Shown here one piece after another: positions 1-41,408 of a stretch of 41,408 nucleotides of DNA; the stretch's first letter is position 1; each line of letters starts with the position of its first letter. The stretch covers positions 28,142,364-28,183,771 of the forward strand of contig NC_133620.1 in NCBI RefSeq assembly GCF_048593235.1, in the 5' to 3' direction. The notes beneath the pieces were generated by a model. It searched no databases. It had not been told where the DNA came from and was given only the letters and a program-made list of their open reading frames with translations. The stretch is from Sminthopsis crassicaudata (Eukaryota). The position numbers were made by a program, and so were the translations under genes.

Positions 1-11329: not shown

Positions 11330-12345
11330 GGTGCTAGCCTGTAGTAGCCTTACCTGAGGAGGCTGACTATGAAGGACCAGAAGTGGGCAAATGCAGCTTA
11401 GAACCCGGACTGAGGAATTCCTGATAACAGGTAGCCCCTGACTATTATTGAGCAGGGGAGATCTGGGTCTCACAGTATCATTTTGACAGCTGTGTTGAGA
11501 TGATGGGAAGCAAGGAGAAGAAGTTGGGGGGAGGATTGGTTAAGGGGATTTACTAATTAAGGATTTACTAATTTACTAAGATATAAAATTCATGAGGAGA
11601 TATAAGGCAAATGGCCTCTATTTTCTCAGTTAAGTGAAAGCTGAAATCCTCTGCTGAGAGGGATGGGAGGGGAGGATGTGGGAGGGCTGGAGATTTGGAA
11701 CAGCTGCTGGAGTAGGGGAGGAGGGGGGTGGAGAATAAATTAGGGATGAGTAAAAGGGCGGCCTGGCCCATTCAGCAGCACACTGAGTACAAAAAAAAGG
11801 CAGCTGGGATGGGGGTGGGGAGGATAAATCCAGGTTGGGGTGGGACAAGTCGTGATGGAAGACCTGAGCCAAAAAGACTGGGTGATGTGGTCCTGATGAA
11901 GTGGAGGATGAACATGAGGCAAGAAGAAGAAGCGGGGCGGGGGTGATGGTTTGGGCAGGGAGGGCAGCTGGGAGGAAGGAGGGAACAGTGGACGTAATAA
12001 GAGCGGGTCCAGGGAGAAGTGGACCGGGTCTCGGCATTCCTGATCTTGAGAGCGAAGCCCTTTGGACAATGAACAATGAGGGGGTGCCCTCTCCTACTGA
12101 GACTTCAGCTGAGTGAAGATGAAGGGGGATACACTGGGGGGAAGCGCCTTTGAAGGGCATTGAGAGCTTGAGATGGTCCTTGGGTAGGGAGCTAGGGTTT
12201 GGGGTCCAGAGGAGACTGTGGTCCAGGTGCTGAACTCCTGGAGAAGAGAGGGAGAGTGCCTTGGATGCTGAGAGCTGGAGGGGTGATGTAAGCGGATGGA
12301 GGAGGTCCAGGGATAGGGAAGAGTGGGCAAGGTATAGGGTCTGGA
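11330..12345 (-). mobile_element. Second L2 fragment (EN domain, linker, then 3' part; internally deleted)
   Basis: Minus strand IRLHHP..HSPSLLQEFSTW; tcagcagaggatttcagctttcacttaactgagaaaatagaggccat; cacagctgtcaaaatgat..cccctgctcaataa. Confidence 0.7.
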
Positions 12346-12364
12346 GATTAAATAAAATAATCCA

Positions 12365-12407
12365 GGTACGAAGCGCTGCAAATCTTAAAGAACTACATGA
12401 ATGCTAC

Positions 12408-12487
<80 letters not shown>
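12365..12487 (+). repeat. MIR3/L3-type 3' tail expanded into (TTA)n (12408-12487)
   Basis: gtacgaagcgctgcaaatcttaaagaactacatgaatgcta followed by ~26 TTA units; explains the poly-Ile and poly-Leu ORFs. Confidence 0.9.
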
Positions 12488-12488
<1 letters not shown>

Positions 12489-13549
12489 CTATCCCTGTTA
12501 TGGGTAAGGAGTCTGATACATTTTTTCCTTACCCAGTGAACCATGGAGCTAATATGAAAGGCCTTCTGGGGGAAGCAGCAGGAGCTGGGAGGGTGTAGGA
12601 GGAAGGTCTCTGATACAGGGAGCTTTATTGGCTATAGAATGAGTTCCAAGGAGTCAGTAGAGCTGAGTGGGGACTGGGGAAGAGCAGGTTGGGCTGAGGT
12701 GGATGGAATGAGATGGGGGAGGGCCACGGGAGGGGACTGCATTTTACTCAGTCATTCTGTTTCCCAGTGATGAGATCTTCCATGTTGGGTTTGGTTGGCA
12801 GAGGAACTTAATTAATTAATAATTTCCCCCAAATAGGCTGGGAGAAGGCACTGATAGAGATCCAGTCAGAAATGCAAGTTATGTGGGACCCCTGAAGCCA
12901 CCCTCTGTGGAGGTCTCGGCAGTCTCACCTCACCATGTCCTGTCATATCCCAGTCATGTCCCCAGGGTTATATTTTCCCTATAAAATCTATTTATGGGCC
13001 ATCCCTCCCATGGCCAATGCCAGTTACATATATAGCAGTGTGTGACCCTTTCAGTTTCTCCTTAGGAGACACTTCCCCCCCTTCTCTCTCTAGACTGATG
13101 CGGCCTCCAGGTGTCTTGGGGAAATCTAGGAACTTTTGTACCTTAAGCTCTTTTCCCCCTTCTCTGCAAATGAATAGGTCGTGGACTAAGAGAACCCTTA
13201 AGTTAATTGAAGAAAATGGGACAAAATTGCATCCAGCCAATAATTTGTTCCATTGCTGAAAAACTTGTTCTTCTTGCATAAACTTTTGCAATCAAAATAA
13301 TTTATATTAAATGAGGAAATATATGAATAATCTCTTAATTTGTATTTTAATAATATATATATATTATATAACATAATGTATATTTTAATTACATATTTTA
13401 ATAACATAATGTATATTAAAATATTTTGCCTCTGATACATACATCTATGCCATAGACATATAAATATTTTTCCTTTCATTAGTTCTGAAAAAAAATCTAA
13501 TTCCCCATTAGATTAAACATTTTAAATAGATTTTCAACCAATCTGCTTA

Positions 13550-14230
13550 AATTCATTTAGAATTCCTGGGTCTGTATCCCAAAGAGATCATAAAAGAAGG
13601 AAAAGGACCCACCTGTGCAAAAATATTTGTGGCAGCCCTTTTGGTAGTGGCAAGGAACCGGACACTGAGTGGACGCCCATGAGGTGGGGAATGGCTGAAT
13701 AAGTTGTGGTATATGCATGTTATGGAAAATGATTGAGCAGCAGGTGATTTCAGAGGCCTGGAGACAATTACATGAACTGATGCTAAATGGAGTGAATAGA
13801 ACCAAGAGAACATTGTTCACAACAACAAGATTATACAATGATCAAGCCTGATGGGCGTGGCTCTTTTCAACAGAGAAGTCATTCAGGCCAGTTCCAATAG
13901 ACTTGTGATGGAGAGAGCCAGCTGCAGCCGGAGAGGGGACCATGGAGACTGAATGTGGGTCACAACAGAGTATTTTCAACTTTTTTGTTATTGCTCGCTT
14001 GCACTTTTTTTCTTTCTCATTTTTTTTCCCTTTTTGATCTAATTCTTCTTGTGCAGCATGATAATTGTGGAAATACGTAGAGAAGAATTGCACATGTTTA
14101 ACCTAGATTGGATTACTTGCCATCTAGGGGAGGGGTGAGGGGAGGGAGGGAGAACACAAGGTTTTCCAAGGGTGAATGCTGAAAACTATGTTTGCATATA
14201 TTTGGAAAATAGAAAGCTATTTAAAAAAAG
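13550..14230 (+). mobile_element. L1 ORF2 end plus 3'UTR
   Basis: ctgggtctgtatcccaaagagatcata..gtggcagcccttttggtagtggcaaggaac..; ends in an A-rich tail. Confidence 0.88.
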
Positions 14231-15007
14231 AAAGAAAGAAAGTAATTGCAGTGACCATTCAGTGTTAGTGGGATTTTAGAGGCTGAATGAAAATTAAGTT
14301 TCTATACCCCAAGTCTCCGGGACAAGTTCTTGCTATGTAGCCAGAAAGGTAGATCTCTCCATTATGTAACATGCATTTTAATTGTAAAATATAAACTTTT
14401 TAGTTTTATTTTAGATCATTTGGGATAATTCTATATAAGGTTATAGTTCACCCTCCTCTCACTGTTCCTTAGTCTGACCTGAGCCCTTCCCCCACTTCAC
14501 TGATTATTGGGGGACATGGAAAGACTCCCACTAGTGCTTAGCCCTTCTTTGTGCCCCCCCCCTTTAGCTGAAATTTCTTTAACTTTAGACATTTCCCCAA
14601 CAGGTCAGCTCTTCATTCCTCAATCCCTAATTCCTCAATTCATGACATACAAGTTAGTTCCAGCCTTCCACCAAGCTGCCCACTCAGGAAAAAGGGACCT
14701 TAAAAGCCACACTTCTAAACCCCTATTTTAGAACGGCCTATGTTTACAAGATGTTAATTATAATTTTTGCTTTTATTCTTCAAGTCTGTGGTTGTTCTAA
14801 GAGCAAAACCATTCCCACAATGCTACAGATCTGCTTAGATAAGATGCCATATCAAAAGAGCCTATTTAAAATCCATTCAGCAAATTCTCTGATATTTTAT
14901 TAAGTGCATCATGGTCTCATTGATTCCCACCTCCCCTCATATCGGCCCTGAGATAGCTTCAGGCACAATGATTTGTAAGCTTTTTTTCTTTTTCTTTCTA
15001 TTTTTAG

Positions 15008-16337
15008 ATATGAAATCTCTGCCGAGAAAAATGGGGAGAGGGGAAAGACTATAAGTAATATTATTTCTAATAAATTTCTATAATTTGAATCCAGGGATGG
15101 ATGAAGACCAATAAATCAGAAAACCCGCCATCCCAGAGAAAGGCTACAGAACTTCAGAAGGTTTGTTCATCTGGACTAAAAAAAGGGAGTTTCACGGATA
15201 TATTTTTGAGGCCGAGTCTTCTAACTTGATTCCCCAAATTGTATTCCTTTCTATGAAAGATTCCCCCTTACTCCCGAGTCTGGCAAGAGGGTGAAATTCA
15301 TACCTGGAGTCAAACAACTCAGATCGCTTTGTCCTATCCCTTTTTTTCTCTTATAGCATAACTATATTCAGAGCAAGTGGTAAGCTTAAAAGCCATGAGC
15401 AAAGTCAAGTATAAAACCTTCCATTTCCTATCTGAAAACATGTAGTCCTTAGGTAAATGAATATTTGGCCTGGTCATCTGCCTGTTACTAGAAATATACC
15501 TTATTTTCAGATAAATCCAACATATGTACAAATATTTATACAATAATCTTCCGGCTTTGATTTGATGATTTAGAGAACTTTAGTGCAAAGTTTATTTTTT
15601 TAAAATGTAAGAGTTTTTTGGGTTGGTTTTTTTTTTGTTTGTTTGTTATATCCATGCAAAAAGTCAATTCTACTTAAGCTAATGGCAAATAACATCTGTG
15701 TGTCCTGTGTGTCTGTGGTACAAACATGTTTTCTTATAAATAATTATTTGATATGCACAGACCACGCCATTGGCTTGCTGAGAAGCTGTGACACTGGCCT
15801 TCTAACCCCCCCCCCCAGTTCTCCAGGCAATGGACTTTTGATTAAAATCCCATTCCAAGTGGGGCTCTCTGGAAACTCCATCTTTACCGTGTCCAAATAG
15901 GGCATCAGCAGGGAATATGACCTTGGCTTTCTATCTCCCCAGGGAAGCCTGTTTTTACTCCCGATGCAGAGGAAATTCCTCAGGAGGAAGAGCCAGGCCA
16001 GCCCAAGGACAGCAACTCTCTGCAGTGACTGGCCTTCATGTCCCCAAACTGTGAGTAAGGCACTTAAAACTGATGATTATCTCCCCTCTGCTGACAGACT
16101 CTATCTTCAGAGAAGGAGATGTTTATATTCCCTTTGAACACACACCTCCCGGGCGAGAGCTCTGTTCTTGGCTCTCTCTCAAGCTCTCCCTGTCCCTCCC
16201 TGTGGGTTCCTGTCAGGGGGTGCCAGGACAAAGCCTGCTTCCAACCCGTCGTCCTCTCCCCGTTGCCCAAGTCCTTTGGAACACCTTGGCACCTGTGTCC
16301 GTGGCCACCCGAGGGACCCCTTTACTACTGTCCCTGA
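15008..16337 (+). other. Candidate unannotated multi-exon transcript (coding, non-coding or decayed gene)
   Basis: Splice-like signals define blocks 15008/15095-15160, 15357-15379, 15511-15606, 15943-16050 and 16217 onward. No homologue recognised. Confidence 0.3.
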
Positions 16338-16519
16338 CCTCCACTAGTTAGGTTTGTTTTCTTCCAAGATTTCAGAGATTCACCTTCACGTGACCAGCAC
16401 AGGAGCTACTTTCAGAAGATGAGATCATCTCCCCATACTCCAAAGGACTTTGGATCTCATTTTTTAAAAGGGAAACTTTAACCAGTGTGGTCTATGGACC
16501 CGACATGGACAACTAGAGA

Positions 16520-16600
16520 TCCTCGGCTCCACCCGCCAATAATGGCAAATGTCGGGGTCTCCCAGGCTCTCCCTCCCCCGCCAATCACAGGTGTTTTTCC
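16520..16600. promoter_or_regulatory. Tandem GC-box/CCAAT modules in a weak CpG cluster
   Basis: ccacccgCCAATaa and cccccgCCAATca ~45 bp apart; CpGs retained across ~16150-16680. Confidence 0.35.
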
Positions 16601-17157
16601 TGTGGTCTCGCGTATGAATTCTAATAACAGCAGATTTCTTTAGTACTCTCCCATAACAGAATTTGTGAAGCGCCTACTGTGTTCCAGGCACAAAGGAGGC
16701 ACTAGACAGTGTCTACATTTGGAATTAGGGAGAGGAAGAAAGACTAAAGACAGGCTCTGGCCTAACATACAAACAACTTGGGACAAGTGAGCTATAGCCG
16801 GTATTCCTCAGAGACAACCTGGGGGAGATTTGAGCAGAATCCGGCTTAAATGGACTTTCTTCCCCAGCCTCCATGAGGTTAGAAGGAGCCCTTTGGCAGA
16901 TGGAAGCTTGGAGAGCGTCCGTGACCAGCCAGAACCCCCTAGGTGGACGTTACCACAGCTGGTTCCCAAAGCCAAGTCTCCCAAACTCCCTGCAGTTTGG
17001 ATGTGGTCTTCCTCCATTTAACCCTCAGCCATTTGGATTCCTTTAGGTTCCTAGATAACTGAACAAGGTCTTGCTGTTCAAGAATCCCTCCTTTGTACTT
17101 TTGTGACTTGTCCTGACACTGTCATCAGGGGAGAGAACTTAGACCCACTAAGTCTAA

Positions 17158-17299
17158 TTTTTCCTCTGAGACAATTGGGGTTAAGTGACTTGCCCAGGGT
17201 CACACAGATGGAAGTGTTAAGTATCTGAGACCAGATTTGAACTCGCGTCCTCCTGACTTCAGGGCTGGGGCTCCATCCCCTGCGCCACCTGGCTGCCCC
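17158..17299 (-). repeat. WSINE1-type SINE
   Basis: Reverse of ggggcagc.aggtggcgcag..gaagtcaggaggac.cgagttcaaatctggtctcaga..gtgtgaccctgggcaagtcacttaacccc. Confidence 0.85.
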
Positions 17300-17938
17300 C
17301 AGAACCACTAATTCTGAAGAGTTGAAAGTGGACACTCCCAACCAAAAGTCCTACTATGATATGCATTGGCAGGGAGGGGCTTAGTATGAAACCCCCCAAT
17401 GGCTGGGGGAGCCCACCGCCTCTCAAAATGGTCCATCCTCTGAGGGTAGCTCTCAATCTTGGGAAGTTTCTCTTGCTATCTGACCTCAGTTAGTCTCGGT
17501 GAAGCTCCACCCTTTTTATTTTAGTTCTATTCCCCGGGGACCAAATAGATCAAATCTACTCCCTCTGCCACCTCATAGTCCTCCAGATGCTTGAAGATCC
17601 GGCTCACCTCTATCTTCTCTGTCCTGCTGTGATCTTTATGTGGAACGGGAGGTGCTCATCCACCTTCGAAGTCCAGCTTTCCACTGGACTCTCACCAAGA
17701 AGCAACAGTGCGACCAGGAGCCACACCCAGAAAACAATCTCCACGGACCCTTTAAACCAGAGTTCTCAAATCATGCAAAGTCCTTTCCTTTTGTGCTATG
17801 GTGGCTGGTGTATAAATTGTCAACTGTAACCTGTGTGTTGCCAGAGCTAAAACGGAGCAGGCTAGAGACAGGGGAGGGAGGACACAAAGAGAACTTCAAT
17901 TTCAGAGTGAGAAAACCGTGCTTGCAGGTGGAAGCTCC

Positions 17939-18121
17939 CAGGGTGGCCACTTTTACACAAGAAAGGGGCTGGCCACAACAGTCATTCTTAGATGTTGAGA
18001 TAGTTTTCATGAGATAATAGCATTTAGATAAGAGAACAGAAGCATTTTTGAGATGATAGGTATCCTTGGGTCCCCTAAGAATAGCCATCGTCTCAAGCTT
18101 TGGGGGGTCGTGGCCACCCTG
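17939..18121. mobile_element. Possible hAT-Blackjack-like MITE
   Basis: Perfect 12-bp inverted termini CAGGGTGGCCAC / GTGGCCACCCTG, resembling the AGGGTGACCA termini of MER81/MER94; no TSD found. Confidence 0.4.
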
Positions 18122-18329
18122 CAGGGGCACAGAACCAGAATGCTGCATCAGGAACATGGGTACAGTACCTTCCAGTGACAAGGAACAGGGATGGGGGGCC
18201 CTGAATCCCTCAGTGAACACCGGGGTGTTGCTCCAAGCACTTTTCCTGAGGGTGCTAGCATCCAGAGTTCACAGAATAATTGTTCTGCCAAGCTCCGGAC
18301 ACCGCCTGCTTGCTGGACCTTAATCCTGA

Positions 18330-18715
18330 GAAACGGGGTGTTTCCAAAATATTTTGACAAAATAAACTGTTCTGGTTTTTCTCATTTCCATGTGCATCAG
18401 TTCATGTAAATCTTCCCAAATTTCCTCAGAACCTTTCTATTTGTCACTGTTATGCCATAATAATATTCTATTACATTTCCTTATCACAATTTGTTTCTTC
18501 ATTCTCCAACTGGACGCACAATCCCTTAGTTTCCAGTTCTTTGCTCTTAAAAAAAAAAATGTTATATTTTAAATTTATAGTCATTTCTCTCTATCTTTGC
18601 AGTGTGTGCCCAGAGCGACATCAGAATTAAAGAATACACAGTTTAGTGAATTTGGGAGAGTAGTTCCAAATTTCTCTTCTGAATGACTGGAACAATTTAC
18701 AGTTTTATTAGAATG
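18330..18715 (-). mobile_element. Old L1 3' fragment
   Basis: catcagttcatgtaaatcttccc..ataatattctattacattt..cccttagtttccagttctttgc. Confidence 0.75.
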
Positions 18716-19049
18716 CTTGTCCTGGTGTCTGTGTTTAAGAGAGATTCCCCTGCTAGCTATCCTTCTCTTTGGATTTCAATACCATGCGTCAGCCTGGGAC
18801 TTCCCTCAGCACTGGGCCTTCTCACCCTCACCTTTCTCTCATTAATCACCCACTGTAGCATTGTCACCCTGAAACATTCCTCTGCTGTGCTGGCCCCCTT
18901 TCCCCATTGATGAGTTCCTTTAGGAGCCTCTATTTTAGGGGGGCTCCCAAGCAAGGTGACTTTCTGTATTTCAACAGTGTGTCTCCTCTACCAGGTATCT
19001 TTGACGCGGTCGGGACCAATAATGTGATTTAGGAGAGCAATTGATTGGT

Positions 19050-19701
19050 GTAGGCACCCAGTGTTGGGGCTCCGTTATGTGAAGAATTCACAATGGCTGC
19101 TCTCTTTGGCAAAAACTAGGTTTATTTAGGAGAAGAGGTTACAGACAAAATGAAGAGATACAATAAACACCAGGAGCGGTGAATGTGAAATAGAGTGGGA
19201 GGGGATTTAGTTAGCAAAGAAATTAATAATCAGTGACGGAAAACACAAGTTCCCCAATGGAACTTAGATTAACCAGGAGAAAGGAAACACCCACAAAACT
19301 GGAGTATGTCCTCAGCTGGCAGGCTAGATAGCAAAAGAGATTCAACACCCGAAAAGAGTTAGTTATAAGGAAAAAGAACCATGGCACATGGGGGCAAGTT
19401 GGGAGAGACCCCACAAAGCCCCATAAAGACACATGGCATGGATGAGGGGTGAGGGGAAAGACACCATGGCTCAGAGTGCTCTGGAGGGATTCAGCAAAGA
19501 TGGCGTGAGCCGAGGACAGGTTTAGAGGGGAATCCAAGCTTGGGAGTTTGACAGGAGTCAGATTTCTGACAAAACAAGGTGGGGCGGCCCATGATCTCCT
19601 CAGAGGTGAGAACATGAGCCTAAACAGACTCCTATCGCAATCCCCCATTAATATTCTGATTTTTTCTCAGTTAATCACTCCCAATTATCATCATCTTCAC
19701 A
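19050..19701 (-). mobile_element. ERV1-like LTR
   Basis: Minus strand starts TGTGAAG at 19701; AATAAA at 19121-19126; ..gaattcttcaca..ccccaacactgggtgcctaca end. TSD not identified, so the left boundary is uncertain. Confidence 0.7.
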
Positions 19702-19899
19702 CACACCACCCCATTCTCCGTCTTCCTTTTTTGTATTATCTTCTCCCATTCAGATGTAATCTTCTTACTTTCTTTGGCTTTCTTTGCTTGTATTTATAGC
19801 CACAGGACTTGGCAATGTTTAGCGCCTAGCCGCCCACAACTTTTCCGTTTTCTTTTCTGTTCATCCTTCATCATTTTTGCAAATCTGAGGGGGAACCTT

Positions 19900-20310
19900 C
19901 CACAAACATCCATTAAGCACATGGTGAGTTCCAGGAACTGAAATAAAAAGCAGATCTTGCCCTCCAACAGGTTACCTGCATATAAGATACCTACAGAAAG
20001 TATGGGGAGGTGGAGCCAAGATGGCAGACTAAAGGTGGAGCATGTGGAAGGTAATCTCAAGGAGGGAACTAGCACCTGAGGGGGGACGGGAAAGGTCTCC
20101 TGCAGAAGGCAGAACTCGAGCTGAGTTTTGAAACCAGATGGAGGTGAGGAGGGAGAACATTTCAGGAAGGAGGAGAGAAGACACAAAGACAAAAGATTGT
20201 GTGTTGTATGAAAGGAACAGGAAGTAGGTCAAGAGAGCTGAGTCAGAGAGGACCTGGGAGAAGAGTAGGAAGAAAGGTAGGAGGGAACCAGGTAAAGAAA
20301 TTGAAACGTC
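19900..20310 (-). mobile_element. L2 3' fragment
   Basis: gggaaaggtctcctgcagaaggcagaactcgagctgagttttgaa matches reverse L2. Confidence 0.65.
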
Positions 20311-20319
20311 CATTGGGAG

Positions 20320-21000
20320 ACTTTATAGAGAGAAATTTGAAACTGTGCCCAAAGGGCTTTCAAACTGTGCATACCCTTTGATCCACCAGTGTTACTACTG
20401 GGCTTATATCCCAAAGAGATCTTAAAGAAGGGAAAGGGCAAGAATGTTTGTGGCAGCCCTCTTTGTGGGGGCCAGGAACTGGAAACTGGATGCCCATCAG
20501 ATGGGGAATGGCTGAACAAATTATGCTGTATGAATGTAATGGAATATTATTGTTCTGTAAGAAACGGCCAGCAGGATGATTTCAGAAAGACCTGGAGAGA
20601 CTGACAGGAACTGATACTGAATAAAGTGAGCAGAACCAGGAGATGATTGTACACAGCAACAAGACTGTACAATGATCAATTCTGATGGACGTGGCCCTTC
20701 AACAATGAGATGACCAGTTCCAATGGTCTTCTGATGGAGAGAGCCAGCTACACTCAGAGAGAGACTGTGGGGACTGAGTGAGGATCACCACACCACACTT
20801 TGATTCTTTTTGTTGTCTGCTTGCATTTTGTTTCCTTTCTGATCTTATTTTTCTTGTGCAACATATTAGTAGAAACATGTATAGAAGAATTGCCATCTAG
20901 GGGAAAGGGTAAGAGGAAGGGAGGGAAAAAATTTGGAACACAAGGTTTTGCAAGGGTGAATATTGAAAGTCATCTATGCACATGTTTTGAAAATAAAAAT
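20320..21000 (+). mobile_element. L1 ORF2 end plus 3'UTR
   Basis: LLGLYPKEILKKGKG..MEYYCSVRN motifs; 3'UTR with AATAAA. Confidence 0.88.
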
Positions 21001-21001
21001 C

Positions 21002-21143
21002 TTTTTTTTACCTGAGGCTGGGGTTAAGTGACTTGCCCAGGGTCACACAGCTAGATAGCGTTAAGTGTCTGAGATCAGATTTGAACTCGGGTCCTCCTGA
21101 ATTCAGGGCTGGTGCTTTATCCACTGCACCATCTAGCTGCCCC
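21002..21143 (-). repeat. WSINE1-type SINE
   Basis: PolyT, then ggggttaagtgacttgcccagggtcacacag..gatttgaactcgggtcctcctga..tccactgcaccatctagctgcccc. Confidence 0.9.
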
Positions 21144-21799
21144 TCCTCTCCCTTTATCAGTAAAAACACAGGTAAAGAAATGAGATCAATATTGGTAATC
21201 TATAGTTGGAATGATCCAATAATATTCTACTCTTCCTGAATTCACCAGGCAGTGGAGCGCTCACACACACACCCCAATGGCTATTACCCTTTCTATCTCC
21301 TTTTAATGTTAACCACTTTATAATCAGTCTTTTAAATCTTAAATAAGTGGTACAAAGAACAAATCAGAAACAATGAATAACTATGTAAAAGAAAAGGATA
21401 ATGAAACAATATAATCTGTCTTCTCTAGTTGAAATATTTTGCTTGTAACCATTCCCTTTCCAGCTCTATCCTTTTTAATACCTCCCTTTTCTCTCTCCAG
21501 GCCCATTTAATGTATTTCAACACTTTCTGACCTCTTGAGTATGTTTGTTCGGCCTTTATTTTCCAAATTTGGATAAGAACAAGGATCCGGAGATTCTGCT
21601 CCCCATGACCACACCTTCTCCCAGTTTGCATATTCTGCTGCTGCTTCTTTTGTGAGAAGTATTAATTTCCTCTTTCTTCCTCATTTATTCCCTCCTCTCA
21701 TTTCTTATTCTTTTAGAAAAAAGAACACAATTTCTCACACGCCTTAAGTACTTTCTTCTTTGTTCCCTCTTTTGATCACTGCCAGGTGGGTATTTCAGT

Positions 21800-22030
21800 G
21801 GATATAATTCTGGACCAGGAGTCAGGAAGAGGTGAATTCAAATGTGGCTTAGGTACTTACTGTGTGATACTAGGCAAGTCACTTTTTGCCTCAGTTTCTT
21901 CACCTATAAAATGGGGATAATAACAGCATCTACCATGAAGATCTGTTGAAAGGACTCAATGAGATTATGTGTAAAGCACTTAGTACAGTGCCTGGTACAC
22001 AGGGCATGCTATGTAAATACTTATTCTCTT
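21800..22030 (+). repeat. MIR
   Basis: caggagtcaggaagaggtgaattcaaat..ggcaagtcactt..gcctcagtttcttcacctataaaatgggg..gtaaagcacttagtacagtgcctgg. Confidence 0.85.
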
Positions 22031-22264
22031 TCCTTTCCCCTTGGAAACAGTTGGATTCTGAAGGGACAATGGTCTCTTGTTTTCTTGGTAGATTCATTAC
22101 TTAACTCCTTCAAATAGCTCAAAGAATTTATTTAGCTTTCTTGGTTTCTCATCAGAGTCTAATTCTAGTTTTCATAACAGAAATGATTGAAAGTTATCTA
22201 TTCTATTATAGATCTATTTTTTTCCCAGTATAATCCCACTCAATTTTGCTGGATGTTAATCTTA

Positions 22265-22510
22265 GTCATTGGAGTACATTAGACAAAGTGCCAAGCCTGG
22301 AATCAAGAAGACTCACCTTTCTGAGTTCAAACCCAGCCCCAAATTCTTTCTTTGTGATTCTGGACAAGTCACTTAACCCATTTGCCTCAGTTTCCTCAAC
22401 TATAAAATGAGCTAGAAAAGGAAATAGCAAACCACTATCTCAAGTATCTCAAGAAAACCCCAGTGGAATCAATTGAAGAACTGAATACAACTGAAAAATT
22501 GGAACAATAT
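22265..22510 (+). repeat. Mar1-type marsupial CORE-SINE
   Basis: CORE followed by the RTE-like tail gaaaaggaaatagcaaaccacta..agtatct..aagaaaacccca. Confidence 0.75.
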
Positions 22511-22539
22511 AATCTTAGTCATAAGCTTTTTTTCATTTG

Positions 22540-23150
22540 GCTTTTGTGTTTATTTTAGGCTTTCTTTCCTCTTGATTATTGTGTAAACTTCTGTGATCTT
22601 GACAATGGCTCCTTGATCTTTTATTTGTTTCTGGTGGCTTGAGGTTGCTTTTACCTTTTTAACTTGGAAATTCTCAATTTTAACTATAGTATCTTCACTT
22701 TACCAGGTTCTGATACCTCTGGGAAGTTTCCTTTTGTGATTTCCTTGGAATATGATATCCAGGTTTTGATGTGGCAATTTTCAGGGAGTGCGATGATCAT
22801 TATTTCTTCCACTTCTTTTCCAGGTATTTCTATGATAATAGATAACTCATGTTTTCTAATTGTTGAGCATTTTAATTTTGTTCCAACATTTCTTGTTTTA
22901 TTAGTGAACTTCTATTTTCTACATTTTAGTTTTCAGGATATCTTTACGGTTTTCCACTTTCTCCTTCCCAATGTTCACATCATTTCTTCTCTATTTCTTC
23001 AGTCCAGTACTGATTCCTTGTAGCTCCTTTTCTGCAGGATTCTACCTGCTATTATTGTGGAGTGATCTTCTGGAATTTCACCTTGATTCCCTTAGCTGAC
23101 TTTATTTCTCCATTGTGAGTTTTCTTCTGTTTATTCATGTACGCAGCATT
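22540..23150 (-). mobile_element. Old L1 ORF1 fragment (GC-rich 23160-23460 may be its 5'UTR)
   Basis: gggaagtttccttttgtgatttccttggaatatgatatccagg..ttttcagggagt matches reverse L1 ORF1. Confidence 0.6.
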
Positions 23151-23908
23151 TAAGTGGGATGGCTAGACTGAGCTCTTCTCCCTTTCCGAGACACTGTGGC
23201 AGTGATCCTCGGTGTGGCCCCTTCGGTCTGGGTGCCTGTGCCCTGCCATAATGCTAGAAGGACTAGGTCCTGGTCTTGGCTCCCCCACTGCAGTCCCTAG
23301 CTTCAGACTCATCTGGCAGCCCCCATCATGGAAGTCACGCTTGCCAAGGCTTCTCTCTGGGCGCAGCCCCAGAATGAGAGATCTCAATGCCCTTGGCCTT
23401 CTTCCTCAGCAGCCCTAACGGACCAATCATATTGGATTGAGGCCTTGTTCTCTGGTACCATTCCCCCATCCCCAACCTGAATGTCAAAAAGCTTGGCACA
23501 CAGTGGCTGCATATAAATGCTTATTCCCTTCCTCTCTGGAAATGGTTGGATTCTGAAGGGACAATGGTCTCTTCTTTCTGTTAGGAAGCAAGCAATTGGT
23601 CATTTAAGCCCTTCAAATAAGCCAAATGCCCTGATTGAGCTTTCTCGATTCCTCATCTCCTATGTTTGTGATTCAGAGATTCTACCCAATCCTTATTTCT
23701 CATCACAGAAATGCTTGGAAGTCAACTCGTCTATAAGAAGTCTCCTAATTCAGTGCTGGATGAGTAGAGGTTCTCCCTGATGGCTCTTAGTTAGCCATGT
23801 CCACCTTGACTACAATCTTTCAGGTTGTCATTTTTGCTGGAGATGTCTCCCTTTAAATAATCAAAAATGACAACAGCTTCTTTAGACTCTGGCTGGTTCG
23901 ACCCCAGC

Positions 23909-24965
23909 TATGGGGATAAGAACTTACTACTTGACAAAAGCTGCTGGGAAAACTGGGAAACTAGTATGGCAGAAACTAGGCCCTGACCCATACCTAATAC
24001 CGTATGCCAAAATAAGGTGGGAATGGATTCATGCTCTAGACATAAAGAATGAGATTATAAATAAATTAGAAGAACATAGGATAGTTTACCTCTTAGACCT
24101 GTGGAGGAGGAAGGAATTTGTGACCAAAGAAGAACTAGAGATCATTATTGATCACAAAATAGAAGATTTTGATTATATTAAGTTAAAAAGTTATTGTACA
24201 AACAAAACTAATGCAGACAAGATTAGAAGGGAAGCAATAAACTAGGAAAACATTTTTACATTCAAAGGTTCTGATAAAGGCTTCTAAAATATACAGAGAA
24301 TTGATTCATATTTATAAGAATTCAAGCTATTTTCCAATTGATAAATGGTCAAAGAATATGAACAGACAATTTTCAGAAAAAGAAACTGAAACTATTTGTA
24401 GCCACATGAAAAGGTGTTCCAAATCATTATTGAATATTATTGTTCTGTAAGAAATGATCAGGAGGAGGATTTCAGAAAGGCCTGGAGAGACTTACATGGT
24501 GCTGAGTAAGTGAGCAGAACCAGGAGAACATTGTACACAACAACAAGACTATATGAAGATCAATTCTGATGGACGTGGCTCTCTTCCACAATGAGATGAT
24601 TCAAATCAGTTCCAATTGTTCAGTCATGAAGAAAATCAGCTACACCCAGAAAGAGGACCATGGGAAACGAGTGTGGTTCACAACATAGCATTCTCACTCT
24701 CTGTTGTTTGCTTGCATTTTGTTCTTTCCCAGTTTTTCCTTTCTTGAACCGATTTTTTTTTTTTTTGTGCAGCAAGGTAAATATGCATACCTTTATTGGA
24801 TTCAACATATACTTTAACACATTTAACATGTTATTGGACTACCTGCCATCTAAGAGAGAGGGTGGGAAAAAGGAGGGGATAGTTTGGAACAGAAGGCTTT
24901 GCAAGGGTCAATGTTGAAAAATTACCCATGCATGTTTTGTAAATAAAAGGCTTTAATAAAAATTT
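23909..24965 (+). mobile_element. L1 ORF2 C-terminal fragment with internal deletion plus 3'UTR
   Basis: ORF 23910-24245: WQKLGPDPYLIPYAKI..LDIK..LWRRKEFVTK..FDYIKLKSYCT; ends AATAAA and A-rich tail. Confidence 0.9.
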
Positions 24966-26409
24966 AAAAATAAGCAAACATTTACATTAGGAATGGGGGA
25001 AAAAAGAATTTGGTTGGTTGGTGTTGTAGCACTCGAGGTCCTGCCCACTTCCAGTACAGGTTACTGTCAGGCTGCTCCAGTCATGAGGCACTCAGTATTT
25101 GCTGTGTACGGAGTCTCCCCTTTATGGTGTAGGCTCCTTACAAACAAGGACTGCTTCTTCCTTCACGTTTGTGTGTCCAGGCCGACTCTCCCTTTTCCAA
25201 TCTTCCTTCTGTCAAGGGCACCTTCAGCCTTCCAGGTTCGCACTTTTGTCACCATCCTTGACTACTCAGCTCTGTTCAAAGTTTATTTCTAATTGCTGGA
25301 TCCTTTTCTAAGGCAGCTGAATTGCTGCCCTTTTTTTAGCCCTCACCTTTCTCAACTATTCTTCAGCCTCTGACCCTGTCCATCACCCACTCAGTCCTGG
25401 GTGTTGAAAACTATCTTTGTGTGTCACCAATAAACTGTCACACTTTTTCACCTCCTGTGTTTGTATTTCAAAGATTCTACTCAATCTACATTAAAAAAAA
25501 AAATTTTTTTTAAAGTTGTGATCCATTTTTAAAAAAATCTTCCCAAAATTTCCAGTGCATTTGGAACTCATTTGTGAAAAATATAAAAAAAAATATAATG
25601 CCATCCAATTACTTTGTAAGAACACCTCATTGACACCACAGAAGTTGGAAACTTACTGGCCAATTTTCAACAAAACCTTTTATGTAATTAGTAGAAAATG
25701 AGATTGAAAAGTGCGTTTCATGATTTAGTAAGCACAGCCTTATTTTTTCTATCTGGGGCTGACAGCCATGAAGAGCAGAGAGACTGACCTACAATGAACT
25801 TAGAAGCACACCTTTGAATTGCTGCCTCAAAAAGCATCAAATTGAGATTTTAAAAAAACACTGAAGTCTACTTGTCATCATTCTTAATAAAAATTGCGGT
25901 GCTAATAGTATTTCGGTGAGAACAAAAAAACATATTTTCTCCAGAGGCCATGTGTTCAAAATGTTTCTCTTTTGGGATGTGTAAACAAGTCTGGACACCA
26001 TTGAGAGGGGACTGGCTGGGCCTGTTTAGTTTGGTCCCGGAGGGAAGAAACTTCCCCAACGCTCTGAAACGAAGTTTCATGTTCTCAGAGATGCCCAAGT
26101 GCACAGCTTTCTGTCTCAGAAGTTGGTGAGAGTCTCAGTTGGAGGGGGAGGGGGGGCAGGGCGCTGGAGCTTAAAATCCCTTGTCCTTATTGGAGGGGCT
26201 GCTGAGACAGGGATCCAAGCTAGTCTGGGAGGAAGGGAGAAGCTAGAACCGCCCCCTACCCATACCAGGGTTAGACTTCCCTGGCTGAAGGGAAATCTCC
26301 CCTGTCCCCAGATTCTCTGTAGACTCCTGCACCCCACAGTTTGCCCAAGGGTAGATTCTCAATACCCCCAAGCCTGAAGTAGATGAAGTAAACATACAAC
26401 CCAGCCAAT

Positions 26410-26500
26410 CCATATGCTTTTATTAAGTACCTACTGTATGCCAGGCATTGTGATGGACTTTAAGGAAACAAAGGCTGAAACAGCCGCTCTGCCCAGAAGG
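26410..26500 (-). terminator. L2 3' end supplying the first AATAAA (26419-26424) downstream of the NSUN4 stop
   Basis: Minus strand cacaatgcctggcatacagtaggtacttAATAAAagc, ~390 nt after the stop. Use as a polyA site is unverified; another AATAAA lies at 25282-25287. Confidence 0.45.
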
Positions 26501-26813
26501 GGCCTCCGTCCCACTAACATTGTTATAAGTCTGGAGGGATAAGGAGCCATGTGCCCTGGACTATGCCAGAGCCTCCCCCAACTGCTCCTTGTGCCCACTG
26601 GAAGGCCAGCCTCTCCTCTGCTCTCTCAGGAGACACCAAGTAAATCAGGCCCTGAGCCACAAAGGGAAGAATGGAGGGGGTGCCATCCCACTTTCCATCA
26701 TTCCCCCACCTGCTTGGACAAAGCACCCCCATCCTCCCCAAGTCCTCCTGGGCTCTCTGTGCTGGAAATCCACAGGAGTTCTGCAGGGGAAGGAGGCTCA
26801 GGCAGCTGAGCTG

Positions 26814-27149
<336 letters not shown>

Positions 27150-27364
27150 CTAACCAATGATGCACTCCTGCTTGTCCTCCCCCCGGAAGTTCTCCTGGAT
27201 TGATTCTGAGTCAGAAGACAGCTGACTGAGAGCTGTGGCACCCCGTACCTCCCAGGGCTGGGGAGTCTGTCCAGGCTCCAGAGCATCCTCGAGTGGCTCC
27301 CCCCAGACCCTCCCACATGGTCTCGCACCAGCTCCCAGCATGCCTCATTGCCCCTCCCCACTTA

Positions 27365-27637
<273 letters not shown>

Positions 27638-27677
27638 TCATAGCATGTAAATGATCACACTCACACACTCAGACTCA

Positions 27678-27678
<1 letters not shown>

Positions 27679-27722
<44 letters not shown>
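27679..27722. repeat. (AC)22 microsatellite in NSUN4 intron 4 (UG tract in the pre-mRNA)
   Basis: Seen directly. Confidence 0.98.
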
Positions 27723-28073
<351 letters not shown>

Positions 28074-29018
28074 TCACACACAGAGAGCCGCGCCCAAGCC
28101 AAGGAAGCTCTGGCTTCCACCTGCTGACCAAAAGGCACAGATTGGCCCAGGAAGGAGGCCATTCACAGCCTGGCCCAGCCCCTCACAAGTCATGTGATAT
28201 GGAGTTCTCATGTTCTACAGGGTCAGCACAGCCTGGGAAGGAAAGGGGCTCTCAGAGAGCAGCACAAACGGGCATCCAACCTGGTCACAAAGCCACAGAC
28301 TCCCCAGGGTCTCCAGAGCCTCAGCAAGGGCACCCCTAACTGCAGTCTCCTCTACACGCTTTCTAAAAAGTGGCTGCTCGGGGTCTGCAGGAAGACCTGC
28401 ATGAGAGGGTCGCCACCAGCTCCTGAGGAGGCCTGTCCACTCTGGGAAGGCTCCCCTAGGTAGAGAGAAATGCCTCCTGACATCCAGCCTACACAGGTCT
28501 CTTGGGCCCTCTCCCCCGCCCTGCCCAGTTCTGCCCTCTGGGGCCTTCTTTCACATGAACCCAAAGTTCCCTCAAATACTCTTCATGGGGCTCAGACTCG
28601 GGGGCCCTTCCCCCAGCTGTCCAGGACTCCCCCAACCCTCGTCCCCAGGCCAGGGCTCTCCCAGCACCCACACATGTGATCTCTGTGGCCCTAAGCCTCT
28701 CAGCCCACAGGAGGAAATTGAGTTCTGTGTGCCAGCTACAAAAGCTGGGGCAGGACTCTCTCTGAAACCCGAGGCAGCTCTAAAGCTGCAGCCCCATCTC
28801 CCCCAGTGTCCTTCTGAGCCTTATCTCTTCCCCCAGGGAAGAACCATTTCCTATGTGCTTCCCGCCGAGCTGAAGGCTGGGGACCTCCCCAATCTCGTCT
28901 GGTCCTCCCCACAGGGAGGGGGAATCAGGAGCATCACTTCTGAGGCAGGGAGGGAAGTCCCCCTCTCGCTTCCCCGATGCTCCTGAGACAGGCGGGCTAC
29001 AGACGGTCTGCACTCTCA

Positions 29019-29366
<348 letters not shown>

Positions 29367-30775
29367 TCATTTGATTCTTGTGGCTGAAGTCCTGTGGGCC
29401 AGGGCAGTAGCCACACTTGGCTTCTGGGGTGGGACACTTAAGGAAAACGGGGCATAGCTACCCTAGAACCCAACCTCCCTGTTCTGGGGAACAGAAAGCC
29501 AATGTTCTCTCACCATAGTGGACTAATAAGAAACATGACTGAGGACACGTCTGCATGCTGCTCTCCGGAGCAGGGACCACACACCTGGGCCCCAGGACAC
29601 TGCCAAGAAGCTCAGGGGATCTGAGGGCGAGCCACGAATGTCTCAGACTCAAACTGCCTTGGACTGACACAGAGATAAGGGCTAGAGTGGGCTGCAAAGC
29701 TTGAAAGGCTACAGAAGAGGGCGATCCTTAGCTACAGCTTTCTACAGGAGAATCGAAGGGCACAACTTCAATGGGTGAATGACCAGATGCATTTCCACTC
29801 TGGAAGACTTCCTCCTACATCCTCCCACAGAATCTGGGGAGGAAACACGCAAAGAGCAGCCCCAGTTCTTCCTTCCCTGGGGGACACCTAGGGAACTTTC
29901 AGAGCCCGGCCTCTCCCTGTCCTTAAATGATAGTCCAACTTCCCTACCCAGTCCTCCCTCAGGCACTCCCCTCCCCCAAACTTTGTCACATGTAACTCTG
30001 AGTCTTCAGACTCCACAATCAAAATCTGTGTGCTAGGGTTACCGAGGTGAGGCTTCCTCGGTGGGCCTGACCCAGGATCCACAAAGCACCAGCAGCCTCC
30101 CGTCTGGGGATCTCTCCTGGCCTCCTGTTCAATTCTGGGCCTGCAGCCTTCAGTAGAATCTGCCCGGATCATGGGCCACCACCTGCCTGCCCGGACATGA
30201 GCAGAGGCCCAAGCCAGCCTGGAGAAAGCTTTAGGCCTGGTTTTTCTGCACGGTTTTCTCTGAGGAGGCAGGCTCTGACGTCATTTCACACCCCCACAAG
30301 TGGAGATCTCACCTCCCCGGGCACTGAGCTGGGTCTTTTCCATCCCATTAGCAAACAACCTTCTCCCTGCTCTGAGCCTGGCGTGACATCAGTGGGAAGA
30401 CTGCTCGCTCAACTGTTAAATGTGTCCAAGGACTCAGGGCAGCGTCGTGTTCCAGGGGCCCCGGGGCTTTTCCCTCTCCCACAGCCTCCCCCATTCTGCG
30501 CTGTGGACATGGAAGGAAGGCCCAGTCTGCCGACTGAAGAGTGGTGTTTCAGCACCTTCCGGGTGAACGGCACCTGAGCCACAGAGACAGAAGCCCTTTC
30601 CTGCTTTCCAGAAGCTCACGGTCCCGTGGGGAGATGCCCTCTGGAGGCTCAGCCTCCAAGCAGGTGGTCTGGCCTCTTCTTTCAGGTCATTCCTACTGTT
30701 CCATTTTGGGTCTTCAGTAGCTGTGGCTGCAGCCGCTGTAGCCATGGTGCCCGGGCTGCTACAGCAGATGTGGTG

Positions 30776-31847
30776 TGTTAGGTTCTTACTAAGTGCTAAG
30801 TCGGTATTTGACAATTTTCTACTTCTGATACTAAAGAGCGGAAAGAGACATATATGTGCCAAAATGTTTGTGGCAGCTCTTTTTGTTGTAGCTAGAAACT
30901 GGAAGATGAATGGATGTCCTTCAGTTGGAGAATGGTTGGGTAAATTATGGTATATGAAGGTTATGGAATATTATTGCTCGGTAAGAAATGACCAGCAGGA
31001 GGAATATAGAGAGGCCTGGAGAGACTTAAATCAACTGATGCTGAGTGAAATGAGCAGAACCAGAAGATCACTGTACACTTCAACAACAATACGGTATGAG
31101 GATGTATTCTGATGGAAGTGGAAATCTTCAACATAAAGAAGATCCAACTCACTTCCAGTTGATCAATGATGGACAGGGGTAGCTGCACCCAGAGAAGAAA
31201 CACTGGGAGGGGAATGAAAATTGTTAGCACTAATATCTGTCTGCCCAGGTTGCATGTACTTCGGATCTAATGTTTATTGTGCAACAAGAAAGTGATATTC
31301 GCACACATGTATTGTACCTAGACTATATTGTAACACATGTAAAATGTATGGTATTGCCTGTCGTCGAGGGGAGGGAATAGAGGGAGGGGGGGTAAATTGG
31401 AAAAATGAATACAAGGGATAATATTATAAAATATATATATATATATATATAATAATAAAAAAAAAAAAAAAAAAAAAAATTTTCTACTTCTGGCCTTTCC
31501 TGGGAGTTTGACTTGTGAATTCCTGGGGAGGAGCTTGAGTGCTTGGGAGGAGCAAGCTCATTGGTTGAAGTGGTTCTTCCCAGAAGCCCTTGCATTATCC
31601 CACGCCCATTCTCTGGGAGGATAAAAGAGGGCAGCTCTGGAGGAAAAAAGTCAGTCTCTGCTCTAGACCAGGCTTGAGGCGGCTCTCTGCAGGAAGGGAA
31701 GTCACTTCTCTGGACCAGAGTTAACAGCAACTGCCTGGAGACAGCGGTTCTCTACAGGAAGAAGAGTCTGGCCAGGAGATTGAGTTGCCCCAGCAGATCT
31801 CCTCCCAGAGAGCGATCGGCAGCTTCTGGAGACGACAGCACGCTACA
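30776..31847 (+). mobile_element. ERV solo LTR with 6-bp TSD GTGGTG in NSUN4 intron 2, split by an L1
   Basis: TGTTAGG..CACGCTACA; GTGGTG at 30770-30775 and 31848-31853; same family as 150-512. Confidence 0.93.
30828..31477 (+). mobile_element. Young 5'-truncated L1 (650 bp) with 15-bp TSD
   Basis: AATTTTCTACTTCTG at 30813-30827 and 31478-31492; open ORF2 end KMFVAALFVVARNW..TTIRYEDVF*; (TA)n and polyA tail. Confidence 0.95.
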
Positions 31848-32806
31848 GTGGTGGACTTGCCAGGCCCTCTGCTGCTTCAGTCAGGCTGCCCGGTGTGGGG
31901 ATGGCTGCTTCCCCAGGACTGTGGGCTCCTGTTCCCGCCTGACTGCTGGTGGCAGCTGGTCAGGAGTCGTTGTTGGCGGCTCCCTTCTCTGCAGCGATTT
32001 CCCCCCTCCAGAGGGGCTGGAAACAGCTCTGGCAGTCTGGAGCGCTGCTATTCCCAAGGCTCCTGTGTCAGCGTCCTGCTTGTGGCCATCAGTCCGGGGG
32101 AACGGCCTGGCCCATCTCCCGTGTCTCCCCCAGGGCCCCGTGACATCGGCGGCCGATCCCGGGCCTGTCCCCATCCCACCTGCAGGTCAGGCTTTCAAGG
32201 CTGAGAGGATGGTGCCAGGAGAACGGCGGCTCAGCCATAAGGGGCCGCCCTTGGAATCCCCCGAGCATCATTGGGTGTGGAGCCTCTTGGGGAGTGGACC
32301 CTCAGGCCCAGACTCACCCCGAGCAGGACCAGTGGCTGGGCTGCAGGAGCCTTGAGCTGAGCATGGGGAGGAGGCTGGCCTCCCAAAGCAGCTCAGGCAG
32401 GATGAGACAAGGGCTACTGGGCCCCGGGGCCCCGAGTCCGGCCCCCAGCTCTGCCGCCCAGTACCGGCGGGGCCTCAGCAAGGGAGGGGGAGGCTGGGAG
32501 TGCTGTGCTCTCACTCCATGTCCTCCCTACTTTCTTCAGCAGTAGCCGGACCACCCCCTCCTCCTCGGCATTCCCCCTTCCAGAAACCCCAGGATTTCAC
32601 CTGTCAGCTCCCGCCAGGCCCCTCCGAGCCCCGGGGCTGCTCCCCAGCCAGCACCTGCCTGGCCCCACTCTCCTGTGACAGCCCCAGGCACCCTCCTTCT
32701 CTTGACCTGTTTCTTGAACTGAAAAGTAGAGTCCAGGAGACACCCCCCCCCCCGGGTTGCTAGGAGGTCCCAGCCCTAAAGCTCTCACCTGCCCTCCAGG
32801 GTCCTA

Positions 32807-33205
<399 letters not shown>

Positions 33206-33699
33206 TCAGGCCTGCCCCGAGTCCCGGCCAGACTCACTGTGCCCGTCACACGTCGCTCCGACGCCTTTCGGGCTAAATTCACATTCGTTCAATGAGCGTT
33301 TTTGTCGGCTCAACCGAGCTTAGACACCTAGAAAAGGCCCACTTTGTGACCCCGAAGAAAAGCCCTTCGTGGTCCGGGCCTCCAACACAGGAAGACCGTG
33401 AGAAGGCGCTGACCCCGAAGCTCGGGTCCCCCGTCCTGCTGGGCAGTGGGCTCAGCCCCCACCGGACCTGAACTCCCACGTCCTGGGCCCCCAAATGTAA
33501 ACTCTTGGACAACGGGCGCTATTGGTGTCCTCCTGTCTCTGGCACTTAGCACAGTGCCCGGCACACAGTAAGTGCTTAATAGATGCTTAAAGACACTCGT
33601 CCTTGTCCTCAAGAAGCCCCCTCCTCTCCATTTCATTCCGTATGGCGCCTGGGCCACACAAGGGAAGCAAGACGGGGCAGCCCAGGCCTCGGTCTAAGC

Positions 33700-34950
33700 T
33701 TCTGTCTAAGGGAGTCTCCGGCCGTGGGATCCGCCGGTCAGGGCCAGAGGACTAGGAGAATGAGCACGTTTCCTCCCTTGGCTTTGGGGAGGACAGAGCA
33801 GGCCCCGGGCTCCTGTTCTAACAAACATCGGCCTGCCCGGCCACCAAACCGGCCCGAGGCGCCCGCTCCGGTTCTTCCTAGAGTTACTCCCCGCTCGGGC
33901 TCTGCCGGTCCTTGGGCCGCGCCGCCCAAAGCCTTCGCCCTTAACCTGGAGACACAGGGGGACTCCGGATTCTCCCACCGCGGCCGCGACACCGACCGGG
34001 CCCCCGCGGGGTTCGGGGGCGACGAGGGGCCGCTCCAGGCCGCGGCGCAGCCAGGGAGAAGGTCGCCTTCAGGGGCCCGCCCATCGCTCGCTCCTCCCCC
34101 CTCTACTCCGGGGTGACTCGATGGGGACGAGCAGCCGGCCCCCGGCCTCGCAGGGCCACGCGAGCCCGTACCCCCGCACACCGTCCCTAGAAGGCGCGAA
34201 TTATCTGCGCGCTCACCCCAGAAAGGGGGACAAAGCGCGTTTGAACTTCGCGCCAAGTCCGGGCGCATGCGCACGCCACCCCAATCACGGCAAAGCACAA
34301 GCGCACTTCCTGTCCGGGCGCGGAGGTCCCTCCTGCAGTCTCCCCACCGCCCCCGACCCCCGGGCAGGGGACGCTTCCGGCGGGGCGCGTCACTCACCCA
34401 TTTTTTCTTGTGCCGCAGCCTCCGTGGAATCAGCCCAGGCGCGGGCCGCCTCAGCAACCGGCGCGCCTCTGCCAGAAGGCGCCAGGACGCCTCCATCATG
34501 CTGGCTACGCATGCGCACGTCTGTGCGTCCGTCGACGTCCACTTCCGGCCTAGCTGGAGTTCGGACCGGGAGCAAGCAGCTTCATTAAGATGGCGCCCAC
34601 CACGCCGGAAGTCAGGGCGCAACTGGGACGGGACGCGTCACGTGACGCTCAGCGATGGGAGGGACGAATCTTGGGCAATGACGTCAGGAGTGCAGACAAA
34701 GGCGCGGCCGAAGAGAGGTTTCTTTGTCCTCCGGGTTCCCACCCGAGATTTGGCGCTTATCGGGTCTTCTCCGGCCCCGCAGCCGTCCTCCCGTACGGCA
34801 TTTCCGCAAACCGAGGCTCCGGGAGGGGCGGTGCCCGAAACTCCCAGAGGACCGTGACCCGGAGCCCTTAAATCGCTGTAGTCGGGCTTCACAGGACTCA
34901 GCCTTCGGCTGCTTTCCACGTTTCCACGAGCGCGGCACGTGGGAGAATAA
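33700..34950. promoter_or_regulatory. CpG island and NSUN4 promoter (NRF1, ETS/GABP, YY1, CLEAR/E-box, CRE motifs)
   Basis: CGCATGCGCA 34508-34517 plus a second copy in intron 1 (~34263); CACTTCCGG ~34540 and CCGGAAGT ~34604; AAGATGGCG ~34568; GTCACGTGAC 34637-34646; TGACGTCA 34679-34686. Confidence 0.85.
34398..34499 (-). CDS. NSUN4: NSUN4 exon 1 (Arg-rich presequence; mitochondrial m5C RNA methyltransferase, 395 aa total)
   Basis: MMEASWRLLAEARRLLRRPAPGLIPRRLRHKKKW|gtgagt. Six exons sum to 1188 nt in one open frame. Start could be the second ATG (34496). Confidence 0.95.
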
Positions 34951-35387
34951 CTTATTTCCTTCCATTCCCGCCTTCCCCCTCCCCCGCCCCCATGCTCCTG
35001 AGGGTTCAAAGATGGGTTAACTAGGGAAGAATGAGTGCCTCTCACACACCCCATACTGGGGCAACACTAGCCTGGGGCAGCAGCCCAAGCGTTTCCAGGA
35101 GCCCCATTTTACAGATGAGAAGACTAAGGCAGAGAGCCCTAATCACTGGGCAACACAGCGGCCTTGCATGTGGCTGGGCAAAGGGAAGATTGACGGAGCA
35201 TGCTGAGCAGACAGTCAAGGAATGAGTGGGAGAGGCTCCCGGAGGGGGAAGGCCAAGAGGTGTTCCAGATCCTTCCCTGGATCCAGACCCCGGATCCCAC
35301 CATAAGCTCCTGGACCTCCCTAAGGAGGCAGCCAGTGCCTGGGGTCCCAGCAGAAATGACAAGAGACACGTGCACAGATGACTTGGC

Positions 35388-35393
35388 TTTATT
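35388..35393 (-). terminator. Likely UQCRH polyadenylation signal AATAAA
   Basis: ~140 nt after the stop; a second AATAAA overlaps the stop codon (35533-35538). Confidence 0.7.
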
Positions 35394-35533
35394 ACAAGGG
35401 AGCTGCTCCAGGTCCCCCGGACTCCAGGCCCAAGCCTGCGGTCTCAAGGCCTCATGCAGAGAGGACAGGGGGCCCAGGACTGGAGATTCAGGGTGAGGTG
35501 AGCAGAAACAAGGCAGGGGGCTTCCGGTCAGGT

Positions 35534-35566
35534 TTATTTCACACTTTCAAAGAGCATGTGAGCCAC
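35534..35566 (-). CDS. UQCRH: UQCRH exon 4 (VAHMLFESVK*)
   Basis: ttgcttcctttag|GTG GCT CAC..AAA TAA; 33 nt; matches recalled human VAHKLFNNLK*. Confidence 0.95.
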   Translation of the reverse strand: MAHMLFESVK

Positions 35567-35776
35567 CTAAAGGAAGCAAAGAGGCAGTGAGCAAAGCTCC
35601 CTTGGGACTCCTGGCACCCAACACAGGTAGCCCTAAGTACTGCCCGGGGCCAGAGCCCCAGAGCTGGACATCAGGGACAAGCAGTTCCAGCCCTTGAGGA
35701 GCAGCTTAGAGCCACACACCTCACTAGGGGTGATATGGGTTCTCCCTCACCCCAGATGCTCCTGGAAGCCTTAGTC

Positions 35777-35948
35777 CAGGGGTTCTCAAACTATGGCCTG
35801 CTGAGGACATTTATACGGCCCACCGGGTTATGGCTAAATGGGCTGAGGGGCGGAGACAGTGTGAGCTTTTGTTGTTACTATAGTCCAGCCCTCCCACAGT
35901 CTGAGGGACAGGGAACTGGCCCCTATTTAAAAAGTTTGAGGGCCACTG
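35777..35948 (+). mobile_element. Non-autonomous hAT-Charlie MITE resembling OC1/OposCharlie1, in UQCRH intron 3
   Basis: TIRs CAGGGGTTCTCAAACT / AGTTTGAGGGCCACTG (13/16); 8-bp TSD CCTTAGTC / GCTTAGTC with central TA; subterminal actatagtcc.gccctcc.acagtctgagggacag.gaactggcccc recalled from OC1. Confidence 0.85.
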
Positions 35949-36111
35949 GCTTAGTCCTACAGTGTGAGTAGGGGAGGCCCCAGAGATTGGAGCCAAGGTC
36001 CCTGACAGCAAGGCCACCCTTGCACACGTCTCTCTCTCAGGGCCCAGGCCAAGCCCCCTCCAGCCCTTCCAATTAGCCCCAATCATCAGGCCTGTGTGAG
36101 TGCGCACTCAC

Positions 36112-36273
36112 ACAGTGGTCTCGGGCATGCAGGAAGTCAAAGAGCTCCTCGGTGCAGTCCTCCTCAGTGCGGGGGTTTGCAGACACTCGTTCTGCACACG
36201 TCTCCAGCCGCTCTCGGGCCTTCACACATTTCTCCATCTGCTCACATTGCTCCCTCACAGTGGTCAGGGGGTC
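36112..36273 (-). CDS. UQCRH: UQCRH exon 3 (hinge helical hairpin with conserved Cys)
   Basis: [54 protein letters not shown]|gtgagt; 162 nt. Confidence 0.98.
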
Positions 36274-36804
36274 CTCAAAAGACATAAGAGCCAAGTCAAG
36301 GATCCAGGAGGCCTTTCCTCCGTGCCTGGGGCCAAGCATCCTCACAGGACCTCCTTCACTGCCTTCGCCCAGGACCTGGCTGACCTCACTTGGGATGACT
36401 TGAGTCTGAGAGAGCAGGTGGGGCTTTTTGGGGGAGGAGTGCCTCCTCCCAAGGTGTGGGACAGAGCAGGCTCTATCAGGAAGGGATGGAGTTACTGCTA
36501 CCTGGAAGGCCATGGGATTCTTGGCTCCCTTTGAGCAAGGTGAGCCCAGGAGCCTCAGCCAGCTGCATCAGCATCGGCTTCCTCTTGGTTTGGACTGGTC
36601 AAATATTCTCCAGGTCCCTGTGTTCCCACCCATATCAAGCACCCCATTTATTCTGCTCTATGAGGCCAACAAGGTCTCATCCTTCCTCGCAGTAATCTCC
36701 CATATAGCACCAAGGACAGAAGGGTCCCCTCCCCAAAATGTGTTCACTACAGCTTGAACCTTTAGCTTTTACAGGGATGGTTTCAGTTGTAAAGTGATTC
36801 TTAC

Positions 36805-36828
36805 CACCAAATCTTCTTCTTCTTCTTC
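36805..36828 (-). CDS. UQCRH: UQCRH exon 2 (24-nt micro-exon EEEEEDLV)
   Basis: tttctcttgtag|GAA GAA GAA GAA GAA GAT TTG GTG|gtaaga; phase 0/0. Confidence 0.92.
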
Positions 36829-37179
36829 CTACAAGAGAAAGGAGAGCCATGAGTGGCAGACAGTCCAACAGGGCCTATAGTAACTTAAGGTTCACCATGT
36901 GCCACGACTGTTTCCGTGTCACCCATTAACACCAGTGTTGGGCAAAAACTAGGACCCCAGGGTCAGAAACGCAAGTGTGAAGTTCTGATGAACGCTATCT
37001 GATTACTCTGCAAAAGCCATAAAGTCACCACCTAACTCAAAAGCAGCTCGAGGCTGCCTGCCACCCAGTGGAACCACCAGCATGTAGAGACCCCTACGAT
37101 ATTTCCATAACACTGCCAGGCACTGTTGGTGCTTTACAAAGTCTTGTTTGTTCCTCCCAACAGCCCTGAAGATGGGTGC

Positions 37180-37300
37180 CATATCTCAGAGGGAGGAAGC
37201 TGGGGCAGAAAGGGGTGAAGTGACTTGCCCAGTCACACAGTTAAGAAATGTGTGTGTTCAAATCTCAACTCAGATCTTCCTGACTCCAGGCCCAGGAGTC
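37180..37300 (-). repeat. MIR
   Basis: gaagtgacttgcccagtcacacag..ctcaactcagatcttcctgactccagg. Confidence 0.7.
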
Positions 37301-37899
37301 TGCCGGGCAGAGAAACTAGGTGGGCCTGTAGTTAAAGGCATCAACAATCTATGCTGGACATCTAGAATACCGGACAAGGCAACACAGAGTGACAAACGTC
37401 AATGTGCAAGGGCTAAGATGCTCAAGGGGCTAGGGGTACAGACAAAGCCAGGGCATGAAGCAGAGGGTGGGCTGAGGCCTCAGAGAATAAAGGACAAGGG
37501 GAAATGGAGAAATGCCCTGGAGAGAGGGCCGGGCCTGAAATTAGCAAGACTCATGTTCCAAGCTGGCCTAGGACACTCACTATGTGACCTGCACAAGTCA
37601 CCTCTTCTTTAGTCATCAGTAAAAACAAAAAACAAACAAAAAAACCAAGAGACACTCACCTTTCCAGGTTTGTGGTGAGGAGCAAATGAGTTATCTGCAA
37701 ACTTCCTATCACCACATAAACTCTACTAACAGCTACAGACAATGGGATGCTAATATACTATGGGAGATGACTAGAAAAGAAAAATAAACTAAGGCAGAAG
37801 GAGGCAATAAACCCAAGCGATGACAATATAAAAAAGAAGGAATTGAGTTCTGTGATTTGGAGATGAAGAGGATGTTTTACCTACATTTCCATAAAGTAC

Positions 37900-38500
37900 C
37901 TCCGATTCTCCTTACAGAGTAGATGCAGCACTGGAGAATCTGTACTAAGCTACAGGTTCACATTTTATGCGTTCCTCAGGGTAGAAGCCTAGATGGGCCC
38001 CTCAAACTTCCAGAGGACCTGATGGAAGAAAGGTACCCCTGGATAAGAAGCCACTGCATTAGCTTAAATCTAATAAAGAGGTTCAATAAGGATGAATGTC
38101 AAGTCTTGTAGCTAGGCTTGAAAATTAATTTCAAATAAATAAGATCTGAACATGACAAGCACATTTAGATAGCAGTTCTGGGAGTTGAAGGGGACTGCAG
38201 AAAGAGGGTCGGAACCCCTGAGGAGAGGAGCATCAGTAAATCCTCCTGTCCTGGTCAGATCTCATTTGCAGCCCCAGTCCAGTTCTGGGCACTGTGTACT
38301 TGAGGACACTGAAACTGCAAGTGTGGAGAAGATAACCAGGAATGGGTGAGCTCTGGCACACAAGGACAAGTGGAAGGAATGGGGCACATTCAGTCTGGGG
38401 AAACACAATGGCTTCAAGTACTGGATAAACCATAAGATGGAGAAGGGGTCATGGGAGGAAGGAGCCTGCCTCAGGCCTTGGTGTTCCAGAGAAAACTGGG
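37900..38500 (+). mobile_element. L3/CR1 3' fragment
   Basis: ggttcaataaggatgaatgtcaagtc..ctgtcctggtcagatctcattt..ccagttctgggcact matches the CR1 RT tail; boundaries approximate. Confidence 0.65.
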
Positions 38501-39699
38501 CTCTCTTTAGAGATCTCTGAGGAAACGCTGGGGTCAGTTTTTAGATTTCTATAAAAGGATGACCTCTGTCTTCCTTTCTGCTCTCCAATTTGGGAACATG
38601 ACACTGCTGTGGGGCAGCTGTGCTGAAGTGCTTTTATGTCTGCCTTTAAATTCTTTGTTAGAAAGGAGGGCAAAGATAGGAAGATGTCAAAATAAAAGAC
38701 ATCAATGCAATAACTGCCAAAACATTAACAAGAAATACACTTTCACATTCATGGCCAAGAATGTCCCTGGATAGAGAGGAAAATAACCTTCCCTCTCTCC
38801 CTTCCCTGGAGAAGGAAGAAAGCAATTCGAGAAATATGGCAAAAACGTCTTTTGTTGAATTGCTGCCCCTTTTTCTAATGGGGGAAAAAAAACTTATGGG
38901 AAGGGGAGAGAAAGCAATGTAAAGCAGAGCAGAAACAAGACTTTATTTTTTAAAAACAGCTAATCTCAGTAATGGTCTGAGCACCTGCGAGGCCTCAAGA
39001 TGACACCTGTGAGCGGCATTCACACTTCCTGAGGAAGCACTCTCGGGTGCAGCTGCCATTCAGATAAAGGATGACCTTAAAATCTCTCTTCTAAGCCCCT
39101 CTAGAGCCACTTTCTCAGACTCCCCCCAATCGGCACTCTCGTCCAGGTTCCCAGATCCTTGGGGGAGGAACTTATGGGGGCGTAAGCGGAAGAGGAAATC
39201 CTAGATCACCCAGGGCCACTTCTCCCTGCCAGACATCCAAAGCAGCGCTAGCTAGCGCTGACTCTCATTTTCCCCCAGATGGTCTCGTGAGCAGCCCTCC
39301 CCTCTCCCATGTGCCCCTTCCTTTAGTGTCCATTCGCCCCTTCAGTATCTCCCCCTCAGAATGTAAGCTCCTCCAGCACAAGGCCCTTCTTTTTCCAGTG
39401 GCTCGGCCTTCGCAGGGTCTCTAGCAGGGCTGTAAATCACCGCTGCACCTCTCACACATTAAGCCAATGGAGGACTCTTAAAGGGGCTGCAATCAGGAAA
39501 CCCAGCTTTTTCTAGCAATTGACTGGGGAGGAGGAGACCCCCAGGAGAACGGCTCGAGGACGACAGCGGTCCAGAAGGGGTTAAGGCGGCGGGAAGCAGC
39601 AGAGAATGGGTTAGTAGAGGAGGAAGGGAATGAAAGGGGTGGCTGGGGGAGGGGCTGTGGAGAAGAAAGCAGGGGGTGGGCCCAGGGTGCCCGAGGGTC

Positions 39700-40190
39700 A
39701 GCCTAGCCCAGACAGCTCCCTCTTCAACAGAAAATGGAGTGAATGGGAGATGACGTCAGGGGACAGTGAAGAAAGGTGGAGAAAAGAGGGCCTCAAGAAC
39801 GGCCTCCTCTGCGCTTCCGTGAGGTCCTTTTGATGGAGGCCTAAGGGGTGGAGTGGCAAGGAGGACAAAGAGGTCGGCGGAGACATTCCAGGCGGGAGCG
39901 GCGGGCCGCAGTGACCGGGGAGGGAGTGGAGGGAGGAGCCGGGGGAGGACCACCCCGCGTGCAGCCTCGGGGACGCCGAGGGCGTGGCCGCACCCCCCAG
40001 ACCACCGGGCCCCACAGGCAAGCAGGGGCTGCAAGGGGGGAGGGGAGCCAAGGGCAGCAGCAGCGGGCGGGCGGGGGGCCGGAGGGACCCAGGGCCTGCA
40101 TGAAGATCCTTGGAGAAGGTCACGCGGGGAGCCCCAGAGGAGAGCGGGGTCAGCAGGGTCAAAAGCTGCAGAGGGGGAGGGAAAGGTGAT
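39700..40190 (-). mobile_element. GC-rich decayed L2 RT-region fragment in UQCRH intron 1
   Basis: Minus strand SAAFDPADPALL resembles L2 RT DLSAAFDTVDHSLL; pyrimidine-rich sense strand. Confidence 0.45.
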
Positions 40191-40670
40191 CACTCACACT
40201 CCCGCTGCTGAGCTTGCAGTCTGCTAGGACCCCCAAGTCTTCTTCGGACAAACGGCCTCCCATCACGCGTGCCCGCGTTCACAGTGCTGCCCGTATACAG
40301 GGCCCTGGGTCCTCATCCCGCCTCTGCCACCTGCACCTTCTTTGTGTGAAATGGGCAATGGGAGGCGAGCGGGGCTGTACCCCAGGAGTCTGACCCCGCC
40401 CTCCCCCCTTCCCCCTTCCCCACTCCGGGTCCTTTAGAGACCTGCTCCGGGAGGACCCGCTATGTGAACGGCTGCCCCACGCCCGGGGGCCACTCAGAAC
40501 CTCGGTTCCTTCTCTCGGCTGGCTTCCCCCTTCGCCCCCACCCCCACCCTGGAAAAGCCGAAAGCCAAAGTGACCTTAAAGCACGCTGGCAAAGGTGCAA
40601 TTCCAGGATTTCCAACGAGGGGAACCTGAAGCCACCATCCCAAGGCTCCATGGCCCGCGTGTTCCCTCAC

Positions 40671-40721
40671 CTTCTTGGGTTCCTCGCCGTTCCCCGCCTT
40701 CTTCTCGTCCTCGACCACCAT
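40671..40721 (-). CDS. UQCRH: UQCRH exon 1 (cytochrome b-c1 complex subunit 6, hinge protein; 89 aa total)
   Basis: gcagacATGG; MVVEDEKKAGNGEEPKK|gtgagg; 51 nt, phase 0. Confidence 0.92.
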
Positions 40722-41100
40722 GTCTGCCGTCCGCTGCAGCTTCAGCAAGCGTGACTCCTCCCTGCTGGCCGAGAAGGACTCGCCAGGGTCACGGACCGGA
40801 AACTCAGTTCGCCAGCGGAAGTGAAATAGCCTCTTCCAACGGCGCCGTTCAAGGGGGTGGGCGGCGCGCCCTGCGCTGCCTCTGGGGCCCCTGCGCAAGA
40901 GAAGAATGGTTCTCACACACAAAAGTGAATCTGAATGGCCTTTCTGGCCGTAAACGAGCTCACAGGCTTGAGATCTTCCGAACAGAGAGACTGGCCTTTC
41001 CTTTCCCCCCCCGCAAAGAGCGTCCTGTGGTACGCCCCAACCTAATCAAAGATGGCGACAGGTACGTCCGTGCTTGCGCAGGCGCGAGCCACTGCCCAAT
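40722..41100. promoter_or_regulatory. Bidirectional CpG-island promoter shared by UQCRH and LRRC41
   Basis: ATGs 380 bp apart and divergent; ETS GCGGAAGTG ~40816; YY1-like AAGATGGCG 41049-41057; NRF1-like TGCGCAGGCGCG 41075-41086. Confidence 0.88.
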
Positions 41101-41296
41101 ATGGCAGCCCCCAGGCCTCGAGACGCTAGTGCCAGCTTGGCCCTACGTGGGTCCAGAGCGGCGGTCGCCATGGAGGCCGCTTGCGGGGAAAGAAGCTCTG
41201 CGGTGGTCTTGGAGCCCAGCGGCCCCCCAGAGTTGTTCGTCCTGTGCGGTCGGGCCGTGAGCGCCCACATGGGTGTCCTGGAAAGTGGGGTGTGGG
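41101..41296 (+). CDS. LRRC41: LRRC41 exon 1 (rest of the gene lies outside the window)
   Basis: [66 protein letters not shown]|gtgagt; matches recalled human [21 protein letters not shown]; phase 1. Confidence 0.93.
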
Positions 41297-41408
41297 GTGA
41301 GTACTCGGTGAGGGGGAGGGTCAACGGACCGCCCGTTACTATGGAAACATTGGCTCTTGTAGGGGCTGGAAATTACGCTTCCATGGAAACAAGAGGCACC
41401 CAATCGGA

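What the first reader, a model, noticed from the sequence alone, without database searches (positions are those of the whole stretch)
15008..16337. Candidate hidden plus-strand multi-exon gene with a 23-nt micro-exon
Seen: in a stretch where I recognise no repeat, plus-strand splice signals cluster. There is a ~27-nt pyrimidine tract with AG at 15007, a donor AAG|GTTTGT at 15161, a block cccttttttttctcttatag|23 nt|GTAAGC (15357-15379), a block tttctatctccccag|108 nt|GTGAGT (15943-16050), and an acceptor at 16216. Joining ATG15101-15160, 15357-15379, 15943-16050 and 16217-16337 gives 312 nt with no internal stop: MKTNKSENPPSQRKATELQKHNYIQSKWEACFYSRCRGNSSGGRARPAQGQQLSAVTGLHVPKLGCQDKACFQPVVLSPLPKSFGTPWHLCPWPPEGPLYYCP* (103 aa). 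Inference: a lineage-specific small protein or spliced lncRNA convergent with NSUN4. Caveats: I chose the splice sites by eye, the Kozak context is weak, no nearby AATAAA was found, and I recognise no homologue.
Basis: partly seen in the sequence, partly recalled or inferred. Interest (0 to 1): 0.7.

Follow-up and report, generated by a model that had tools for sequence, protein, structure and literature searches.

The report
Old LTR retroelement, not hidden gene
The supposed hidden four-exon gene lies inside a decayed retrovirus-type repeat with many copies elsewhere in the genome; it is likely not a protein gene, although one of its splice signals is likely used in a faint non-coding RNA.

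Summary
The splice dinucleotides and the 103-codon joined frame are in the sequence as written, but 'no repeat' is wrong. The stretch is the internal part of an old LTR retroelement in sense orientation. It gives 82 further matches on 7 contigs, the longest 64-72% identical. Copies carry paired LTRs, with a purine tract before the right-hand one. No gag/env or Pfam remnant was found. Of 20 copies, 18 lack at least one of the six intron dinucleotides, and mismatches show no codon pattern. No credible protein relative exists. Contigs of 4 runs show none of the three proposed joints. Verdict: ordinary LTR relic, probably with faint spliced non-coding transcription; four-exon protein gene not supported.

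The parts
12768..13005 (+). 5' part of the element's left LTR (rest of this LTR lost)
   Evidence: matches the start of both LTRs of L012 and the right LTR of L023, 72-77%; many genome matches
13033..13562 (+). internal segment that follows the left LTR in copies
   Evidence: collinear with L010, L020, L021, L027 at 68-82%
13566..14240 (+). unrelated interspersed repeat inserted in the element (L1 3' end; label recalled, by eye)
   Evidence: matches 20328-21000 and 10800-11050 of the window and many flanks
14240..14399 (+). internal segment; about 1.5-2 kb present in L010 and L022 is missing behind it
   Evidence: L010 1239 to 3275 and L022 1870 to 3414 join at window 14399/14401
14401..16477 (+). 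main internal segment of the LTR element; holds the whole proposed gene; right LTR absent in this copy
   Evidence: matches end near 16477-16500
   Evidence: ATG in 17 of 20 copies, GT in 19 of 20; no joint seen
   Evidence: AG in 13 of 19 copies, GT in 5 of 18; X1 contig 15347-15440 runs through the donor
   Evidence: AG in 2 of 11 copies, GTGAGT in 0 of 9; X5 and X6 contigs run through 15943
16051..16368 (+). 318-nt GT..AG skip, likely an intron of a faint RNA
   Evidence: X6, 1 contig, depth 4.8, 30 letters on the short side, no ambiguity of position
16369..16578 (+). sequence behind the observed joint (likely exon; end not known)
   Evidence: X6 record 17
   Evidence: X1, X2 and X6 contigs run through 16217; no homologue of the 72-aa ORF containing it
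19021..19487 (-). separate LTR of the same family, opposite orientation
   Evidence: matches the 3' half of the copies' LTRs, 67-85%; left end placed by eye

Best explanation
The stretch is the internal part of an old LTR retroelement with many diverged copies in this genome, likely non-coding, and the four-exon 103-aa gene is likely not made, though one donor (16050) is likely used in a faint non-coding plus-strand RNA. Shown: repeat nature, LTR flanks in copies, sense orientation, truncation of this copy, and one GT..AG joint 16050-16369 in one contig. Inferred: several gene-like signals (ATG, first donor, acceptors at 15356 and 16216) are inherited features of the element. The GTGAGT donor and the AG at 15942 likely arose by mutation in this copy. 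Weak plus-strand transcription, perhaps from the surviving 5' part of the left LTR or another cryptic promoter, would let the spliceosome pick up that donor, giving a transposon-derived transcript with only 41-52-codon frames across the joint and no evidence of function.
For: 82 further matches on C1-C7, longest 64-72% identical. All 20 fetched copies cover 15101-15300. LTR pairs flank the internal part in 5 of 19 loci examined (L012, L017, L018, L023, L025; 69-85% identical). The six right-hand LTR starts found by motif have 10-12 purines in the 13 bases before them, against 6-8 for three left-hand starts, which fixes plus orientation. No Pfam match near its cut-off in window 15500-16600 or in L023 internal sequence, six frames each. 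No tblastn hit in window 12701-16800 with 25 own-genome gag/env loci. 18 of 20 copies lack at least one of the six intron dinucleotides; of the 6 alignable at all six, none keeps more than 4. Mismatch rates by codon position are 209/1247, 203/1244 and 232/1233. One GT..AG joint in X6, where contigs also run through 15943 and 16217 without a joint.
Against: The spliced RNA rests on one contig of one run of unrecorded kind, at depth 4.8; promoter, ends and level are unknown. The motif cluster is above background (1 of 780 tiles; micro-exon block 0 in 600 kb; 0 of 200 shuffles). Proposed exons 1-3 are slightly closer to the copies (0.83, 0.83, 0.84) than the proposed introns (0.77-0.78), though exon 4 is not (0.76); 4 of the 7 best 60-nt windows of 48 fall in them. 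Comparison with paralogues cannot detect constraint that began after this copy was co-opted, and no orthologous locus of another species could be examined. Contigs drop rare isoforms, and only 4 of 6 holding runs were laid.
Confidence: 0.72

Rival explanations
1. Silent LTR relic: the single joint is an assembly artefact or a genomic deletion allele and nothing is spliced here.
For: One contig, one run whose kind is not on record, depth 4.8; not seen in X1, X2 or X5. The same run also has an unspliced contig 16021-16263.
Against: The skip has exact GT..AG ends with no positional ambiguity and starts at a GTGAGT donor singled out beforehand from sequence alone; no other letters in the contig, so it is not from a 65-72% paralogue.
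Confidence: 0.14
2. Co-opted functional lncRNA: the element supplies exons to a regulated plus-strand RNA that acts on the convergent NSUN4-like gene or on the amidase (FAAH-like) gene to the left.
For: Spliced joint in X6; X2, X5 and X6 contigs cluster in 15.7-17.2 kb. Donor is specific to this copy (0 of 9 copies). Transposons often give splice sites to lncRNAs (PMC3636048, passages).
Against: Low depth; no 5' or 3' end known; the NSUN4-like stop lies about 10 kb away and no overlap was shown; in X2 a short inversion alters the sequence just 5' of 15943 (read by eye).
Confidence: 0.1
3. One reading: a lineage-specific four-exon gene with a 23-nt micro-exon encoding a 103-aa protein, born de novo from the element.
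For: Frame and dinucleotides are real; sites score in the range of neighbouring genes' presumed sites; the micro-exon block is rare; the donor at 16050 is used.
Against: None of three joints in 4 runs; in X6 the donor is joined to 16369 and contigs read through 15943 and 16217. No homologue of the exon-4 ORF; only a spurious tandem-repeat hit for the exon-3 ORF. No codon pattern. A 120-aa alternative chain can be drawn in the same stretch, and 107- and 131-aa chains in 2 of 20 paralogues.
Confidence: 0.04

Closest known systems
Non-autonomous LTR/ERV internal sequences of mammals (MER4-group or MER41-type '-int' elements; names recalled, no repeat library on hand)
   Same: Paired LTRs of roughly 0.7-0.9 kb starting TG, a purine tract before the 3' LTR, a variably deleted internal part of 2-6 kb with no detectable coding remnant, old dispersed copies.
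   Different: Family name and ERV class could not be assigned; primer-binding site inconclusive (best 11-12 of 18 against an incomplete tRNA set); this copy has lost its right LTR and part of the left.
Transposon-derived exons and splice sites of vertebrate lncRNAs (PMC3636048; abstract and passages seen)
   Same: A splice donor and acceptor lying in or at the edge of an LTR element, used in a transcript with no long frame.
   Different: Only one joint in one contig; transcript ends, level and function not shown.
De novo protein genes from transposon sequence (recalled class)
   Same: An ORF could be assembled from repeat sequence without homologues.
   Different: No evidence for the exon chain, for translation or for constraint.

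Membership tests
LTR retroelement (internal part) | dispersed multi-copy family | tested here: met
   82 further matches on 7 contigs, 40 of 605 candidates scored
LTR retroelement (internal part) | direct long terminal repeats on both sides | tested here: met
   pairs in 5 of 19 loci; in the window only the 5' part of the left LTR survives
LTR retroelement (internal part) | polypurine tract directly before the 3' LTR | tested here: met
   10-12 purines of 13 before six right-hand LTR starts, 6-8 before three left-hand ones
LTR retroelement (internal part) | primer-binding site matching a host tRNA | tested here: inconclusive
   TGG-starting stretches behind left LTR ends match tRNA ends at best 11-12 of 18; tRNA set incomplete
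LTR retroelement (internal part) | target-site duplication | tested here: inconclusive
   none recognisable by eye at the copy ends printed
Autonomous ERV (gag/pol/env) | recognisable gag, pol or env remnants | tested here: not met
   Pfam scans of window 15500-16600 and L023 internal part; tblastn with 20 gag and 5 env loci. pol was covered only by the Pfam scans and by what the gag/env flanks hold
Protein-coding multi-exon gene | the proposed splice joints exist in RNA | tested here: inconclusive
   0 of 3 joints in contigs of 4 runs; contigs show presence, not absence
Protein-coding multi-exon gene | codon-position pattern of change | tested here: not met
   0.168, 0.163, 0.188 against paralogues; blind to recent co-option
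Protein-coding multi-exon gene | homologous proteins | tested here: not met
   only unspliced ORFs holding exons 3 and 4 were searched
Protein-coding multi-exon gene | conservation at the orthologous locus in related species | not testable with these tools
   the genome has no relatives held
Transposon-derived spliced lncRNA | canonical splice joint within repeat sequence | tested here: met
   16050 to 16369, GT..AG, one contig in X6
Transposon-derived spliced lncRNA | defined start, end, strand and reproducible expression | not testable with these tools
   only contigs were available

The most novel reading that the evidence does not exclude
A decayed LTR element between the NSUN4-like and FAAH-like genes has gained new splice signals in this copy and is being exonised into a lineage-specific plus-strand transcript, one rarer isoform of which includes the 23-nt micro-exon and encodes a de novo 103-aa protein.
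Probability: 0.04. Interest if true: 0.55.

Novelty: new member of a known kind. Interest (0 to 1): 0.12.

Why it matters
As it stands it is ordinary: old LTR relics and faint transposon-derived spliced RNAs are common in mammalian genomes. It is a useful caution that LTR internal sequence can carry gene-like splice clusters that escape recognition by eye. If the spliced RNA proved regulated, or the protein isoform real, it would be a dated case of gene birth from a retroelement with many paralogues as built-in controls.

Tried and rejected
No RNA holder listed: the run search listed none on record as RNA; this is no evidence either way. X5 and X6 have no cover over the proposed exons 1 and 2, likewise no evidence. 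A second joint in X1 (16364 to 16410, ends CA..AC, side 22) is non-canonical and was set aside. A by-eye idea that the minus strand of 15850-16150 is a gag capsid remnant was rejected: no Pfam hit, no tblastn hit, and the purine tract gives plus orientation. The one library hit for the 45-aa exon-3 ORF (E 1.2e-6) is a 17-residue match repeated 8 times in a tandem-repeat protein and was rejected. Weak Pfam rows (Luteo_Vpg E 0.052; two rows E 0.06 and 0.19) are far under their cut-offs. The primer-binding-site comparison was inconclusive. The global-alignment tally contained misaligned rows and was replaced by the local-alignment tally; they differ most at acceptor 15007 (13 of 18 against 4 of 10), so no firm claim is made for that site. 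Tandem and local repeat finders showed nothing relevant in the stretch. Earlier scan findings: none.

Full report
Observation. The statement that the stretch holds no repeat does not. Searching the own genome with 14900-16500 gave 82 matches besides itself on contigs C1-C7, from only 40 of 605 candidates scored. The longest run 1.1-1.6 kb at 64-67% identity.

Anatomy. Twenty of the best-scoring copies were fetched at 9.9 kb. All 20 cover window 15101-15300, and together they match 14401-16477. Several also match 13033-13562 and 14240-14399, with 1.5-2 kb between that the window lacks. An unrelated repeat sits at 13566-14240 (L1 label recalled). Direct repeats flank the shared body in 5 of 19 loci examined (L014 left out because of a tandem array), 69-85% identical. 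They begin with TG. The six right-hand starts found by motif have 10-12 purines in the preceding 13 bases, against 6-8 for three left-hand starts. The element is therefore an LTR retroelement on the plus strand. In the window only the first part of the left LTR survives (12768-13005), and the family match ends near 16477-16500 without a right LTR. With LTR pairs differing at roughly 8-19% of aligned positions and a recalled neutral rate near 2e-9 per site per year, the family would be some tens of millions of years old (inference).

Coding remnants. Pfam found nothing near a cut-off in six frames of window 15500-16600 or of the 4.7-kb internal part of L023. Twenty gag and five env loci of the own genome gave no tblastn hit in window 12701-16800; hits in the copies' loci fell in short inserted repeats or outside the element. 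The primer-binding site could not be assigned. The element is best described as non-autonomous; its class is open.

Splice signals in the copies (local alignments). Kept: ATG 17 of 20, GT 15161 19 of 20, AG 15356 13 of 19, AG 16216 6 of 6. Mostly not kept: GT 15380 5 of 18, AG 15942 2 of 11, GTGAGT at 16051 0 of 9 (GT alone 5 of 9), AG 16368 0 of 3. Background retention is a median 0.63 for GT and 0.74 for AG. Eighteen of 20 copies lack at least one of the six intron dinucleotides; the other two do not align at all six. Mismatches by codon position are 0.168, 0.163 and 0.188, with no coding pattern, although paralogues cannot show constraint that began later in this copy. Against my reading, proposed exons 1-3 are a little closer to the copies (0.83-0.84) than the proposed introns (0.77-0.78); exon 4 is not (0.76). 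Three of the seven best 60-nt windows lie in proposed intron 2.

Chance. This is within the range of sites picked by eye in the neighbouring genes. Two of 20 paralogues give such a chain within 2.4 kb. The micro-exon block did not recur in 600 kb of single strand, and 0 of 200 block shuffles gave any chain.

Proteins. The 72-aa unspliced ORF that holds the exon-4 peptide has no candidate among proteins of 39-126 aa. The 45-aa ORF that holds exon 3 gave one spurious hit. Exons 1 and 2 were too short to search alone, and the joined protein was not searched.

Transcripts. Six runs hold part of the stretch; four were laid on 14240-17170, all as contigs and none on record as RNA. None shows the three proposed joints. 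X6 shows one joint, 16050 to 16369, skipping 318 nt with GT..AG ends (1 contig, depth 4.8, 30 letters on the short side). X6 contigs also run through 15943 and 16217, X5 through 15943, X2 through 15943, 16050 and 16217, and X1 through 15379 and 16217; 14 pieces were not shown by the tool. Because X1, X2 and X5 may be DNA or unspliced RNA, read-through is weak evidence. Frames crossing the observed joint are 52, 46 and 41 aa.

Context. A minus-strand RsmB/F-family methyltransferase gene (weak exon hits, E 3e-5 and 0.005) and a UCR_hinge gene (E 1.5e-19) lie to the right. Amidase-family exons lie about 15 kb left of the window on the minus strand. The names NSUN4, UQCRH and FAAH are recalled from sequence and gene order. 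The element is intergenic, about 10 kb from the NSUN4-like stop codon.

Mechanism. Shown: LTR relic in sense orientation, and one canonical joint. Inferred: weak plus-strand transcription and opportunistic use of a donor that likely reached consensus by mutation in this copy. Untested: promoter, ends, level and function. This is the familiar way in which transposons supply splice sites to lncRNAs (PMC3636048, abstract and passages seen; other papers seen only as search listings; no supplements were read). Interest is low.

Noticed in passing
One contig, depth 14.6.
   Followed up: partly
window 19021-19487: Second LTR of the same family on the minus strand; several similar LTR-like repeats are visible by eye at about 120-500, 5510-5830, 10330-10800 and 30770-31850, the last interrupted by an L1-like piece inside an intron of the NSUN4-like gene.
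   Followed up: partly
G000:C4:28061221-28062106 and 28125124-28127072: Two separate minus-strand amidase-family gene copies left of the window, about 64 kb apart; the farther one may correspond to a FAAH duplicate (recalled: a pseudogene in humans). Its two matched exons show no stops.
   Followed up: no
L014 (G000:C7, near 61.66 Mb): In this copy a roughly 101-nt piece of the element's internal sequence has expanded into long tandem arrays.
   Followed up: no
window 36805-36828: A very short exon with a strong acceptor score, likely the true second exon of the UQCRH-like gene (picked by eye).
   Followed up: no
window 16520-16620: Two CCGCCAAT motifs (GC-box and CCAAT-like) just beyond the end of the element match; CpG observed/expected only about 0.4.
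   Followed up: partly
G000:C5:91.94-91.99 Mb: Tandem array of more than 30 tRNA genes at about 1.57-kb spacing; those fetched were called tRNA-Cys by ARAGORN.
   Followed up: no
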